A DNA stretch of 64,000 bases from Sphingomonas sp. (GCF_035944535.1 NZ_DASZBC010000002.1:34638-98637), one strand, 5' to 3'. Shown: positions 1 through 64,000, counted from the first letter of the stretch. A program made the numbers and translations. The notes: a model not told the origin generated them from the sequence alone.

Positions 1-567
1 ACGGCGCGGGCGGCGAACGCGGCGTTCGCCTTCGTCACGCTGCGGCGCTGCTTCCGTGTCGCGTTCCAGCTGCTCACTGGCTTCGGCCTGCTCGGGCTGG
101 CGTTCGCGGCGCTGATCGTCGCGGCGGAAGCTGTTGCGCTCGCCACGATCATAGCGCTCGCCACGTTCATTCCGATCGCCGCGATCACCCCGGTCGTTGC
201 GCTGATTGCGGCTCTGGTCGCGGCCTTGCTCGCGACCCTGATCGCGCGCGTCGAACTCGTCGCCCTCCTCGCCGTCATACTCCTCGTCGGAGCCCTGTTG
301 TTGGGGGCGCTGCTCTTCGAAGCGCGCGCGGCTTTCGCTCAACACGCGGAAATAATGATCTGCGAACTGGAGGTAATATTCGGTCGTGACCCGGTCCCCC
401 GCGCGCTGCGCGTCCTGGGCGAGGTTCTTATATTTCTCGTGCAGCTGCTGGGCATTGCCACGCGCGCGATTGTCGATGCGGCTGCCACCACCGGGCTGAC
501 CCGGATTGCCCTGCGGGCGCTGGCCCCCACGTCCGCGACGGCGGCCGTTCTGACGATTGTTGATCAA
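1..567 (-). CDS. DUF4167 domain-containing protein (5' part; gene runs off the left edge)
   Basis: Hand translation of the minus strand from TTG at 567 gives (M)INNRQNGRRRGRGGQRPQGNPGQPGGGSRIDNRARGNAQQLHEKYKNLAQDAQRAGDRVTTEYYLQFADHYFRVLSE, followed by an acidic/Arg-rich tail. This is the typical DUF4167 N-terminus, and the position next to prmC/prfA is typical for alphaproteobacteria. It is absent from the ORF track because no stop codon lies inside the window. Confidence 0.7.
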   Translation of the reverse strand, partial: MINNRQNGRRRGRGGQRPQGNPGQPGGGSRIDNRARGNAQQLHEKYKNLAQDAQRAGDRVTTEYYLQFADHYFRVLSESRARFEEQRPQQQGSDEEYDGEEGDEFDARDQGREQGRDQSRNQRNDRGDRGDRNERGERYDRGERNSFRRDDQRRERQPEQAEASEQLERDTEAAPQRDEGERRVRRPRR

Positions 568-836
568 AGGATGTCCTCTACTTCACCCAAAACACGTCAC
601 TGCGGTTCCGCTGGTCCCATGCGCGGCCGTGAAGAGAGCAGCGGATCGACGCGCTCTCGTCAGTCGCCAGCGCGGCCGGGTCTCACCGCGTCTTAGCTGT
701 CGGGATGGGCATGGCGTTCTTCGTAGCGCCTACTCGGCTGCTGTCCGCGGAAACTGCCTGCCCCTCTGCGCCCTACCTAGTGGTTCACCGATCAAAATCC
801 AAGTGCAAATTAGCGTCGATTTCTTGCGCTTCCGTG

Positions 837-1667
837 TCAATCGCGGCGGAGCTCGAGACAACGGTCTCGTCCAGCCAAGTCCTGGCGACAACGGACGGAG
901 AATTCCTCAACCTGCATCAAGGCACTGACGCTTTCCCGCTGCGTGGAGCCGATCTCGAGCGCCACGAGCCCGCCCGGGGCAAGCAGCCGCGCCAGCTGTG
1001 GAGCAAGGACGCGATAGTCGTCGAGCCCTTCCGGGCCGGCGAAAAGGGCCGAGCCGGGCTCGTATTCGGCGACGTCGGGAGCAAGTTCGGCGCCATCCTC
1101 GACATAGGGCGGATTGCACAGGATCAGGTCGAACTGGCCGTCGAGCGCATCCCCCCAGCTGCCCTTCACGAAGCGTGCGCGCCCGCCAAAACGGAGCCGC
1201 TCCGCATTGCCGCGCGCCAGATCGATCGCGGCTCTCGAACGATCGACCCCCAGGCCCCAGGCGCCCGGCCATTGATCCAGCGCCGCCAGCAACAGCGCGC
1301 CGGACCCGGTACCCAGGTCCAGCACCGTCGCCGGACCCGCACTGTCGAAGTGCGCGATCGCCGCCTCGATCAGCGTCTCGCTGTCCGGGCGCGGAATCAG
1401 GACCGCGGGCGTGACGTGCAGGTCAAGGGTCCAGAAGCTCCTGGTACCGGTGATGTAGGCGACCGGCTCGTGCGCAAGGCGGCGTTGGAGCAGGGCTTCG
1501 AAGGCTGCTGGCACCTCGCTGTCGAGGCGGAGCAGCAGCGCCTCACGCGAAACGCCGAGCGCGTGGGCGAGCAGGAGTTCGGCGTCTAGGCGCGGTGTGG
1601 AGGAGGTCGAGGTAAGCCTCTCCGCCGCACGCCTCAGAACCTCACCGGACGCCGACCCTTTCGTCAT
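837..1667 (-). CDS. prmC: peptide chain release factor N(5)-glutamine methyltransferase
   Basis: 276 aa. SAM motif VLDLGTGSGAL and catalytic LILCNPPYV (NPPY). Lies directly downstream of prfA. Confidence 0.93.
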   Translation of the reverse strand: MTKGSASGEVLRRAAERLTSTSSTPRLDAELLLAHALGVSREALLLRLDSEVPAAFEALLQRRLAHEPVAYITGTRSFWTLDLHVTPAVLIPRPDSETLIEAAIAHFDSAGPATVLDLGTGSGALLLAALDQWPGAWGLGVDRSRAAIDLARGNAERLRFGGRARFVKGSWGDALDGQFDLILCNPPYVEDGAELAPDVAEYEPGSALFAGPEGLDDYRVLAPQLARLLAPGGLVALEIGSTQRESVSALMQVEEFSVRCRQDLAGRDRCLELRRD

Positions 1668-1746
1668 TGCGAGCGCAGCGAAGCAATCCAGCCCGCGACG
1701 GGCCTCGCACTGGATTGCCGCGTCGCTTCGCTCCTCGCAATGACGG
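1661..1746. repeat. palindromic REP/MITE-like element, family A (tcgtcattgcgagc..gaagcaatccag // ctggattgc..ctcgcaatgacg)
   Basis: Long inverted repeat that fills the whole prfA-prmC gap. Near-identical copies occur at 42894-42981 and 50924-51007. Confidence 0.85.
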
Positions 1747-1754
1747 CGAAGGGC

Positions 1755-2830
<1,076 letters not shown>

Positions 2831-2834
<4 letters not shown>

Positions 2835-4192
2835 TGCTCGCCCGTTGCGGCGTTCCCGGTCAGGAACGCTTCACCGCCCGGCTCAACAAACCAGTGGGAG
2901 CGGCTTATCTGATATTTTGCCGCCGACACTCGCGCGTACACCTCATCCGTGACGTCTAGCTGGTGTTCGTCGACGTCAGACACGACTGACTGCTCACCTG
3001 AGCGTAGATCCTTCACCTCCACTTCGCGGCGCGCCCATCCAGCTTGGGACACAAACACGGCAACGAGCGCGCCCGAAGCGTTCGCCCGCTGCATACGGCG
3101 TTTCATATTTCCCTTCAGAGCCATGTCACATGCCAGACCCCTCCGGCGAAGTGCCGATAGCACGTCCAGCGCTGCAAGCTCTGATTGCTGATCCACCGGG
3201 ATAACTGCAGCATCGACACTTACGGGGGCGGGACACTCGATCAACATCGCCAGCCGCTCGATCCCCGCCGCCCAACCGACAGCTGGCGTGGCAGGGCCAC
3301 CCAGATTCTCGATCAGCCCGTCATAGCGCCCGCCGCCAAGCACGGTGCCTTGCGCGCCCAGGCGATCAGTGACGAACTCGAAGGCGGTGTGGCGGTAATA
3401 ATCGAGGCCGCGGACAAGGCGTGCATTTCGGGTCCACGCTACGCCGGCCGCATCGAGGCCTTTGGTCACCGCTTGAAAGAATGCACCTGCCTCACTTGTC
3501 AGGAAGTCGTCGATCGAAGGTGCGGCGTCGGCGACCGGGCGATCGCGCGGGTCCTTGCTGTCCAGGATGCGCATCGGATTGCGCTGCAGGCGGTCGAGGC
3601 TCTCTTCCGACAGCTCGCCGCGATGCGCCTCGAAGTGGCGGACGAGGGCGTCGCGCCAGGCTTGCCGCGTCTCGGCGTCACCCAAGGTATTGAGCTGCAG
3701 CGTCACGCCGTCGCTCACGCCGAGTTCGCGCAGCAGCTGATCGGCCATCACCAGCAGCTCGACATCAGCGGCAGGCTCGGCCGCGCCGATCACTTCGGCG
3801 TCGAGCTGGTGGAACTGCCGGAAGCGCCCCTTTTGCGGCCGTTCGTAGCGGAACAGCGGCCCGTGCGTCGCCACCTTCAGCGGCGCATATTGCTGCCAGC
3901 CTTCGGTCAGATAGGCGCGCGCGATTCCGGCAGTGAACTCGGGCCGCAGCGTCAGCGAATCCCCGCCGCGATCCTCGAACGTGTACATTTCCTTTGAGAC
4001 CACGTCGGTCGTCTCGCCGAGCGAGCGGGCGAACACGGCGGTCGCTTCGAACACCGGCACTTCGACGCGCTGAAAAGCATAGAGCTTGCGCACCCGCTCG
4101 AACGTGTCGACGACATGTTGGAAGCGCAGCGCTTGCTCGCCAAGCATGTCCTGCGTGCCGCGGATCGGCCGGGGAGTTTCGATCTTCGCCAT
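2831..4192 (-). CDS. hisS: histidine--tRNA ligase
   Basis: 453 aa. Class II aaRS motifs ([24 protein letters not shown]). Confidence 0.93.
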
Positions 4193-4225
4193 AAAGCGCG
4201 GCTGTTTAGTGAGCTAACACCCTCT

Positions 4226-4390
4226 CGTCATCCCCCGCCCTAGTTTAGTGATCCCCGCGAAAGCGGGGACCCAGTCTCTTCTTCTCTTAGTGCCCTTTGT
4301 GCTCTTCGTGAGAACCCATTCTTGTTCTCACAAAGGCCACGAAGATCACGAAGAAGGAAGCCGGGTTCCCGCTTTCGCGGGAAAGACGAA
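4226..4390. repeat. composite nested palindromic element (ccccgcgaaagcggggaccc // gggttcccgctttcgcggg arms around an inner cacgaag/cttcgtg hairpin)
   Basis: Outer inverted repeat at 4253-4272 and 4362-4381. Inner imperfect hairpin at ~4293-4350. Translating it produces the spurious 'PAKAGTQ' N-terminal extension of ORF 4248. Confidence 0.75.
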
Positions 4391-4409
4391 GGGGTTAGGA
4401 GCCCGGAGC

Positions 4410-6311
4410 ATGAAGCTCATCTTCGCGTCACTCCTCCTCGCCTCCTCCACCGCCGCCATCGCCCAGCTTAGCGCCCCGCAGCCGGTCGCTTATGTCGATC
4501 CAATCCCCGCGCCGCGCGACATCCCCTATCCCGGCACGATGACGGTGAAGGTCGACGCGACCGACATCGAGCGCGGCATCATCGAAGTGCGGCAGACCAT
4601 CCCCGTGCGCGAAAGCGGGCGGATGACCTTGCTGGTGCCCGCCTATCTGCCCGGCAAGCATGCGTCGCGGCTGGAGCTCGACAAGCTCGGCGGCCTCGTC
4701 ATCAAGGCCGGCGGCAAGACGCTCGTCTGGAAGCGCGACCCGGTCGACGTCCACGCCTTCCATATCGATGTGCCGGACGGCGCCCGAGCACTGGATCTTG
4801 AGTTTCAGTTCCTCTCAGCAGTGGCAAGCGATCAAGGCCGGATCGTCGTCACGCGCGAGATGATGAATCTGCAGTTCGAGCAGCTCTCCTTCTACCCGGC
4901 AGGCTATTTCACCCGGCAGATCCCGGTGACGGCGAGCGTCACCTATCCCAAGGGCTGGCAGGCGGCGACGGCGCTGCGGCCGACCGCCACCGTCGGCGAT
5001 ACGATCACCTACGGCACCGTCAGCTACGAAGTGCTGCAGGACTCGCCTATCTTCGCGGGCAAATATTTCCGCCGCGACGATCTCGGCCAGGGCGTGATCC
5101 TCAACACCGTCGCCGATCACCCCAGGGAGCTGGCGGTCACGCCCGAAGTGCTCGCCTTGCACCGCAACCTCGTCGACCAGGCGATCAAGCTGTTCGGGTC
5201 GCGCCATTATGACCATTACGACTTTCTGCACGCGATTACCGACCGGATGGGCGGGATCGGGCTGGAGCATCACCGGTCGAGCGAGAACCAGAACGACCCC
5301 GGCTATTTCACCGATTGGGCGGCGTCGCTGCCCGATCACAATCTGCTGCCGCACGAGTTCGTGCATAGCTGGAACGGCAAGTTCCGCCTGGGCGCTGACA
5401 GCTGGACGCCCGATTTCCGCACGCCCAAGCGCAACTCGCTGCTCTGGGTCTATGAAGGCCAGACGCAGTTCTGGGGCCATGTGCTTGAAGCCCGGTCGGG
5501 CATGTCGTCCAAGGCGGACGTGCTCGACAAGCTGGCCAGCATCGCCGCTTCGCTCGACAACCGTCCGGCGCGGAGCTGGCGGAGCCTCGACGACACCACC
5601 AACGACCCGATCATCTCGGCACGCCGCCCCAAGGCTTGGCTCAGCTGGCAGCGAAGCGAGGATTATTACAATGAAGGCCTGCTGATCTGGGTCGAGGCCG
5701 ACGCGATCATCCGCGAAGGCACCGGTGGCGCCAGAGGCATGGACGATTTCGCCCGCGCCTTTTTCGGCATCAGGGACGGCGACTGGGGCCAGGTCACCTA
5801 CACATTCGACGATGTGGTCGCGACGCTGAACAGCGTCTACGCTTATGACTGGCGCGCTTTCCTGACGCAGCGGCTGACCGAAAAGGCGCCGCGCGCCCCG
5901 CTGCTCGGCTTCGAGAAGAGCGGCTACAAGCTCGTCTACACCGACACCCCGACCAACTGGATGACGCGCACGCAGAAGCACGGCAAATATCTCGACCTGA
6001 TCTATTCGCTCGGGATCAATGTCGCGAAGGGCAAGGTCAGCGCGATCCAGTGGGACGGCCCGGCCTTCAAGGCGGGCATGGTGGTCGGCCAGGAGATCAT
6101 CGCGGTCAACGGCGTGCCCTACACGGAAGAGGTGCTGAAGGCGGCGGTGACGGCAGCCAAGGGCGGAAAGGCCCCGATCCGCCTCACGATCAAGACGGAG
6201 TCGCAGGTGCGCGACGTCGCTCTCGACTGGACCGGCGGCCTGCGCTACCCGCGCTTTCAGAAAACAGGCACCGGAGAGGGTGCGCTCGACAGGCTGCTCA
6301 CCGCCCGGTGA
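4410..6311 (+). CDS. M61 family metallopeptidase (glycyl aminopeptidase-like) with C-terminal PDZ domain, secreted
   Basis: HExxH motif HEFVHSWNGK. PDZ-like AGMVVGQEIIAVNG. I chose ATG 4410 (MKLIFASLLLASSTAAIAQ signal peptide) rather than GTG 4248, which lies inside the repeat. Confidence 0.85.
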   Translation: MKLIFASLLLASSTAAIAQLSAPQPVAYVDPIPAPRDIPYPGTMTVKVDATDIERGIIEVRQTIPVRESGRMTLLVPAYLPGKHASRLELDKLGGLVIKAGGKTLVWKRDPVDVHAFHIDVPDGARALDLEFQFLSAVASDQGRIVVTREMMNLQFEQLSFYPAGYFTRQIPVTASVTYPKGWQAATALRPTATVGDTITYGTVSYEVLQDSPIFAGKYFRRDDLGQGVILNTVADHPRELAVTPEVLALHRNLVDQAIKLFGSRHYDHYDFLHAITDRMGGIGLEHHRSSENQNDPGYFTDWAASLPDHNLLPHEFVHSWNGKFRLGADSWTPDFRTPKRNSLLWVYEGQTQFWGHVLEARSGMSSKADVLDKLASIAASLDNRPARSWRSLDDTTNDPIISARRPKAWLSWQRSEDYYNEGLLIWVEADAIIREGTGGARGMDDFARAFFGIRDGDWGQVTYTFDDVVATLNSVYAYDWRAFLTQRLTEKAPRAPLLGFEKSGYKLVYTDTPTNWMTRTQKHGKYLDLIYSLGINVAKGKVSAIQWDGPAFKAGMVVGQEIIAVNGVPYTEEVLKAAVTAAKGGKAPIRLTIKTESQVRDVALDWTGGLRYPRFQKTGTGEGALDRLLTAR

Positions 6312-6329
6312 GTTGACCCGTTTCCCTAT

Positions 6330-6412
6330 CGTCATCCTGAACTTGTTTCAGGATAAGCTGTCCGCCGATCCGTCGCCGACACGCTTATGCCGAAACAAGT
6401 TCGGCATGACGA
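6330..6412. repeat. palindromic REP/MITE-like element, family B (gtcatcc(t/c)gaacttgtttc(a/g)gga // cccgaaacaagttcgg(c/g)atgac)
   Basis: Terminal inverted repeats. Related copies at 7842-7924, 35899-36007 and 59671-59782. Confidence 0.85.
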
Positions 6413-6430
6413 TCAAGCAGTTGGACGCAC

Positions 6431-6976
6431 ATGAACATCGACCTGATCAGCTGCGGCGACGAGCCGCCGCACAATCTCAACGTCATCATCGAAGTTCCGG
6501 TCGGCGGCGAGCCCGTCAAATATGAGTTCGACAAGAAGTCGGGCGCGCTGTTCGTTGACCGCATCCTGCACACGCCGATGCGCTATCCGGCCAATTACGG
6601 CTTCGTGCCGCACACGCTGTCACCGGACGGCGACCCGCTCGACGCACTGGTCGTCGCGCGCTCGCCCTTCATTCCGGGCTGCGTGGTGCGGGTCCGCCCG
6701 ATCGCGGTGCTGATGCTGGAAGACGAAGCCGGCGGCGACGAGAAGCTCCTGACCGTGCCCGTCGACGAGACCTTTCCCTATTACACCAAGGTCGAGGAGA
6801 TGAGCGATCTGCCCGAGATCGTGATGCAGCAGATCGAGCATTTCTTCACCCACTATAAGGACCTGGAAGCCAAGAAGTGGGTGCGCGTCGGCCATTGGGA
6901 AAATGCCGACTATGCGCGCCGCATCGTGCTCGAGGCGATCGAACGGGCGAAGGCGGTCAAATCCGAAGCACAATAA
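6431..6976 (+). CDS. ppa: inorganic diphosphatase
   Basis: 181 aa. Family I PPase motifs (YPANYGFVPHTLSPDGDPLDALV). Confidence 0.96.
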   Translation: MNIDLISCGDEPPHNLNVIIEVPVGGEPVKYEFDKKSGALFVDRILHTPMRYPANYGFVPHTLSPDGDPLDALVVARSPFIPGCVVRVRPIAVLMLEDEAGGDEKLLTVPVDETFPYYTKVEEMSDLPEIVMQQIEHFFTHYKDLEAKKWVRVGHWENADYARRIVLEAIERAKAVKSEAQ

Positions 6977-6977
6977 T

Positions 6978-7033
6978 CCGTTCGCTTCGAGCGAAGTCGA
7001 GAAGCGTATCTCGACTTCGCTCGATACGAACGG
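6978..7033. repeat. palindromic element, family D (ccgttcgcttcgagcgaagtcgagaa // tctcgacttcgctcga..gaacgg); possible bidirectional terminator
   Basis: Near-perfect hairpin exactly between the convergent ppa and SDR stops. Second copy at 23438-23516. Confidence 0.75.
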
Positions 7034-7039
7034 CAACGG

Positions 7040-7822
7040 TTACCTCGGCGCCATCCGGATTGCGCCGTCCAGGCGGACATCCTCGCCATTGAAGTACCCG
7101 CATTCGATCATCGTCAGCGCGAGCATGGCATATTCTTCGGGATTGCCGAGCCGCTTCGGGAAAGGCACCGAAGCCGCAAGCGCATCCTTTACCTGCTGGG
7201 GTGCGGCGTTCATCAATGGCGTGTTGAAGATGCCGGGCAGGATGGTGTTGACGCGAATGCCCTCGTTCATCAGGTCGCGGGCGATCGGCAGCGTCATGCC
7301 GATGACGCCGCCCTTAGACGCCGAATAAGCCGCCTGGCCGATCTGGCCGTCTTCACCTGCCACCGAAGCGGTGTTGACGATCGCGCCGCGCTCACCGTCT
7401 TCCATCGGGTCGAGCGTCAGCATGCCCGCCGCCGACTTGGCGATGCAGCGGAACGTGCCGACCAGATTGATCTGGATCACGAAGTTGAACGCATCCAGGG
7501 GGAAGTGCTTGATCGAGCCGTCTTCCTTTGAGCGGCTCGCCGTTTTGATCGCGTTGCCGATGCCGGCGCAGTTGACGAGGATGCGTTCCTGGCCGTGCGC
7601 GGCGCGCGCCTTGGCGAAGCCCGCATCGACGCTCTCGTCCGAGGTCACATTCACTTCACAGAACACGCCGTCGATTTCGGCCGCGACCTGCTCCCCCTTC
7701 TCCGCCTGCAAGTCGAAGATCGCGACCTTCACGCCCCTGGCGGCAAGCGCCCGCGCGGTGGCGGCGCCAAGGCCGGATGCCCCACCGGTGATGACGGCTG
7801 CGACTGAACTGTCCAACTTCAT
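7040..7822 (-). CDS. SDR family 3-hydroxyacyl-CoA dehydrogenase (type II HADH-like)
   Basis: 260 aa. TGGASGLG Rossmann motif and YSASKGG catalytic motif. Adjacent to a thiolase. Confidence 0.88.
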   Translation of the reverse strand: MKLDSSVAAVITGGASGLGAATARALAARGVKVAIFDLQAEKGEQVAAEIDGVFCEVNVTSDESVDAGFAKARAAHGQERILVNCAGIGNAIKTASRSKEDGSIKHFPLDAFNFVIQINLVGTFRCIAKSAAGMLTLDPMEDGERGAIVNTASVAGEDGQIGQAAYSASKGGVIGMTLPIARDLMNEGIRVNTILPGIFNTPLMNAAPQQVKDALAASVPFPKRLGNPEEYAMLALTMIECGYFNGEDVRLDGAIRMAPR

Positions 7823-7841
7823 TTCGAGATCCTTCCTTGAT

Positions 7842-7924
7842 CGTCATGCCCAACTTGGATCGGCATAAGCTGTCCGTCGACGGATCGCCGGAAGCCTTAT
7901 CCCGAAACGAGTTCGGGATGACGG
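7842..7924. repeat. palindromic REP/MITE-like element, family B
   Basis: cgtcatgcccaacttggatcggcat ... cccgaaacgagttcgggatgacg. Confidence 0.8.
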
Positions 7925-7937
7925 TGGTTGTTGATGC

Positions 7938-9107
7938 CTAAATCCGCTCGACGATGGTCACGTTGGCGATGCCGCCGCCCTCGCACATGGTCTGCAGGCC
8001 ATAGCGCTTGCCGTGCCGGCGCAGCGCGTGGACCAGGGTCGCCATCAGCTTGGTGCCCGAGGCGCCGAGCGGATGACCGAGCGCGATCGCGCCGCCATGC
8101 ACATTGATCTTGGCCGGATCGGCGCCTGTGTGCTTCAGCCAGGCGAGCGGCACCGGCGCGAAGGCCTCGTTTACTTCGTAAAGGTCGATCTCGTCGATCT
8201 TCATGCCGGCGCGCTTCAGCGCTCTGTCGGTCGCGAACAGCGGCTCTTCGAGCATGATCACCGGATCGCCCGCCGTCACTGTCACATTGTGGATGCGAGC
8301 AAGCGGAGTGAGGCCATGTTCCTTCAGCGCGCGCTCCGACACGACCAGCACGGCTGACGCACCATCACAGATCTGGGAGGCATTGGCGGCCGTGATCGCG
8401 CCGCCCTCGGCGAGCAACTTGACCGAGGCGATACCCTCCAGCGTCGCGTCGTGGCGGATGCCTTCATCGGTGCGATGGAGTTCGGTGCCTTCCGGAGTCT
8501 CGATCTCCAGCGGTACGATCTCGTCGTCGAACGCGCCCGCCTGAGTCGCGGCCGAGGCGCGGCGATGGCTTTCCAGCGAATAACGGTCGAGCTGTTCCTT
8601 GGTGAAGCCATGCTTCTTCACGATCATCTCGGCACCCATGAACTGGCTGAACTGGATGCCGGGATAGCGCGCTTCCTGGCGCGGGCTCTTCGACTTGCCG
8701 AGGCCCGCCTGGGCGAACAACATGCCGGTCGATCCCATCGGCACGCGCGTCATCGATTCGACGCCGGCCGCGATCACCACGTCCTGTGTGCCCGACAGCA
8801 CCGCCTGCGCCGCGAATTGAATCGCCTGCTGCGACGATCCGCACTGGCGGTCGATCGTCACCGCCGGCACGCTCTCCGGCAGCCGTGAGGCGAGCACCGC
8901 ATTGCGCCCGATCTGAAAGCTCTGCTCGCCACCCTGGCTGACGCAGCCCATGATCACGTCCTCGATCGCCGCGGGATCGAGGTCGCTACGATCGACGATC
9001 GCGTTCAGCACTTCGCCCGCCATGTCGGCCGGGTGCCAGCCCGCAAGTTTGCCGCCCCGTTTGCCGCCCGCCGTGCGCACTGCCTGAACGATATAGGCTT
9101 CAGCCAT
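7938..9107 (-). CDS. acetyl-CoA C-acyltransferase (thiolase)
   Basis: 389 aa. Active-site Cys context DRQCGSSQQA and C-terminal CEGGGIANV. Confidence 0.93.
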   Translation of the reverse strand: MAEAYIVQAVRTAGGKRGGKLAGWHPADMAGEVLNAIVDRSDLDPAAIEDVIMGCVSQGGEQSFQIGRNAVLASRLPESVPAVTIDRQCGSSQQAIQFAAQAVLSGTQDVVIAAGVESMTRVPMGSTGMLFAQAGLGKSKSPRQEARYPGIQFSQFMGAEMIVKKHGFTKEQLDRYSLESHRRASAATQAGAFDDEIVPLEIETPEGTELHRTDEGIRHDATLEGIASVKLLAEGGAITAANASQICDGASAVLVVSERALKEHGLTPLARIHNVTVTAGDPVIMLEEPLFATDRALKRAGMKIDEIDLYEVNEAFAPVPLAWLKHTGADPAKINVHGGAIALGHPLGASGTKLMATLVHALRRHGKRYGLQTMCEGGGIANVTIVERI

Positions 9108-9201
9108 GCTCGACTCCTTCTTGGAAGATTTCCCATCATCTCTTGCCTATCACTGCAGGTGCGGCAAGGATGAATTGACGTTTACGTGAACGGCGGGTGG
9201 C

Positions 9202-9870
9202 ATGACGGTCAGCGAAGCAGTGGCGGCACGGCGATCGGTGCGCGGGTTCCTCGACAAGCCGGTCGACATGGACCTGATCCGGCGCTTGGTGGAACTGGCC
9301 GCGCGAGCCCCCTCCGGCGGCAACCTTCAGCCCTGGCACATCGATGTGGTGAGCGGGCTGGCGCTGGAGCGGTTCAAGCGCGACATCGCCGCCAAGCTGA
9401 TGGCCGGCCACCGCGAGACGCCCGCCTACGACATCTACCCGCCCGACCTGGACGATCCCTATCGCGGGCGGCGCTTCGCGATCGGCGAAGCAATGTACGG
9501 GCACATCGGCATCCCGCGCGAAGACAAGGCGGCGCGGCGGATGTGGTTCGCGCGCAACTTCGCGTTTTTCGGAGCGCCGGTCGCCCTGTTCTGCACCGTG
9601 GACCGCGGCATGGGCCCGCCGCAATGGTCGGATCTTGGCATGTATCTCCAGACGCTGATGCTGCTGCTGGTCGAACATGGGCTCGCATCCTGCGCGCAGG
9701 AATGCTGGGCCATCTACCCCGATACGGTCACCAGCTTCCTCGGCACGCCAGCGCATCGCATGCTCTTCTGCGGCATGGCGATCGGCTATGAAGATACCGT
9801 AGAACCCGCAAATGCCCTGCGCAGCGAGCGCGCTCCTCTCTCCGAATGGGCGGATTTCCACGCTTTCTGA
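9202..9870 (+). CDS. nitroreductase family protein
   Basis: 222 aa. N-terminus RRSVRGFLDKPV and PSGGNLQPW, typical of the nitroreductase fold. Confidence 0.85.
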   Translation: MTVSEAVAARRSVRGFLDKPVDMDLIRRLVELAARAPSGGNLQPWHIDVVSGLALERFKRDIAAKLMAGHRETPAYDIYPPDLDDPYRGRRFAIGEAMYGHIGIPREDKAARRMWFARNFAFFGAPVALFCTVDRGMGPPQWSDLGMYLQTLMLLLVEHGLASCAQECWAIYPDTVTSFLGTPAHRMLFCGMAIGYEDTVEPANALRSERAPLSEWADFHAF

Positions 9871-9920
9871 GCGATGAAGGGCACGGTTACCGATATGGTG
9901 CGTTCAAGACGCCAAGCACC

Positions 9921-10103
9921 ATGGGCAAGTTTTCCGAAACCGAAGGGCAAGAGCCGATCGTCGCCGTCGGGCTGCTGACGCAGCAGGATCTCGACCTGCT
10001 CGGCAGCGGCTTCCGCCGCGCCTTCCGGCTCGATGATACACCCTGCTTCGAGGATCTGCTCCGCGCGATTGATGTCGCGGAGGAGAAGATGCAGCCGCAC
10101 TGA
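9921..10103 (+). CDS. small hypothetical protein (60 aa)
   Basis: Strong G/C third-position bias in this frame. ATG 9921 (MGKFSETEG...) preferred over the 9846 extension, which overlaps the nitroreductase gene. No recognisable domain. Confidence 0.45.
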   Translation: MGKFSETEGQEPIVAVGLLTQQDLDLLGSGFRRAFRLDDTPCFEDLLRAIDVAEEKMQPH

Positions 10104-10274
10104 TCAGCGGCGGCGGTCGACCAGCCAGAATGCGGTGACGATGATCGCAGCGAGCGCGAGCCCGCCCACAAGTCCGATCACCGGCTCTCCCAACAGCCCC
10201 ACGCCGATTGCGCCGGCCAGCGGCAGGATCGCGAACAAGATGCCGAGCGAACGTGGGTTGCGGGGAGCGGCCAT
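10104..10274 (-). CDS. small membrane protein (56 aa, two predicted TM segments)
   Basis: MAAPRNPRSLGILFAILPLAGAIGVGLLGEPVIGLVGGLALAAIIVTAFWLVDRRR. ATG at 10274. The longer 140-aa extension is Arg/Ala-rich and overlaps a better plus-strand ORF. Confidence 0.45.
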   Translation of the reverse strand: MAAPRNPRSLGILFAILPLAGAIGVGLLGEPVIGLVGGLALAAIIVTAFWLVDRRR

Positions 10275-10383
10275 GTCCGGGCTCTGCCACGCCGCTCCAG
10301 CCCGCGCCAGCCCGACATGGTCAAGAAGCCGTTGACCTTCTCCGTCCGCCGGACGGCAAGCTTCCGCGGCTAGAGCGGTCGTC

Positions 10384-10611
10384 ATGGAAAGCCCGCGCGA
10401 GACTCCCCTGCCTTTTGTCGCGGATCGCGCGATGCTCGCCGATGCGACCGAGCTGATGGCGCGCTTTGGCGGCGATGCGGCGTTCGAGGCGGCCGCCCGC
10501 GCGGACCGCAGCCGCGATCTCGGCAATGTCGTTCATTTCTGCCGCTGGCGGCAGGTTGAGCGGCTGGTGGTGCTGCTGAGCGAGGACGGGGCGACCGGCA
10601 CGGTTCACTGA
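10384..10611 (+). CDS. small conserved hypothetical protein (75 aa)
   Basis: Coding-like third-position bias. The sequence (..DRSRDLGNVVHFCRWRQVERLVV..) is not low-complexity. I can name no domain. Confidence 0.5.
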   Translation: MESPRETPLPFVADRAMLADATELMARFGGDAAFEAAARADRSRDLGNVVHFCRWRQVERLVVLLSEDGATGTVH

Positions 10612-10654
10612 TCGGCTCTGGCGGCACTCCGCCTGACACGATACACCCGGCCGC

Positions 10655-12613
10655 ATGACGTGCTGCTCGTCGCGGCGCTCCGGCGCGGCGCTGGCCGTGG
10701 CGGCGTATCTTGCTGCGGCCAATCCTCTGGCTTCCCCAGCCTTCGCGCAGGACCTGCCGCAGGCGGAGCCGGCGCTCGACCCGGATTCGCCGATGGACCC
10801 GCTGCCGGAGCTGGGCGTCGACTGGCCCGAGCTGCCGGCTGAAACGGCCCCGGCTGCACCGGCCGAGCGAGCGGCGACCACGGATGCCGGCGCGGCCTTG
10901 CGCTACGAAGTGCGACTGGAAGGGTTGGACGTCGAACAGACCGAGGCGGTTTCGAGCCAGTTCGATGCCCTTTCGACCCTGCGGTCGTCAGAGAAGGCGC
11001 CCGCGAACGTCGCCCAGATCGACCGGCGTGCGCGCGAGGATGCGGAACTGCTGGTCGAGCTGCTGCGCGCCCGCGGCTATTATGACGCCGAAGTCGAGCC
11101 GCGCGTCACAACCGAGGCGGGGCGGGTCGTCGTCGCGCTCGCGGCCGAGCCGGGCGACCAATATCGCTTCACCGGCGTCGATGTGCGCGGTCTGGAAGGG
11201 GCGCCCGAGCAGGCTGAGGCGCTGCGCGACGCCTTCGGCATCCGAAAGGACGACCCGGTCGATGCCGCGGCCGTCAATGCCGGCACCGTCGCGCTCCGCC
11301 AGCGCATCGGCCAGGGCGGCTTTCCCTTTGCCCAGGTGCCCGACCCGCAAGTGGTGGTAGACCGGGAAAGCCGCACCGCAACCCTGGTGCTGACCGTCGA
11401 TCCGGGCGGAGCGCGCCGCTATGGCCGGATCATCGTGCCCGAGGGAGCACTGTTCAGCGCCCGCCACATCGGCGAGATCGCGCGCTTCAAGCCGGGCCAG
11501 CCTTTCGAAGCCAGCGACATGGACGATCTCCGTCGCGCGCTGATCGCAACCGGCCTTGTCTCGACCGTCAACGTCACGCCCCAGCCCGGCGCCACGCCGG
11601 ACACGGTCGATATCGCCGTCCGGATCGAGCCGGCGCCGCCGCGCACCATCGCAGGCGAGCTCGGCTATGGCACCGGCGAGGGCTTTCGCGCCGCGATCAG
11701 CTGGCAGCACCGCAACTTCTTCCCGCCGGAAGGGGGCCTGACCGCCCGCGCGGTGATCGGCACGCGCGAGCAGACCGCGGCGGCCAGTATCCGCCGCAAC
11801 AACTTCCGCAAGCGCGATCATGTGCTGACCGCCGACCTGGCACTCAGCCATCTCGACCAGCCCGGCTATGAGGCACGGACTTTTCTGCTCGGCGCCGGCA
11901 TCGAGCGGCAGACCAACATCATTTTTCAGAAAAAGTGGACCTGGAGCGCCGCCATCAACCTGATCGCGTCCGACGAGCGAGGCGCGATCGGCTCGACTAC
12001 CAGCACGATGCGGCGCACCTACTTCATCGGCGCGCTGCCAACCATGCTGGCCTATGACGGCTCGAACGACCTGCTCGACCCCACGCGCGGATTCCGTCTG
12101 GCCGGACGATTCAGTCCGGAGCTGTCGTTGCAGGACGGGGTGTTCGGCTATGGCAGGCTGCAGCTGGATGCCAGCGCCTATCGGCCGGTGAGCAAACGCG
12201 TGGTGCTGGCGGGGCGCATCAGGCTCGGCTCCATCGCCGGCGCGGCCGCCGACCGCATCGCGCCGTCCCGCCGCTTCTTCGCGGGCGGCGGCGGATCGGT
12301 GCGCGGCTTTGGCTTCCAAGCGATCGGCCCGCGCGACCAGGATAACAACCCCACCGGCGGCCGCAGCCTGGCCGAGTTCGCCGCCGAGGCGCGCATCCGC
12401 TTCGGCGTGTTCGGCATCGTCCCGTTCATCGACGCCGGGAACATCTATCGCTCCGCCCTGCCCGATTTTAGCGGCCTCCGCTTCGGCGCGGGGCTGGGCG
12501 TGCGCTACCATAGCAATTTCGGTCCTATTCGCGTCGATGTCGGCACGCCGATCAACCCCCAACGCGGCGACGCCCGCGTGACCGTATTCGTGTCCCTGGG
12601 TCAGGCTTTTTGA
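10655..12613 (+). CDS. tamA: Omp85/BamA-family outer-membrane protein, translocation and assembly module subunit TamA
   Basis: 652 aa. Signal peptide ending AFAQ, POTRA-like N-terminal region, and a C-terminal beta-barrel ending in F. Followed by tamB. Confidence 0.88.
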   Translation: MTCCSSRRSGAALAVAAYLAAANPLASPAFAQDLPQAEPALDPDSPMDPLPELGVDWPELPAETAPAAPAERAATTDAGAALRYEVRLEGLDVEQTEAVSSQFDALSTLRSSEKAPANVAQIDRRAREDAELLVELLRARGYYDAEVEPRVTTEAGRVVVALAAEPGDQYRFTGVDVRGLEGAPEQAEALRDAFGIRKDDPVDAAAVNAGTVALRQRIGQGGFPFAQVPDPQVVVDRESRTATLVLTVDPGGARRYGRIIVPEGALFSARHIGEIARFKPGQPFEASDMDDLRRALIATGLVSTVNVTPQPGATPDTVDIAVRIEPAPPRTIAGELGYGTGEGFRAAISWQHRNFFPPEGGLTARAVIGTREQTAAASIRRNNFRKRDHVLTADLALSHLDQPGYEARTFLLGAGIERQTNIIFQKKWTWSAAINLIASDERGAIGSTTSTMRRTYFIGALPTMLAYDGSNDLLDPTRGFRLAGRFSPELSLQDGVFGYGRLQLDASAYRPVSKRVVLAGRIRLGSIAGAAADRIAPSRRFFAGGGGSVRGFGFQAIGPRDQDNNPTGGRSLAEFAAEARIRFGVFGIVPFIDAGNIYRSALPDFSGLRFGAGLGVRYHSNFGPIRVDVGTPINPQRGDARVTVFVSLGQAF

Positions 12614-12634
12614 GGATGGGTCAGTCCCCCTCTC

Positions 12635-12723
12635 CGGTTCGGGCTGAGCCTGTCGAAGCCCTCCCTTTCTCGTTCGGATGCCGAAGGAAGAAGGGAGGCC
12701 TTCGGCAATCTCAGGCCGAACCG
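12635..12723. repeat. palindromic intergenic element (cggttcgggctgagcctgtcgaagccctccc // gggaggccttcggcaatctcaggccgaaccg)
   Basis: Long imperfect inverted repeat in the tamA-tamB gap. Confidence 0.7.
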
Positions 12724-12743
12724 AGCTTGAGGTTCCAAGGAGC

Positions 12744-15700
12744 ATGAAGCGGCGCTGGAAACTCGCCCTCTTGCTGCCGATCGCGCTGCTGCTGGCGTTC
12801 CTCGCGGCGATCTGGTCGGTCGATACCGATGCCGGCCACCGCTTCCTGATCGACCGGATCGAGCGACTGCAGACCCGGACCGGACTGAAGATCGGCATAG
12901 GCCGGATAGACGGGTCCATCTATGGCCGGGCGCGGCTGAAGGACGTGCGGCTCTACGATCCCAAGGGGCTGTTCCTGTCGGTGCCCGAAGCGCGGCTGCA
13001 CTGGTCGCCCTGGCGCTGGGCGATTAACACGCTCGATATCGACGAACTGACCGCGGTCCAGGCGACGCTCCACAAGGTGCCCGAGCCCCGGTCGACCGGC
13101 CGGCCGTTCACCCTGCCCGGTTTCGACATCCGCATCGGCCGCCTGCGCATCGAGCGGCTGCGGCTGCTGAAAGGCGTCGCCGGGCCGGAGCGAACGGGAA
13201 CGCTTGCCGCCCAGGCCGAAGTGCGGCGCGGCAAGGCGATGGTCCGCGGCATGCTGGCGACCAGCGCGGGCGACCGGCTGCGCCTGATCCTGGATGCGGA
13301 GCCACGCCGGAAACGTTTCGAACTGGCCGGCGAACTCGACGCTCCCGCCGGCGGCCTGCTCGCAAGGATGATGGGGACGGCCAAGCCGATCGCCGCGCGC
13401 ATCGTTGGCAAGGGGGATTACGCCCGCTGGGACGGCACTGCCCAGGTCCAGGCGGCAGGCGTGCGCACGGCCGACCTGCGCCTGGGCGTGCGCGATGGCA
13501 CCTACCGCCTGCTCGGCGCCCTCATGCTCGAAAGCGTCACGCGCGGGCGGGTTCAGCGCCTTGCTGCGCCGCGAATCGCTGTCGATGGACAGGGCCGGCT
13601 CGAACGCGGCGTGCTGGAGGGCGGCCTGAAGCTGCGGTCGGCGGCGCTTGCGGTGCAGGCGAATGGCGGCCTCGACCTTCGGCGCGGCCAATATGATGCG
13701 GTGACGGTGAGAGCGAGCCTGCTCCAGCCGGCCACCCTGTTCCGCAACATGCGTGCGCGCGACGTGCAGTTGCTGGGTGTGCTGGACGGCGCCTATCGCA
13801 CCGCGCGCTTCCGCTACCGCATCGACAGCCCCGTCATGTTCTTCGACAAGACCGGCTTCGAGCAGGTGCGCATCGAGGGCGCAGGCCGGCTCTCCCGCTC
13901 CCCGGTGACGGTGCCCGTCCGCTTCACCTCGCGTCGCGTCACCGGTGTGGGGGATGTCGCGGGCGGTATCCTCGCCAACCTTGTCGTGGACGGGCTGCTG
14001 AAGGTCACTTCGAAGACGATCACGGGCGACAATCTGCGCGTCCGCTCCGACAAGCTGACCAGCCGCGCCTCGCTGTTCGTCGATCTGCGAAATGGCGATT
14101 ATGACGTGCGCCTCGCCGGCGAACTGACGCGCTACACGATCCCTGGGCTTGGCATCGTCGACGTAAAGAGCACGCTGTCGGTCGTGCCCGGCGCCAATCG
14201 GGTCGGCTCGCGCGTCACCGGACGCCTGCAGGCCTGGGTGCGCCGCTTCGACAATGGCTTCCTGGCAGGGCTCGCCGGCGGTTTGCCCTATCTGGAAACG
14301 AACCTGACGCGGGAGCGCGACGGCATCGTGCGCTTCACCAATCTGCGTATCGTGGCGCCGCAGCTCACTTTCTCCGGCACGGGTTTCCGACGCCGAGACG
14401 GGACGATGTTCTTCGAAGGCGGTGGGCGCCAGGCGCGCTACGGCCCGCTCCGCCTGACGCTGGACGGCCGGATCGAGCGGCCGAAGCTCGCAATCTTTCT
14501 GCCCCGGCCCTTGGACGCACTCGGCACCAGAGACATGCGCCTGTGGCTGGATCCCACCGCCACCGGCTTTGCCTATCGCGCGAACGGCGGCTCGACCTTG
14601 GGCGGGTGGACCAGCAACGGCGCGATCCTGCTGCCCAAGGGCGCGGCGGCCCGGATCGGCGTTGCGGCGCTCGACGTAGCCGGGCTGCGCGCTGCGGGTG
14701 AGCTGGTGTCGCAAGGGCGCGGCTTCGACGGCCGGCTGAACGTCGCCGGTCAGGGGCTTACCGGCCTGCTCCGTTTCGACCGCCCCGGCGACGTCCAGCG
14801 CATTGCGATGAGCTTCGACGCGAACGGCGCCCGGCTGGCGACGGCACCCGAGATCACCATCGGCCGCGGCGGGCTCGATGGCGAAGTGCTGCTCGATCCC
14901 GCCGGGCTCGTCATGCGCGGCACGGTCACGGCGCGGGGCCTGAGGCGCGGCGCGCTGTCGCTCGCCCAGCTGGCGGCCAATATCGACTTGCAGGACGGGC
15001 GGGGCACCGCGCGCGTCGCCTTTGCAGGGTCGCGCGGCCGCGCCTTCGATCTTCAAACAAATGTTCAGGTGGCGCCCCAGCGGCTGGTCGTTACCGGCGG
15101 CGGCACGATCGACCGCAAGCCGGTGCGCATCGAGCAGCCGGCCGTGCTGACGGCAGAGGCTGGCGGCTGGCGGCTCGCCCCCACGGCCATGGCCTTTGGC
15201 GGCGGCAAACTCAGCCTGGCGGGGCTGTTCGGCGCCGAGGCGCTGGAGGTCGACGCGACGCTCGCGGCCGTGCCGATGACTGTGTTCGACATCGTCACGC
15301 CGAACCTGGGCCTTGGCGGCACCGCCAACGGCCGCATCCAGTATCGCGCGCCGGCCGGTGCGCTACCGTCCGGCTCCGTGGACCTGACCGTCCGGCGCCT
15401 GACCCGCTCCAGCCTCGTCCTCACCTCCCGCCCGATCGACCTGGGCGTCAAGGCCGTCCTGAACGGCAGCCAGGTCGCGATGCGCGCCGTGGCGGCGAGC
15501 GAAGGCAAGGTGATCGGACGCGCCCAGACGAGGCTAGGCCCGCTCGCGCCCAACGGCTCGCTCCCCGCGCGGATCGAAGCCGCCCCGCTCTTTGGGCAAC
15601 TCCGCTATGCAGGCCCTGCCGACACTCTGTGGCGGCTGACCGGCATCCAGCAGTTCGACTTGTCCGGCCCTGTCGCGGTCGCCGCCGATGTCCGCGGCCG

Positions 15701-16865
15701 CCTCGCCGACCCGGCAATCCGCGGATCGGTCCGTGCGACCAACGCCCGGCTGGAAAGCGCCACGTCCGGCACGGTGCTGACCAATGTGAACGCAACCGGC
15801 CGCTTCGGTGGTTCGCGCCTCGTCATAGACCGGATGACCGCAACCGCCGGCCAGGGGAGCGTCACCGGCACCGGCGCTTTCGACTTCGGCGCGGCGCGCG
15901 GCATCGGCATGGACCTGGCGGTGACTGCGCAGGACGCGGTGCTGATCGACCGCGACGATATCGGCGCGACCGTCACCGGACCCCTGCGCATCCGCTCGGA
16001 CGGCCGCGGCGGGGTTATCTCCGGCGAAGTGTCGTTGCCGCGCAGCCGCTACCGCCTCGGCCGCGCAAGGGCTGCCACCACCGTTTCCCGTCTCGCCAAC
16101 CTGACCGAACGCAACCGGCCGATGGACTTCGCCCAACCTGCCTCAGCACCCGCGCCGTGGCGGCTCGACCTGAAAGCGACCGCCCGCAACCGGCTGATGG
16201 TGACCGGCCTTGGCCTCGACAGCGAATGGCGCACCATCCTCGCCATCACCGGAAGCGTCGGCGAGCCGGTGCTGGTCGGCAATGCGACCTTACTGCGCGG
16301 CGGCTATGAATTTGCCGGCCGCCGGTTCGAGCTGGAGCGCGGCACGATTCGCTTCAACGGCGCCAACCCGCCCGATCCGGTGCTCGACATCGCCGCCGCC
16401 GCCAACCTCCAGGGGCTATCGGCGACCATCCGCGTGACCGGCACCGGCCTGAAACCGGACGTAAGCTTCGCCAGCAACCCGGCCCTGCCCGAAGACGAAT
16501 TGCTGTCGCGCCTGTTGTTCGGCACCTCGATCAGCAACCTGTCTGCGCCGGAAGCGCTGCAGCTCGCCTCGGCCGTCGCGGCGCTGCAGAGCGGCGGCGA
16601 TCTCGACCCGATCAATGCGCTGCGTCGCGCGGTGGGCCTCGACCGGCTACGCATCGTCGCCGCCGACCCGACCATCGGTCAGGGCACAGCCATTGCCGCG
16701 GGCAAATACATCACCCGCCGGGCGTTCGTCGAAATCATCACCGACGGCCAAGGCTATTCAGCGACGCGCGTCGAGTTCCAGATCACGCGTTGGCTGTCGG
16801 TGCTGTCGACCATCTCGACCATCGGCCGCCAGAGCGTCAACGCCCGCGTTTCCAAGGATTATTGA
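12744..16865 (+). CDS. tamB: translocation and assembly module protein TamB (DUF490)
   Basis: About 1373 aa. N-terminal anchor MKRRWKLALLLPIALLLAFLAAIW. The C-terminal region (..YITRRAFVEIITDGQGYSATRVEFQITRWLSV..) is typical of DUF490. ATG 12744 follows an AAGGAG RBS. Confidence 0.9.
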   Translation: MKRRWKLALLLPIALLLAFLAAIWSVDTDAGHRFLIDRIERLQTRTGLKIGIGRIDGSIYGRARLKDVRLYDPKGLFLSVPEARLHWSPWRWAINTLDIDELTAVQATLHKVPEPRSTGRPFTLPGFDIRIGRLRIERLRLLKGVAGPERTGTLAAQAEVRRGKAMVRGMLATSAGDRLRLILDAEPRRKRFELAGELDAPAGGLLARMMGTAKPIAARIVGKGDYARWDGTAQVQAAGVRTADLRLGVRDGTYRLLGALMLESVTRGRVQRLAAPRIAVDGQGRLERGVLEGGLKLRSAALAVQANGGLDLRRGQYDAVTVRASLLQPATLFRNMRARDVQLLGVLDGAYRTARFRYRIDSPVMFFDKTGFEQVRIEGAGRLSRSPVTVPVRFTSRRVTGVGDVAGGILANLVVDGLLKVTSKTITGDNLRVRSDKLTSRASLFVDLRNGDYDVRLAGELTRYTIPGLGIVDVKSTLSVVPGANRVGSRVTGRLQAWVRRFDNGFLAGLAGGLPYLETNLTRERDGIVRFTNLRIVAPQLTFSGTGFRRRDGTMFFEGGGRQARYGPLRLTLDGRIERPKLAIFLPRPLDALGTRDMRLWLDPTATGFAYRANGGSTLGGWTSNGAILLPKGAAARIGVAALDVAGLRAAGELVSQGRGFDGRLNVAGQGLTGLLRFDRPGDVQRIAMSFDANGARLATAPEITIGRGGLDGEVLLDPAGLVMRGTVTARGLRRGALSLAQLAANIDLQDGRGTARVAFAGSRGRAFDLQTNVQVAPQRLVVTGGGTIDRKPVRIEQPAVLTAEAGGWRLAPTAMAFGGGKLSLAGLFGAEALEVDATLAAVPMTVFDIVTPNLGLGGTANGRIQYRAPAGALPSGSVDLTVRRLTRSSLVLTSRPIDLGVKAVLNGSQVAMRAVAASEGKVIGRAQTRLGPLAPNGSLPARIEAAPLFGQLRYAGPADTLWRLTGIQQFDLSGPVAVAADVRGRLADPAIRGSVRATNARLESATSGTVLTNVNATGRFGGSRLVIDRMTATAGQGSVTGTGAFDFGAARGIGMDLAVTAQDAVLIDRDDIGATVTGPLRIRSDGRGGVISGEVSLPRSRYRLGRARAATTVSRLANLTERNRPMDFAQPASAPAPWRLDLKATARNRLMVTGLGLDSEWRTILAITGSVGEPVLVGNATLLRGGYEFAGRRFELERGTIRFNGANPPDPVLDIAAAANLQGLSATIRVTGTGLKPDVSFASNPALPEDELLSRLLFGTSISNLSAPEALQLASAVAALQSGGDLDPINALRRAVGLDRLRIVAADPTIGQGTAIAAGKYITRRAFVEIITDGQGYSATRVEFQITRWLSVLSTISTIGRQSVNARVSKDY

Positions 16866-18748
16866 GCCCGCGCCGCTCGCCGGTAGAGCCAGACCGTGAT
16901 AAGCCCGAACAGCACGGGCGCGAAGATCAGGGAGATGGAGCCGAAGCTGTCCGGCACAACGCTCAGCGGCGCGTCGCTGCCGGTGCCGACCACCAGCGCC
17001 GCAAGCGCAACGCCGAACAGACTCTCGCCGACGATCAGCCCGGTCGCGAGCAGCACGCCCATCCGCTCATGCCCTTCCGGATCCCTGCTATTCTTGGCTC
17101 GGCGATCATAGAACCAACCGGCGACTGCGCCGACCACGACGAGCAGGCTGGTCTGCATCGGCAGGTAGATGCCGAGGCCCACGGCGAGCGGCGGACAGCC
17201 CTTGCCACGCGTCTTGCGCAGCACCCGGTCGAGCGCGGCGATCACGACGCCTGCGATCGCGCCATAGCCGATCATCCGCCAATCGAGCGTGCCGCCCAGC
17301 ACGCCCTTGGCCAGCGCCGAGATCAGCGCGGCCTGCGGCGCCGGCAGTGCGTTCGCTCCTGCTCCCGGCGCTCCGGCGAAGCCATAAGCCTGGTTCAACA
17401 GCGACAGCACCGGTGGGATCACCAGCGATCCGAAGAACACGCCGAAGACCAAAGCCACCTGCTGACGCCATGGCGTCGCCCCGACCAGCTGGCCCGTCTT
17501 CAGGTCTTGCAGATTGTCGTTGGAGATGGTGGCGATGCCGAACACCACGGCCGTGACGAGCAAGGCATAGACGACGAGCGGCCCATTGTCGCCGCCGCCC
17601 GCCACCGCTCCGATCAGCAGCGCGGCGCCGATGATCGACAATATGCCGATGCCCGAAATCGGGCTGTTCGACGCGCCGATCAGGCCAGCCATATAGCCGC
17701 ACACCGCGGCGATGAACGCGCCCGCCACCACCACGAAGACGAGGCTGCCGCCGATCACCAGCGGGGCGTTTTCGATCTCGCCGATGTTGGCGGCGAGCAG
17801 CACGCCGATCAGCGCCAGCACGACCAGGCTTGCGCCCGTGACGATCCCGATCGGCAAGTCCCGCTCCTGCAGCGGCAGCGTGCCTTCGCCCGCCTTGCGC
17901 TGCGACGAGGCCGCCATTGCCGACCTTATGCCGCCGAGGATCGGACCCAATATGCTGAGCAGGGTCCAGATCGCCGCGACACCGATCACGCCGGCGCCGA
18001 AGAAACGCACCTGCTCCCGCCAGACGGTCAGCGCCACTTCCTCCGCAGGGCCCGGGATGCCGCTGGTCAGGATCGGCACTGCGCCGGCCCAGCCGATCAA
18101 TATGCCGAGGCCGATCGCCAGTCCGACCGAAATGCCGACCAGATGCCCCGCCCCCAACAATGCGAAAGACAGGCCCGCGGAAATGCCGGTGGCGCCGCTG
18201 CCGACCCGGAAGAATGTCGCCGCCTCCGCTGCCGCGATCCGCATCGCCGCCAGCAGCGCGAACCCGGCCGAGGCCAGCGCGCCGGTCGTGATGATCCTCA
18301 GGCCCGCCTTGTTGTCGCTCGCGCCGACCTTCAGCACTTCGGCGGCGGCGACCCCTTCCGGGTAAGGCAGCGGCGCATCGACCACGAGCGCACGGCGCAG
18401 CGGAATCGAGAACATGACGCCCAGAAAGCCGCCCAGAAAGGTGATCAGCGCCGTGGTCCAGAACGGAAAATCGTTCCAAGCGCCGATCATGACCAGGCCC
18501 GGCAGCACGAAACAGATCGCCGCCAGTGTGCCCGCCGCGGACGCCACGGTCTGAACGATGTTATTTTCGAGGATCGTACCGTTCGCAAAAGCACGCAGCA
18601 GCGCCATCGAGATCACCGCCGCGGGGATCGACGTCGCGAAGGTCAGGCCGACGCGCAGGCCCAGATAGACGTTCGCGGCGGTGAACATCAGGGTGAGGAT
18701 GCCGCCCAGCAGGATGGCTCGGACGGTCAGTTCGCGGGTCTGCATCAA
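16859..18748 (-). CDS. OPT family oligopeptide transporter
   Basis: 629 aa, polytopic membrane protein with OPT-like sequence throughout. Its stop overlaps the tamB stop by 7 nt (convergent). Confidence 0.88.
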   Translation of the reverse strand: MMQTRELTVRAILLGGILTLMFTAANVYLGLRVGLTFATSIPAAVISMALLRAFANGTILENNIVQTVASAAGTLAAICFVLPGLVMIGAWNDFPFWTTALITFLGGFLGVMFSIPLRRALVVDAPLPYPEGVAAAEVLKVGASDNKAGLRIITTGALASAGFALLAAMRIAAAEAATFFRVGSGATGISAGLSFALLGAGHLVGISVGLAIGLGILIGWAGAVPILTSGIPGPAEEVALTVWREQVRFFGAGVIGVAAIWTLLSILGPILGGIRSAMAASSQRKAGEGTLPLQERDLPIGIVTGASLVVLALIGVLLAANIGEIENAPLVIGGSLVFVVVAGAFIAAVCGYMAGLIGASNSPISGIGILSIIGAALLIGAVAGGGDNGPLVVYALLVTAVVFGIATISNDNLQDLKTGQLVGATPWRQQVALVFGVFFGSLVIPPVLSLLNQAYGFAGAPGAGANALPAPQAALISALAKGVLGGTLDWRMIGYGAIAGVVIAALDRVLRKTRGKGCPPLAVGLGIYLPMQTSLLVVVGAVAGWFYDRRAKNSRDPEGHERMGVLLATGLIVGESLFGVALAALVVGTGSDAPLSVVPDSFGSISLIFAPVLFGLITVWLYRRAARAQ

Positions 18749-19419
18749 TTCTGTTCTTTCTCGAAACGGATTACGCGATCGTAGCGGCGCATGACGAGAG
18801 TGCCGCCCTCGATCGCCAGCGGCTCGCCGGCAAAACCGGCGGTGCCGATATCGTTGGCCTCGAAGCGGAACACGATCCGCCGCCCGCCCGGCTTCACCGG
18901 ATGGGGCGCCAGCGGGATCGGGAAGACAGGCAGATCGGGCACGAGCGAGACCACCGTCTTGCCCGCGGGCACCGGCAAGCGGCCGCTCTCATCAGCCTCT
19001 ATGAACACCGGCTCGGCCGCATCGGCATAGGTCACAGCCATGGTCAGCGGCGATCCGTGCAGCAGTTCCGGATCGTCAAGCGCGACTTCGATGCCGTCCC
19101 CTGCCTTGGGTGTGTCGCTGACCACGGCAAAACGCGGCGGCTTCGGCGCCGGCTCGGTCGTCAGCAGCAGCTGCCCGTCCCTCTCGACCCAGCGCCCCTG
19201 CGCCTGCTCGTCGAGCGCGCCATAGCTCAGCGCATATTGGAACCAGCCATCGGCATGCAGGACGAGCCGCGTCGCAAGCTCGGTTTGGCTGCCGTCATAG
19301 GTACCGGGGGTGACGGCGGCGGAGGCTGGTTGAGCAAGTGAGAGTGCCCCGGCGAAGGCCGGGGCCCATATTGCCGCGAAGCTGGACCCCGGCCTTCGCC
19401 GGGGAGCATTGCCCCTCAC
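18745..19419 (-). CDS. secreted hypothetical protein; N-terminal signal peptide encoded by a family C repeat
   Basis: 224 aa. The only in-frame start is GTG 19419, which overlaps the upstream gene's stop as GTGA. N-terminus [35 protein letters not shown] has the n/h/c regions of a Sec signal. Confidence 0.6.
19345..19408. repeat. palindromic REP element, family C (ccccggcgaaggccggggcccag // gaccccggccttcgccgggga)
   Basis: Inverted repeat. Other copies at 21586, 33613, 39090, 41664 and 49821. This copy lies inside ORF 18745-19419. Confidence 0.85.
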
Positions 19420-21011
19420 TTCAGTAAATTCCCGAGCACCCCGCGCAGCAGCCCACCGACCAAGCCACCACCGCTGCTCCGCCCCCGACGGCTGGATCCG
19501 CCGAACACCGCCCGCCCAAGCTCGTTCGCCACTTGCCGGGTGACCGAGGACGTCGCCGTTCGCGCGGCGGTCTGGATGATCTTATCGCCCAACGTCGGCT
19601 TGGCCGCTTCGCGCGCCGCTTCCTTGGCGAGCCGCGCCTCTTCCTTCGCCTGGATTGCGGCCTGCTTCTCAGCTTCCGTGCGCGCCTGCGCTTCGGCGGC
19701 GGCAGCAGCAGCCTGGGCCGATTTGGCGACGAGCAATTCCTCTGCCGATTCCCGATCGACCACGGCGTCATATTTGTCGCCGACCGCATCCGTTTCGCGC
19801 AGCACGCCACGCTCGACCGGCGTCAGCGGTCCCACACGCGAGAAAGGCGGGCGGATCAAGGTCCGCTCGACCGGGCTCGGCGATCCGTCCGGCTGCAGCA
19901 GAGAGACAAGCGCCTCGCCGACCTTCAGCTCGGTGATAGCGGTCGCCACATCGACGCCCGGATTGGCTCGGAACGTCTCCGCCGCCGCACGAATGCCCTT
20001 CTGGTCCTTGGGCGTGAAGGCGCGGAGTGCATGCTGCACCCGGTTGCCGAGCTGGCCTGCCACGCCCTCCGGAATATCGACAGGGTTCTGGGTGATGAAA
20101 TAGACGCCGACTCCTTTGGACCGGATCAGCCGCACCACCTGCTCCACCTTGTCGAGCAGCGCTTCGGGTGCCTCGTCGAACAACAGATGCGCCTCGTCGA
20201 AGAAGAAGACGAGCTTCGGCTTGTCGGGGTCACCGACCTCGGGCAGCTGCTCGAACAGCTCGGATAGCAGCCAGAGCAGGAAGGTGGCGTAAAGCTTCGG
20301 GCTCGCCATCAATTTGTCGGCAGCGAGGATGTTGACCACGCCACGCCCCTGATCGTCCGTTGCGATCAGGTCATCGAGGTCGAGCGCCGGCTCGCCGAAG
20401 AAGTGCTCGCCGCCCTGCGAACGCAGCTGGAGCAAGGAGCGCTGGATCGCGCCGATGCTTTGCTTGGAGACATTGCCATAGGTGGTGGTCAGCTCCTCCG
20501 CCCGCTCGGCGCAGTGGCTGAGCATCGCCTGCAGGTCGTCCAGGTCGAGCAGCAGCAGCCCGTCCTGGTCGGCGACGGTGAAGGCGATAGTCAGCACGCC
20601 TTCCTGCACTTCGTTGAGGCCCATCAAACGCGCGAGCAGCAGCGGCCCCATTTCGGAAACAGTGGTACGGATCGGGTGCCCCTGTTCGCCAAACAAGTCC
20701 CAGAGCTGCACTGGATTGGCGTCATAGGCCCAGTCGGTCATGCCGATCTCGGCTGCGCGCGCGGCGAAGATCTCGTGCGTCTTGGTGGTCGGCGAACCGG
20801 CCATCGCCATGCCCGCTAGATCGCCCTTCACATCCGCGACGAAGCTCGGCACGCCAGCGCGCGAAAAGCCCTCGACCAGCCCCTGCAGCGTTACCGTCTT
20901 GCCCGTGCCGGTCGCGCCCGCAATCAGTCCGTGCCGGTTGGCCCGCTTTAGCGTGAGCGTCTGCGGGGTGGCGCCGCCCGGGGCCGCGCCGATAAAGAGG
21001 CCATCATTCAT
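19416..21011 (-). CDS. DUF853 / HerA-like P-loop ATPase
   Basis: 531 aa. Walker A GATGTGKT, Walker B VFFFDEAH, and a Lys/Ala/Glu-rich C-terminal tail. Confidence 0.85.
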
Positions 21012-21089
21012 GCTTCGGGTCTAGCGGTGGCGGGCGCTGCCGAACAACCCCGCTTGGCTCATCGCGCCAGTGGTTTAAGCCCTGACGTC

Positions 21090-21578
21090 ATGATTCGTCT
21101 GCTTTGCGCCCTGTTGTTGGCGCTTCTTCCATTCTCCGCCGCTCACGCCGACGTGACCGCCCGCTTCTATTCGCGCGATTTCGGCTCGGTCTTCCCGCAC
21201 ACCTTCTTCGAGGTGGAAGGCCCGGGGGTGCCGAAGAAGAATTACGGCTTCACCGCCAAGACCGTCACGCCCGCCATCCTGATGAGCCCGGTTGCCGGCA
21301 AGATCATCGAGATGAAGCCGGATTACGTCTCGCGCAGCCGGCTGCACTTCACCCTCCGCCTGTCGAACGAACAATATCAAAGGCTGATGCGCGTGGCGGC
21401 TGATTGGGGCAGCCGCAAACAGCCGAGCTACGATCTCTACAAGGCGAACTGCGTCAGTTTCGTCCGCGATGCGCTGCACACGCTGGGCATCAAGACCAAT
21501 CCGAACACACGCTTCCTCGGTAAGCCGAAAAGCTTCCTCACCGAAGTGCAGGGCCTGAACCCGGGCTTGAGACCGTAA
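21090..21578 (+). CDS. secreted hypothetical protein
   Basis: ATG 21090 gives the signal peptide MIRLLCALLLALLPFSAAHA. No domain recognised. Confidence 0.6.
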   Translation: MIRLLCALLLALLPFSAAHADVTARFYSRDFGSVFPHTFFEVEGPGVPKKNYGFTAKTVTPAILMSPVAGKIIEMKPDYVSRSRLHFTLRLSNEQYQRLMRVAADWGSRKQPSYDLYKANCVSFVRDALHTLGIKTNPNTRFLGKPKSFLTEVQGLNPGLRP

Positions 21579-21585
21579 ACAGGCT

Positions 21586-21642
21586 GTGCTCCGGCGAAGG
21601 CCGGAGCTTTGCGCCACAAGGCTCCGGCCTACGCCGGAGCAC
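21586..21642. repeat. palindromic REP element, family C variant (ctccggcgaaggccggagc // gctccggcctacgccggag)
   Basis: Inverted repeat between convergent genes. Confidence 0.75.
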
Positions 21643-21648
21643 ACTCGG

Positions 21649-23079
21649 CTAACCCGTCGCCGTCCCCCCGACAGTCAGCCCTTCGATCATCAGGCTCGGC
21701 TGGCCGACGCCCGCGGGCACGCTCTGCCCGCCCTTGCCGCACATGCCGACGCCTTCGTCCAGCGCGAAGTCGTTGCCGATCGCCCGCACCTTGGTGAGCA
21801 CCGTCGGGCCGTCGCCGATCAGGGTCGCGCCCTTGATCGGCGCGCCGAGCCGGCCATTCTCGATTCTGTACGCCTCGGTGCAGCTGAACACGAACTTGCC
21901 CGACACGATGTCGACCTGCCCGCCGCCGAAACTCTTCGCATAGATGCCGTTCTTCGCCCGCGCGATCATCTCGCCGGGATCGTCCTGCCCGCCCTTCATA
22001 AAGGTGTTGGTCATGCGCGGCATCGGCGCATGGGCGTAGGATTGGCGGCGGCCATTGCCGGTCGGCTCGACGCCCATCAGCCGCGCGTTCAGCCGGTCCT
22101 GCATATAGCCCTTGAGGATGCCGTCCTCGATCAGCACCGTCTCGCGCGTCGGCGTGCCTTCATCGTCGATCGACAATGATCCGCGCCGGTTCTCGATTGC
22201 GCCGTCATCGACAACCGTCACTCCGGGCGCCGCCACGCGCTCGCCGATCCGGCCCGAGAAAGCCGAAGTGCCCTTGCGGTTGAAGTCGCCTTCGAGCCCA
22301 TGACCGATCGCCTCGTGCAGCAGCACGCCCGGCCAGCCGGGCCCGCATACCACCGTCATCTCGCCCGCCGGAGCGGCGACGGATTCGAGGTTCACCAGCG
22401 CCTGGTCGAGCGCGATGCCGATGCCCCGCTGCCACGCCGCTTCCTCGAACAGCCGGCCGTAGAGATAGCGCCCGCCCATGCCGTAGCTGCCCGTCTCGCG
22501 TCGCCCATTCTGCTCGACCACGATCGAGATGTTGAGCCGCACCAGCGGGCGGATGTCCTGTGCGACATAGCCATCCGGCCGCACGATCTCGATCACGCTC
22601 CAGGAGCCCGATAGGCCAACCGACACCTGGCTTACCCGCGGGTCGCGCGCACGCGCCGTGGCATCGATCTTCTGGCACAGCGCCACCTTCTCGGCGAAGG
22701 GCACTAAGGTCAGCGGATCGTCGGCAGTATAGAGATGCCGGTTGCTGCGCTGCGGCGGGGGCGCCTTGTGACCCTTGGCCGGGTCCAGCAGCCGCATCGT
22801 CTCGGCGGCACGCTTGATCGCGGCGGCGGAAAGCTCGTTCGCATGCGCGAAGGCCGTCATCTCGCCCGAAACGCCGCGCAGGCCGAAGCCTGCGGTGGTG
22901 TTGTAGTCCGCCGTCTTCAGCCGCCCGTCATCGAAGCCGAAGCTCTCCGACGTCTGATACTGGAGGTAGAGCTCGCCATCGTCGCAGCGATGCAGCGCAT
23001 CGGCGGTCAGCTTGAGCGCAATGTCGGGATCGAGATCGGCCCGATAGAGCCAGGCGCGCGGATCGGTGGGGAGAGTCAT
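21649..23079 (-). CDS. tldD: metalloprotease TldD
   Basis: HEAIGHGLEGD motif and TldD-like sequence over its full length. ATG 23079 chosen because the longer extension reads into the repeat at 23109-23188. Confidence 0.92.
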   Translation of the reverse strand: MTLPTDPRAWLYRADLDPDIALKLTADALHRCDDGELYLQYQTSESFGFDDGRLKTADYNTTAGFGLRGVSGEMTAFAHANELSAAAIKRAAETMRLLDPAKGHKAPPPQRSNRHLYTADDPLTLVPFAEKVALCQKIDATARARDPRVSQVSVGLSGSWSVIEIVRPDGYVAQDIRPLVRLNISIVVEQNGRRETGSYGMGGRYLYGRLFEEAAWQRGIGIALDQALVNLESVAAPAGEMTVVCGPGWPGVLLHEAIGHGLEGDFNRKGTSAFSGRIGERVAAPGVTVVDDGAIENRRGSLSIDDEGTPTRETVLIEDGILKGYMQDRLNARLMGVEPTGNGRRQSYAHAPMPRMTNTFMKGGQDDPGEMIARAKNGIYAKSFGGGQVDIVSGKFVFSCTEAYRIENGRLGAPIKGATLIGDGPTVLTKVRAIGNDFALDEGVGMCGKGGQSVPAGVGQPSLMIEGLTVGGTATG

Positions 23080-23108
23080 GGGAAGGATATAGGAAGCGAA
23101 TCCCCTCC

Positions 23109-23188
23109 CGTCATGCCGGACTTGATCCGGCATCCCGCTTCTTTACTGCCGGCAAGAAGCGGGACCCCGGCTCAAGGCCGGGGTGACG
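23109..23188. repeat. triple-hairpin composite REP element (family B-like left arm, family C-like right arm)
   Basis: cgtcatgccggacttgatccggcatc / cccgcttctttactgccggcaagaagcggg / accccggctcaaggccggggtgacg: three consecutive hairpins bracketed by cgtca/tgacg. Confidence 0.75.
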
Positions 23189-23190
23189 AG

Positions 23191-23394
23191 TTAATGGTCG
23201 GCCAATGTCCCATCATCCGCCGGCCCGCCGGCCAGCGCGAAGCGCCGGTCGCAATAGCCGCACTCGCCAAAGCCGCGCTCGTCGATCTCGATGTAGATGC
23301 GCGGGTGGCCCAGCGCCGGGTCAATGCCGTGGCCGGAGCCGTCACAGGCGACGCGGCGGGAGTTGACGCGGAAGGTCTCGGGCGGCGGGATCAT
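23191..23394 (-). CDS. zinc-finger domain-containing protein (67 aa)
   Basis: VACDGSG....ECGYCDRRF is a Cys-pair zinc-ribbon. This small conserved gene is commonly next to tldD in alphaproteobacteria. Confidence 0.8.
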   Translation of the reverse strand: MIPPPETFRVNSRRVACDGSGHGIDPALGHPRIYIEIDERGFGECGYCDRRFALAGGPADDGTLADH

Positions 23395-23437
23395 GGTGCG
23401 GGCTGTTAGCTTGTGCGCGACGTGTGTTCAACAAATC

Positions 23438-23516
23438 CGTTCGTTTCGAGCGAAGTCGAGAAATACGCGTCACCCACGCCGAACCTGCGCTTCTCGACTT
23501 CGCTCGAAGCGAACGG
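23438..23516. repeat. palindromic element, family D
   Basis: ccgttcgtttcgagcgaagtcgagaa ... ttctcgacttcgctcgaagcgaacgg. Confidence 0.8.
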
Positions 23517-23553
23517 GGTTGGTTGTGCGCTGCTGCAAGACTAGAGCGCAGAT

Positions 23554-24471
23554 ATGACCGAAGCCGCCATCGCCATCCGTGAACTCGCCAAGACCTACAA
23601 GGGCGGCAAGCGCGCGCTGGACGGCGTCAGTTTCGACGTGCCCCGGGGCCAGATTTTCGGGCTGCTCGGTCCGAATGGCGCCGGCAAGTCGACGCTGATC
23701 AACATCCTTTCGGGCATGGTCAGGAAGACCAGCGGCACCGCCTCGATCTGGGGCTTCGACATCGACGAACATCCGCGTAACGCCAAGGCGTCGATCGGCA
23801 TCGTGCCTCAGGAGATCGTCTTCGATCCTTTCTTCACGCCGTTCGAGACGCTGGAGCTGTTCGCCGGCCTTTATGGTGTGCCGAAGGCGGAGCGGCGCTC
23901 GATGGAGCTGCTCCGCGCCGTCCATCTGGAAGACAAGCGCGACGCTTATTCGCGCACGCTATCGGGCGGCATGAAGCGTCGGCTGCTCGTCGCCAAGGCG
24001 ATGGTCCACTCCCCGCCCGTGCTGGTGCTCGACGAGCCGACGGCAGGCGTTGATATCGAACTCCGCCAGCAGCTCTGGGCCTATGTGCGCGAGCTGAACG
24101 GCCAAGGCATGACGGTGGTCCTCACCACCCATTATCTCGAAGAAGCGGAAGAGCTGTGCGACCGCATCGCGATCATCAACCATGGCCGGCTGATCGCAAA
24201 CGAGCCGACGCGCGAGCTGGTCAATAAGGCGCAGGAAAAGCTCGTCGAAGTGACGGTCGATCGCGACCTGGCCGCGCCGCCGGAAGCGCCATGCTTTGAA
24301 AAGATCGTGCTGCGCGGCGACCGGGTGCTGGAGATCACCTATTCCAAGGCCAAGGTGAATGCCGGCGAAGTGCTGGCGGCGGTCAGCGGCGCGGGTCTCG
24401 GCATCGTCGATGTGTCCACCAAGGAAGCCGATCTCGAGGACGTGTTCCTGAGCCTGACCCGCGCCGCCTGA
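23554..24471 (+). CDS. ABC transporter ATP-binding protein (ABC-2/DrrA-like)
   Basis: 305 aa. Walker A GPNGAGKST, signature LSGGMKRR, Walker B VLVLDEPT. No permease gene is adjacent. Confidence 0.9.
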   Translation: MTEAAIAIRELAKTYKGGKRALDGVSFDVPRGQIFGLLGPNGAGKSTLINILSGMVRKTSGTASIWGFDIDEHPRNAKASIGIVPQEIVFDPFFTPFETLELFAGLYGVPKAERRSMELLRAVHLEDKRDAYSRTLSGGMKRRLLVAKAMVHSPPVLVLDEPTAGVDIELRQQLWAYVRELNGQGMTVVLTTHYLEEAEELCDRIAIINHGRLIANEPTRELVNKAQEKLVEVTVDRDLAAPPEAPCFEKIVLRGDRVLEITYSKAKVNAGEVLAAVSGAGLGIVDVSTKEADLEDVFLSLTRAA

Positions 24472-24475
24472 CTCC

Positions 24476-26221
24476 TCAGGCGAGGGCGAAATGCTGGCCG
24501 AACAGCCGGTCCAGATCGATGAACAACGGTGTCTCTGGCAGCTGAAAGACAGGCTCCGGATGAAGCGTCGCAATGTCGGGCTGCTCGGCGGAGGGCTCCG
24601 CATGGACCTGGGCACTGGAACGCGCCCCGACGCCGGTAAAGATCAGGGCCGACTTGGACGCCGCGGACAGGCTGGTGCGCGCCACATGGCCGATCAGCTC
24701 GTCGCCTCCGTCCCAGCGGCCATTGCCATTGTCCTTGAAGATGGACGTGCCGCTCACGCCGTTCAGCGTTTCACGGTGGAAGATGTAGTCGGATGCGGAG
24801 CCGCTCAGCTGGATGCGGTCGCCCTTCGCGAAGTCCATGATCTGCACGAAGTCGGCACGGCCGGAAGGCGTGCCGCCCGTATTGTCGTAAAATGCGCCGC
24901 GTTGGTCTCCGAGCACGAAAATGTCGGCACCGGCACGCCCGAAGATCTTGTCGCGCGAATTATCACCGAGCGCCTTGTCACCCTTGCCGATCGCGTAAAT
25001 GACGTCGGCACCCGACGTGCCAAACACCGTCTCGCTGGCCGCCGTCCCATAAACTTCGCGCCCGGTAGAGGGAGGCGGAGTCGGTGAGGGAGACGGCGAC
25101 GGAGACGGTGAAGGTGAGGGTGAGGGTGCCGGACTTGGCGTCGGAGCAGGGGACGGCGAGCCGCCTCCGGGATGATAGCCATAGCCGTCGACCAGCAGGT
25201 CCTGCACCGTCGTTGCCGCACCCTTGTCGAGGTTCGGAATACGCGCCCGGTCCGCCGCGCTCCAGCGCAGCTCCAGATTGTCCCGCGCGTTTGCCTGAGT
25301 GCCCGGCATCACAAACACGTCGTCGGTGACGTTGCGGGCGATGGTGACGCCTTTCGCGTCTTCGACTTTGATCCAAAGGAAGGGCCAGTCGCCGGTTTGG
25401 GAAACGACCGTGTTGTTGGTGATCGCCACGCCATCGCCGCCCAGCACGGCAATACCGTGCCAATGCTCGCTGGTGTAGACGATGTTGTTGTCGATCTTCA
25501 CGTTCTTGAACGGCAGGTGCCCCCGTTCGTCGTTCATGAAGATGCCCTGCAGCCCGCGGCCGCCGCCCTGGAAAATCTGATTGCCCGTGATCGTGATGTT
25601 GGTGGATTGGGTGCTGGTTCCGTTGGTCTGGAACTGGATCGCGTCCGGGTGATCCTGTCCCTTGAAGAAGAAATCGTGGAAGCGGTTGTTGCGCACCATG
25701 ACATTATCGACATCGGCAAAGATCGCGCCGTCGCTGCGCAGATGGTGAAAATGGTTGTTCTCGACCGTCAGACCAGTCGTGCGCTGGAATACGGCGGCGC
25801 GGTGCAGCTCGGTGAACTCCGTGTTTGACACACGAACATCGGCGCTTTCGCGGACCAGCATGCCCCAGCCGTCATTTTGTGGCTTGCCGTCGAGTGACCC
25901 GTGCACCTTCAGCCCGTCGAGGCTGATGTTCCGCGAACTGGCGATGGTGATCATCTTCTCAAAGTCGGCATCGTCATCGTCCAGGGCATGGCCCACATCC
26001 AGCGCCTGAAGCGCAATGTTGCTCGACTTGGAGATGTTGAACGCTTCGATCCGCGCCGGATTGGCTGCATCGGCCGATCGGATGGTCACGGTCGCGCCGA
26101 AGTTGCGCCCGGACAAATAGACGGCATCATAGCTGCCAGCCTTGAGCAGAAAGGTTTCGCCGCCCACGGCCTTGGACAGCGCAGCCGTCAGCTGCGCCTG
26201 ATTGGCAATCAAAATCGACAT
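24476..26221 (-). CDS. right-handed parallel beta-helix repeat protein with Pro/Ser/Thr linker and degenerate Ca-binding (RTX-like) C-terminal region
   Basis: 581 aa with no N-terminal signal peptide. Periodic N..I.N/V.I..N beta-helix repeats. Linker PSPAPTPSPAPSPSPSPSPSPSPSPTPPPS. Then GTSGADVIYA..GDN..DKIFGRAGADIFVLGD. Confidence 0.7.
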   Translation of the reverse strand: MSILIANQAQLTAALSKAVGGETFLLKAGSYDAVYLSGRNFGATVTIRSADAANPARIEAFNISKSSNIALQALDVGHALDDDDADFEKMITIASSRNISLDGLKVHGSLDGKPQNDGWGMLVRESADVRVSNTEFTELHRAAVFQRTTGLTVENNHFHHLRSDGAIFADVDNVMVRNNRFHDFFFKGQDHPDAIQFQTNGTSTQSTNITITGNQIFQGGGRGLQGIFMNDERGHLPFKNVKIDNNIVYTSEHWHGIAVLGGDGVAITNNTVVSQTGDWPFLWIKVEDAKGVTIARNVTDDVFVMPGTQANARDNLELRWSAADRARIPNLDKGAATTVQDLLVDGYGYHPGGGSPSPAPTPSPAPSPSPSPSPSPSPSPTPPPSTGREVYGTAASETVFGTSGADVIYAIGKGDKALGDNSRDKIFGRAGADIFVLGDQRGAFYDNTGGTPSGRADFVQIMDFAKGDRIQLSGSASDYIFHRETLNGVSGTSIFKDNGNGRWDGGDELIGHVARTSLSAASKSALIFTGVGARSSAQVHAEPSAEQPDIATLHPEPVFQLPETPLFIDLDRLFGQHFALA

Positions 26222-26372
26222 GACACGACCCCGCCTTTGGTGCGCCTCCTCTGCGGGAGGGTCGGCCGTTCCTGTGGCCGCTGCGGCTGGTTACGAAGCG
26301 AAGCGGAGCTGAAAAACCGTCCTGCGGCGATTTGAGCCGAAACGGAGGCGAACCGAACCGGGTGCGGAACGC

Positions 26373-27995
26373 TTGGCCTGTGCCGTCCATCTAGCTAGAT
26401 CCACAGGCGTGGCGGAAGATCAGAGCTTCGATGTGGTGATCCTGGGGTCGGGCGCAGCCGGGCTGACGGCCGCGCTGAACCTAGCCGACCGTTTCCGTGT
26501 CGTGGTGCTGGCCAAGGGCGGGCTGTCCGAAGGGTCCACCGCCTGGGCGCAGGGCGGCATCGCCGCCGTCCTCGACGAGGGCGACACGTTCGAGCATCAC
26601 ATCGAAGACACGATGGTTGCCGGCGCCGGCCTGAACGACCGCGAGACGGTCGAGTTCGTGGTCGAGAATGCTCCCGCGGCGATCGCCCGCCTCGCCGAGC
26701 TCGGTGTGCCGTTCAACGAGGAAGGGCCCGGCTGGCACCTGACGCGCGAGGGCGGGCACAGCCACCGCCGCATCGTCCATGTCGACGACGCGACCGGCTG
26801 GGCCGTGCAGCAGGCGCTGGAGCGCGCCGCTCACGCCCACCCCAACATCACTCTGGTGCCCGACCGGGTGGCGATCGACCTCGTCACCGGGCGCCACGGC
26901 GTCCGCTATTCAGGCGATGGCCGCGTCTGGGGCGTATACGCCATCAACCGCCAGACCGGCGGCGTCGAACTCTTCACCGGCCGAGCGAGCATCCTCGCGA
27001 CCGGAGGCGCGGGCCGCACCTATCTTTATTCGACCGCGCCGCGCGGCGCGACCGGCGACGGCATCGCCATGGCGTGGCGGGCGGGTTGCCGAGTGTCGAA
27101 CATGGAGTTCATGCAGTTCCACCCGACCTGTCTATACAACCTTGAGGTCAAGAATTTCCTGATCACCGAAGCGGTGCGCGGCGAAGGCGGGATGCTGAAG
27201 CTGCCGACCAATGGCCATCGCTTCATGCCGGACTTCGACCCGCGGGCCGAGCTGGCCCCGCGCGATGTCGTCGCCCGCGCGATCGACCACGAGATTAAGC
27301 GGCTCGGCCTCGATTACGTCCATCTCGACATCAGCCACCAGCCGCCCGAGTTCGTGAAAGATCATTTCCCCACCATCCATGCCAAGCTGATGACGCTCGG
27401 CATCGACATCACCAAACAGCCGATCCCCGTCGTTCCCGCCCAGCATTACACCTGCGGCGGCGTCATCATCGACCTGCACGGCTGCACCGACCTGCCCGGC
27501 CTCTATGCCGCCGGCGAAGTCTCGGAATCGGGCCTGCACGGCGCCAATCGCCTTGCCTCCAACTCGCTCCTCGAGTGCTTTGTCTTCGGCGAAGCGGCGG
27601 CGAAGCACATTGCCGCCAATTTCGACAGCTTCCCCGAGCCGCCGCCCATCCGCCCCTGGGACGAAAGCCGCGTCACCGATTCCGACGAGGAAGTCATCGT
27701 CCAGCACAATTGGCGCGAGATCCGTCGCTTCATGTGGGACTATGTCGGCATCGTCCGCACCGACAAGCGCCTCGAACGTGCCCAGCACCGCATCCGCCTG
27801 CTGCGTCAGGAAGTCGCCGACTATTACGGCCATTTCCGCGTCACGCCCGACCTGGTCGAGCTACGCAACCTGGTCGAGGTCGCCGACCTGATCGTCCGCT
27901 CGGCCCTGTCCCGCAAGGAAAGCCGAGGCCTGCATTATACGCTCGACTATCCTGATATGCTCGCCGAGGCGCGGGATACGGTCCTGGCGCCTTAG
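26373..27995 (+). CDS. nadB: L-aspartate oxidase
   Basis: FAD motif VVILGSGAAGL, then RHSHRRIVH and the HYTCGG region. The start is uncertain: TTG 26373 or GTG 26409. Confidence 0.93.
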   Translation: MACAVHLARSTGVAEDQSFDVVILGSGAAGLTAALNLADRFRVVVLAKGGLSEGSTAWAQGGIAAVLDEGDTFEHHIEDTMVAGAGLNDRETVEFVVENAPAAIARLAELGVPFNEEGPGWHLTREGGHSHRRIVHVDDATGWAVQQALERAAHAHPNITLVPDRVAIDLVTGRHGVRYSGDGRVWGVYAINRQTGGVELFTGRASILATGGAGRTYLYSTAPRGATGDGIAMAWRAGCRVSNMEFMQFHPTCLYNLEVKNFLITEAVRGEGGMLKLPTNGHRFMPDFDPRAELAPRDVVARAIDHEIKRLGLDYVHLDISHQPPEFVKDHFPTIHAKLMTLGIDITKQPIPVVPAQHYTCGGVIIDLHGCTDLPGLYAAGEVSESGLHGANRLASNSLLECFVFGEAAAKHIAANFDSFPEPPPIRPWDESRVTDSDEEVIVQHNWREIRRFMWDYVGIVRTDKRLERAQHRIRLLRQEVADYYGHFRVTPDLVELRNLVEVADLIVRSALSRKESRGLHYTLDYPDMLAEARDTVLAP

Positions 27996-28022
27996 CTAAC
28001 CCCTCCCCTTTAGGGGAGGGGC

Positions 28023-28868
28023 TTAATCACGCAAAAACTCCCGCACTTCCGCGTAGAAGCGCTGCGGCTGGGAATACATGATCATGTGCGTGGCGCCCGA
28101 GACGCGCCGCAGCGTCGCACCCTTCGCCGGCGCGTAGCTGCTCCGGTACAGCCGATCGACCGCGAGCGCGTCCTGCGCACTCGCCGGCACTGCATAGACC
28201 ACCGTCAGCGGCGCCCTGATCCGCGGCAGCTCGGGCGTGAGGTCCGTCGTCGCCAGTTCATGCGTGGCATGGGCGACTACGCCGGAGTCGCTGCGGCTGT
28301 TGGCGATGCCCGACCCGCCGAAGCGGCCGATCAGGTTGTCGAGCGTGCGCCGCCCGCCCGGTGTGCTCATCAGCGATCCGAACAGCGCATCGGCAAGCGG
28401 CCGGATCTGCGCGCCGGCAAAGCCGAAGCCGCTCGCCGGCGCGGGGAGGATATCGATCGCCATGACCTTGCCCACGCGCGCCGGGTAGCGCGCCGCGACC
28501 ATCATCGCGACGATGCCGCCCATCGAATGGCCGATCAGCGCCGGGCTCTTGAGCTTGGCCTCGACGACGTATCGCGCAATCTCCTCGGCGACCGAAGAGA
28601 CCACCCGGCCACCCGCATTGCCACGCGCCGGATCGCCTGCGAACCCGGCCACCTGCACCAGGTGATAACGATAGCCCGGCACCGCCCGCACCGTGCCGTC
28701 CCACAAAGTGCGGCCATTGGTCAGGCCCGGGATCAGGATCACGTCCTGCCCTTCGCCCCGCACCTGCACGGAGAGCCGAGTCGACGTGAAGGTCAGCGCC
28801 ATCGCCTCGCCCGCGACGCCGAGCGCGGTCGCTGCCGCCGCGCCTTCCAGAAAAGTTCGTCTGTCCAT
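28023..28868 (-). CDS. alpha/beta hydrolase with Tat-type signal peptide
   Basis: ATG 28868 gives MDRRTFLEGAAAATALGVAGEAMA. Nucleophile elbow GHSMGG. Confidence 0.82.
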   Translation of the reverse strand: MDRRTFLEGAAAATALGVAGEAMALTFTSTRLSVQVRGEGQDVILIPGLTNGRTLWDGTVRAVPGYRYHLVQVAGFAGDPARGNAGGRVVSSVAEEIARYVVEAKLKSPALIGHSMGGIVAMMVAARYPARVGKVMAIDILPAPASGFGFAGAQIRPLADALFGSLMSTPGGRRTLDNLIGRFGGSGIANSRSDSGVVAHATHELATTDLTPELPRIRAPLTVVYAVPASAQDALAVDRLYRSSYAPAKGATLRRVSGATHMIMYSQPQRFYAEVREFLRD

Positions 28869-28953
28869 TACCTTAAGCCTATGGCGGAGATGGGTTGAAC
28901 CTTGGCTGACGCAAGGGGTGGGAACGCCGCCGCAGCCGTCGCGTTTGCCGCTC

Positions 28954-29427
28954 ATGGAGCACGACCATCCTCGCAGCACCGCCCGCATCGCCGGCCACCC
29001 GATCCATCCGATGACGGTGATGTTTCCCGTCGTGCTGTTTATTGCCACGCTCCTCTGCGACATCCTGTTCGCGACGACGGGCGAGCTGTTCTGGGCGACT
29101 GTCGGCCTGCTGACGCTCGGTCTCGGCATCCTCACCGCGGCGGTCGCGGCCATTTTCGGGCTGATCGACTATTTCGGCGATTCGCGCGTGCGGGCGCTCC
29201 GGGCCGCCAATCATCATCTGATCGCCAATGTGCTGGTGATGCTGGTTGAAATCCTGAACTGGTCGTGGCGCTTCACCGGCGGCCCCGGCGCGATCACGCC
29301 CACGGGCCTGATCATGTCCGCCATCGCCGTCCTCCTCCTCGGCTATTCGGGCTGGAAGGGCGCAACTCTTGTGTATGAACATGGGGTTGGCGTTGACTCC
29401 GGGCGGGAGGCCCGCCACAGCCGCTGA
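28954..29427 (+). CDS. DUF2231 domain-containing membrane protein
   Basis: ATG 28954. IAGHPIHPMTVMFPVVLF, then four TM segments. Confidence 0.72.
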   Translation: MEHDHPRSTARIAGHPIHPMTVMFPVVLFIATLLCDILFATTGELFWATVGLLTLGLGILTAAVAAIFGLIDYFGDSRVRALRAANHHLIANVLVMLVEILNWSWRFTGGPGAITPTGLIMSAIAVLLLGYSGWKGATLVYEHGVGVDSGREARHSR

Positions 29428-29455
29428 CGTCGCCGGCGGGCAACTGTCGGGCGTT

Positions 29456-29638
29456 CGCGGGAGAGTGTGAAGGTTCGCCTTCACCGCCGAAGGAGCAACC
29501 GCCCCGGAATCTCTCAGGTCAAAGGACCGCGAAGCGCTTCAGCGACACTCTGGAAAGCGTCCGTGCGTCAGCCCGGGCCACCGAAGGGGTAAGCCGGTCC
29601 CCGCGTCCGGTGAAAGCTCTCAGGTTCCGTGACAGAGG
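29456..29638 (+). promoter_or_regulatory. tandem glycine riboswitch (two aptamers)
   Basis: Aptamer 1: gggagag..caccgccgaaggagcaacc..ctctcaggtcaaaggac. Aptamer 2: ctctggaaag..ccaccgaaggggtaagcc..ctctcaggttccgtgacagag. Lies immediately 5' of gcvT. Confidence 0.88.
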
Positions 29639-29646
29639 GGGCAGCC

Positions 29647-30822
29647 ATGCGTTCGGTTCCGGCCGGACGCTGCTGCGCAGTCACGGAGGCCGAATTGAGC
29701 GAGCAAGCGGACGATCTTCCCACCCAGAGCCTGCCGCTCGATGCCTGGCACCGCGCCCGCGGCGCACGCATGGTGCCGTTCGCCGGCTATCACATGCCGA
29801 TCCAGTATGAAGGCATCATCGCCGAGCATCTCTGGACCCGCACCTCCGCCGGCCTGTTCGACGTCAGCCATATGGGGCAGCTGCTGATCAGCGGCCCCGA
29901 CGCGGCGACTGCGCTCGAGGCGTTGCTGCCCGGCGACATCAAGGGGCTCGCCGAAGGCAAGGTCCGCTACTCGCTGCTGCTGAACGAGAGCGGCGGCATC
30001 CTAGACGATCTGATGGTGACCAATCTCGGCGGCGGCACCTATTACATGGTCATCAACGGCGCGACCAAATGGGACGACATCGCCCATCTGCGCGAGCATC
30101 TGCCCGACGAGATCGTGCTCAACCATCTGGAGGATCAGGCGCTGCTGGCGGTGCAGGGCCCGAAGGCGGTGGAGGCGGTCGCCCGCATCTGGCCGCAGGC
30201 GGCTAGCCTCTATTTCATGGAATCAACCGGCTTCGACTGGAACGGCGTGCAGATCGGCATCGGCCGCTCCGGCTATACTGGCGAGGACGGCGTCGAGATC
30301 ACCCTGCCTGCTTCCGAAGCGGAGCGCGTCGCCGAGCTGCTCTGCCAGCAGCCGGAGATCAAGCCGATCGGCCTCGGCGCCCGCGACTCGCTGCGCCTGG
30401 AAGCTGGACTACCGCTCTACGGCCATGATCTGGACGAGGAGACCACGCCGGTGATGGCCGATCTCGGCTTCGCACTTTGGAAGCGCCGCCGCGAGGAGCG
30501 CAGTTTCCCCGGCGCCGAGCGCATCCTGATGGAGCGCGAGCAAGGCCCGGTGCTGAAGCGCGTCGGCCTGTTCGTCGAGGGCCGGCAACCGGTTCGCGAA
30601 GGCGCGGCGGTGGTCGACCAGGACGGCAATGAAGTCGGCCGCGTCACCTCGGGCGGCTTCTCGCCCAGCCTCGAGCGGCCAATCGCCATGGCCTATGTGC
30701 CGCTATCCTCCGCCCAGCCCGGAACGCGCGTGCGCCTCAACCAGCGCGCCAAGATCTTCGAGGGTGTCGTCACGCCGATGCCCTTCGTCCCGCACCGCTA
30801 TCACCGCAAGGGAGCAGCCTGA
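29647..30822 (+). CDS. gcvT: glycine cleavage system aminomethyltransferase T
   Basis: GcvT-like over its full length (..[20 protein letters not shown]..). ATG 29647 is the first start outside the riboswitch. TTG 29695, preceded by GGAGG, is an alternative. Confidence 0.92.
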
Positions 30823-31193
30823 TGCCGCGTTACTTTACCAAGGAACATGAGTGGATCGATGTCGATGGCGACACCGCCACCGTCGGCATCACCGATTATG
30901 CGCAGAGCCAGCTTGGCGACGTCGTCTTCGTCGAAGTGCCCGAAGCGGGCCGCCAGCTGACCCAGGGCGGCGAAGCGGCGGTCGTGGAATCCGTCAAGGC
31001 CGCGTCGGACGTCTATGCGCCGGTCTCGGGCGAAGTCACCGAAGGCAATGCCGCGCTCGCCGACACGCCCGACCTGGTGAACACCGCGCCGGAAGGCGAT
31101 GGCTGGTTTTTCAAGCTGCGCCTGTCGGACGCCTCGCAACTCGAGGCGCTGATGGACGAGGCTGCATATCAGGAATTCGTCTCGACCCTGTAG
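30822..31193 (+). CDS. gcvH: glycine cleavage system protein H
   Basis: 123 aa. Lipoyl-lysine context ESVKAASD. Start overlaps the gcvT stop. Confidence 0.96.
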
Positions 31194-31198
31194 GAATC

Positions 31199-31287
31199 TC
31201 GCTCGTCCCGAGCGTAGTCGAGGGGCGCTGGCACGACCTTGGAGCCGCGCCCCTCGACGACGCTTCGCTCCGCTCGGGACGAGCGAC
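31199..31287. repeat. palindromic element, family E (tcgctcgtcccgagcg..gtcgaggggcgc // gcgcccctcgac..cgctcgggacgagcga)
   Basis: Long inverted repeat. Second copy at 52208-52309. Confidence 0.8.
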
Positions 31288-31293
31288 AATGGA

Positions 31294-32067
31294 GTGCCGC
31301 ACTTGCTGAACCCCACTTCCCGCTGGTCCCCGACCGATTACGCCAAGAATGCCGCCTTCGTGCCGGAGCTCGGCAAGGCGGTGGTGGAGCTGCTTGCCCC
31401 CCGGCCCGGCGAGCGCATCCTCGATCTCGGCTGCGGCGACGGCGTGCTGACCGAAGCTCTGGTCGCGGCCGGCGCGGAAGTGGTGGGTGTCGACGCCTCG
31501 CCCGACATGATCGCCGCCGCCAAGGCGCGCGGGCTGGACGCGCGGGTGATGGACGGACAGGCGCTGCAGTTCGACGGCGAGTTCGACGCAGTCTTCTCGA
31601 ACGCCGCTCTGCACTGGATGCTCGACCCGCCCGCCGTCGCGCGCGGTGTGTTCCGCGCCTTGAAGCCCGGCGGCCGCTTTGTCGGCGAGCAGGGCGGCGC
31701 CGGCAACATCGCCAAGCTCCGCGGCGCGCTGCGCGAGGTGCTGACCGAGCGCGGCTATCCCGTGCCGGCCGAAGACCCGCAATGGTATGCCTCTCCGCAA
31801 GAGTTCCGCGCGGTCTATAAGGGCGCCGGCTTCGGTGCCGTCGAAGCCTGGCTGATCGACCGACCCACGCCGCTGCCCGCCGGCGCCGCCGCCTGGTACC
31901 GGACCTTCCGCGCCGGCTTCCTCGATTCAGCGCAGGTTCCCGAAGCCGAAATCGACGCCGTCGTTACCGAGGCCGAAGCGCGCGCCGCCCCGGCGCTGCG
32001 CCAGCCCGACGGCCACTGGATGGCCGATTATGTCCGCCTCCGCTTCACGATGAGGAAGCCGGCGTGA
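31294..32067 (+). CDS. class I SAM-dependent methyltransferase
   Basis: 257 aa. Motif [10 protein letters not shown]. Located between gcvH and gcvPA. GTG 31294 or TTG 31303 start. Confidence 0.8.
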
Positions 32068-32107
32068 GTTCGCCTCTTCCTGTGATTTCGCTGCTTGGAG
32101 TAGTGCT

Positions 32108-33466
32108 TTGAGATATCTTCCCCTCACCCAGGCCGACCGTAGCGCCATGCTGCACAAGGTCGGCGCAGCCACCATTGACGACCTGTTCGTCGATGTGCCC
32201 GCCGAAGCCCGTCTTTCTGGCCCTATCGCCGAGCTACCGAACCACGCCTCCGAACTGTCGGTCGAACGCCAGCTCTCCGCGCTCGCGCGCCGCAACACCG
32301 TTGCCGGCGCTGTGCCCTTCTTTCTTGGCTGCGGCAGCTACAAGCACCACATCCCGGCAAGCGTCGATCACCTCATCCAGCGCGGCGAGTTCCTCACCGC
32401 CTACACGCCCTATCAGCCGGAAATCGCGCAGGGCACGCTGCAGATGCTGTTCGAGTTCCAGACGCAGGTCGCGCGCCTGCTCGGCTGCGATGTCGCGAAC
32501 GCGTCGATGTACGACGGCTCGACCGCGTGCTGGGAAGCGATCACCATGGCGCGTCGGATCACCCGCCGCGCCAAGGCGCTGATCTCGGCCGGTCTGCACC
32601 CGCATTATGTCGCGGTCGCCAAGACGATGGCGCGCTTCACGGGCGACGACCTCCGCACTGCGCTGCCGAAGCTGGAGGCCGCAACCGACATCGCCACCCT
32701 GATCGATCAGATCGACGGCGACACCTCCTGCGTGGTCGTCCAATATCCCGACATCCTCGGCCGGGTCGCCGACCTGTCGCAGCTCGCCTCCCGCGCGCAT
32801 GAGAAAGGCGCGCTGCTGGTCGCCGTAGTGACCGAGCCGGTCGCGCTTGGCCTGCTCAAGTCGCCCGGCGAAATGGGCGCGGACATCGTCGTGGGCGAAG
32901 GCCAGGCGCTGGGCGTCGGACTGCAGTTCGGCGGGCCCTATGTCGGCCTGTTCGCCTGCAAGGAGAAGTTCGTCCGCCAGATGCCCGGCCGGCTGTGTGG
33001 AGAGACCGTCGATGCCGAAGGCAAGCGCGGCTTCGTGCTTACCCTTTCGACGCGTGAGCAGCACATCCGCCGCGAAAAGGCGACGTCCAACATCTGCACC
33101 AACTCCGGACTCTGTGCGCTCGCCTTCTCCATCCACATGACATTGCTGGGCGAGAAAGGCCTGCGCGGCCTGGCTGAAGTGAATCACGCCGGCGCCTCGG
33201 CAGCTGCCGAGCGGCTGACCAAGGTGCCGGGCGTCGAACTGGTCAATGACGGCTTCTTCAACGAATTCACGCTGAAGCTGTCGACGGAAGCGCGCCCGCT
33301 GGTCCGCCGCCTCGCCGAGCGCAACATCCTCGCCGGCGTGTCACTGGGCCGCCTCTATCCCGGCGTCCACGTGCTTCAGAACGGGCTGGTCGTCGCCGTA
33401 ACCGAAACCACCACGCCGGAGGACATCGAGACGCTTGCCGTCGCTATTCAGGAGGACCTGGCATGA
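32108..33466 (+). CDS. gcvPA: glycine dehydrogenase (aminomethyl-transferring) subunit 1
   Basis: 452 aa. Typical N-terminus [19 protein letters not shown] and ..[13 protein letters not shown]... Confidence 0.95.
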
Positions 33467-35058
33467 GCATGAACCGCCAGGGCCGCGTCTCCCGCCCCGA
33501 AGGCGAGACCGAAGCCAACACCGCAACCTTCACCGGCAACCGCGCGCTGATGCTGGAAGAGCCGCTGATCTTCGAAATCGGTGACGAGGAAACGACGGGG
33601 GTGGACTTGCCTTGTTCACCGGCGAAGGCCGGTGCCCAGGGTGGGCCCCGGCCTTCGCCGGGGCACATGGACGGCCTGCTCCGCACCCGCCCCATCGGCC
33701 TGCCCGGCCTCTCCGAACCCGAGGCCGTGCGCCATTACACCCGCCTCAGCCGCCAGAATTACGCGATCGACCTCGGCCTTTTCCCCCTCGGCTCGTGCAC
33801 GATGAAGCATAATCCGCGGCTGAACGAGAAAATGGCGCGGCTGCCCGGCTTTGCCGACATCCACCCGTTGCAGCCGCAGGAGACGGTGCAGGGCGCCTAT
33901 GCGCTCATCCACCTTGTCGCCGACTGGCTGTGCAAGCTGACCGGCATGCCCGCCGTCGCGATGAGCCCCAAGGCCGGCGCCCATGGCGAACTGTGCGGCC
34001 TGCTCGCGATCCGCTCGGCCTTGGAGGCGCGCGGCGATGCCCGCTCCGTCATCCTGGTTCCGGAGTCTGCGCATGGCACTAATCCGGCCACCGCCGCCTT
34101 CGCCGGCTATGCGGTCGAGAACATCCCGGCGACGCCCGCCGGTCGCGTCGACTTCGACGCGCTGGTCGCGCGACTGGGTCCCGACGTCGCCGGGGTCATG
34201 ATCACCAACCCGAACACCTGCGGGCTGTTCGAGCCGGACATGAAGCGCATCGCCGATGCGGTCCATGGCTGCGGCGGGTTCGTCTATTGCGACGGCGCGA
34301 ACTTCAACGCGATCGTCGGCCGGGTGCGTCCGGGCGATCTGGGCGTCGACGCGATGCACATCAACCTGCACAAGACCTTCTCCACCCCGCATGGCGGCGG
34401 CGGTCCCGGTTCCGGCCCGGTCGTCTTCTCGGAAGCGCTCGCGCCCTTCGCGCCCCTGCCCTTTGTCGAGAAACAGGGCGACCACTTCCACCTGGTCGAG
34501 GAAGAAACGGCAGACGAGCATCACGCCCACAGCTTCGGGCGCATGGTCGCCTTCCACGGCCAAATGGGCATGTTCACCCGCGCGGCGGCCTATATGCTCA
34601 GCCACGGCGCCGACGGACTGCGCCAGGTCAGCGAGGACGCGGTGCTCAATGCCAACTACATCCTCAGGAGCCTGGAGGATGTGTTGGACGCGCCGTTCGG
34701 CGCCAGCGGCCCCTGCATGCACGAAGCGCTCTTCTCGGACGACGGGCTCGCCGATGGCTTCACCACATTGGACATCGCCAAGGGCCTGATCGACGAAGGC
34801 TATCACCCGATGACCATGTATTTCCCGCTGGTCGTGCACGGGGCGATGCTGGTCGAGCCGACGGAGACCGAGAGCAAGGCTGCACTCGACCAGTTTATCG
34901 GCGCGCTGCGCTCGGTGGCGGAGCGGGCCAAGGCGGGCGATCCCGCGCTCAAGGCTGCACCCCACTTCGCTCCCCGCCGGCGCCTCGACGAGACGCTCGC
35001 GGCGAGGAAGCCCGTGCTGGTCTGGAAGGACCCGGAGGTGGCGCAAGCCGCCGAGTAG
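33463..35058 (+). CDS. gcvPB: glycine dehydrogenase (aminomethyl-transferring) subunit 2
   Basis: 531 aa. PLP-lysine context [20 protein letters not shown] overlap with gcvPA. Carries an in-frame family C repeat near the N-terminus. Confidence 0.94.
33613..33666. repeat. family C REP element inserted in frame within gcvPB
   Basis: gttcaccggcgaaggccggtgcccagggtgggccccggccttcgccggggcac matches the intergenic copies at 39090 and 49821. It is translated as ..[17 protein letters not shown]... Confidence 0.8.
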
Positions 35059-35109
35059 CTTGCCGCGCGCCGCCTTTTCCTTACACTGGTGACAGTAAGG
35101 GAGGGCGGC

Positions 35110-35892
35110 ATGCGCAAGGCGATCTTCATCACCGGCGGCGGATCGGGCATCGGCCGCGCGACCGCGCAGCTGTTCGCCGAGCGTGGCTGGTTCGTGGGTC
35201 TCGGAGACCTGAATGAAGCTGGCATGGTGGAGACGGCCCAGCCAATCGGTGGCGAGGTGTTCGCCACCCGCATGGATGTACGCGACCGCGGGCAATGGCG
35301 CGACGCCCTGCAGCGCTTCGTTGAGGCGAGCGGTGGCCGCCTCGACGTGCTGTTCAACAATGCCGGCATCGCCCAGGGCGGCGCGTTCGAGGCGATGAGC
35401 GAGGACGAGACCGACCGTGTCCTCGACGTCAACTTGCGCGGCGTGATCCACGGCGCCGAGGCTGGCTTGCCGCACTTGAAGGCCACGCCAGGGTCGGTGC
35501 TGGTCAATACATGTTCGGCGGCAGGGCTTTATGCAGGCGCCGGCATGTCGATCTATTGCGTCACCAAATTCGGCGTGCGCGCGCTGACGGACTCGCTCGA
35601 CGCCGAATGGCAGGAGGCGCACGGCATCAAGGTCCGCTCGATCATGCCCAGCTTCATCGACACGCCGTTGCTGAGCGGTCCGACGGCCGATTCGAACCAG
35701 AGCATGCGCGAGAAGGTCGTCGAGATGGGGCTGGAGTTCACGCCGGTCGACAAGGTTGCCGCGGCGGTGTGGGAAGCAGTGCACGGCCGGAAGCGTCACG
35801 TGCTGGTCGGAAAAACGGCGAAGCGGCTGGCCTTCATCATGCGCTGGGCACCGGGGCTGGTGAACAGGATCAGACCGAAGAGCGCAGAGTAG
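35110..35892 (+). CDS. SDR family oxidoreductase
   Basis: ATG 35110 after an AAGGGAGG RBS. TGGGSGIG motif and YCVTK catalytic motif. Confidence 0.85.
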   Translation: MRKAIFITGGGSGIGRATAQLFAERGWFVGLGDLNEAGMVETAQPIGGEVFATRMDVRDRGQWRDALQRFVEASGGRLDVLFNNAGIAQGGAFEAMSEDETDRVLDVNLRGVIHGAEAGLPHLKATPGSVLVNTCSAAGLYAGAGMSIYCVTKFGVRALTDSLDAEWQEAHGIKVRSIMPSFIDTPLLSGPTADSNQSMREKVVEMGLEFTPVDKVAAAVWEAVHGRKRHVLVGKTAKRLAFIMRWAPGLVNRIRPKSAE

Positions 35893-35898
35893 CTTTAC

Positions 35899-36007
35899 CG
35901 TCATCTCGAACTTGTTTTGGGATAAGCCATCCGGCGGCTCGTCATCCGAAAGTTGCGTCCGGCTCTACCCGGCTCAATCCCTATCCCGAAACAAGTTCGG
36001 GATGACG
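35899..36007. repeat. palindromic REP/MITE-like element, family B
   Basis: ccgtcatctcgaacttgttttggga ... tcccgaaacaagttcgggatgacg. Confidence 0.8.
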
Positions 36008-36026
36008 AAGGCTGAGGTGACGCACT

Positions 36027-37730
36027 TCACACGAACAAGCCCTTCAACTCCCGCTTCAATATCTTTCCGTTCGCGTTCCGGGGCAGTGTCTCCTCCACGA
36101 ACACCACCCGCACCGGCACCTTGAAGGGCGCCAGCCGCGCCCGCACCCAGTCCTGCAGCTCCTGCTCCGACGCCTGCTCGCCCGGCGCCAGATGCACGAC
36201 CGCCGCGGGCTCCTCGCCCAAAGTCTTGTGGGGCAAGCCGATCAGCGCCGCATCCGTTACCGCCGGGTGCTCGTACAGCGCATTCTCCACCTCGATCGAA
36301 TAGATATTCTCCCCGCCGCGGATGATGATGTCCTTCGCGCGGTCAACGATGAACAAGAATCCCTCCTCATCCAGCTTGGCGAGGTCGCCGGTGCGCACCC
36401 AGCCCCCGACGAATGTCTGCGCGGTCGCCTCCGGCTTGTTCCAATAACCGCGCACGATCATCGGCCCGCGCGCCCAGAGCTCGCCGACCGTGTTCGGCGG
36501 CAGCACGGTGACTCCGTCCTCCGCGCGGATCTCGAGGTCCGCGACGGGCACCGCAGGACCCGCGCTGTCCGGGCGGTGCAGATAATCCTCCGCGCCATGG
36601 CCGGTCACTGTCGCCATCGTCTCGGTCATGCCCCAGCCGTTTCCGGGCAGTGCGCCGAATTCCTCATGGATGCGCCGCACCAGCTCGGGCGCGGACGGGG
36701 CGCCGCCATAGGCGATGCTTTCCAGGCTCGACAGGTCGTAGTTGGGCCGGTCGGGATGTTCGAGCAGCTGCCAGGCGATCGTCGGCACGCCGCCGGTGAC
36801 GTTCACCCGCTCGCGCTCGATGATCTTCATCGCCTCGACCGCATCCCATTTGCGCATGAAGCAAAGGGTGTGCCCCGCCGCCATCGCCCCCATCAGCGTC
36901 GCCGAGCAGGCGGTGACGTGGAACAGCGGAATGACAGTCAGGAAGACTTTGGGTTCGGGCTCGGGCGGTGCCTCGCCGCGGCGCAGGAAGGCGCGCGTCG
37001 AATTATAGCCGCCCGACAATATGTTCGTCACGAGATTGCGGTGCGTACCCAGCGCGCCTTTGGGAGCGCCCGTCGTCCCGCTCGTATAGAAGATGGTCGC
37101 GTCATCGTCGGTTTCGACCTCGGCCTCAGGCAGGCTCCGGTCCGGCAGCAAAGCCCAGTCGTTCGGCCGGCCGATGATGCTCTCCAGCGTCTCCGGCCCG
37201 CCGCCGCGCGTGACGATCACATGTCGAAGCTCGGGCAGGGCCTCGCGAAACGGCGCGATCCGCTCCCAGCGCTGCGCATCGGCGATCAGCAGCTTCGCGC
37301 CTGAGTCTCTCAGGCCATATTCCAGCTCTTGCCCCGTCCACCAGGCGTTCAAGGGGACGGCGATGGCGCCAAGGCTGGTGATGGCGAAGAAGGCGACGGT
37401 CCACTCGGGCAGGTTGCGCATGACGGTCGTGACCCGGTCGCCCTTGCCGACGCCGCGCTCGTGCAGAGCCTCCGCCAGCGCCGCGATGGCGCGATATTGC
37501 GCCTCGAAACTGACGCGCTCGTCCTCAAGCACACAGGCCGCACGTGCCCCGTGCGTGCGGCTGACTTCGGCCAGCGCGCGCAGGTCTGGCGGCGCATTTT
37601 TCCAAACGCGAGTCGGCATGCCGCGGATGTCGACCGTCTCGATTTCGAATCGCTGGCCCGGTGCGCAGAGCAGCGCCTCGCATTCCTCCAGCGACAGATG
37701 CGGCCATGCCGTAGCGTCCGCCAAAGCCAT
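36027..37730 (-). CDS. AMP-dependent acyl-CoA synthetase / long-chain fatty acid--CoA ligase
   Basis: 567 aa. AMP-binding motif IFYTSGTTGAPKGA, and a C-terminal ..NGKILKREL. Confidence 0.9.
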   Translation of the reverse strand: MALADATAWPHLSLEECEALLCAPGQRFEIETVDIRGMPTRVWKNAPPDLRALAEVSRTHGARAACVLEDERVSFEAQYRAIAALAEALHERGVGKGDRVTTVMRNLPEWTVAFFAITSLGAIAVPLNAWWTGQELEYGLRDSGAKLLIADAQRWERIAPFREALPELRHVIVTRGGGPETLESIIGRPNDWALLPDRSLPEAEVETDDDATIFYTSGTTGAPKGALGTHRNLVTNILSGGYNSTRAFLRRGEAPPEPEPKVFLTVIPLFHVTACSATLMGAMAAGHTLCFMRKWDAVEAMKIIERERVNVTGGVPTIAWQLLEHPDRPNYDLSSLESIAYGGAPSAPELVRRIHEEFGALPGNGWGMTETMATVTGHGAEDYLHRPDSAGPAVPVADLEIRAEDGVTVLPPNTVGELWARGPMIVRGYWNKPEATAQTFVGGWVRTGDLAKLDEEGFLFIVDRAKDIIIRGGENIYSIEVENALYEHPAVTDAALIGLPHKTLGEEPAAVVHLAPGEQASEQELQDWVRARLAPFKVPVRVVFVEETLPRNANGKILKRELKGLFV

Positions 37731-37843
37731 TCCCTCTCTCCTGATCGGCGGTCTTGAAAAACCGCGCTTTTCCGCGGGATATTGTTGATTGCGGCCGCAC
37801 TCAAGGCGATAAGCCGCCCCGCGAAATCAGGAGAGCGAGCCCC

Positions 37844-39073
37844 ATGCAAACCGCCGATCCCGCCACTCTCGGCATGGACGCCGGACGGCTGTCGGCGATC
37901 GATCGCTTTCTCGACGAACGTTATCTGCAGACCGGGCGCTTCAAGGGCACGCAGCTGCTGGTCAGTCGCGACGGCCAGCCGGTGCATTTCTCCAGCGCGG
38001 GCACGATGCGCGACGGCCAGCCGGTCGGTCCCGACACGCTGTTCCGCATCGCCTCCATGACCAAGCCGGTGACCAGCGTCGCCTTTATGATGCTGGTCGA
38101 GGAAGGCAGGGTCGCGCTCGACGACCCGGTCCACCGGGTCATCCCGGAATGGAAGGGCTTGGGCGTCTATGATGGCGGCGGCGGCTCGGCCCCGTTCGTG
38201 ACCAAACCGACATCCGCGCCGATGCGCATGGTCGACCTGCTCCGCCACACCGCCGGCCTCACCTACAGCTTCCAGAATCGCGGCAATATCGACGCCGCCT
38301 ATCGCGATACCAAGATCGAGAATTGGCATGGCGAGCATGATCCCGACAGCGTCATCCGCACGCTCGCCGGCATCCCGCTTGAGTTTTCGCCGGGCGAAGC
38401 GTGGAATTACTCGGTCGCGACCGACATTCTCGGCCTGATCATCCAGCGGGTTGAGGGCAAGCCGCTCGATCAGGTCTTCCAGGAACGGATCTTCGGCCCG
38501 CTGGGCATGGACGACACCTTCTTCCAGGTGCCTGCCGACAAGGTCCACCGCCTCGCCGACTGTTACACCATGCACCCGCAAAAGGGCGCTGTGATGTACG
38601 ACGAAGGCGCTAAAAGCGCCTGGTCCCGCAAGCCGACGCAGTTCTCAGGCGGGGGAGGCCTTGTCTCGACCGCGGCCGACTATCACCGCTTTTGCGCCAT
38701 GTTGCTGAACGGCGGCACGCTCGATGGCGCGCGCATTCTCAGCCCGAAGACGATCGAGCTGATGACGGTCAACCACCTGCCCGGCGGCCGCGACCTCGCC
38801 AGCATGTCGCGCTCGCTGTTCAGCGAAGCGACCAATGCCGGCGTCGGCTTCGGCCTCGGCTTTGCCGTCACGATCAACCTCGCGCCCACGCTCGTCCACG
38901 GCTCGGTCGGCGAATATTATTGGGGCGGCATGTTCTCGACCGCCTTCCACATCGACCCGGTCGAGCGGCTGATCTTCATCTTCATGACCCAGCTCAGCCC
39001 ATCCAATACTTACCCGGTCCGGCGCGAGCTCAAGACGATGATCTATTCGTCAATCACGAAGAGCCGCGCGTGA
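37844..39073 (+). CDS. serine hydrolase (class C beta-lactamase / esterase family)
   Basis: ATG 37844 after a GGAG. SxxK motif ASMTKPV. Confidence 0.85.
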   Translation: MQTADPATLGMDAGRLSAIDRFLDERYLQTGRFKGTQLLVSRDGQPVHFSSAGTMRDGQPVGPDTLFRIASMTKPVTSVAFMMLVEEGRVALDDPVHRVIPEWKGLGVYDGGGGSAPFVTKPTSAPMRMVDLLRHTAGLTYSFQNRGNIDAAYRDTKIENWHGEHDPDSVIRTLAGIPLEFSPGEAWNYSVATDILGLIIQRVEGKPLDQVFQERIFGPLGMDDTFFQVPADKVHRLADCYTMHPQKGAVMYDEGAKSAWSRKPTQFSGGGGLVSTAADYHRFCAMLLNGGTLDGARILSPKTIELMTVNHLPGGRDLASMSRSLFSEATNAGVGFGLGFAVTINLAPTLVHGSVGEYYWGGMFSTAFHIDPVERLIFIFMTQLSPSNTYPVRRELKTMIYSSITKSRA

Positions 39074-39089
39074 GTTCTACGCCCTTCCT

Positions 39090-39147
39090 GTTCCCCGGCG
39101 AAGGCCGGGGCCCAGCGCGCCATGGACCCCGGCCTGCGCCGGGGAAC
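39090..39147. repeat. palindromic REP element, family C
   Basis: gttccccggcgaaggccggggcccag..ggaccccggcctgcgccggggaac. Confidence 0.85.
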
Positions 39148-39150
39148 GAT

Positions 39151-40461
39151 ATGCTGACTGCCCTCCAAACCGTCGCCGCGATCCGTGCCGGCACCACCAC
39201 CGCGCTCGCTGAGACCGAAGCCGCGATCGCCCGCATCGAGGCCGGGGACGCCGCGATCAACGCCGTCGTTGTCCGCGACTTCGAGCGGGCCCGCGAGCAG
39301 GCGCGCGCCGCCGATCAGCGGCTGGCGGACGGCGATCCCGCGCCGCTGCTCGGCCTGCCAATGACGGTCAAGGAAAGTTATGACGTGGCCGGCCTGCCCA
39401 CGACCTGGGGCTTTGCCGAGCATGCCGACCACATCGCCCATGCCGATGCCGTCGCTGTGCAGCGGCTGAAGGCCGCCGGCGCCGTGATCCTCGGCAAGAC
39501 CAACGTGCCCGTTGCGCTTGCCGACCTGCAGAGCAACAATCCCGTCTATGGCCGCACCCGCAATCCGCTGAACCCCGACCGCGTCTGCGGCGGCTCGTCG
39601 GGCGGCGCCGCGGCGGCGTTGGCAGCCGGATTCGTGGCGGCGGAGATCGGCTCCGACATCGGTGGCTCGATCCGCACGCCGGCGGCGTTCTGCGGCGTCT
39701 CGGGCCACAAGACGACTTACGGCGTCATCTCGCCCGAAGGCCATAGCTTCCCGGGCACGGACAGCGCCCGCGTGGCGCTGGGCGTGATGGGCCCGATGGC
39801 GCGTGACCCGGACGATCTCGCCGCCGTGCTGGATGTGCTCGCCGACTTCCCGCTGCCGCGCGCCGAAGCTTTCGACGCCGGCGATCTCAGCATCCTGCTG
39901 CTGCACGAACATCCGCTCGCCCCTGCCTCCGCCGAGATGAAGCGCGCGGTCGAGGCAGTCGGCCAGGCCTTCGAGCGGGCCGGAGCGGAAGTGGAGCGGG
40001 CGCCGGACATGCTTCCCGATCTGGCGGCGCAGCATCGCAACTACATGAAGATGCTGCTGACCGTGTTGTCGCGCGGCGCGCCCGCTCCGGGCGGTCAGGC
40101 GACGACGCTGTCGGCCTGGTTCGACATGCAGGACGAGCAGGCGCGCTGCATCCGCGCCTGGCAGCGGGTGTTCCGCGATTACGACGCAGTCATTGCGCCG
40201 GTGTTCGGCACCACCGCTTTCCCGCACGATGACGAGCCGACCAACACCCGCAAGCTGATCGTCGACGGCGCCGAGACGGCATTCGCCCCGCAATTCGCCT
40301 ATGCCGGCCTCGCGACCTTCCCGAACCTGCCGGCGACCAGCGTACCGCTTGCGACCGGCGCTGACGGCCTGCCGATCGGCCTGCAGGTGATCTGCGACCT
40401 GTATCGCGACCACCAGGCGATCGCGATTGCGCGCCTGGCGCATGAACTGATGAGGAGTTGA
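39151..40461 (+). CDS. amidase (amidase signature family)
   Basis: ATG 39151 lies just after the repeat. AS motif GGSSGGAAAALAAG and the Ser-cisSer-Lys context. The 38692 extension is an out-of-context read-through of the upstream gene region. Confidence 0.88.
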   Translation: MLTALQTVAAIRAGTTTALAETEAAIARIEAGDAAINAVVVRDFERAREQARAADQRLADGDPAPLLGLPMTVKESYDVAGLPTTWGFAEHADHIAHADAVAVQRLKAAGAVILGKTNVPVALADLQSNNPVYGRTRNPLNPDRVCGGSSGGAAAALAAGFVAAEIGSDIGGSIRTPAAFCGVSGHKTTYGVISPEGHSFPGTDSARVALGVMGPMARDPDDLAAVLDVLADFPLPRAEAFDAGDLSILLLHEHPLAPASAEMKRAVEAVGQAFERAGAEVERAPDMLPDLAAQHRNYMKMLLTVLSRGAPAPGGQATTLSAWFDMQDEQARCIRAWQRVFRDYDAVIAPVFGTTAFPHDDEPTNTRKLIVDGAETAFAPQFAYAGLATFPNLPATSVPLATGADGLPIGLQVICDLYRDHQAIAIARLAHELMRS

Positions 40462-40465
40462 AGAG

Positions 40466-41656
40466 ATGACGGCCAGTTTCCGGGCAGATGTCCGCGAATG
40501 GCTGGAGGCGAACTGCCCGCCCTCCATGCGTCAGCCGGTGCGCGGCGAGCAGGACATCGTCTGGGGCGGCCGCAAGGCGCAGCTGTCGCCCGACCAGCGC
40601 GCCTGGCTCGACGCCATGGCGTCGCGCGGCTGGACGGTGCCCGACTGGCCGCAAGCCTATGGCGGCGGCGGCCTCAGCCCCGAGGAAACCAAGATACTCA
40701 AACAGGAAATGGCCCGCCTCGGCTGCCGCAATCCCTTGAACAGCTTCGGCATCTCGATGCTCGGGCCGGCCATGCTCAAATACGGCACGGAGGAGCAAAA
40801 GAAGCGTTTCCTTCCACCGATCGCGCGCGGCGAGATCCGCTGGTGCCAGGGCTATTCGGAGCCCAATGCAGGGTCCGACCTCGCCGGCCTGCAAACCTCC
40901 GCCGAGGACAAGGGGGACCACTTCCTCGTCAACGGCCAGAAAGTCTGGACCTCCTATGCCGACAAGGCCGACTGGATTTTCTGCCTGGTCCGCACCTCCA
41001 AGGAGTCGAAGCACAACGGCATCAGCTTCTTGCTGTTCGATATGGAGAGCGAAGGCGTCTCGACCAAGCCGATCCTGCTGATCTCTGGCTATTCGCCCTT
41101 CTGCGAGACCTTTTTCGACAATGTGAAGGTGCCGAAGGACCAGCTCGTCGGCGAGCTCAACCGGGGTTGGGACGTCGCCAAATATCTGCTGGGCCATGAG
41201 CGCGAGATGATCTCCGGCATGGGCCTGGGCGGCGGCGGGCTCGGCTCGGGCGGCCCGGCGGCACTGGCCGAGGACGCGAAGCGCGCCGTCGGCACCGATG
41301 CGGAAGGCCGCCTTGCCGACCCGCTGCTCCGCGCCCAGATCGCGCTGTTCGAAGTGCGCGAGCGGGCGTTCCGGGCCATGTCCGAGAAGTTCATGGACGA
41401 ACTGAAGGCGGGCAAGGCGCACCCCGCCCAGCCGTCAATGATGAAATATTACGGCACCGAGCTGAACAAGGCGCGCTATGAACTGGTAATGGCGGCCGGC
41501 GGCTCCGACGCGCTCGAATGGGAGAGCGCCGAGTCCGGCGGCGGCACGAAAGCCCGCGCCTGGCTCCGCACCAAGGCCAATTCGATCGAGGGCGGCACCA
41601 GCGAGATCCAGCTCAACATCATCGCCAAGCGGATTTTGGAGCTGCCCGGCGCCTGA
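40466..41656 (+). CDS. acyl-CoA dehydrogenase family protein
   Basis: 396 aa. C-terminal ..IEGGTSEIQLNIIAKRIL.. with the catalytic-base Glu context. Confidence 0.9.
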   Translation: MTASFRADVREWLEANCPPSMRQPVRGEQDIVWGGRKAQLSPDQRAWLDAMASRGWTVPDWPQAYGGGGLSPEETKILKQEMARLGCRNPLNSFGISMLGPAMLKYGTEEQKKRFLPPIARGEIRWCQGYSEPNAGSDLAGLQTSAEDKGDHFLVNGQKVWTSYADKADWIFCLVRTSKESKHNGISFLLFDMESEGVSTKPILLISGYSPFCETFFDNVKVPKDQLVGELNRGWDVAKYLLGHEREMISGMGLGGGGLGSGGPAALAEDAKRAVGTDAEGRLADPLLRAQIALFEVRERAFRAMSEKFMDELKAGKAHPAQPSMMKYYGTELNKARYELVMAAGGSDALEWESAESGGGTKARAWLRTKANSIEGGTSEIQLNIIAKRILELPGA

Positions 41657-41663
41657 CCGCATG

Positions 41664-41740
41664 CTCCCCGGCGAAGGCCGGGGCCCAGGAATCCCCAAGC
41701 ACCTAAACCTGCCACTCTGGATCCCGGCCTCCGCCGGGAA
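41664..41740. repeat. palindromic REP element, family C
   Basis: ctccccggcgaaggccggggcccag ... atcccggcctccgccgggaa. Confidence 0.8.
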
Positions 41741-41755
41741 ACGAAAGACAAGCAC

Positions 41756-42892
41756 ATGCCTCTCTTCCTCACCGACGAACAATCGATGCTCCGCGACAGC
41801 GCCCGGCAGTTCGTGTCCGAAACCGCGCCCGTCTCCCACATGCGCGGCCTGCGCGACGCCAACGACGCCACCGGCTTCTCCCGCGACCTGTGGAAGCAGT
41901 TCGCTGAGATGGGCTTCACCTCCATTCTGATCCCGGAAGCCGAAGGCGGCCTGGGCCTCGGCCATGTCGAGGCGGGAGTGGTGCTGGAAGAGATTGGCCG
42001 CAACCTGACGCCGTCGCCGTTCCTCTCCACCTCGGTCGGCGGCGTGTCGGCGCTCTCCACCGGCGGCGAGGCGCTGCGCCAGGCCTGGTTCCCGCGCATC
42101 GCCTCCGGCGACGCCGTCATCGCGCTCGCGATCGACGAAGGCGCCAAGCACCGGCCGTCGCAGGTCGCGCTTCAGGCCGAACGCTCCGGCAACGGCTTCA
42201 AGCTGACCGGAACCAAGAGCTTCGTCGCGCACGGCCATGTCGCCGACCTGATCGTCGTCGCGGCTCGCACTGCGGGCAGCGCGGGTGAGGACAAGGGTAT
42301 CACCCTGTTCGCAGTCGAGAAGGGCGTGGCCAATCTCTCCGCCAGCCCCGAACGGCTCGCCGACGCCAGCATCGCATCCCGGCTGACCTTCGAGGGCGTC
42401 GAAGTCGATGCCGATGCGGTGATCGGCGAAGTCGATGAGGGCTGGACCGGCCTTTCGCGCATCCTCTCCGGCACTCGCGTTGCGGCCTCGGCCGAGATGC
42501 TCGGGGTTGGCGGCGGCGCGATGGACATGACGCTCGGCTATTTACGCGAGCGCAAGCAGTTCGGCGTGGCGATCGGCAGCTTCCAGGCGTTGCAACACCG
42601 CGCCGCGCATCTTTATTCAGAGATGGAAGTCGCCCGCGCCGCCGTGCTCAAGGCACAGCAGGCGCTCGATGCCGGCGACCCGAATGCCGAGCGCGCCGCT
42701 TTGGTCGCCAAGGCAATGACCGGCCTCGCCACCACGCTTGCAGTGCAGGAAGGCGTGCAGATGCATGGCGGCATCGGCATGACCGACGAATATGACATCG
42801 GCTTCTACATGAAGCGCGGCCGCGTCCTCGCCGAAATGTTCGGCGACACCAATTGGGCGGCGGACCAGCTCGCTAGAATGTCGGGATACTGA
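41756..42892 (+). CDS. acyl-CoA dehydrogenase family protein
   Basis: 378 aa. ACAD fold with ..QMHGGIGMTDEYDIGFYMKR.. at the C-terminus. Confidence 0.9.
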   Translation: MPLFLTDEQSMLRDSARQFVSETAPVSHMRGLRDANDATGFSRDLWKQFAEMGFTSILIPEAEGGLGLGHVEAGVVLEEIGRNLTPSPFLSTSVGGVSALSTGGEALRQAWFPRIASGDAVIALAIDEGAKHRPSQVALQAERSGNGFKLTGTKSFVAHGHVADLIVVAARTAGSAGEDKGITLFAVEKGVANLSASPERLADASIASRLTFEGVEVDADAVIGEVDEGWTGLSRILSGTRVAASAEMLGVGGGAMDMTLGYLRERKQFGVAIGSFQALQHRAAHLYSEMEVARAAVLKAQQALDAGDPNAERAALVAKAMTGLATTLAVQEGVQMHGGIGMTDEYDIGFYMKRGRVLAEMFGDTNWAADQLARMSGY

Positions 42893-42893
42893 T

Positions 42894-42981
42894 TTCGTCA
42901 TTGCGAGCGAAGCGAAGCAATCCAGCCAGGCTTCGGCGCAGCTGGATTGCTTCGTCGCTGCGCTCCTCGCAATGACGATCG
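42894..42981. repeat. palindromic REP/MITE-like element, family A
   Basis: ttcgtcattgcgagcgaagcgaagcaatccag ... ctggattgcttcgtcgctgcgctcctcgcaatgacga. Confidence 0.85.
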
Positions 42982-42999
42982 CAAAGGATGTAAGTGTTG

Positions 43000-43887
43000 A
43001 TGGACGAACCCCGCGCAACCGATCCCGCCGGCATGATCGCTCAACTCGAGCGGCTGCTGACCGTCGAGGAGCTGGACCGCGACCTGTTCCGCGGCGCACG
43101 CCAGCCCGAGGGCCGTGGCCGCGTGTTCGGCGGTCAGGTCATCGCTCAGGCACTGATGGCGGCGGTGCGCTCGACCGACGCCGAACGCGTGCCCCACTCG
43201 CTCCACGCCTATTTCATGCGCCCGGGCGACGAGCAGGTTCCCATCATCTACCGCGTCAACCGTGACTATGATGGCGGCAGCTTCTCGACACGGCGTGTGG
43301 TCGCTTTCCAGAAGGGCGAGCCGATCCTCAACCTGGCCGCATCCTTCCAGCGTGCGGAACAGGGGCTCGCGCATCAGTTCGACATGCCTGAGGTCGCTCC
43401 GCCCGAGGACCTGCCCTCCGAAGCGGAAGAGCGGTTGAAGGTCGCCGACCGCATTCCCGAACGGCTGCGCGAATTCTTCGTTCGCCCCCGCCCGTTCGAG
43501 ACCCGCCATGCCTCGCCCTGGTCTCCGCTCGAGGACAGGCCGCAGGAGCCGGTGCAGAATGTCTGGTTCCGGGCCGTTGCGCCGGTCGCGGGCGGGCCGG
43601 AGATGCACCGAGCGATGCTTGCCTGGGCCAGCGACATGTATCTGCTCGGCACCACCATGCGCCCGCATGGACTGAGCTGGACGCAACCCGGCGTCCAGAC
43701 CGCCAGCCTCGACCACGCGATCTGGTTCCATGACGAGGTGCGCGTCGACGAGTGGCTGCTCTATGCGATGGACGCGCCCTGGAGCGGCGGCGGCCGCGGC
43801 TACAACCGAGGGATGATCTTCACCCGCGACGGCCGCCTGGTCGCTAGCGTCGCGCAGGAAGGCTTGATGCGCAAACGCGCTACCTGA
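43000..43887 (+). CDS. tesB: acyl-CoA thioesterase II
   Basis: TesB-like double hot-dog fold (..GRVFGGQVIAQAL.. and ..SLDHAIWFH..). ATG 43000; GTG 42994 is also possible. Confidence 0.88.
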   Translation: MDEPRATDPAGMIAQLERLLTVEELDRDLFRGARQPEGRGRVFGGQVIAQALMAAVRSTDAERVPHSLHAYFMRPGDEQVPIIYRVNRDYDGGSFSTRRVVAFQKGEPILNLAASFQRAEQGLAHQFDMPEVAPPEDLPSEAEERLKVADRIPERLREFFVRPRPFETRHASPWSPLEDRPQEPVQNVWFRAVAPVAGGPEMHRAMLAWASDMYLLGTTMRPHGLSWTQPGVQTASLDHAIWFHDEVRVDEWLLYAMDAPWSGGGRGYNRGMIFTRDGRLVASVAQEGLMRKRAT

Positions 43888-44716
43888 GCGCTTCGTCGAG
43901 CATGCGCGCGAGCCGCAGTCCGGCCCGGAGGACCTGCCCCCGCACCACCGGAATGGCGGCTTCGATCTTGGCATTGTCGAGCACGGCATGCTCGATGGGC
44001 GTCGCGCACGGATCCTGGGCATGCGCGCCATAGGTGACGCGGCGGGCGACGTCCCAAGTTTCGTGCGACCAGTCCTCGACGGAGCCCCTGGTAAGCGCCC
44101 GGCGCTCGTCAGCTGCGGCTTCGCTCAACAGCCCGGCCGCCTCGCCGCGCGGAGAGGAGATGGCGCGTTCGGCCAGGTATCCGTCCCAGACCAGGTGCAG
44201 CGACTTGCGACCGGCGGCTTCGCCATAGCTGGCAGTTGTGCGGTTGCCCCCTTGGTCGGCGCGGTCGGCGGCATGAACCGGCTGGTGCAGATCGCCGACC
44301 AAATGGACCAGCAATGCAAGCGCCTGCACCCGCTCACGCATCGGCAGGCTCTTGTCCGCCAGCAGCCTGGCGTTGCGGGTCACCTGCGCCGACACACAGT
44401 TGCCGAACGGGCACGCCGCCTTCACGTCGGACGGCTTGCAGACGTCCACATTCTGGAAGTGCCAGGGAAAGACGTAGCTGAACCGCTCGCCTGACTTGAT
44501 GCAGTCCGCCCAGACGCTCGCCTCTTCGAGCGTCCGAGCCGGGCATTTCGGCGTCTCCAGCGTCGTCGACCGTGCGAGGAGTATCTTCAGCTTCGCCCGT
44601 GTCGTCGGCTTCACTTCGTCCCAGGCGATGGCCGCGATGGTCTTGTGTCCATAGTCCCACCAGGCCTGAGCGCCCGCCGGCATAAGCGTGAGCAGCATGG
44701 CGAGGAGGAAACGCAT
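43880..44716 (-). CDS. S1/P1 family nuclease, secreted
   Basis: ATG 44716 gives MRFLLAMLLTLMPAGAQA|WWDYGHKTIA, the mature N-terminal Trp typical of S1/P1. His-rich zinc ligands HLVGDLHQPVH. Confidence 0.85.
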   Translation of the reverse strand: MRFLLAMLLTLMPAGAQAWWDYGHKTIAAIAWDEVKPTTRAKLKILLARSTTLETPKCPARTLEEASVWADCIKSGERFSYVFPWHFQNVDVCKPSDVKAACPFGNCVSAQVTRNARLLADKSLPMRERVQALALLVHLVGDLHQPVHAADRADQGGNRTTASYGEAAGRKSLHLVWDGYLAERAISSPRGEAAGLLSEAAADERRALTRGSVEDWSHETWDVARRVTYGAHAQDPCATPIEHAVLDNAKIEAAIPVVRGQVLRAGLRLARMLDEALR

Positions 44717-45639
44717 CACTCGTCGCCGTAGATGGCGACCACCGGCTCGGACTCGCTGCTGATCCGGCCGCGATACATGCCCGATGAGTTGAACGCCCAC
44801 CCTCCGGTGCCGTCCGGCCCGACGACGATCACGCCGCCGGTGCCGCCGAGCGCGCCCACGTCCTTGATGACCGCCCGCGCCGCGCCCAGGATCGGCTCGC
44901 CAGCCAGCCGGGTGCGCGCGCAAATCTCATGGGCGACGACGGCGCGGATGAAGAACTCACCCGACCCCGTGCAGGAGACCGCCCCGGCCCGGTCGTCCGC
45001 ATAAGTGCCAGCGCCGATCAGCGGCGAATCCCCGATCCGGCCCCAGCGCTTGCCGGTGACGCCACCTGTCGAGGTCGCTGCGGCGACATGCCCGGCCTTG
45101 TCGCGCGCCACGGCGCCGACCGTGCCGTATTTCATGTCGACATCGAACGCGTCGTTGCCGGCGGACTTCAGCTCCTCAAGATTGCGGCGCCTTTCGGCTG
45201 TCTCGAACCACTCCGGCCCAGCCTGCTCCAGCCCCTGCTGCAGCGAAAAAGCGTCAGCGCCTTCGCGGCTGAGCAGCACGTGCGGGCTGTCTTCCATCAC
45301 GCGTCGGGCGAGGCTTACCGGATTGCGGGTGCGGCCGACGCCGGTCACCGCTCCGGCATCGCGCGTGCGGCCGTCCATCACCGCTGCGTCCATCTCGATG
45401 TCGCCATCAAAGGTGAAGACGGAGCCGCGGCCGGCGTTGAAATGCGGATCGTCTTCCAGCACCCGCACCGCCGCTTCGGCCGCGTCAAGCGCGGTGCCGG
45501 CTTCGCGCAGGATCGCGGCGCCCGCCTCCAGTGCGGCCGAGAGGGCGGCGCGAATGCTCCGCTCCTCCTCGGGCGAGAGATTGCCTTGTTCGATGATGCC
45601 GGCCCCGCCATGCACCACCAGCGTCCAATCCTGGTTCAT
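44716..45639 (-). CDS. isoaspartyl peptidase / L-asparaginase (Ntn hydrolase)
   Basis: 307 aa. Autoprocessing site GTVGAVA and the GAG..D motifs. Its stop overlaps the downstream ATG (ATGA). Confidence 0.9.
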   Translation of the reverse strand: MNQDWTLVVHGGAGIIEQGNLSPEEERSIRAALSAALEAGAAILREAGTALDAAEAAVRVLEDDPHFNAGRGSVFTFDGDIEMDAAVMDGRTRDAGAVTGVGRTRNPVSLARRVMEDSPHVLLSREGADAFSLQQGLEQAGPEWFETAERRRNLEELKSAGNDAFDVDMKYGTVGAVARDKAGHVAAATSTGGVTGKRWGRIGDSPLIGAGTYADDRAGAVSCTGSGEFFIRAVVAHEICARTRLAGEPILGAARAVIKDVGALGGTGGVIVVGPDGTGGWAFNSSGMYRGRISSESEPVVAIYGDE

Positions 45640-45648
45640 GCCCGCGCC

Positions 45649-46074
45649 TTAGCGGTAGGCGATCAGCCGTCCAAGCGCCGCGACCATGATCCAGAGCAAC
45701 AGCGAAGCGACCGCTCCGGCGCGCATCCATCCGGTCGGTTCGTCGCCCGCGCGCCGCCACTGCCAGCGGAATAGCAGGGCGTTGAACAGCGCAAAGCCGA
45801 TCAGCACCAGCTTGCGCGCGAACACGTCGGAGCCAACCAATGCTTTTGCATCGGCGGCGAACAGCAAAGGCCCCGACAGCGCGAGCAGCACCAGCCCCGC
45901 CAGGCCGATCGGCGTCAGCGCCGTGACGGTCGCCCGCAGCGGCAGGCTCCGCAGCGCGCCGGCAATGCGCAGGTCCACGATCCCGATCGCGCCGAGCAGC
46001 ATCACCAGCCCGAGCAAGTGAATCAGGTTCGCCGCCGGATAGGCATTGGCCGATTCGCGCATCCAGACGCCCAC
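45649..46074 (-). CDS. integral membrane protein, function unknown
   Basis: 141 aa with four hydrophobic segments and coding-like third-position bias. Confidence 0.6.
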   Translation of the reverse strand: MGVWMRESANAYPAANLIHLLGLVMLLGAIGIVDLRIAGALRSLPLRATVTALTPIGLAGLVLLALSGPLLFAADAKALVGSDVFARKLVLIGFALFNALLFRWQWRRAGDEPTGWMRAGAVASLLLWIMVAALGRLIAYR

Positions 46075-46115
46075 CGCCGAGGCCTCGACCGCGGCCGCGA
46101 ACTCCGAAAGCGCTG

Positions 46116-46463
46116 TCAGCGCAGTTCGACCGTCTTGCCGCCTGCGATCACGCGTTCGATCCGCATCTCGGCCGTGCCGTCCGACCGCGGATAGCCGACC
46201 AAAGTCACTTTCTGCTTCGGCCCCAGCATCTCACGGGTAAGGCCCCGCGCTTCCATCCGCGACACGGGCGCCAGCACAACATCCCAGTCCTTGCCCTTGT
46301 AGCGCACCGTCGCCGATCCGTGCGGATTGCCCCAGCTGACCGCCTTCAAGGTCGCGGTATGAGTGATCGTCTGGGCCGCATCATAGCTGCTCCAGCCATG
46401 ATGGGCGAAGGCTGCCGCCGGCAGCAGCGCCAATCCCAGAACCAGGTTACGGAACATGCGCAT
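46116..46463 (-). CDS. small secreted protein (DUF6152-like)
   Basis: Signal peptide MRMFRNLVLGLALLPAAAFA followed by HHGWSSYD. The domain name is from memory, not a search. Confidence 0.6.
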   Translation of the reverse strand: MRMFRNLVLGLALLPAAAFAHHGWSSYDAAQTITHTATLKAVSWGNPHGSATVRYKGKDWDVVLAPVSRMEARGLTREMLGPKQKVTLVGYPRSDGTAEMRIERVIAGGKTVELR

Positions 46464-46556
46464 CGCTCCTCTTTCCTGAGTGAAGCGGAGGCTAGCAGTT
46501 CCGAATTGGCCCGGCCATCGCTATATGGCGCACAAGCTTGAGCCCAAGGAAACCCC

Positions 46557-47672
46557 ATGTCTGTTCGTCCCTGGCGCGATATCGTGCGCCGCCCTTCGCG
46601 CCAGATCATGGTCGGCAACGTGCCCGTGGGCGGCGATGCGCCGGTGACGGTGCAGACCATGACCAATACGCCGACTTCCGACGCGCGCGCGACGATCGAC
46701 CAGATCCGGCGCTGCGAGGAAGCGGGCGCCGACATCATCCGCGTCTCCTGCCCGGACGTCGAAAGCACCGCCGCCTTTCGCCAGATCGCCCGCGCCGCCC
46801 GCGTGCCGCTCGTCGCCGACATCCACTTCCACTATAAGCGCGCGCTCGAGGCTGCCGATGCCGGCGCCGCCTGTCTGCGTATCAACCCGGGCAATATCGG
46901 CTCGTCCGAGCGAGTCGCCGAAGTGGTGCGCGCCGCCAAGGCCAATGGCTGCGCGATCCGGATCGGCGTCAATGCCGGAAGCCTCGAAAAGGACCTGCTC
47001 GAAAAATATGGCGAGCCCTGCCCGGAGGCGCTGGTCGAGTCCGCGCTCGATCACATCAAATTGCTCCAGGACCATGATTTCCACGACTACAAGGTCGCGG
47101 TGAAGGCATCGGACGTGTTCCTCGCCGTCGCCGCCTATCAGCAGCTCGCCGAAGCCGTGGACTGCCCGCTCCACCTCGGCATCACCGAGGCCGGCGGGCT
47201 AATCGGCGGCACCGTCAAATCCTCGATCGGCATCGGCTCTCTGCTCTGGTTCGGCATCGGCGACACGATCCGCGTCAGCCTGTCCGCCGAGCCCGAAGAG
47301 GAAGTGCGCGTCGGCTTCGAGATCCTGAAGGCGCTCGGCATCCGCAATCGCGGCGTCCGCATCGTCTCCTGCCCCAGCTGCGCGCGCCAGGGCTTCGACG
47401 TGATCCGCACCGTCGAGAAGCTCGAGGAACGGCTGCAGCATATCCGCACGCCGATGTCGCTGTCTGTGCTCGGCTGTGTCGTCAACGGCCCTGGCGAGGC
47501 GCGCGAGACCGATATCGGCCTGACCGGCGGCGGCGCCGGCAAGCACATGGTCTATCTGTCCGGCGTCACCGACCATCATGTCAGCGACGAAGCGATGATC
47601 GACCACATCGTCCGTCTGGTCGAAGCCAAGGCCGCGGAGATCGAAGCCGCCAACCAGGCGAAGGCGGCTTAG
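46557..47672 (+). CDS. ispG: 4-hydroxy-3-methylbut-2-en-1-yl diphosphate synthase (flavodoxin)
   Basis: 371 aa. IspG motifs (..VQTMTNT.., [16 protein letters not shown]). Confidence 0.96.
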
Positions 47673-47673
47673 C

Positions 47674-48399
47674 CTACTCCCCCAGCGCGAAATCCACACG
47701 GACCCGCACTTCGGTGGTGTTCACCCCTGGACTGAACGGAACGGCGGCGACCGGCGGCGGTGCGGCGGTTTGCGCGACGGCATCCACCGCCATGCCGCGC
47801 ATCATCGGCGGCGGCGCATAGCCTTCGCCGCCGTCATAGATGGCGAGCACCCGCTGCACCTTCAGCCCGGCCGCGCCGGCATAGGCCTCCGCGCGCGAGC
47901 GGGCGGCGCGATAGGCGGCGGCATAGGCCGATTTGCTCGATCCCTCCCGATCCGACACCCGCAGCTCGGGTCCGGACACGACATTGGCGCCAGCGTCGGT
48001 CACCGCGGCGATCGCCTCGCCAACTCGGTCCATCGCCCGCATGCGTACCTCGATCAGGTTTTCGGCACGGAAGCGGCCGCGATCGGCGCCATAGTCGATC
48101 CGCTGCAGGCTCATGTTGCGGGTCTGCATCTGGTCGGGCTTGACGCCCAGCCGCGACAGCACTGCCGCCACCCGCTCCATCTTCTCGCGATTGGCGCGGC
48201 TCGCCTCCGCGGCGCTAGGCCCGAGCGAGTTGACGCCCAGCTGCAGCCGCGCTTCGTCCGGCCGCGCATCGGCGCGCCCCGTGGCGGCGACTGTCAGCAG
48301 GGTCTCATCGCGATCGACCCCGCGCGGATCCGGGCGACGCTCCTGGCAGGCGGGCGCCAGAACCAGCAAGGGCAGCAAGAAAAGTGCGCGCATAATCAA
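47674..48399 (-). CDS. SIMPL domain-containing protein (DUF541), periplasmic
   Basis: 241 aa. Signal peptide followed by a SIMPL-like body. Confidence 0.75.
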   Translation of the reverse strand: MIMRALFLLPLLVLAPACQERRPDPRGVDRDETLLTVAATGRADARPDEARLQLGVNSLGPSAAEASRANREKMERVAAVLSRLGVKPDQMQTRNMSLQRIDYGADRGRFRAENLIEVRMRAMDRVGEAIAAVTDAGANVVSGPELRVSDREGSSKSAYAAAYRAARSRAEAYAGAAGLKVQRVLAIYDGGEGYAPPPMMRGMAVDAVAQTAAPPPVAAVPFSPGVNTTEVRVRVDFALGE

Positions 48400-48443
48400 C
48401 TCCTTCGCAAGAAGGATACATTATTACATCGCGGCAGCAAGCG

Positions 48444-49745
48444 TCAGTTGCGTACCGCGGCGATCATGTCGGCGATGGACACGAACTTCTCGCGTGGCGC
48501 GCCGGAGCGGGCACGAGCGGCTTCGGCAGCATCGATCCGCTGCCAGTCGGTGAAGGTCACGACATCGGCGTTGCGCTGCCCAAGCAGCCGGTCGAGCCCT
48601 TCCGGTCCGCCCCGCCCCGCGCCCTCGCCGATATCGGCCGCGATCAGGTCGACGACCGCATAACCGTCCGGCCGGTTGGTCCCGATTGTCCCGGTCGGAC
48701 CCCTCCGCGCCCATCCGACGCAGTAAAGGCCGGGCAGGATGCGGCCGTCGCTGTTGGCAAAACGGCCGCGGCCATGTTCGTAGGGCACGCCTTCAATCGG
48801 CGGCGTCTTGTAGCCGATGCAGCTGACCACCAGCGACGCCGGCACGACATAGGTCTCACCCGTAGGGATGGAGCGCATCTCGGAATCGAGCCGCGTCCGT
48901 TCGACCACCACGCGCTCTGCCTTGCCATCGCCTTCGATCGCCACCGGCATGGCGAAGAAATCGAACTCGATGGTGACCGGCTTGCCCGCTGGCGGCGTCG
49001 CGGCGAAGTCGCGCAAATGCCCGACCGACTTGCGCATGCCAGGCTCCAGCAGCGCGTCGGCGCCGGCATCGGGCAGGTCGGCGGGATCGACCAGCGGCTG
49101 GGCGCGCTCGAGATGGCCGAGTTCGCCCAGTTCCTTCGGCGTCATCGCGATCTGGTGCGGGCCACGCCGGCCAAGCAACGTCACCCGCACGATCCCGGAC
49201 CGGTCCAGCGCTTCCAGCGCATGGGTGGTGATGTCTGCGCCCTCGAACTCGCGCCGCGTCTTCGACAGGATGCGGGCGACGTCTAGCGCGACATTGCCAT
49301 TGCCGATCACGACCGCGCCCGGCCCGTCCAGCGTCGGGTTCAGATCGGTGAACTCGGGATGACCGTTATACCAGCCGACGAACGCCGCCGATCCGACCAC
49401 GCCGGGCAAGTCGCTGCCGGGCAGCTCCAGCGGCCGGTCAACGGGCGCGCCGGTCGCCAGCACCACTGCATCGTAGAGCGACTGAAGCTCGGGGATCGAC
49501 ACGTCGCGGCCGACGCAGACATTGCCGACGAACCGGACGTTCGGCGACAGTGCCACCTGCTCGTATCGGCGCGACACCGCCTTGATCGACTGGTGATCGG
49601 GCGCGACGCCGAAGCGGATGAGGCCGTAGGGCACCGGCAGCCGGTCGATCAGATCGACGCACACCTGGTCGCCAAACGCCTTCAAGGCGGCTTCGGCGGT
49701 GTAGAACCCCGCCGGCCCGGACCCGATCACCGCCACGTGCCGCAA
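48444..49745 (-). CDS. FAD-dependent ferredoxin--NADP+ reductase (FprA/adrenodoxin reductase-like)
   Basis: 433 aa. VAVIGSGPAGFY FAD motif and a second dinucleotide motif VVIGNGNVALD. Confidence 0.82.
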   Translation of the reverse strand: MRHVAVIGSGPAGFYTAEAALKAFGDQVCVDLIDRLPVPYGLIRFGVAPDHQSIKAVSRRYEQVALSPNVRFVGNVCVGRDVSIPELQSLYDAVVLATGAPVDRPLELPGSDLPGVVGSAAFVGWYNGHPEFTDLNPTLDGPGAVVIGNGNVALDVARILSKTRREFEGADITTHALEALDRSGIVRVTLLGRRGPHQIAMTPKELGELGHLERAQPLVDPADLPDAGADALLEPGMRKSVGHLRDFAATPPAGKPVTIEFDFFAMPVAIEGDGKAERVVVERTRLDSEMRSIPTGETYVVPASLVVSCIGYKTPPIEGVPYEHGRGRFANSDGRILPGLYCVGWARRGPTGTIGTNRPDGYAVVDLIAADIGEGAGRGGPEGLDRLLGQRNADVVTFTDWQRIDAAEAARARSGAPREKFVSIADMIAAVRN

Positions 49746-49820
49746 TCCCGCTCTCCCGCCGTTTCAACGGGATGCTAGCGGGGCGGGGGCCAAGCGCAAG
49801 TGGCGTACCAAGGACCAACT

Positions 49821-49902
49821 GTTCCCCGGCCAAGGCCGGGGCCCAGAGTGGCAAGCTCGACGACGCCGCCCAGCCCCTGGACCCCGGCCTTCGCCGGGGA
49901 AC
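49821..49902. repeat. palindromic REP element, family C
   Basis: gttccccggccaaggccggggcccag ... ggaccccggccttcgccggggaac. Confidence 0.85.
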
Positions 49903-49918
49903 AAAGAGGCGGCCATAT

Positions 49919-50899
49919 CTACTCTGCCGCCCGCGCTAAGGCGAGGCCATCCCCCTGCGCGCCCGCCGGCAGGCGCCGCAGCACGCGCCCGCTGGCAAAG
50001 TCGATCTCCGCCACCTGATTGCGTCCCGTCTCCGCCGCATAGATGCGCCGGCCATCACCCGAGAACAGGATCGTCACCTGCGCCGCCGCCTCCTGGCCGC
50101 TAACGGCTATGGTGCGGACAGGCTTGCGGCTGGCGCCGTCGATCACGGTCAGCGTGCCGTCCAGGAAGTTCGATGTGACGACAAAGCGCCCGTCCGGACT
50201 GAAGGCGACGCGGATCGGCCTTTTGCCCGTCGGCACCAGCGCCAGCGGCTTTGCGCTGCCGGTTTCGATCGCGCTGGTGCTGAACGCCTGCACCCGTGCG
50301 CCCTCCAGATCGGCGACCCACAAGGTCCTGCCATCGGGCGACACGGCAATGCCTTCGGGCCGTCCGCCGACCGCCAGGTCGCGCAGCTTCCGGCGCCCTT
50401 CCAGGTCGACGATCGTGACCGTGCCGGCCGGGATGTTGGCGGTATAGGCGCGGCGCAGGTCCGGCGAGACCGCCACCATATGGGTGCCTGCCTGGCCCGT
50501 CGGAATGGAAAGTACCGCATCGCCCGCACGCGGCTCGATCAGGGTGAGCGACAGGCTGCGCTCGGTCGTCGCCAGCAGCCGCCCGTCGCGCAGCCAGACG
50601 AGGCCATGCGGCCCCTCGTTCGGAGAAAGGTCGAGCGTCCGCAGCTTGCTCCGGCGGGCAACGTCGAAAAGATCGATGCTGCGCCCGCCATAAGCGACCA
50701 CCGCCGCCTGGCGTCCGTCGGGCGAAATGGCGATCTCGTGCGGCATCCGCCCGGTCGCCACCCGACCCAGCTCCTTCGCCGTGGCAAGATCGACGAAGCT
50801 CAGCGTGTCCTCGACCTTGTTGCCGACCAGCAGCAGGTCTGCGCTCAGGGCTGGTGCGGGAAGAGCGGCCAGGAGCAGCGGAAACAGCGCAGATCTCAT
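49919..50899 (-). CDS. YncE-like beta-propeller repeat protein, secreted
   Basis: 326 aa. Signal peptide, then repeated ..P.GIA.SPDG..... blades. Confidence 0.75.
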   Translation of the reverse strand: MRSALFPLLLAALPAPALSADLLLVGNKVEDTLSFVDLATAKELGRVATGRMPHEIAISPDGRQAAVVAYGGRSIDLFDVARRSKLRTLDLSPNEGPHGLVWLRDGRLLATTERSLSLTLIEPRAGDAVLSIPTGQAGTHMVAVSPDLRRAYTANIPAGTVTIVDLEGRRKLRDLAVGGRPEGIAVSPDGRTLWVADLEGARVQAFSTSAIETGSAKPLALVPTGKRPIRVAFSPDGRFVVTSNFLDGTLTVIDGASRKPVRTIAVSGQEAAAQVTILFSGDGRRIYAAETGRNQVAEIDFASGRVLRRLPAGAQGDGLALARAAE

Positions 50900-50923
50900 G
50901 TCAAATCCTCTGATTTTAGCTTC

Positions 50924-51007
50924 TCGTCATTGCGAGGAGTGCAACGACGAAGCAATCCACAGTTCCGGACTTCTGGATTGCTTCGCTTCACTCGCAATGA
51001 CGATCGC
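50924..51007. repeat. palindromic REP/MITE-like element, family A
   Basis: ctcgtcattgcgaggagtgcaacgacgaagcaatccac ... ctggattgcttcgcttcactcgcaatgacga. Confidence 0.85.
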
Positions 51008-51083
51008 GGGATGTCCGTCGCCCCGAACCGCTTGTTGGTCGCGCCCGTATCGACAGCGATGCAAGCACTGCTAAGGCGCGCAA

Positions 51084-51662
51084 GTGAATCCGTGGGAAGT
51101 GCTGGCCGCGTCGCTCGGCGTCATCAACATCGTCCTGATCGTGCGGCGGAGCGTATGGAACTACCCCTTTGGCATCGCGATGGTGAGCATCTCTGCCTGG
51201 CTGTTCGTGCAGCCGGACGTGCGGCTGTACAGCGACGCCTTGCTTCAGCTCTTCTTCTTCGTCGTCCAGCTTTACGGCTGGTGGAGCTGGTCGAAGGCGC
51301 AGGCGACGCAAGGGGAGATCGCGGTCGAGCGGCTGCCTCGAAGCGCATGGGCTGCGTGTCTTGCGGCGATTACGGTAACGACCTTGGGCTGGGGCGCCCT
51401 TATGTACCGCTTCACTGATGCTTCGCTGCCTTGGTGGGATGCGTTCATCGCCATGGCGAGCGTTGCGGCGCAGCTGCTGATGGCGCGGCGCTATCTCGAA
51501 AACTGGTTATTGTGGATCGTCGTCGATGTCGTCGCGATCGGCGTATATGCTGCTAAGGGTCTGACGTTGCTTGCCTTGCTTTACCTATTGTTCCTGATCC
51601 TGTCCGCTGTGGGGTTCGTCAGCTGGCGCCGCGCGCAATCCGATCGGACGGCGACGACGTGA
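51084..51662 (+). CDS. pnuC: nicotinamide riboside transporter PnuC
   Basis: 192 aa, GTG start. PnuC-like TM pattern (..WNYPFGI.., ..WW.W..). Confidence 0.85.
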   Translation: MNPWEVLAASLGVINIVLIVRRSVWNYPFGIAMVSISAWLFVQPDVRLYSDALLQLFFFVVQLYGWWSWSKAQATQGEIAVERLPRSAWAACLAAITVTTLGWGALMYRFTDASLPWWDAFIAMASVAAQLLMARRYLENWLLWIVVDVVAIGVYAAKGLTLLALLYLLFLILSAVGFVSWRRAQSDRTATT

Positions 51663-52198
51663 CCGCCACCATCTGCCTGCACGGCCCGGAAAGCACCGGC
51701 AAGTCGACGCTCGGCCCCCGCCTCGCCGAAGCGCTGGGCGGCATCTATGTGGAGGAGTTCGGCCGCACCTGGTCCGAAGCCAAGGGCCTGGGCTTCACCA
51801 TGACCGATCTGGTCGCGATCGCCAAAGGCCATATGGCGGCGGCCCGCGACGCGCTGAACCGGCGCCCGCCCTATGTCATCCTCGACACCGATCCGCTGAT
51901 GACTGCTGTGTGGGCCGACATGCTGTTCGGGACACGCGATCCCTGGTTCGATCGCTTCAAGGACACGGCCGACTTCTACCTGATGTACGACATAGATCTG
52001 CCCTGGGTGCCGGACGGCACCCGCATGTTCGGCACCGACGAGCTGCGCACCCGCTTCTTCGAGCTGTCGAAAGCAGAGCTGGAGCGGCGGAACCTGCCTT
52101 GGGCGATGATCAAGGGCGCGGGCGAAGAGCGCTTCGCCAACACGATGAAGGCGATCGAGAACGCGATGCGCGCCGGCTACCTCGCCGAAGCCGCCTAG
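51659..52198 (+). CDS. AAA family ATPase, NadR C-terminal-like ribosylnicotinamide kinase
   Basis: 179 aa. P-loop GPESTGKST. Start overlaps the pnuC stop. Confidence 0.78.
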   Translation: MTATICLHGPESTGKSTLGPRLAEALGGIYVEEFGRTWSEAKGLGFTMTDLVAIAKGHMAAARDALNRRPPYVILDTDPLMTAVWADMLFGTRDPWFDRFKDTADFYLMYDIDLPWVPDGTRMFGTDELRTRFFELSKAELERRNLPWAMIKGAGEERFANTMKAIENAMRAGYLAEAA

Positions 52199-52207
52199 AG
52201 GCTCAAT

Positions 52208-52309
52208 TCGCTCGTCCCGAGCGGAGCGCGAAGCGCGTAGTCGAGGGGCGCTAACGTCGAAGCAACGGCCTTCGACTGCGGCCTTCGGCCTCCGCTCAGG
52301 ACGAGCGGA
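52208..52309. repeat. palindromic element, family E
   Basis: ttcgctcgtcccgagcggag..gtcgaggggcgc ... ctccgctcaggacgagcgga. Confidence 0.8.
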
Positions 52310-52321
52310 GGCCTTCAAGCA

Positions 52322-53158
52322 TTACCGCGCCTGCGGAGCCGCCGCCGCCGCGTTCGACGGCAGGCCACCCAGCTGCGACACCAGCTTGGTGTACGCATCG
52401 AGATAGGCGAGCACGATCACTTGGCCGATCTCGGTATCCTGATAGCCGGCGCCGCCCGCTGCCGCGAAGCCGCCCATCCAGCCATAGCCGCCACCGGCGC
52501 CGAAGCTGACGTCCGTCTTGCGGGCATAGCCCTGGGTCAGCGCCTCTTCCTCAGTGGTGCGAGCGTTGACGACAGAGAGGGTGACGGTCGCTTCGCCCTT
52601 CTTCATGTTGATGCCGCCAGCGATGCCGCCGACCGCACGGCCGAAGCCGCCGAACAGGCCGCCCAGCGCGCCCGCCGCCGCACCGATGCCGCCGCCGCCC
52701 GAATTGCGGTTCGCCGTCACGATGTCCGGCTGCAGGAAGTAATCCGCCGCCTTGACCTGACCCTTGCCCAGGTTGGAGCCGGCCTGCAGCTCGCCCTGGT
52801 CTGCCATCGCGCGCTCCAGGTTGCGGCTTGCCATCGAGCGGCCGCGATTGACGAGGGTGAAGCAGCCCGACTGCTGGATGAACACTTTCAGGATCGCCTC
52901 GGGGCTGCCCAGGTTGAACTCCCGCCACCATTGGGTGTCCGGCTCAACGATCGCGACCGAGCCAAGCTTGCGCGTGCAGGTCGGGATGTTCCGCTCCGCC
53001 CGCTCCTGCGCCCGGCGCGCCGACGACGCCCCTTTGGTGGTGCCGTCCTTATAGGTGCGGCCGTCCGACGACATGTTGGTCTGCGCCACCGCCGGCGACA
53101 TGGACCCGATCAGCGCCGCGCTGGCGGCGAGGCTTGCGATGAACTTACGCACATTCAA
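52322..53158 (-). CDS. CsgG/HfaB-like outer-membrane secretion component family protein
   Basis: 278 aa. Signal peptide and a Gly-rich loop region. The CsgG-like core (..ILKVFIQQSGCFTLVNRG..ADYFLQPDIV..) is recognised by eye only. Confidence 0.55.
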   Translation of the reverse strand: MNVRKFIASLAASAALIGSMSPAVAQTNMSSDGRTYKDGTTKGASSARRAQERAERNIPTCTRKLGSVAIVEPDTQWWREFNLGSPEAILKVFIQQSGCFTLVNRGRSMASRNLERAMADQGELQAGSNLGKGQVKAADYFLQPDIVTANRNSGGGGIGAAAGALGGLFGGFGRAVGGIAGGINMKKGEATVTLSVVNARTTEEEALTQGYARKTDVSFGAGGGYGWMGGFAAAGGAGYQDTEIGQVIVLAYLDAYTKLVSQLGGLPSNAAAAAPQAR

Positions 53159-53312
53159 TCTCCCTAAACCCTTGAAGCAAGGCGCCTTGCCCCCTTTTCG
53201 ACACGCGCCTTACCCGGCGCCGAAGCGCCGTTCCGTGACCCAAGTCACAGCCATTGCGATGTGCGACCCCTTTTCAGCGACGATAATGTAAAGCGCAGGC
53301 CTTGGCGACTGG

Positions 53313-54020
53313 TTAAGCGCCGAGCAGAGCCGCGAGATCGAGCGCATTGGCCGCCGCCGCGCCGCCCGCCGTATTGTCGAAGATCACCCAGGTTTCGCCG
53401 GCATTTGCATGCGCCAGACGCACCCGCTCCGCCCAGAGCAGGAGCGCGTCCGGCTCATAGCTGGACCAATAGGTGCGCGGACTCCCGTGCAGACGGAAAT
53501 AGGCGAGGCCCGGCCAGCCGCCCGGCCTTGCCGCGCCTTCGTGCAGCTGCGGGTCGGCAGCGGCGCGTCCAATCTCCCAGCCGGCCAGCAGCGCATCCGC
53601 TTCTTCCGTGAACCAGCTCGCGTGACGCGGCTCGCACACTGCGGGCCTCGGCAGTTGCGCGAAGAACGTTGCGGCGACCTCCACATCGAAGGCGAGGCTG
53701 GGCGGCAGTTGCACCAGCAGCGGGCCGCGCCAGTCTCCCAGCGGCGCGATCTCGCCCAGGAACGCGCGCACCAACTCCCCGCATCCGGCCAGCTTCGCCT
53801 GGTGCGTGATCGTCTTCGGGACCTTCACCGAAAGGCGGAACCCCTCCGGCACCGATGCCGCCCAGCGCTCGAAGGTCGAGGCCCGATGCGACCGGTGAAA
53901 GGTCGAGTTGATCTCGGCGCACCCGAACCGCGCCGCATAGCGCTCCAGCGTCGTGCCCTCGGCCGGGAAGCGCTCCGCCGTCTGGCGCGGGATCGCCCAG
54001 CCCGCCGTGCCGATCCGCAT
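53313..54020 (-). CDS. DUF72 domain-containing protein
   Basis: [11 protein letters not shown]...[11 protein letters not shown]... is the typical DUF72 N-terminus. ATG 54020. Confidence 0.85.
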
Positions 54021-54070
54021 CTCGCCCAAGCTTTCCCGTTCCTCCCGCCCCTGCTAACGCGCGCGGCAGC

Positions 54071-55882
54071 ATGGCAACCGAACTTTCCAAGATCCGCAAT
54101 TTCTCCATCATCGCGCATATCGATCATGGCAAGTCGACGCTCGCCGACCGGCTGATCCAGCGCACCGGCGGCCTCACCGACCGCGAAATGTCCTCCCAGG
54201 TCCTCGACAATATGGACATCGAGAAGGAGCGCGGCATCACCATCAAAGCGCAGACCGTGCGGCTGGAATGGAATGGCTACACCCTCAATCTGATGGACAC
54301 GCCGGGCCATGTCGACTTCGCCTATGAAGTCAGCCGCAGCCTCGCCGCCTGCGAAGGCGCGCTGCTCGTGGTCGACGCGGCGCAGGGTGTCGAGGCGCAG
54401 ACGCTCGCCAATGTCTATCAGTCGATCGAGCACGACCATGAAATCGTGCCTGTCATCAACAAGATCGACCTGCCCGCCGCCGAACCCGAAAAGGTGCGCG
54501 CCGAGATCGAGGAAGTGATCGGCCTCGACGCCTCCGAAGCGGTGCTCGCCTCCGCCAAATCCGGCATCGGCATCGACGAAGTGCTCGACGCGATCGTCAG
54601 GAAGATCCCGCCCCCCAAGGGCGATGCCGACGCGCCCTTGAAGGCGATGCTCGTCGACAGCTGGTACGATCCCTATCTCGGCGTCGTCATCCTGATCCGC
54701 GTCATCGACGGCGTCGTCAGGAAGGGCCAGCAGATCAAGTTCATGCAGGCCGGCACCACCCACCTGATCGACCGCGCCGGCGTGTTCCGCCCCAAGATCG
54801 AGAACCTGCCCGAGCTCGGCCCCGGCGAGGTCGGCTTCATCACTGCCCAGATCAAGGACGTGGCGCAGGCGCGCGTCGGCGACACGCTGACCGACGCCCG
54901 CCGCCCCACGGCGCAAGCGCTGCCAGGCTTTAAGGAAGTGCAGCCGGTCGTCTTCTGCGGCCTCTTCCCCACCGACGCCAACGACTTCGAGAAGCTCAGG
55001 GAAAGCATCTCCAAGCTCCGCCTCAACGATGCGAGCTTCAGCTTCGAGATGGAGACCAGCGCCGCATTGGGCTTCGGCTTCCGCTGCGGCTTCCTCGGCC
55101 TCCTGCACCTGGAGATCATCCAGGAGCGGCTGACCCGCGAATATGATCTCGACCTGATCACCACCGCGCCCAGCGTCGTCTATCGACTGCAGCTGACCCG
55201 CGCCGCCGGTGAGGCCGAGGCGCAGACGATCGAGCAACACAACCCCGCCGACATGCCCGATCCCAATCGGATCGACATGATCGAGGAGCCTTGGATCGAG
55301 GCGACCATCTATGTGCCCGACGAATATCTAGGCGCCATCCTGAAGCTCTGCCAGGATCGCCGCGGCATCCAGAAGAACCTGACCTATGTCGGCGGCCGCG
55401 CCCAGCTCACCTACGAGCTGCCGCTCAATGAAGTTGTGTTCGACTTCTACGACCGGCTGAAAAGCATCAGCCGCGGCTACGCCAGCTTCGACTATCACCA
55501 GATCGGCTATCGCGAGGGCGACCTCGTCAAGATGAGCATCCTGGTCAACAACGAGCCGGTCGACGCATTGAGCATGATCGTCCATCGCGGCACGGCCGAG
55601 ACGCGCGGCCGCGGCATGTGCGAACGCCTGAAGGACCTGATCCCCCGCCACCTCTTCAAGATCCCGATCCAGGCCGCGATCGGCGGCAAGGTGATCGCGA
55701 GAGAGACCATCGCCGCGCTGCGCAAGGACGTGACGGCGAAATGCTATGGCGGCGATATCTCGCGGAAACGCAAGCTGCTCGACAAGCAGAAAGAGGGCAA
55801 GAAGAAGATGCGGGAGTACGGCAGCGTCTCCATCCCTCAAGAGGCGTTCATCGCCGCGCTCCGCATGGGCGACGAAGGCTAG
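54071..55882 (+). CDS. lepA: translation elongation factor 4
   Basis: 603 aa. GTPase motifs [21 protein letters not shown]. LepA C-terminal domain. Confidence 0.98.
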
Positions 55883-56139
55883 CTGCTGGACAGGCAGGAA
55901 ATGGGCAGGAACCCTCGATACCGGGGATCGAGGAAGCCCTAGTTCTGGCACGAAGACGATGCGGAACGCGCAGCGACCGTTAGCGCGGTGCGCTAGCGCA
56001 GGTGGATGGCTTCTGAGGTTGAGAAGGGGGCTTGCGTAGCAATCGCCGATTTAGACGAGACACCGCGACATCACTGGCCGGCGCGCGAAACTCGGAAAAC
56101 TAGGGGAGGCGATAGACTAATGCAGCCACAACCTGAGTT

Positions 56140-57075
56140 CTATAGCCTAGCTGCACGATCGCATTTTGCCAAGAACGCAGCAAAGCCTTCGGGTAGCGGT
56201 GAGCGAGACGCGAGCGAGCCGAGACTCATCTCATCGTGCTTCAGCTTGGCATCCTGACCGATCGGTGGAGGGAAGAGGCCATGGCGAGCATTCCTATATT
56301 CATCACAGAGTCGGTCGAGCCATCCTCGGAAAAACTTGTACGCGAACTTACCTCGATAGCGCTCGCCAGGATCAAGCTGCTTAAACTCTTCTTCAAGCTG
56401 CTGAGTAGCCTCTCCCAAAATCGGGAGAGCTATCGCCTCCTCCGCCGGAGGATTACACGGCTGCACATGTCCTAATTCGACCGCAGCTAACTTTGCCAAG
56501 GAGGTAGGAATGTAGTTGTCGATCTCGACACGGACGCGCCGAGCGAAGAATATCCGCCGATTCAACTCCGAAGCTATTTGTAGGAAGTCCGCGTAGTCTG
56601 CTTCGAACAGCATGCAAACTTTTTCGCGCATAGCCCTATCCCCACTGCCCGGAAAGGCCACTTTGATCGTTTCGTCAAGAACCTGCCTGTCTACTAAGTA
56701 GTTCTCGATTGAATAGCGATCCAACATGAACACGAAATCGATGCTCTCAAATCCTTCTAATTCGTCAAAATCTCTATCAACTAGAAAGGCGACGCCTTCA
56801 TTTGCGTTTGAAAGATCTCTGGCTAGAACATTCCTGAGCTTCTTAACTTCACGCTTGCCTGAACAAACGAAAAACTCGTACGCTAGATCTGGAGCGACGC
56901 GCTGAATCCAGTAGGAGTAGGCGATTTTGTCGTCGTCGCCCTCGACTGCGAAGATCAGGCCGCTGGGATAGCGGGATCGAAAGTTGAGGAAGCTGATCTT
57001 GGCCACAGCCTGTCGATCACGTGCTGCAATCTGGCTAGCAACATAAGAGTCTTGACCGCTGCCTTCCTCAATCAT
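56140..57075 (-). CDS. DUF4435 / TOPRIM-like (OLD-family nuclease-like) protein, AriB/AbiLii-like
   Basis: Motifs FAVEGDDDKIAY, FLVDRDFDE, DRYSIENYL. ATG 57075 lies 8 nt inside the upstream ATPase gene; ATG 57090 is an alternative. Confidence 0.8.
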   Translation of the reverse strand: MIEEGSGQDSYVASQIAARDRQAVAKISFLNFRSRYPSGLIFAVEGDDDKIAYSYWIQRVAPDLAYEFFVCSGKREVKKLRNVLARDLSNANEGVAFLVDRDFDELEGFESIDFVFMLDRYSIENYLVDRQVLDETIKVAFPGSGDRAMREKVCMLFEADYADFLQIASELNRRIFFARRVRVEIDNYIPTSLAKLAAVELGHVQPCNPPAEEAIALPILGEATQQLEEEFKQLDPGERYRGKFAYKFFRGWLDRLCDEYRNARHGLFPPPIGQDAKLKHDEMSLGSLASRSPLPEGFAAFLAKCDRAARL

Positions 57076-58648
57076 CGGACACGTCACCATTCCCGGCTGA
57101 TGTCGGGAGCGCCAACTGCGGTTGGTTCGCGTCAGAGACTGATAAGTCGAGAGTCCGCGCAAAAGGTTCGAGAGAATTGTCAAACACAAAAGGCGAATGA
57201 GTGATTGCCACAACCTGCTCACAGTTTGGCGATAGAAGAACGTCAATCAATATACCGCGCTGCCAATCAATAGAGAGAGACAGCTCTGGCTCATCGATCA
57301 AAACAATCTTTTTCTTTGGATACAGATACATTCGAGCAAAAAGAGATATCATTTGCTTCTCGCCGGACGAGAGAGAGTCGAGCGAAATAGGCGTCTTCGC
57401 CGGTAGGCTCTCAACATTAACGCTCAGGTCTGTTGGGTTTAACTTAAGCTCCTTTGCGTCAATCTCTTGTAGATGCGTCCGGTTCGCTTCTGTACTAGGA
57501 AGCGTACTGGGTTCCGAAGATGACAAGTAACGATTGCAGCTCCTTATGAAATCCCCAACAGGCTGCTCGATCTCCTTTGTTATGTTAATTATTCCATTCA
57601 GCTTGTTTAGGAAGTAACGTAGGAACTTAGCCGATTCCGGGGGCACGCCTTCGCTACTATAGATTTTTGCAAAATCCGGAGCGCTAATCCTGGAATAATA
57701 AGGCCCCATCATTCTTGTTCCGGACTCCAGACGCGAGAAGAAGAGCTTTAGGTCGTCAGGCTGGGGTATCTCTGCGTCCTCTGAAACCTCGTATCCTCGG
57801 ATAAGTTCATCAATTATGTTCTCGCTAATCTCACGATATTCCCTATTTGATCGCGCAATAATCCTATCGTGAAGTTGAGATAGCCTTTCGGAGATATCGC
57901 CCAAGCCGAACTGTATTTCTGCAGTATGCAGTCCACTGGCGGATATATTAAGCTTCGGCTTAGATCGTCCTAGGCGACGACGTTCCTCTCTATTGTCGGT
58001 GAGTGCAAGTTCGACGCGCCGGTAAGTCGGCAGATAAACTATCTCGAAGTCTGAAAGAGCCTCAGCTAATGTGGTCCTTAATCGATCAAGAGGAGGGCTT
58101 TTTCTGAAAAGCGAGTTGTAAGCATCCGCGCATGCTTTTCTAACTGCCCTGCTGTCATGCCCGAACGCTCTATACAACGCATTCGTTATGCTGTGCTGAT
58201 CATGATCGTTAGCCCAGTTGTCTAGATAGGGCTCATAGTCTGAGAATAGAAACGCTAGGAGCTTATCGGTTCCAACTTGAGACCTACTTGCGAGACGCCC
58301 AATCTCGCCTTCAGACGAGCCTTGGAGAAAGGTAAGGAGATCATCGTGCGTTAGAACCAGTTCTTCCGGAACGCCCCTCAGTCGGCAATATATCTCTGCA
58401 AAGTCGAGGTCTCGAAGCCTATAGAGCTGCAGCTTCAAGAAGGCGTCTAATGCGCTGAGGAGGGTGGTCTTGCCAGTGCCATTCCTCGCTATCAGGATTG
58501 TAGCCGCGTGTTTCGAAGACAAGGATATATCGCGAAAGCCGTAGAGTCCCCTGATCCCGAACCGTTCTATCAAGGCGGGACGCGCTCCAGCCAACGCGGC
58601 GCGCTCCTGTGCGTCCGGAGTCGCAAGCACCTCTGTAACTTCGGACAT
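57068..58648 (-). CDS. ABC/SMC-type AAA ATPase, AriA/AbiLi-like
   Basis: 526 aa. Walker A ARNGTGKTT, YLPTYRR, signature LSSGEKQ, Walker B KKIVLIDEPELSLS, H-loop AITHSP. AGGAGGG RBS upstream of ATG 58648. Confidence 0.85.
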   Translation of the reverse strand: MSEVTEVLATPDAQERAALAGARPALIERFGIRGLYGFRDISLSSKHAATILIARNGTGKTTLLSALDAFLKLQLYRLRDLDFAEIYCRLRGVPEELVLTHDDLLTFLQGSSEGEIGRLASRSQVGTDKLLAFLFSDYEPYLDNWANDHDQHSITNALYRAFGHDSRAVRKACADAYNSLFRKSPPLDRLRTTLAEALSDFEIVYLPTYRRVELALTDNREERRRLGRSKPKLNISASGLHTAEIQFGLGDISERLSQLHDRIIARSNREYREISENIIDELIRGYEVSEDAEIPQPDDLKLFFSRLESGTRMMGPYYSRISAPDFAKIYSSEGVPPESAKFLRYFLNKLNGIINITKEIEQPVGDFIRSCNRYLSSSEPSTLPSTEANRTHLQEIDAKELKLNPTDLSVNVESLPAKTPISLDSLSSGEKQMISLFARMYLYPKKKIVLIDEPELSLSIDWQRGILIDVLLSPNCEQVVAITHSPFVFDNSLEPFARTLDLSVSDANQPQLALPTSAGNGDVSDD

Positions 58649-58854
58649 CGAGCCCCCTCCTGAAGCAGAAACCTATTGAGTGATGACGTTTTAGCAAGGG
58701 TGGACATCAGGCGGTTCGCGGCGCAGACGGGGAGAGGCTTTGGAATGAGCCTACTTACCCCATCACCTTCGGCATCTTCATCCATCGCTCGGACTCGATC
58801 TACGACGACAGCCCGGCTGAGCGGTACCAGTTTTCGCCGCAGTATCTCGGGCGC

Positions 58855-59655
58855 GTGCAGGCCTGTGTTGGTGACTGGATCATCTATTATGAGCCGGTGA
58901 AGGTGCCGGGCACGCGCGGTTATTTCGCTGTCGCGAAGGTGCAGCAGGTCATTCTCGATCCGGGCACGCCCGGCATGTATCTCGCGATTATCGAAGCCGG
59001 CAGCTATCTCGACATCGCCAATCCTGTGCCGTTCAACAGCCCCGATGGGCTGGTCGAGCGCGGGCTTTTGAACGAGGCGGGCGCGATCTCCGGCCGCGCG
59101 CAGTCGGCCGTACGGCCGATCTCGCCGGGCGACTTCTACCGGATCGTGACGCTGGGGCTGGCCGAGCATGACGATCTGCTGCCGCGCATCGGTGAAGCGG
59201 CGCCGGGCTCGGCCGTGCGCGAGGAGCCTGCGCCTTTTCTGTATGAGCAGGAGCGGATCACGGCGCTGACTTCGCGGATCGTCCGCGACCGCGTGTTCCG
59301 CCGCATTGTCGTCAAAGCCTATGATGCGCGCTGCGCGATCACCGGCTTGAAGCTGATAAACGGCGGTGGGCGGGCCGAGGTGGAAGCGGCGCATATCCGT
59401 CCGGTGGGTGCGGACGGGCCGGATACGGTGCAGAACGGGCTTGCGCTGTCCGGCACGGTGCACTGGATGTTCGATCGCGGGCTGATCAGCCTTTCGGATG
59501 AGCTCGACATCCTGGTGTCGCGGCAGGTGAATGATCCGGACAGCGTGTGGAGCCTGGTCAACAAGGCGCGGAAGGCGCTGGCGCCGGCGCGCGCGATGGA
59601 TCGGCCGCACCCGCATTTTCTCGGCTGGCATCGGGAGCATTGCTTCAAGCACTGA
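58855..59655 (+). CDS. HNH endonuclease with N-terminal putative DNA-recognition domain (candidate type IV restriction-like enzyme); 5' end apparently frameshifted
   Basis: HNH core CAITGL..EAAHIRP..NGLALSGTVHWMFDRGLISL. The first canonical in-frame start is GTG 58855, but the protein-like frame continues upstream to 58687. ATG 58745 is in another frame (see finding). Confidence 0.75.
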   Translation: MQACVGDWIIYYEPVKVPGTRGYFAVAKVQQVILDPGTPGMYLAIIEAGSYLDIANPVPFNSPDGLVERGLLNEAGAISGRAQSAVRPISPGDFYRIVTLGLAEHDDLLPRIGEAAPGSAVREEPAPFLYEQERITALTSRIVRDRVFRRIVVKAYDARCAITGLKLINGGGRAEVEAAHIRPVGADGPDTVQNGLALSGTVHWMFDRGLISLSDELDILVSRQVNDPDSVWSLVNKARKALAPARAMDRPHPHFLGWHREHCFKH

Positions 59656-59670
59656 GGCCACCAACTCCCC

Positions 59671-59782
59671 CGTTATCGTGAACTTGTTTCAGGACAAGGC
59701 GTCCGCTCGCTTCCAAGCTGGGGAGCGCAACTTCAAACAACGCGCTGCTCAACCCTTGTCCCGAAACGAGTTCGGGATGACG
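59671..59782. repeat. palindromic REP/MITE-like element, family B
   Basis: cgttatcgtgaacttgtttcagga ... gtcccgaaacgagttcgggatgacga. Confidence 0.8.
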
Positions 59783-59816
59783 ATGGTGCGGTGCACCGCG
59801 CGGAGAACGGAACACC

Positions 59817-60350
59817 ATGGCCCAGCTCGTCTTCGGAATGAACGTCTCCCTCGACGGCTATGTCGATCATGACCGGTTCGCGCCGTCGCCGGGGCTGTTC
59901 CGGCACTTCGTTGCCGAGGCCGAGGGGCAGGTGGGGAGCCTGTATGGCCGCCGCGTCTATGCGCTGATGCGCTATTGGGAGGAGGACCAGCCGGGCTGGG
60001 GTGCGGACGAGCGGGCGTTCGCGGCGGCGTGGCGGCGTCAGTCGAAATGGGTCGTGTCGCGGACGCTGGGCGGGGCCGGGCCGAAAGCGCGGCTGCTGGG
60101 CGTGGACGATCTCGCGGCGGAGGTCCGCCGGCTGAAGGAGAGCCATGCGGGCGAGATCGAGGTCGCCGGGCCGGCGCTGGCGGGCAGCCTCTCCGCCCTG
60201 GGACTGATCGACGAATACCGCCTCTATCTTCACCCGGTCGTGCTGGGCGGTGGCACGCCCTATTTCGCCGGCGCCCGCCCGCCGCTTCTCCTCCTCGCGC
60301 ACGATCTGATCGACGGCGACGTGATCCGGCTGCGCTACGTCCCTGCCTGA
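59817..60350 (+). CDS. dihydrofolate reductase family protein (RibD C-terminal domain-like)
   Basis: 177 aa. MAQLVFGMNVSLDGY.. N-terminus and ..GGGTPYF.. are typical of this family. Confidence 0.8.
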   Translation: MAQLVFGMNVSLDGYVDHDRFAPSPGLFRHFVAEAEGQVGSLYGRRVYALMRYWEEDQPGWGADERAFAAAWRRQSKWVVSRTLGGAGPKARLLGVDDLAAEVRRLKESHAGEIEVAGPALAGSLSALGLIDEYRLYLHPVVLGGGTPYFAGARPPLLLLAHDLIDGDVIRLRYVPA

Positions 60351-60465
60351 CGATCCTTTCGATTTCGCTGTCCTACACGCCGCCCGCCTTGCTAGCCCTT
60401 GCGCTCAAGGCTCTGTGACTCGTCCGGATCGCGCCCTCGCCGCTCACGAGATTCACATATCGCAC

Positions 60466-60510
60466 GTGCAGAAGGTGCGGAATGTGCGGATCGTGCGGAA
60501 TGTGCGGGAA
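60466..60510. repeat. five tandem 9-bp units (GTGCrGAAk)
   Basis: gtgcagaag gtgcggaat gtgcggatc gtgcggaat gtgcgggaa. Intergenic, ~100 bp upstream of ATG 60607. Confidence 0.8.
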
Positions 60511-60606
60511 GGGTGGCGCGGAGTGAATCCGCGCCGTGCGGCCGGGCGGGCGCCGGCTCTGCGCGCAAGCTGGCTTGCGCTCGGCGGCGACGCTACGCTC
60601 CCGCCC

Positions 60607-60951
60607 ATGTTCGACGTGAGCGAAGTGCGGGCGTTGCTGATCGCGGCGGCGCGGGAGGGGCGGGCCGTCTCCTATGTGGAAGGCCTGGCGGCGTTCGGCC
60701 ACCGCTTCACCCGGCCGAAGATGCGGGCCTTCTGCAAGGCGCTCGACGCCGTCGACCAGGCCGGCGCGGCGGCGGGGGAGCCGGAACTGGCCGTGCTGGT
60801 GGTGCGGGAATCGGACGGGCTGCCGGGCCAGGGCTGGTGGGTCGGATCGTCGCTGCGCTACGGGCATGAGGGCGACTGGACCGGGCCCGAGGCGAAGGCG
60901 CTGGTGCGGGAGCTGCAGGGCCGGGCGTTCGACTATTGGAGAGATGAATAG
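60607..60951 (+). CDS. hypothetical protein (114 aa)
   Basis: ATG 60607 (MFDVSEVRALLIAAAREG..) with coding-like GC3. The 60415 extension reads through the 9-bp repeats. No domain recognised. Confidence 0.6.
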   Translation: MFDVSEVRALLIAAAREGRAVSYVEGLAAFGHRFTRPKMRAFCKALDAVDQAGAAAGEPELAVLVVRESDGLPGQGWWVGSSLRYGHEGDWTGPEAKALVRELQGRAFDYWRDE

Positions 60952-61802
60952 TGTTCGAAGGCAGAAAAGTGTGGATCACGGGCGCGTCGTCCGGCATCGG
61001 CGCGGCGCTGGCGGAGGCGTTCGCGGCAGAGGGCGCGCGGCTGGTGCTGTCCGGGCGCAGGCGCGAGGCGCTGGCGGAGGTCGGGGCGCGGGTGCAGCCG
61101 GATGCGGTGCTGCTGCCGTTCGAGGCAACCGACTGGGCGGCGCTGCCGGAAGCGGTCGCGACGGCGGGCGAGGTGGACGTGCTCGTCAACAATGCCGGCA
61201 TCAGCCAGCGGAGTCTTGCCGTCGACACCAGGCCCGAAGTCTACAAGGCGCTGATCGAGACCGACCTGCTTGCCCCCATCTGGCTGACCCAGCTGGTGCT
61301 GCCCGCCATGGTCGAGCGGGGGCGCGGCGGGCACATCGTCGGGATCAGCTCGGTCGCGGGGCGCGTCGGAACAGTGCTCCGGACCGGCTATTGCGCGGCC
61401 AAGCACGGGCTGATCGGCTATCTCGACGCGCTGCGCGCCGAGGTGGAGCTGGCCTATGGCATCAAGGTCACTACGGTGCTGCCGGGTTCGGTCAGGACGC
61501 AGGTTGCGGCCAATGCGCTGGTGGCGGACGGGTCGGCCCGAGGCGAGTCGGACGTCAACATCGATGCGGGGATGGAGCCGGCGGAATGCGCGCGGCGGAT
61601 CCTGGCCGGCATGAAGGCAGGCACGCGCGAGATCATCGTCGCGGAGGGCGGCGAGGCGCGCGGCGCGGCGTTGCGCTTTGCCGATCCGGAACGGCTGTTC
61701 GGCCTGCTCGCCCAGGAAGGTGCGCGGCTGGCGGAGGAGCGGGCGAAGGGGGCGCGGCCGGAGCCGGCGCCGGTCAGGCGGACTTTGCCTGAGCGCCAGT
61801 GA
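60951..61802 (+). CDS. SDR family oxidoreductase
   Basis: 283 aa, GTG start. TGASSGIG motif and YCAAKHG catalytic motif. Confidence 0.88.
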   Translation: MFEGRKVWITGASSGIGAALAEAFAAEGARLVLSGRRREALAEVGARVQPDAVLLPFEATDWAALPEAVATAGEVDVLVNNAGISQRSLAVDTRPEVYKALIETDLLAPIWLTQLVLPAMVERGRGGHIVGISSVAGRVGTVLRTGYCAAKHGLIGYLDALRAEVELAYGIKVTTVLPGSVRTQVAANALVADGSARGESDVNIDAGMEPAECARRILAGMKAGTREIIVAEGGEARGAALRFADPERLFGLLAQEGARLAEERAKGARPEPAPVRRTLPERQ

Positions 61803-61989
61803 CGGGGATCGGATCGGCGCCGGCCGGCAGCAGCGCCACCTTGCGCGCGCCGGACCAGAGTTCGCAATCGACTGAGGGCGCGACTTTCCGGCCAGCGGCG
61901 ATCGCGTCGTCATCATTCTCGGCAAGCAGCTCGTGCCGGCGCGTGATCCGCCCGCTGCGATCCAGGCAGTAAAGCTTATACTCGGCCAT
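61774..61989 (-). CDS. small hypothetical protein, paralog 1 of a three-member family (71 aa)
   Basis: MAEYKLYCLDRSGRITRRHELLAENDDDAIAAGRKVAPSVDCELWSGARKV.. Shares Y+LY..(4-5)G+I..RH..(5-6)DD..A..(n)E(L/I)W with 62963-63148 and 63669-63854. Confidence 0.65.
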   Translation of the reverse strand: MAEYKLYCLDRSGRITRRHELLAENDDDAIAAGRKVAPSVDCELWSGARKVALLPAGADPIPVTGAQAKSA

Positions 61990-62118
61990 GGACCACCCCC
62001 GACCAGCTTCATAGCCGAGTCGGCGACGTGCGTCTGTCCTCCAGCCGACATAGTGTGACGCTCGCCACTGCATTCGTCGCGCGATAGGCTAGCCCCAAGG
62101 GCAACAGGGAGGACATGA

Positions 62119-62568
62119 GTGAAGAGACTGCTGGCTTTGGGCCTTATCGCCGCGGCGCCCGCCGCTGCCACTGCCGCGCCGCCAATGCCGCGCTGGACCG
62201 CGGCGGGCATGGACCATGCGGGCCGGACGATCGAAATCGACCGCAACTCATTGAACTGGCGTTCGGTGCAGCGGGCCTGGTGGCGTGTTTCCTATCCGGA
62301 GCCCCGGCGCGACGGCACGGTCGAGGAACGGCATCTGGAGCTGGTCGATTGCCGCGACGGCACGTCGGCGGTGATCCGGATCGTGTCGCTGGACGGCACC
62401 GGCCGGGTGCTGAACGAGCAGGTCGATGGCGAGGAACTGGCGCTGCAGCGGCTGAGCCCGCCGACGCCCGACACGGCCGGGGAGACGGTAACGCGGGAAG
62501 CCTGCCGCCTCCGCCCGCCGCCCCCGCCTCCTCCGCCGCGTAAGCGCATGATGCAGAAGCAAAAATAA
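62119..62568 (+). CDS. secreted hypothetical protein with poly-Pro/basic C-terminal tail
   Basis: GTG 62119, 8 nt after GGGAGG. Signal peptide MKRLLALGLIAAAPAAATA. C-terminus PPPPPPPPRKRMMQKQK. Confidence 0.65.
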   Translation: MKRLLALGLIAAAPAAATAAPPMPRWTAAGMDHAGRTIEIDRNSLNWRSVQRAWWRVSYPEPRRDGTVEERHLELVDCRDGTSAVIRIVSLDGTGRVLNEQVDGEELALQRLSPPTPDTAGETVTREACRLRPPPPPPPPRKRMMQKQK

Positions 62569-62772
62569 TTTGTCCCTTTTTGGAACAGGAGGGCGTGCTC
62601 GGGCATTCTACCCTCCGAGAGCTTGAAGAACCCCCCTTCCCCAAGCTCCGATACCGCCCCGCTCAGGCCCTCACCCCCCCGGTGCCTGGCGGGGCATTTT
62701 CGTTTCCGGACGGCGCAATTATAACTTTGTCTATGTCGGGAACCCGACATAGCCTCTGGTGGTTCAACCGCC

Positions 62773-62958
62773 GTGATCAGTGATAGCGTCTATCTTCGCC
62801 AACAGGCCGAACGCTGCCGCCGCCTCGCCGCCGACTGTTCGGACGCCCGCACCGCCCATTCGCTGCGCCTTATGGCTGAGGATTACACCTCCCGCGCGGC
62901 CGCCGCTGCGGCGCGAGAGCCGGTCGAGTTCATGCTGGTCGAGACGCGTCAGGGTTGA
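62773..62958 (+). CDS. small hypothetical protein (61 aa)
   Basis: (M)ISDSVYLRQQAERCRRLAADCSDARTAHSLRLMAEDYTSRA.., predicted helical, GTG start. From memory, it resembles small proteins that are multicopy in alphaproteobacteria. Confidence 0.5.
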   Translation: MISDSVYLRQQAERCRRLAADCSDARTAHSLRLMAEDYTSRAAAAAAREPVEFMLVETRQG

Positions 62959-62962
62959 TCGT

Positions 62963-63148
62963 TCAGATCGTCGAGACGTGGCGGGCCGGGGCGCTGCTCA
63001 GGTCCCAGAGTTCGCGCGCGCCCTCGCGGCGAAGCGCGGCGGCGCGGCGCAGCGCCTCGCGGTCATCGCGCGCCTCGAAGTCGCGGTGGCGTATGATCTT
63101 GCCATGTTTGACCGTGTAGAGGCGGTAAAGCCTGTGCGCGTGATCCAA
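62963..63148 (-). CDS. small hypothetical protein, paralog 2 (61 aa, TTG start)
   Basis: (M)DHAHRLYRLYTVKHGKIIRHRDFEARDDREALRRAAALRREGARELWDLS.. TTG 63148 lies 7 nt after AAGGGG. The longer ATG extension is low-complexity. Confidence 0.55.
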   Translation of the reverse strand: MDHAHRLYRLYTVKHGKIIRHRDFEARDDREALRRAAALRREGARELWDLSSAPARHVSTI

Positions 63149-63254
63149 GTGGAACCCCTTCCGTTCCAATGCCTTTGACGGAAAGAGCCTGAACCCCGGC
63201 TTGCTGGCGCCTGGGCCCGGCGGAGCCGGACGGGCGGATGCGCGTTGCCGAAAA

Positions 63255-63665
63255 ATGGACCGCATCTTTACCCATGTTGCAACGCGCATCGCAACGGCGG
63301 CGGGCCAGCCGCAGACGTTCTTGGTCGCCCTGCTGGTAATTCTGGGCTGGGGGCTGTCAGGCCCCTATTTCGGCTATTCCGACACCTGGCAGCTGGTCGT
63401 GAACACGGCAACGACGGTCGTTACCTTCCTGATGGTCTTCGTCATCCAGAACAGCCAGAACCGGGACGCGGCGGCGATGCAGGCCAAGCTGGACGAGATG
63501 TTGCGCGCGCTGGAGAAAGCGCGCGAGCAGTTCATCGGCATCGAGCATCTGACCGACCGCCAGATCGAGGACCTGCGCGCCGCGCTTGAGCGGGAAGTCG
63601 GCAAGGAACCGGGCAAGCCGGGAACCGCTGACGACACGGTGGAGCGTTTGCTCGAACGTTACTGA
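63255..63665 (+). CDS. low-affinity iron permease family protein (Fet4-like small membrane protein)
   Basis: ATG 63255. MDRIFTHVATRIATAAGQP..FLVALLVILGWGLSGPYFGYSDTWQLVVNTATTVVTFLMVFVIQNSQNRD is typical of that family. Confidence 0.75.
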   Translation: MDRIFTHVATRIATAAGQPQTFLVALLVILGWGLSGPYFGYSDTWQLVVNTATTVVTFLMVFVIQNSQNRDAAAMQAKLDEMLRALEKAREQFIGIEHLTDRQIEDLRAALEREVGKEPGKPGTADDTVERLLERY

Positions 63666-63668
63666 GGC

Positions 63669-63854
63669 TCAGGCGCGCTGACGATTGCCGGTCAGCGATG
63701 CGAGGCGGCGCGGGCCCTGCCATATCTCGGCGCCAAAGCCATCGGGGCAGATGACTGCCTGGGCCAACGCGGCGTCATCGTCCGACGCCTGATAGTCGTG
63801 CCGGTCCTTGATCCGACCATCGGCACGGAGACAGTAGAGCCGGTAATCCTGCAT
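63669..63854 (-). CDS. small hypothetical protein, paralog 3 (61 aa)
   Basis: MQDYRLYCLRADGRIKDRHDYQASDDDAALAQAVICPDGFGAEIWQGPRRL.. Confidence 0.65.
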   Translation of the reverse strand: MQDYRLYCLRADGRIKDRHDYQASDDDAALAQAVICPDGFGAEIWQGPRRLASLTGNRQRA

Positions 63855-64000
63855 CGCATTTTCCCCTGCGAAACAGGTGGTTAAGCGAGTCGCGAACCAA
63901 TCGCCTTCACAAGGATCATGTTGACCGAAAAAAAGAGCGCATGCGGTGACGATCCCAAGCTAAGCCGTTCAAACGAAACATATGTTCAGTATAGCGCGCC

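Follow-up and report, generated by a model that had tools for sequence, protein, structure and literature searches.

The window, a 64-kb stretch of Sphingomonas sp. DNA, contains two overlapping minus strand genes, here called ariA-like and ariB-like, in a variable segment between lepA and an HNH endonuclease gene. The features of the locus, in window coordinates, are listed below.

55883-58761: variable segment including the ariA-like/ariB-like pair, from the lepA stop codon to the HNH start.
54071..55882, plus strand: lepA (elongation factor 4), conserved left anchor, with LepA identities of 94-98% to close Sphingomonas relatives.
55883..56139: non-coding spacer of 257 nt between the convergent lepA and ariB-like genes, within the variable segment.
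56140..57075, minus strand: ariB-like gene, 311-aa DUF4435/TOPRIM nuclease, predicted effector.
57068..57075, minus strand: overlap of the ariA stop and the ariB start, 8 nt (ATGATTGA), read from the sequence.
57068..58648, minus strand: ariA-like gene, 526-aa ABC/SMC-type ATPase, predicted sensor and scaffold.
58649..58761: upstream region of ariA up to the HNH start, 113 nt, with the Shine-Dalgarno sequence GGAGG at 58656-60 on the minus strand.
58762..59655, plus strand: gene for a type IV-restriction-like HNH_2 endonuclease, which anchors the PARIS segment on the right.

The original prediction placed minus strand ORFs of 526 aa at 57068-58648 and 311 aa at 56140-57075, and both are present exactly as claimed. 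The 8-nt overlap that it described is also real. The ariA stop codon occupies 57068-57070 and the ariB ATG 57073-57075, and overlaps of 4-8 nt recur in three homologous loci (L003, L004 and L006) and likewise in a pair from an E. coli P2-like phage. Such an arrangement suggests translational coupling. The ATG at 57075 is backed by the N-termini of homologues, which give no such backing to a longer, TTG-started ORF extending to 57246. The length of each protein is the norm for its family.

The segment had been judged AT-rich from ~55.9 to ~58.7 kb with loss of the GC3 bias, and windowed G+C together with per-gene GC3 bears this out. G+C drops from ~0.66 to 0.46-0.50 across roughly 56.0-58.6 kb, and nowhere else in the 64-kb window is it as low. 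Windows of 400 nt gave 0.62-0.72 in the flanks vs 0.455-0.53 at about 56.2-58.6 kb. Windows of 2.5 kb had a mean of 0.660 (sd 0.035) and a minimum of 0.502, and every one of the ten lowest starts within 55.7-56.6 kb. GC3 is 0.554 in the ariB-like gene and 0.516 in the ariA-like gene, clearly below the flanking genes lepA (0.877), HNH (0.809), RibD_C (0.865) and SDR (0.884). The ATPase gene's first ~30 codons, said to be host-like in GC and to hint at a recombination junction inside the gene, have a GC3 of 0.63 vs about 0.87 in host genes. Residues 1-30 also align with the nearest homologues, so that the N-terminus is native to its family; the claim was not confirmed, and the junction was rejected. 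The 257-nt spacer has a G+C of 0.60, folds no more stably than usual (z = -0.84) and has no homology to the lepA-downstream DNA of relatives. The upstream region 58649..58761 is likewise without homology to relatives and has no sigma-70-like site; a promoter and terminator scan of the segment found nothing where expected.

The ariA-like protein matches Pfam AAA_21 (58.7 bits, 1.3e-15, cut-off 27) and AAA_15 (52.4 bits, 8.5e-14, cut-off 32.1). All of the ATPase motifs claimed for it were found: Walker A GTGKTT at residues 57-62, YLPTYRR at 205-211, the signature LSSGEKQ at 426-432, Walker B VLIDEPE at 449-455 and the H-loop THSP at 483-486 (H484). Walker A, the signature, LIDEPE (450-455) and H484 are invariant in 35 ariA-like homologues. 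In the PDB the sequence matched AriA (8v45/8ux9, 4.6e-9) over residues 424-489 only, a stretch of 66 residues surrounding the signature, Walker B and the H-loop. When the AlphaFold model was compared with the PDB using Foldseek, ranks 1-15 were all AriA/PARIS-complex chains (best E 1.9e-12, probability 1.0), followed by PtuA at ~1e-8 and Rad50/SMC at ~1e-5. TM values against AriA were 0.57-0.65 on the target and 0.46-0.48 on the query. These modest values, like that of the ariB-like model below, point to a differing domain arrangement or insertions. The AriA chain in the PDB has 464 aa, about 60 fewer than the ariA-like protein. Residues 210-237 form a basic disordered loop with a conserved RRRxGRxxPK patch. 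AriA meets Ocr through disordered pore loops of positive charge, which this loop recalls, and by this analogy it is a plausible candidate for the trigger contact.

The ariB-like protein matches Pfam DUF4435 (62.0 bits, 9.1e-17, cut-off 27), and the motifs FAVEGDDDK, LVDRDFD and DRYSIENYL attributed to it are present. Its AF2 model (pLDDT 93.6) has AriB chains as the best PDB matches (8v46_D, E 1.2e-7; 8ux9_A, E 2.6e-7; probability 1.0). The alignment covers the full length, including the C-terminal half that is not TOPRIM, with a TM of 0.41. E45, D49, D100, D102 and E124 do not vary among 41 homologues. The TOPRIM acidic residues of AriB are E26, D30, D88, E90 and E122 (PMC11464382), and the ariB-like residues fit this pattern by motif and full-length structural match rather than by residue-level superposition. 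By sequence, either as a single sequence or as a profile, the ariB-like protein had no match to an AriB chain in the PDB. The same holds for the DUF4435 protein of an E. coli P2-like phage, which makes this test uninformative between PARIS clades. The EGxDD, DxDF and SIEN motifs of that phage protein align with those of the ariB-like protein, and an hhalign comparison of the ariB-like profile with one phage DUF4435 protein yielded no more than a weak alignment at the level of motifs (E 0.019). With the ATPase and TOPRIM catalytic residues intact and invariant in their families, both proteins look active as judged from their sequences.

In the PARIS architecture an ABC ATPase gene (AAA_15/AAA_21) is followed by an adjacent, co-oriented DUF4435 gene, as is the case here. 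The best PADLOC models were AriA for the ATPase (3.9e-24) and AriB for the nuclease (6.1e-19), although these models are identical in length to those of Pfam and may add little independent evidence. Solved PARIS AriA and AriB were the first PDB matches of the two single-protein structure predictions. The profile searches and structure comparisons thus agree with the PARIS-type reading offered originally. On these grounds the segment's genes are predicted to be an intact two-gene PARIS-type anti-phage module (AriA ATPase plus AriB nuclease), a fairly ordinary member of the family.

PARIS of the E. coli B185 P4-like satellite (PDB 8UX9, 8V45-8V49), a class 4 OLD-like system, has the same overlapping ATPase-DUF4435 gene order. 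AAA_15/AAA_21 and DUF4435 domains, TOPRIM residues, ABC motifs and a basic disordered ATPase loop are common to both. Identity to the characterised E. coli AriA/AriB is only 12-16%. The E. coli genes are in a phage satellite, whereas the segment pair is in an alphaproteobacterial chromosomal slot. E. coli PARIS forms an AriA6:AriB3 complex from which AriB is released on a trigger such as Ocr, while the segment pair is known from sequence and single-protein models.

The original prediction had left the choice between PARIS and AbiL undecided. [quoted passage not shown] AbiLii and AriB have no significant sequence similarity according to a review (PMC13064643). At E <= 0.01 the DUF4435 protein had no AbiL model among its matches, and none was among the 25 best PADLOC models of the ATPase, which settles the question towards PARIS.

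A wider alternative is that the pair is an OLD-like system of ABC ATPase and TOPRIM nuclease that is not PARIS-like, for example one that cuts DNA as P2 Old or Gabija does, or one that acts like AbiL, itself uncharacterised. P2 Old, Gabija GajA and retron/Septu PtuA have an AAA_15/21-family ABC ATPase in common with the ariA-like protein, the C-terminus of the ATPase is also matched by models of the PtuA and MADS3 ATPases, and the structural matches of the nuclease continue, after AriB, with OLD C-terminal TOPRIM domains. The very low identity to AriA/AriB and the lack of a sequence-level AriB match fit this alternative as well. Against it, the match of the nuclease to AriB chains covers its full length and surpasses that to OLD by 5 orders of magnitude (1e-7 vs 4e-2, the OLD domains reaching only E 0.04), and the second group for each protein, PtuA for the ATPase and OLD TOPRIM for the nuclease, is 4-5 orders of magnitude weaker than AriA/AriB. 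Old and GajA have ATPase and nuclease fused in a single protein, whereas the pair encodes two separate proteins with no Pfam TOPRIM_OLD domain matched in either; in Septu and retrons the nuclease is an HNH protein, whereas here it is DUF4435. GajA models, like those of AbiL, are absent among the best matches, and the overlapping two-gene architecture is that of PARIS. We therefore regard an OLD-like system outside PARIS as unlikely, and retain the PARIS-type reading.

Homologous pairs were examined at L003, L004 and L006, where the pair, the gene order and the overlap are conserved. Each forms an islet in another high-GC genome, just as AT-rich as the pair here, and their unrelated neighbours include integrases, a resolvase, AlpA, toxin-antitoxin genes and a relaxase. 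DNA similarity to these three cassettes is confined to the coding regions; there are no common non-coding ends, and no ends of a mobile unit could be defined. At E <= 1e-30 the alphaproteobacterial ariAB clade amounts to about 140 representative clusters, and its AT-richness persists in hosts of high GC.

The lepA locus was compared in eight relatives whose LepA proteins are 85-98% identical. lepA is on the left in 8/8, and the right-hand anchors are HNH, RibD_C or 114-aa/SDR genes. The ariA/ariB-like genes are present in 0/8; the slot holds different cargo instead. The cargo is SIR2+HerA in L088, PDC-S05/RhuM in L008, a HEPN_Toprim_N protein with a 193-aa partner in L091, an E1-like pair in L090, DUF4142 and a muramidase in L007, and unknowns in L087 and L092. 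The occupants include an 838-aa protein with no Pfam match on record and no PADLOC match. None of the eight has an empty site, all having some cargo, and no donor was found. Nucleotide homology to L087, L088, L090, L007 and L008 stops at 55875-55880, the lepA stop codon, and homology to L007, L008, L087 and L091 begins exactly at the HNH start codon.

The differing cargo in the eight relatives and the break and resumption of homology at lepA and HNH together identify the lepA slot as a small defence hotspot flanked by core genes, without an integrase, tRNA or flanking repeats; its occupancy rests on these eight relatives. Like Pseudomonas aeruginosa cDHS1/2 and E. coli hotspots, it has variable cargo with G+C below that of the host between conserved genes, and like core defence hotspots it carries differing defence systems across relatives with no mobile-element scar. 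It differs from them in being much smaller (1.2-4 kb of cargo), in being found in Sphingomonas, and in having a left border exactly at the lepA stop codon.

Toxin-antitoxin genes (PaaA2, BrnT/BrnA and TacA) occur in the lepA slot or beside ariAB homologues, and PARIS itself has been described as a toxin-antitoxin-like abortive-infection system (PMC13064643). The pair could accordingly be chiefly an addiction cassette that stabilises itself or its locus, with no phage defence in its host. Recognised defence systems in the slot of relatives, SIR2+HerA and PDC-S05, speak against this, as do family members that defend against phages in E. coli and Lactococcus tests (PMC11464382, PMC13064643). Since both functions are compatible, addiction is a nuance rather than a true rival, and as the main role it is less probable still than an OLD-like system. 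A PARIS-type defence module remains the preferred reading.

The original prediction also raised co-operation with the divergent HNH gene, which would make a three-gene system. The gene adjoins the pair at a distance of 113 nt, and a distant HNH_2 gene lies ~600 nt upstream of the L006 pair. It matches Pfam HNH_2 (1.5e-11) and, under the cut-off, NCBIfam PT-DNA_restrict (1.2e-29). PDB matches (6yex and TagI) cover the HNH domain only; the N-terminal domain had no match in the PDB profile search. In 80 HNH loci (67-79% identical, drawn from >569 matches) ariAB is absent within 10 kb, copies of the window locus excepted. The L003 and L004 pairs have no HNH_2 gene nearby, and the L006 HNH_2 is just 25% identical. 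The HNH gene is older at the locus than the cassette, as its occurrence beside other cargo in L007, L008, L087 and L091 shows. Its state also argues against a working partnership: the start position 58762 is ATC here, where the four relatives have ATG or GTG, with the first canonical in-frame start a GTG at 58855; the gene is frameshifted in L087 and only a remnant is left in L088. On co-occurrence and gene state a functional link was rejected, and a three-gene system is highly improbable; the two-gene PARIS-type module stands.

That the segment is native and vertically inherited, its low G+C due to amino-acid composition or chance, has a negligible probability and is already refuted by the comparative data, for while there is no flanking mobility gene, tRNA or repeat, GC3 is nearly free of amino-acid constraints and is 0.52-0.55 vs 0.81-0.88, no other 2.5-kb stretch of the 64 kb has so low a G+C, 8/8 relatives lack the pair at the locus, and homologous pairs are equally AT-rich elsewhere. 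Low G+C and GC3, absence in the eight relatives, and the break in homology at the lepA stop and the HNH start demonstrate horizontal acquisition of the cassette.

The reported lack of an integrase, transposase, tRNA or flanking repeat holds. No gene within about 10 kb has a mobility Pfam domain, although a more distant or since lost element may have been involved; there is no tRNA in the 64-kb window, no Rfam match in 52-64 kb, and no flanking direct or inverted repeat beyond chance length. The sole pair bracketing both genes, a 14-nt, 86%-complementary inverted match (56019-56032/58651-58664), overlaps the ribosome-binding site and is probably fortuitous. No common att-like sequence follows lepA across six close relatives. 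A site-specific integrase of the cassette's own is unlikely. The HNH flank is 90% identical to L087 at the nucleotide level, against 84% for the surrounding DNA, and this, with the lack of an integrase, tRNA or repeat, makes swapping of cargo through the conserved flanks likely. A precedent is the proposal, for Pseudomonas aeruginosa, that core defence hotspots are exchanged scar-free via their conserved flanks (PMC10250203). Recombination via the flanking genes, following transduction, conjugation or transformation, would have brought the cassette in and would serve to swap it. Turnover of the slot also includes deletions, as the remnant of the HNH gene in L088 shows, so that clean recombination of the flanks is not the sole process.

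By analogy with E. coli PARIS, the 526-aa AriA-like ABC ATPase would form an oligomeric scaffold that keeps the 311-aa AriB-like TOPRIM nuclease inactive. A phage-made trigger would bind the ATPase, as do negatively charged anti-restriction proteins such as Ocr in E. coli, and the nuclease would be set free and dimerise. In E. coli, AriB once released aborts infection and cleaves specific tRNAs of the host, those for Lys, Thr and Asn (PMC11464382, PMC12409363). The AriB-like nuclease would similarly cut host tRNA in the anticodon stem-loop, so that translation halts and infection is aborted. The specificity may well differ from that of E. coli PARIS. We put the probability of the explanation as a whole, an acquired cassette at 55883-58761 with one intact PARIS-family operon, PARIS-like action and exchange through the flanks, at roughly 0.8.

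A more tentative reading, to which we give less than even odds, is that the alphaproteobacterial clade is a distinct PARIS variant with other triggers or RNAs and that the lepA slot is an undescribed Sphingomonas hotspot with new defence genes. If this is true of the hotspot, its uncharacterised occupants (the 838-aa protein, and HEPN_Toprim_N with its 193-aa partner) would be such genes. Neither the segment nor the slot overturns current understanding. The segment adds a divergent, intact PARIS-type system from a little-studied host group, and shows the family circulating as a cassette of just two genes. Of more use is the comparison of relatives: a compact post-lepA slot with different defence systems in otherwise syntenic Sphingomonas genomes is a cheap hunting ground for new defence genes, and a natural test case for the swapping of defence cassettes without mobile-element genes. 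As a minor observation, the window lacks the REP-like palindromes that L088 and L092 have in common after lepA.

The first two genes downstream of lepA had been predicted to be AT-rich, and both sliding-window G+C and per-gene GC3 confirmed this. Using a 400-nt sliding window, G+C was 0.455-0.53 at ~56.2-58.6 kb compared with 0.62-0.72 on either side. The ten 2.5-kb windows with the lowest G+C in the 64 kb all start between 55.7 and 56.6 kb, and the lowest value was 0.502 (window mean 0.660, sd 0.035). GC3 was used as a test of composition that is independent of amino acid content. By this measure the two genes also have a foreign composition.

Genes of the AT-rich pair and its flanks, with GC3
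54071-55882, + strand, lepA, GC3 0.877
56140-57075, - strand, ariB-like gene encoding a 311-aa DUF4435/TOPRIM protein, GC3 0.554
57068-58648, - strand, ariA-like gene encoding a 526-aa ABC ATPase, GC3 0.516
58762-59655, + strand, HNH_2 endonuclease gene (HNH), GC3 0.809
RibD_C, further flank gene, GC3 0.865
SDR, further flank gene, GC3 0.884

Both minus-strand ORFs, with their motifs and 8-nt overlap, were as given in the original prediction, and the genes form a two-gene overlapping operon. For the start of the ariB-like gene, the N-termini of 40 homologues favour the ATG at 57075 over the TTG that opens the longest ORF further upstream. A recombination junction had been proposed within the ATPase gene, whose first 30 codons are richer in total G+C. 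This is due to Ala, Arg, Gly and Pro codons. GC3 of these codons is 0.63, well under the host value of ~0.87, and the N-terminal 30 residues align to the nearest homologues (MSEVTEVLATPDAQERAALAGARPALIERFGIRGLYG vs MSETEAALASIDLQTRAAAAGARPALIERFGIRGLYG), so an internal junction was not supported. Another, less marked fall in G+C (to 0.595-0.64), accompanied by a strongly negative AT skew, lies at 50600-51800, ~5 kb upstream of lepA, inside a block that can be aligned to the closest relative, L087.

The original prediction described the pair as PARIS/AbiL-like. The top PADLOC models and the first-ranked PDB structures both fall on the AriA/AriB side, the two components of the PARIS anti-phage system of E. 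coli. The 526-aa protein scored 58.7 bits for AAA_21 and 52.4 bits for AAA_15, and the 311-aa protein 62.0 bits for DUF4435, all above the respective Pfam cut-offs. The top PADLOC models were AriA (3.9e-24) and AriB (6.1e-19), respectively, and the only other model to match the DUF4435 protein was the fused AriAB. The PADLOC matches are probably not independent of Pfam, because three of these models equal Pfam models in length. Sequence matches to AriA in the PDB were confined to a 66-residue stretch with the signature, Walker B and H-loop, and neither the single ariB-like sequence nor a 41-sequence profile matched PDB AriB. A PARIS-type pair is also present in a P2-like phage of E. coli, and its DUF4435 protein likewise failed to match PDB AriB, so the missing match is not peculiar to the window protein. 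The phage protein aligns with the window's AriB-like family at three motifs, EGxDD, DxDF and SIEN.

Structure comparison, in which AF2 models were searched against the PDB with Foldseek, was used as a test independent of the profile matches. The AriB-like model was confident (pLDDT 93.6). Its only matches at E <= 0.001 were AriB chains from two PARIS cryo-EM entries, 8v46_D (1.2e-7) and 8ux9_A (2.6e-7), each with probability 1.0 and a full-length alignment, and the next were OLD C-terminal TOPRIM domains (E 0.04). The AriA-like model was weaker (pLDDT 76.5). PDB ranks 1-15 were all AriA/PARIS-complex chains (best E 1.9e-12, TM 0.57-0.65 on the target), followed by retron and Septu PtuA (~1e-8), then Rad50/SMC (~1e-5). 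Identity between the window proteins and solved AriA/AriB is just 12-16%, and global TM-scores are modest.

Both proteins look functional, judging from intact catalytic residues and lengths that are the norm of each family. Residues E45, G46, D49, D100, R101, D102, E124 and the R241-G-K243 motif were invariant in 41 AriB-like sequences. The acidic members of this set parallel those reported for PARIS AriB, namely E26, D30, D88, E90 and E122 (PMC11464382). In 35 AriA-like sequences the Walker A, signature, Walker B and H-loop were invariant. Loop 210-237 of the ATPase, predicted to be disordered, carries a basic patch (RRRxGRxxPK) whose character is kept across the family. AriA pores facing the acidic trigger Ocr are lined by positively charged disordered loops (PMC11464382), and the likeness of loop 210-237 to these is suggestive.

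We used a working definition of PARIS as an AAA_15/21 ATPase plus a DUF4435 protein. By this definition and by fold the window pair is a PARIS system. Models of the type used here have already yielded 11 divergent PARIS clades (Burman et al.). OLD and Gabija have a fused enzyme while the window pair is not fused, and by sequence the pair is not AbiL, no AbiL model being present among the PADLOC matches of the DUF4435 protein at E <= 0.01 or among the 25 best for the ATPase. We felt that its identification as PARIS was sound. By analogy with E. coli PARIS (PMC11464382, PMC12409363), the ATPase would form a scaffold that sequesters the nuclease until a phage protein, probably an acidic one, binds the ATPase. 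The nuclease would then be freed and dimerise, and would cut particular tRNAs in the anticodon stem-loop, halting translation and aborting the infection. Both trigger and target may differ in the window's clade.

The lepA locus was compared in eight relatives, six obtained via LepA (95-98% identical) and two via the HNH gene (LepA 85-86% identical). The homology search also returned P0239, a 603-aa protein identical to the window LepA. The ariA/ariB-like pair was present at the lepA locus in 0/8 relatives, each of which has other cargo directly after lepA.

Cargo after lepA in the relatives
L088/L089: DUF2283, then SIR2+HerA (PADLOC 5.5e-181 and 1.3e-160)
L008: RhuM-family gene, PADLOC candidate PDC-S05
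L091: DUF2283, PaaA2, 193-aa protein and 440-aa HEPN_Toprim_N protein (both within 11033-12903), then HNH
L090: E1-like ThiF gene and 172-aa gene (9916-11336), HTH/ImmA pair
L092: PaaA2 and an 838-aa protein (10299-12815) that matches no PADLOC model and has no recorded Pfam hit
L087: two unknowns and HTH protein (9812-11860), then HNH
L007: DUF4142, split muramidase gene, an unknown, then HNH

Since SIR2+HerA, PARIS and PDC-S05 occupy the same slot elsewhere, the uncharacterised slot genes in L092, L091, L090 and L087 are candidate defence genes. The N-acetylmuramidase gene of L007 (8351-9354) consists of two overlapping ORFs, one matching the N-terminal and the other the C-terminal part of the Pfam model; the cause is a frameshift or else an error in the assembly. 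REP-like GC-rich palindromes (e.g. CCCCGGATCAAGTCCGGGGTGACG) are shared by L088:9810-9930 and L092:9812-9930 right after the lepA stop and are absent from the window.

Nucleotide homology to the window stops at 55875-55880, the lepA stop, in every comparison. In L007, L008, L087 and L091 it restarts precisely at the first codon of HNH, and in L090 at RibD_C; L087 and L088 also resume at the 114-aa/SDR genes. These borders define the acquired segment as 55883-58761 (2879 nt). In L088 just ~180 nt from the 3' end of HNH (L088:13549-13730) and the start of RibD_C are left, which indicates that HNH-RibD_C predates the present cargo and that slot turnover includes deletions. There was no tRNA in the 64-kb window, no flanking repeat longer than chance, and no Rfam match within 52-64 kb.

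This pattern is that of a defence hotspot flanked by core genes. For sites of this type it has been proposed that transfer occurs via the conserved flanks and leaves no mobile-element scars (PMC10250203). Identity to L087 is 90% in the HNH flank and 84% in the surrounding DNA, which is consistent with flank-mediated exchange and could equally be explained by stronger constraint on the HNH gene. No description of a lepA-adjacent hotspot in Sphingomonas was found in the literature searched; it is a tidy example of an already known phenomenon and is not expected to surprise a specialist. The HNH-RibD_C spacer contains an inverted repeat at 59671-59782 (29-nt arms, 83% complementary, 54 nt apart), and the junction region around it is partly kept in L088.

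The suggestion that the pair works together with the HNH nuclease was not supported. The HNH family is highly conserved and alphaproteobacterial (>569 genome hits, 67-79% identity). Copies of the window locus aside, ariAB occurred within 10 kb of HNH in 0/80 loci taken from these hits. The HNH gene was at the lepA locus earlier than the cassette and seems to be undergoing independent decay in several closely related lineages. Its start position in the window (58762) reads ATC, with the same base in two other assemblies, and ATG or GTG in four relatives. Use of the next in-frame start, GTG at 58855, would cost 31 conserved residues. In the L087 copy (12348-13236), the loss of 5 nt causes a frameshift.

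Relatives of the DUF4435 protein numbered 633 at E <= 1e-3, 300 at 1e-10 and 138 at 1e-30 among 1.84 billion representatives. Identity to the closest relatives is 76% for the ATPase and 63% for the nuclease. Gene order and a 4-8-nt overlap are kept in three other genomes, with different neighbours.

AT-rich ATPase and DUF4435 pairs in other genomes
L003:8001-10507
L004:8001-10482
L006:8001-10506

Neighbours of these pairs include tyrosine integrases, a resolvase, AlpA, BrnT/BrnA and TacA toxin-antitoxin genes, and a MobA/TraD relaxase region. G+C of the pairs is 0.43-0.51 in 3/3 of these high-GC genomes (flanks 0.65-0.67). As the pairs are AT-rich in every high-GC host examined, low G+C characterises the family and is not confined to the window insertion. 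Common cassette ends could not be defined between the window and these three cassettes, because DNA similarity gives out within the coding regions.

More remote full-length relatives (26-28% identity) are found on plasmids of Paraburkholderia, Leptotrichia, Clostridium, Bacillus and Gloeocapsa. On Paraburkholderia sabiae plasmid NZ_CP125297.1 (L094:3989-8264) a fused AAA_21-DUF4435 gene of 573 aa comes immediately after an AAA ATPase and DUF4435 pair, placing split and merged PARIS-type genes side by side with a tyrosine recombinase gene nearby. The P2-like Escherichia phage vB_EcoM-813R9 (ON470620.1, L093:2005-4108) has, between its baseplate gene gpV and tail gene gpS, a pair of AAA_21/AAA_15 and DUF4435 genes that overlap by 8 nt; their only annotations are putative ATPase and hypothetical protein.

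Follow-up and report, generated by a model that had tools for sequence, protein, structure and literature searches.

The described systems closest to the locus analysed here are of several kinds. The anti-CRISPR AcrIF9 and the T4/RB69 phage antitoxin Dmd are stand-alone, single-domain proteins without catalytic motifs that act by binding a larger protein. Excludon-type gene pairs overlap tail to tail, and those described have long antisense overlaps with demonstrated reciprocal expression. Class II Crp/FNR/FixK promoters carry a TTGAT-N4-ATCAA dyad near position −41.5. Finally, the YhzD-like and DUF6894 proteins are short and of unknown function, and DUF6894 genes occur in multiple copies in Bradyrhizobium and Methylobacterium, as do those of the family described below.

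The window, that is, the whole 64-kb stretch of Sphingomonas sp. DNA analysed, contains three small minus-strand ORFs (A, B and C), each convergent with a plus-strand gene. The features of the cluster are:

60607–60951, plus strand: 114-aa ORF of unknown function immediately 5′ of the SDR gene, whose start it overlaps by 1 base
60951–61802, plus strand: SDR-family oxidoreductase, 283 aa (Pfam adh_short, E 1.4e-43), convergent partner of A
61774–61989, minus strand: paralogue A, 71 aa, ATG start, a JGI gene call, member of a family with a predicted β-β-α-β-β fold
62119–62568, plus strand: 149-aa ORF with a hydrophobic, signal-peptide-like N terminus, divergent from A and syntenic in relatives
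62773–62958, plus strand: H, a 61-aa alanine/arginine-rich ORF call, presumed helical, convergent partner of B
62963–63148, minus strand: paralogue B, 61 aa, TTG start, also 61 aa in the JGI call
63255–63665, plus strand: low-affinity iron permease (PF04120; Pfam Iron_permease, E 6e-47), convergent partner of C; coordinates are those of the 136-aa JGI call, the longest ORF starting at 63201
63669–63854, minus strand: paralogue C, 61 aa, ATG start
63855–63887, minus strand: conserved leader of C, with a TAA-containing −10-like element and a short CCTG...CAGG hairpin running into an AGGGGA Shine–Dalgarno sequence
63906–63919, minus strand: Crp/FNR-type dyad upstream of C, ATGATCCTTGTGAA

The three ORFs are genuine, conserved genes and belong to one paralogous family. 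A and C are 41% identical (BLASTP E 1e-13) and B and C 36% identical (E 4e-6), far above chance. The three share the motif Y-[KR]-L-Y, G-x-I, DD-x-x-A and E-[LI]-W, which agrees with the positions that are invariant across the wider family (Y4, Y7, D26, A29, E43 and W45); in the signature of the domain, the last element is extended to E-[LI]-W-x-G-x-R. An HMM built from the three and run against the six-frame translation of the 64-kb window recovered the same three ORFs only, with the next match at E 0.25. Beyond the window, the profile matched 4,094 cluster representatives at E ≤ 1e-3 and, at the stricter cut-off of E ≤ 1e-10, 82, with family size counted as clusters at 50% identity. Members occur in Sphingomonas, Bradyrhizobium, Methylobacterium, Phenylobacterium and Lichenicola, including on plasmids, and are always labelled 'hypothetical protein' or left unannotated. 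Tandem two-domain fusions are also present (P0063, P0068, P0094 and P0189). The family is thus a real and very large one of stand-alone, soluble alphaproteobacterial proteins of about 60 residues that lack a description in curated libraries: searches of Pfam, NCBIfam, PADLOC and PDB sequences returned no relative or assigned function, and no paper on the family was found in the literature.

Two Pfam families came closest. PF14120 (YhzD-like) gave weak, sub-threshold matches to 6 of 48 family members and to 7 of 140 representatives (best E 2e-4), and PF21834 (DUF6894) gave equally sub-threshold matches to 6 of the 140 (best E 9e-4). Most family members match neither model, and A, B and C have no match to either even at E ≤ 1. 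Membership of both Pfam families was rejected, as the gathering threshold was not reached for PF14120 or for PF21834. No function is known for either, so that membership would in any case explain nothing.

The coding status of the three ORFs is clear. JGI calls all three as genes, and homologues of B and C are entered as proteins at NCBI. The TTG start of B is the one used in both the JGI and the NCBI gene calls (the 61-aa NCBI homologue is HJG53_11110); a Shine–Dalgarno sequence, GGAAGGGG, lies directly upstream of it and GGAAGGGGTTCC is kept before it, while the open frame extends further, to an ATG at 63289. B is the most conserved of the three copies, its C terminus (DLSSAPARHVSTI) being divergent, and orthologues of C are 61–76% identical. 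dN/dS is 0.15–0.34 for A, 0.04–0.09 for B (four lineages) and 0.10–0.35 for C, or 0.04–0.35 over all orthologue pairs with estimable dS, showing that all three encode proteins on which purifying selection acts.

These results bear out most of what a first-pass annotation of this DNA had proposed. It had placed three paralogous ORFs at these positions on the minus strand, and the ORF calls and BLASTP scores agree; the motif it had recognized is real and coincides with the invariant columns of the wider family; and its remarks that such proteins have no assigned function, and are multicopy and often unannotated in alphaproteobacteria, hold in the library and family searches, respectively. It had also suggested several checks. 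Of these, dN/dS confirmed that the ORFs are coding, and structure prediction gave a confident fold (below). The suggested HMM search had a divided outcome, revealing a large family in which the convergent partner is mostly not conserved.

AlphaFold2 predicts with high confidence a domain made of a four-stranded antiparallel sheet and one helix, in the order β-β-α-β-β. In the model of A (pLDDT 91.6), the strands span residues 2–9, 15–23, 42–46 and 49–54 and the helix residues 26–36, with pLDDT below 50 for residues 66–71; the model of C (pLDDT 84) has the same topology. The best PDB fold matches to the A model are AcrIF9 (TM score 0.71–0.74, r.m.s.d. 2.2–2.3 Å) and phage Dmd (TM score 0.63–0.75), with Foldseek probabilities of 0.98–1.0 but non-significant E values (0.08–0.5) and identities of 10–12%. 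The lower-confidence C model gave E > 2 in Foldseek, and a BFVD fold search gave non-significant matches only. AcrIF9 and Dmd resemble A in size (57–76 aa; r.m.s.d. 2.1–2.3 Å) as well as in consisting of one stand-alone domain that lacks catalytic motifs, a likeness that the models suggest reflects a shared small topology and not homology.

Regulatory genes recur near family members. A Crp/Fnr regulator lies within two genes of a family gene in 5 of about 16 independent contexts, which were picked by availability and for which the background rate of Crp genes was assumed. It is usually accompanied by PAS/HWE histidine kinases. The five comprise the window cluster itself, with two Crp genes, an HWE kinase and a response regulator; a fourth family gene of the same sample, near which lie genes for a response regulator, an HWE kinase and a Crp regulator; a Methylobacterium currus plasmid, with a Crp regulator and a PAS protein; a Phenylobacterium zucineum plasmid, with a Crp/Fnr regulator; and a Sphingomonas melonis TY plasmid, with a PAS protein, a kinase and a Crp regulator. 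Identity among the three Crp regulators of the sample is about 48%, and between them and that of S. melonis it is 31–34%.

The region upstream of C points in the same direction. Its dyad matches 8 of the 10 positions of TTGAY-N4-RTCAA, scores of 8 or more arising at about 1e-3 per position, and is centred 59 nt before the C start codon. It aligns with TTGATCCTCATCAA in Sphingomonas sp. ID1715 (10/10), CTAATCTTGGTCAA in L010 (8/10) and TTAACCTTAGTCAA in L013 (9/10); in a fifth lineage, L004, there is a weak match only. The centre of the dyad is 58–60 nt before the C start in every lineage, so that C has the conserved, promoter-proximal site expected of a Crp/FNR regulon member. As in class II Crp/FNR/FixK promoters, the site is a 14-bp dyad, here 21 nt before a TAA-containing −10-like element, and in three lineages the gene divergent from C encodes a Crp/Fnr regulator. 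Unlike those promoters, the site in the window itself agrees at only 8 of the 10 positions, and A and B have no site. More widely, family genes other than C that lie beside Crp genes, A and B included, have no such dyad upstream. The leader columns of C are invariant in the five-lineage alignment, and the roles of the leader elements are putative, assigned from their sequence. In ID1715, which has the best dyad, no Crp gene is adjacent. Membership of the EcfG regulon was considered and rejected: GGAAC-N15-18-CGTT occurs in the window only at 28921 and 50943, with none near 60–64 kb, and about 1.5 matches are expected in the window by chance.

The account that we consider reasonably probable is that A, B and C are paralogues of a large undescribed family and that their gene geometry is mostly incidental, except for A and the SDR gene; a role in signalling is far less certain. 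Our best guess at function is a small protein-binding modulator, or a regulon member, of stress signalling. The proteins could be small protein-binding modules tied to Crp/Fnr and PAS/HWE histidine-kinase signalling, a suggestion made with much less certainty than the family assignment. They may be members of the regulons of such circuits and possibly their modulators, with C transcribed from a class-II-like, Crp/FNR-dependent promoter, and some copies might work together with a small H-type partner protein.

Gene order across C, B and A and the genes around them is kept in related Sphingomonas, and the GC content of the cluster is native (65–72%). At a distance of 2–5 kb are an HNH gene and a PARIS-like AriA/AriB island of low GC content. 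The 114-aa ORF and the SDR gene probably form an operon because the former lies directly upstream with a 1-base overlap. Gene calls of 114–125 aa occupy the same position in L001, L010, L013, L019 and L021, and the 114-aa ORF accompanies the SDR/A-type pair; it has no PADLOC match and no Pfam match on record for the called gene. The 149-aa ORF has a weak Adhesin_E-like match (Pfam E 2e-4, below the curated cut-off). H, which carries the motif YLRQQAERCRRLA...D...SLRLMAEDY..RA, has no Pfam or NCBIfam match. B and H were also considered as a type II toxin–antitoxin pair and rejected, the two being convergent and not co-directional and neither matching Pfam, NCBIfam or PADLOC.

Each small protein might bind and modulate the product of its convergent neighbour, A acting on the SDR oxidoreductase, B on H and C on the iron permease. 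The predicted fold, which is like that of small protein-binding inhibitors, would suit such a role. The A-type/SDR adjacency is kept across divergent Sphingomonadaceae, and H orthologues adjoin B in five lineages; H-like ORFs also adjoin family genes in L015 (E 4e-6), Bradyrhizobium 2S1 and Bradyrhizobium 195, and beside other family members they are twice co-directional, as if in an operon. However, C is found without the permease, an SDR, permease or H-like gene is lacking beside most family members, and one H-like gene, viewed from the H side, has no family gene nearby. On this evidence we regard partner modulation as unlikely.

The geometry itself was the basis of a different proposal. The first-pass annotation had given the distance between the stops of C and the iron permease as 3 nt (63665/63669) and that between B and H as 4 nt (62958/62963), and the overlap of A with the SDR gene as 29 nt (61774–61802); all three figures are correct. 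It took the threefold arrangement to suggest a selected feature. The convergent, terminator-less junctions would then be selected because overlap of the 3′ mRNA ends couples, or makes mutually exclusive, the expression of each pair through antisense pairing or polymerase collision. The tight junctions agree with this, as does the finding that no intrinsic-terminator-like site is present at any of the three. Tail to tail, 29 nt of coding sequence belong to both A and the SDR gene, and therefore their 3′ transcript ends are complementary whenever both are transcribed.

Comparison with other junctions weakens the proposal for two of the three pairs. The nine other convergent junctions in the window, taken from GC3-based background gene calls, have gaps of 63, −7, 70, 4, 27, 134, 61, 1 and 123 nt, so that 3 of 9 are at 4 nt or less. 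In related contigs, 6 of 18 non-family convergent pairs lie just as close; in one of them, a histidine kinase and response regulator pair, the gap is 0 nt. The geometry is thus only weakly above background. The B/H gap is 4, 2, 155, 31 and 91 nt in five lineages. The C/permease gap is 3 nt in the window, 6 nt in L010 and 3 nt in L013, but the permease is absent beside C in two lineages, L003 and L004. In one of the two, Sphingomonas sp. ID1715, B follows C co-directionally; in the other C-type lineage, a convergent YacG gene lies 143 nt away. Among about 14 family contexts outside the cluster, a convergent neighbour lies within 100 nt in only 2, and the neighbours of family members elsewhere are mostly co-directional. 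Hairpins at the junctions are either non-significant or not conserved in orthologues.

By contrast, the A-type gene and the SDR gene overlap convergently in all six lineages seen, by 29 nt in L003, L010, L011 and L013 and by 4 nt in the distant L019 and L021. The overlap takes in the final 9 codons and the stop of A and falls mostly in its low-confidence C-terminal tail. Conserved convergence with overlap, or without room for a terminator, as expected of cis-antisense control, is therefore found for A/SDR in six lineages and not for B/H or C/permease, and of the proposed selected feature only the A/SDR overlap stands. The pair resembles excludon-type pairs in having a tail-to-tail overlap conserved in relatives, but its overlap is tiny, and within the cluster two of three junctions are not conserved. 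We conclude that abutment is mostly a by-product of dense packing in a high-GC genome and not a family trait, with A/SDR excepted; incidental packing does not account for the conserved A/SDR overlap. As a general explanation of the three junctions, antisense coupling is improbable.

The preferred account, an undescribed family with largely incidental geometry, also has a more ambitious form. The proteins could be a new, very large class of small alphaproteobacterial regulators, β-β-α-β-β adaptors in dimeric or pseudo-dimeric form that sometimes act with an H-type partner, bind parts of the Crp/Fnr and PAS-HWE histidine-kinase/response-regulator circuits and adjust stress or low-oxygen signalling, with the conserved A/SDR overlap serving as a cis-antisense switch between the two genes. 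We hold this combination to be doubtful.

The likeness to AcrIF9 and Dmd raises the idea that the proteins are mobile-element or anti-defence cargo, that is, anti-CRISPR-like or antitoxin-like inhibitors and not housekeeping or stress regulators. Besides these top fold matches, many copies are plasmid-borne and have IS elements and islands of small hypothetical genes around them, and the PARIS-like island and HNH gene are close by. However, PADLOC gave no match and the BFVD and PDB fold matches are non-significant, and native GC content, chromosomal synteny across Sphingomonas and strong purifying selection also speak against cargo, which we judge very unlikely. Unlike AcrIF9 and Dmd, the window proteins are chromosomal, multicopy and syntenic, and they sit beside regulators and metabolic genes, not in phage genomes; assignment as a phage inhibitor of the AcrIF9/Dmd type was rejected on this context, on the PADLOC result and on the 10–12% identity. 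Finally, high-GC genomes are rich in spurious ORFs (42 ORFs of all kinds are listed in 4 kb here) and some pipelines omit such small ORFs or call antisense ORFs instead, but the idea that A, B and C are chance non-coding open frames in GC-rich DNA, antisense to other features, is effectively refuted by the conservation pattern, with dN/dS well below 1 at dS up to saturation, thousands of homologues across orders sharing invariant residues, and confident AlphaFold2 folds.

In GC-rich genomes, small ORFs of the 'wrong' strand can thus be genuine, even where several pipelines skip them or call antisense ORFs. The family described here comprises thousands of clusters, occurs in several copies per genome, has a confidently predicted fold and is under strong purifying selection, but Pfam, NCBIfam and the PDB contain no record of it. 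Even without the signalling link, it is well suited to a curated entry as a 'domain of unknown function'. That the geometry is largely ordinary is worth knowing before antisense experiments are undertaken, save for the A/SDR pair. The Crp/Fnr and HWE/PAS neighbourhood provides a concrete entry point to function, as such sensor families feed alphaproteobacterial stress responses. If the link holds, the family would add a small-protein control layer to a well-studied signalling network of plant-associated and soil bacteria.

The small-gene cluster near the end of the window is composed of three paralogous genes, A, B and C, interleaved with genes on the opposite strand:

60607–60951, plus strand: 114-aa ORF, just upstream of SDR
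60951–61802, plus strand: SDR, a dehydrogenase gene
61774–61989, minus strand: A, 71 aa
62773–62958, plus strand: H, a 61-aa ORF
62963–63148, minus strand: B, 61 aa, taking the TTG at 63148 as the start
63255–63665, plus strand: low-affinity iron permease gene
63669–63854, minus strand: C, 61 aa

The first-pass annotation had placed all three ORFs exactly, and its junction distances are correct: the stops of C and the permease gene lie 3 nt apart, those of B and H 4 nt apart, and A overlaps SDR by 29 nt. The TTG start of B is adopted by both the JGI and NCBI gene calls, with a conserved Shine-Dalgarno-like block (GGAAGGGG) immediately upstream. A and C share 41% identity (E 1e-13) and B and C 36% (E 4e-6), and a hidden Markov model of the three, run on the window translated in six frames, matched no other sequence; judged from these sequence matches, their paralogy is not chance. 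Strands alternate strictly within the cluster: the family genes all read on the minus strand, and the genes between them all read on the plus strand, namely the 114-aa ORF, SDR, H, the permease gene and an Adhesin_E-like ORF whose N-terminus resembles a signal peptide. The layout creates three junctions at which genes converge and three promoter regions from which they diverge.

The first-pass annotation read the repeated tail-to-tail arrangement as a selected feature, a reading that mostly does not hold. Elsewhere in the window, where genes were called simply from GC3, we found nine other convergent junctions, with gaps of 63, -7, 70, 4, 27, 134, 61, 1 and 123 nt; one-third of these non-family junctions are thus at 4 nt or less, and the gene tables of related contigs place 6 of 18 non-family convergent pairs within 6 nt. 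Convergent genes that abut are frequent in these genomes, functionally linked pairs included. Beyond the window end, on the same contig, a PAS-HWE histidine kinase gene (L001 3351–4382, plus strand) meets a single-domain response regulator gene (4383–4784, minus strand) tail-to-tail with a 0-nt gap, and the same type of pair overlaps by 4 nt in another locus (L013 7645–7995 and 7992–9032). The B/H gap is 4 nt in the window and 2, 155, 31 and 91 nt in L003, L010, L013 and L027, respectively. The C/permease gap is tight where the pair exists (3, 6 and 3 nt in the window, L010 and L013), but the permease gene is missing from Sphingomonas sp. ID1715, where B comes co-directionally after C, and from the L004 lineage, where the convergent gene is YacG, 143 nt away. 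Only the A/SDR pairing is constant, in six of six lineages. Outside the cluster, a family gene is mostly followed by a co-directional gene (for example P0034, P0040, P0045, Bradyrhizobium 2S1, M. currus and P. zucineum).

None of the three junctions contains a consensus terminator, and Rfam gave no match at E ≤ 1 across 60000–64000. An inverted repeat at the A/SDR junction (z -1.8 and -2.2) is made of palindromic CCGGCGCCGG coding sequence; the hairpin is not significant in four of the five orthologues folded, and z is -1.9 in L019. The B and C junctions have no more structure than shuffled sequences. The only terminator-like hairpins of the region (62677–62698, plus strand; 62587–62571, minus strand) lie with a C-rich tract in a 204-nt intergenic stretch between the Adhesin_E-like ORF and H (62569–62772, plus strand), which has no Rfam match. 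Taken together, A, B and C are very probably real paralogues of a large, uncharacterised small-protein family whose tail-to-tail packing is largely ordinary for this genome.

The A/SDR pair stands apart. In each of the six lineages seen, an A-type gene converges on and overlaps SDR, which is preceded by a 114–125-aa ORF; four lineages have a 29-nt overlap, and two distant ones, with about 60% nucleotide identity and different other neighbours, have a 4-nt overlap. By sequence comparison, A/SDR is a conserved gene pair. Its conservation could stem from antisense regulation, from a protein-level link or merely from old synteny. The proposal that overlapping antisense transcripts couple each family gene to its partner survives for A/SDR only, and the proposal that the small proteins modulate their partners survives best for B/H and A/SDR.

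A tie of A, B and C to mobile elements or anti-defence is unlikely, because the GC content of the cluster is native, its synteny is chromosomal and purifying selection on it is strong. Orthologues of all three genes were recovered from Sphingomonas sp. ID1715 (L003) and two further assemblies (L010 and L013), along with additional C-type and A-type genes from other lineages (L004, L019 and L021). Pairwise Nei-Gojobori dN/dS, a measure that the first-pass annotation had put forward for coding status, is 0.10–0.35 for C, 0.04–0.09 for B and 0.15–0.34 for A (0.04–0.35 overall), at dS from 0.4 up to saturation. B is strikingly conserved, its unusual C-terminus (DLSSAPARHVSTI) included. A, B and C are real genes; non-coding status is excluded.

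A PARIS-like defence pair is located at 56140–58648 (minus strand), where a 526-aa ORF (57068–58648) matches AriA (E 4e-24) and a DUF4435 ORF (gene call at 56140–57075) matches AriB (E 6e-19). It is followed by an HNH_2 endonuclease gene (58855–59655, plus strand; PADLOC HNH, E 1e-18). The pair sits in a 47–55% GC island within a window of 66% GC, and this island, whose distance to the family genes is 2–5 kb, appears to have been acquired horizontally.

When 1.84 billion cluster representatives were searched by profile, 4,094 proteins matched at E ≤ 1e-3, nearly all of 55–90 aa, with a few tandem two-domain fusions or N-terminally extended forms. In a set of 140 diverse representatives, W45 never varies, and conservation is at least 90% at Y4, Y7, D26, A29, E43 and R49. 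Using tblastn, we found members on plasmids of Bradyrhizobium, Methylobacterium, Phenylobacterium, Sphingomonas and Lichenicola, carriers from four orders of Alphaproteobacteria, each labelled ‘hypothetical protein’ or lacking annotation; with A as the query, tblastn of plasmids found nothing at E ≤ 1e-3. Aligning the three subtypes revealed no stretch conserved enough to serve as a search query. A C-type scan of 185,579 genomes returned Sphingomonas sp. ID1715 alone, and a B-type scan of metagenome contigs returned two loci, both already known.

No curated library (Pfam, NCBIfam, PADLOC or PDB sequence search) has the family. Pfam, NCBIfam and PADLOC yielded no family for A, B, C, H or the 114-aa ORF; at E ≤ 1 the sole Pfam/NCBIfam match for A, B or C was RecO_N_2 (E 0.14), which we judge meaningless. 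Sub-threshold matches to YhzD and DUF6894, themselves families of unknown function, are scattered among the members. PaaB, the best PDB sequence-profile match (E 0.07), was rejected as a relative. No description of the family was found in literature on Bradyrhizobium small ORFs, DUF6894, YhzD or Sphingomonas GSR, HWE and Crp. Long antisense ORFs are sometimes called across a family gene (loci L011/L012 1508–2116 and L029 2447–2668, both minus strand), the L011/L012 call being a 202-aa gene that spans B and H; on B. barranii pCC829_1 the PGAP call is on the strand opposite to the family gene, and the gene tables used for the S. melonis TY, Lichenicola and B. japonicum plasmids hold no gene at the family locus. 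The family is therefore under-annotated. One 82-aa member, P0035, is named ‘anaerobic ribonucleoside-triphosphate reductase’ by JGI, almost certainly a mis-transfer, since its sequence is a plain family domain.

In a structure prediction of the kind that the first-pass annotation had suggested, AlphaFold2 gives C (pLDDT 84) and A (pLDDT 91.6, pTM 0.80) a common fold, with strands at residues 2–9 and 15–23, a helix from residue 26 and strands at 42–46 and 49–54. The final six residues of A have pLDDT below 50; because the 29-nt overlap corresponds to A residues 63–71, most of it falls in this low-confidence tail. The A model superposes on the anti-CRISPR AcrIF9 (TM 0.71–0.74) and the phage antitoxin Dmd (TM 0.63–0.75), small proteins that act by binding a larger protein, with Foldseek E values of 0.08–0.5 and about 11% identity; we take this likeness of a predicted model as a common small topology, not homology. 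The C model has no fold match in the PDB (E > 0.7) and no significant one in BFVD. Tandem fusions of two family domains occur in nature (P0063, P0068, P0094, P0189, P0129 and P0089), and in one protein, of 332 aa, the two domains come after a hydrophobic N-terminal region. The tandem fusions hint that the domain works as a dimer.

Crp/Fnr regulators and PAS/HWE histidine kinases repeatedly adjoin family genes. L001, identical to the window over 55320–64000, extends the cluster past base 64000 with genes for two Crp/Fnr regulators, a PEP-CTERM protein, a response regulator and a PAS-HWE kinase. A fourth family gene, P0034 (68 aa; L015 3001–3207, JGI 3300036520 contig Ga0401353_00113), comes from the same sample, though not necessarily the same genome; its neighbours encode an HWE kinase, a Crp/Fnr regulator and a response regulator. 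The M. currus plasmid copy is near a Crp/Fnr gene and a PAS protein, the P. zucineum copy immediately follows a Crp/Fnr gene, and an unannotated S. melonis TY copy is flanked by a Crp/Fnr gene and, on its opposite side, by a PAS protein and kinase. Crp/Fnr neighbours thus occur in 5 of about 16 independent contexts sampled, against a chance of roughly 1% that one of the four nearest genes is a Crp gene, a figure based on an assumed, not measured, density of about 10 Crp genes in 4,000 genes. The three Crp proteins of the window's sample share about 48% identity with each other and 31–34% with the S. melonis Crp. In S. melonis Fr1, a Crp-type ‘cAMP-binding protein’ is among the EcfG-dependent genes listed (PMC6599016).

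Upstream of C orthologues, a 14-bp FNR-type dyad is conserved (63906–63919 in the window, ATGATCCTTGTGAA; TTGATCCTCATCAA in ID1715). Its centre is always 58–60 nt before the C start codon, and a conserved TAA-containing element follows the dyad at 21 nt; this spacing matches that of a class II Crp/FNR promoter. Neither A and B nor the other Crp-adjacent family genes are preceded by such a dyad scoring at least 8/10 at a consistent position, and the cluster has no EcfG-type (general-stress) promoter motif nearby. At both C (63855–63887, minus strand; CCTG-loop-CAGGGGA) and B (63149–63165, minus strand; GGAAGGGGTTCC), a short conserved hairpin leads into the Shine-Dalgarno sequence; these hairpins could be translational control elements, or merely reflect promoter and Shine-Dalgarno conservation. 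B and the permease gene diverge from a 106-nt region (63149–63254) that contains a block, CAGCAAGCCG-N-GGTTCAG, conserved across four lineages and presumably a shared promoter or operator, which matches none of the motifs tested.

H-like sequences, recognised by the motif A-x-RCRRLA...D...L..LAE.Y..RA, occur in ORFs adjoining family genes in other contexts: an uncalled co-directional ORF 48 nt after P0034 (L015 3255–3431, E 4e-6), the N-terminal part of the gene next to the family gene in Bradyrhizobium 2S1, and an ORF 310 nt upstream of the family gene in Bradyrhizobium 195. No family gene lies within 3 kb of the gene for P0210, a distant H-like protein.

From the recurrent gene neighbours, the dyad, the fused and tandem members and a fold like that of binding proteins, we draw a tentative, on balance doubtful, proposal: family proteins may be small modules that bind other proteins and belong to Crp/Fnr and HWE-kinase signalling circuits, either as members of the regulon or as modulators, and H-type proteins may sometimes partner them. 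Every step past ‘binds something’ is one that we infer. Such a signalling link would be testable and adds some interest to the family of A, B and C, as does the size of an unannotated family that is unnamed but widespread.
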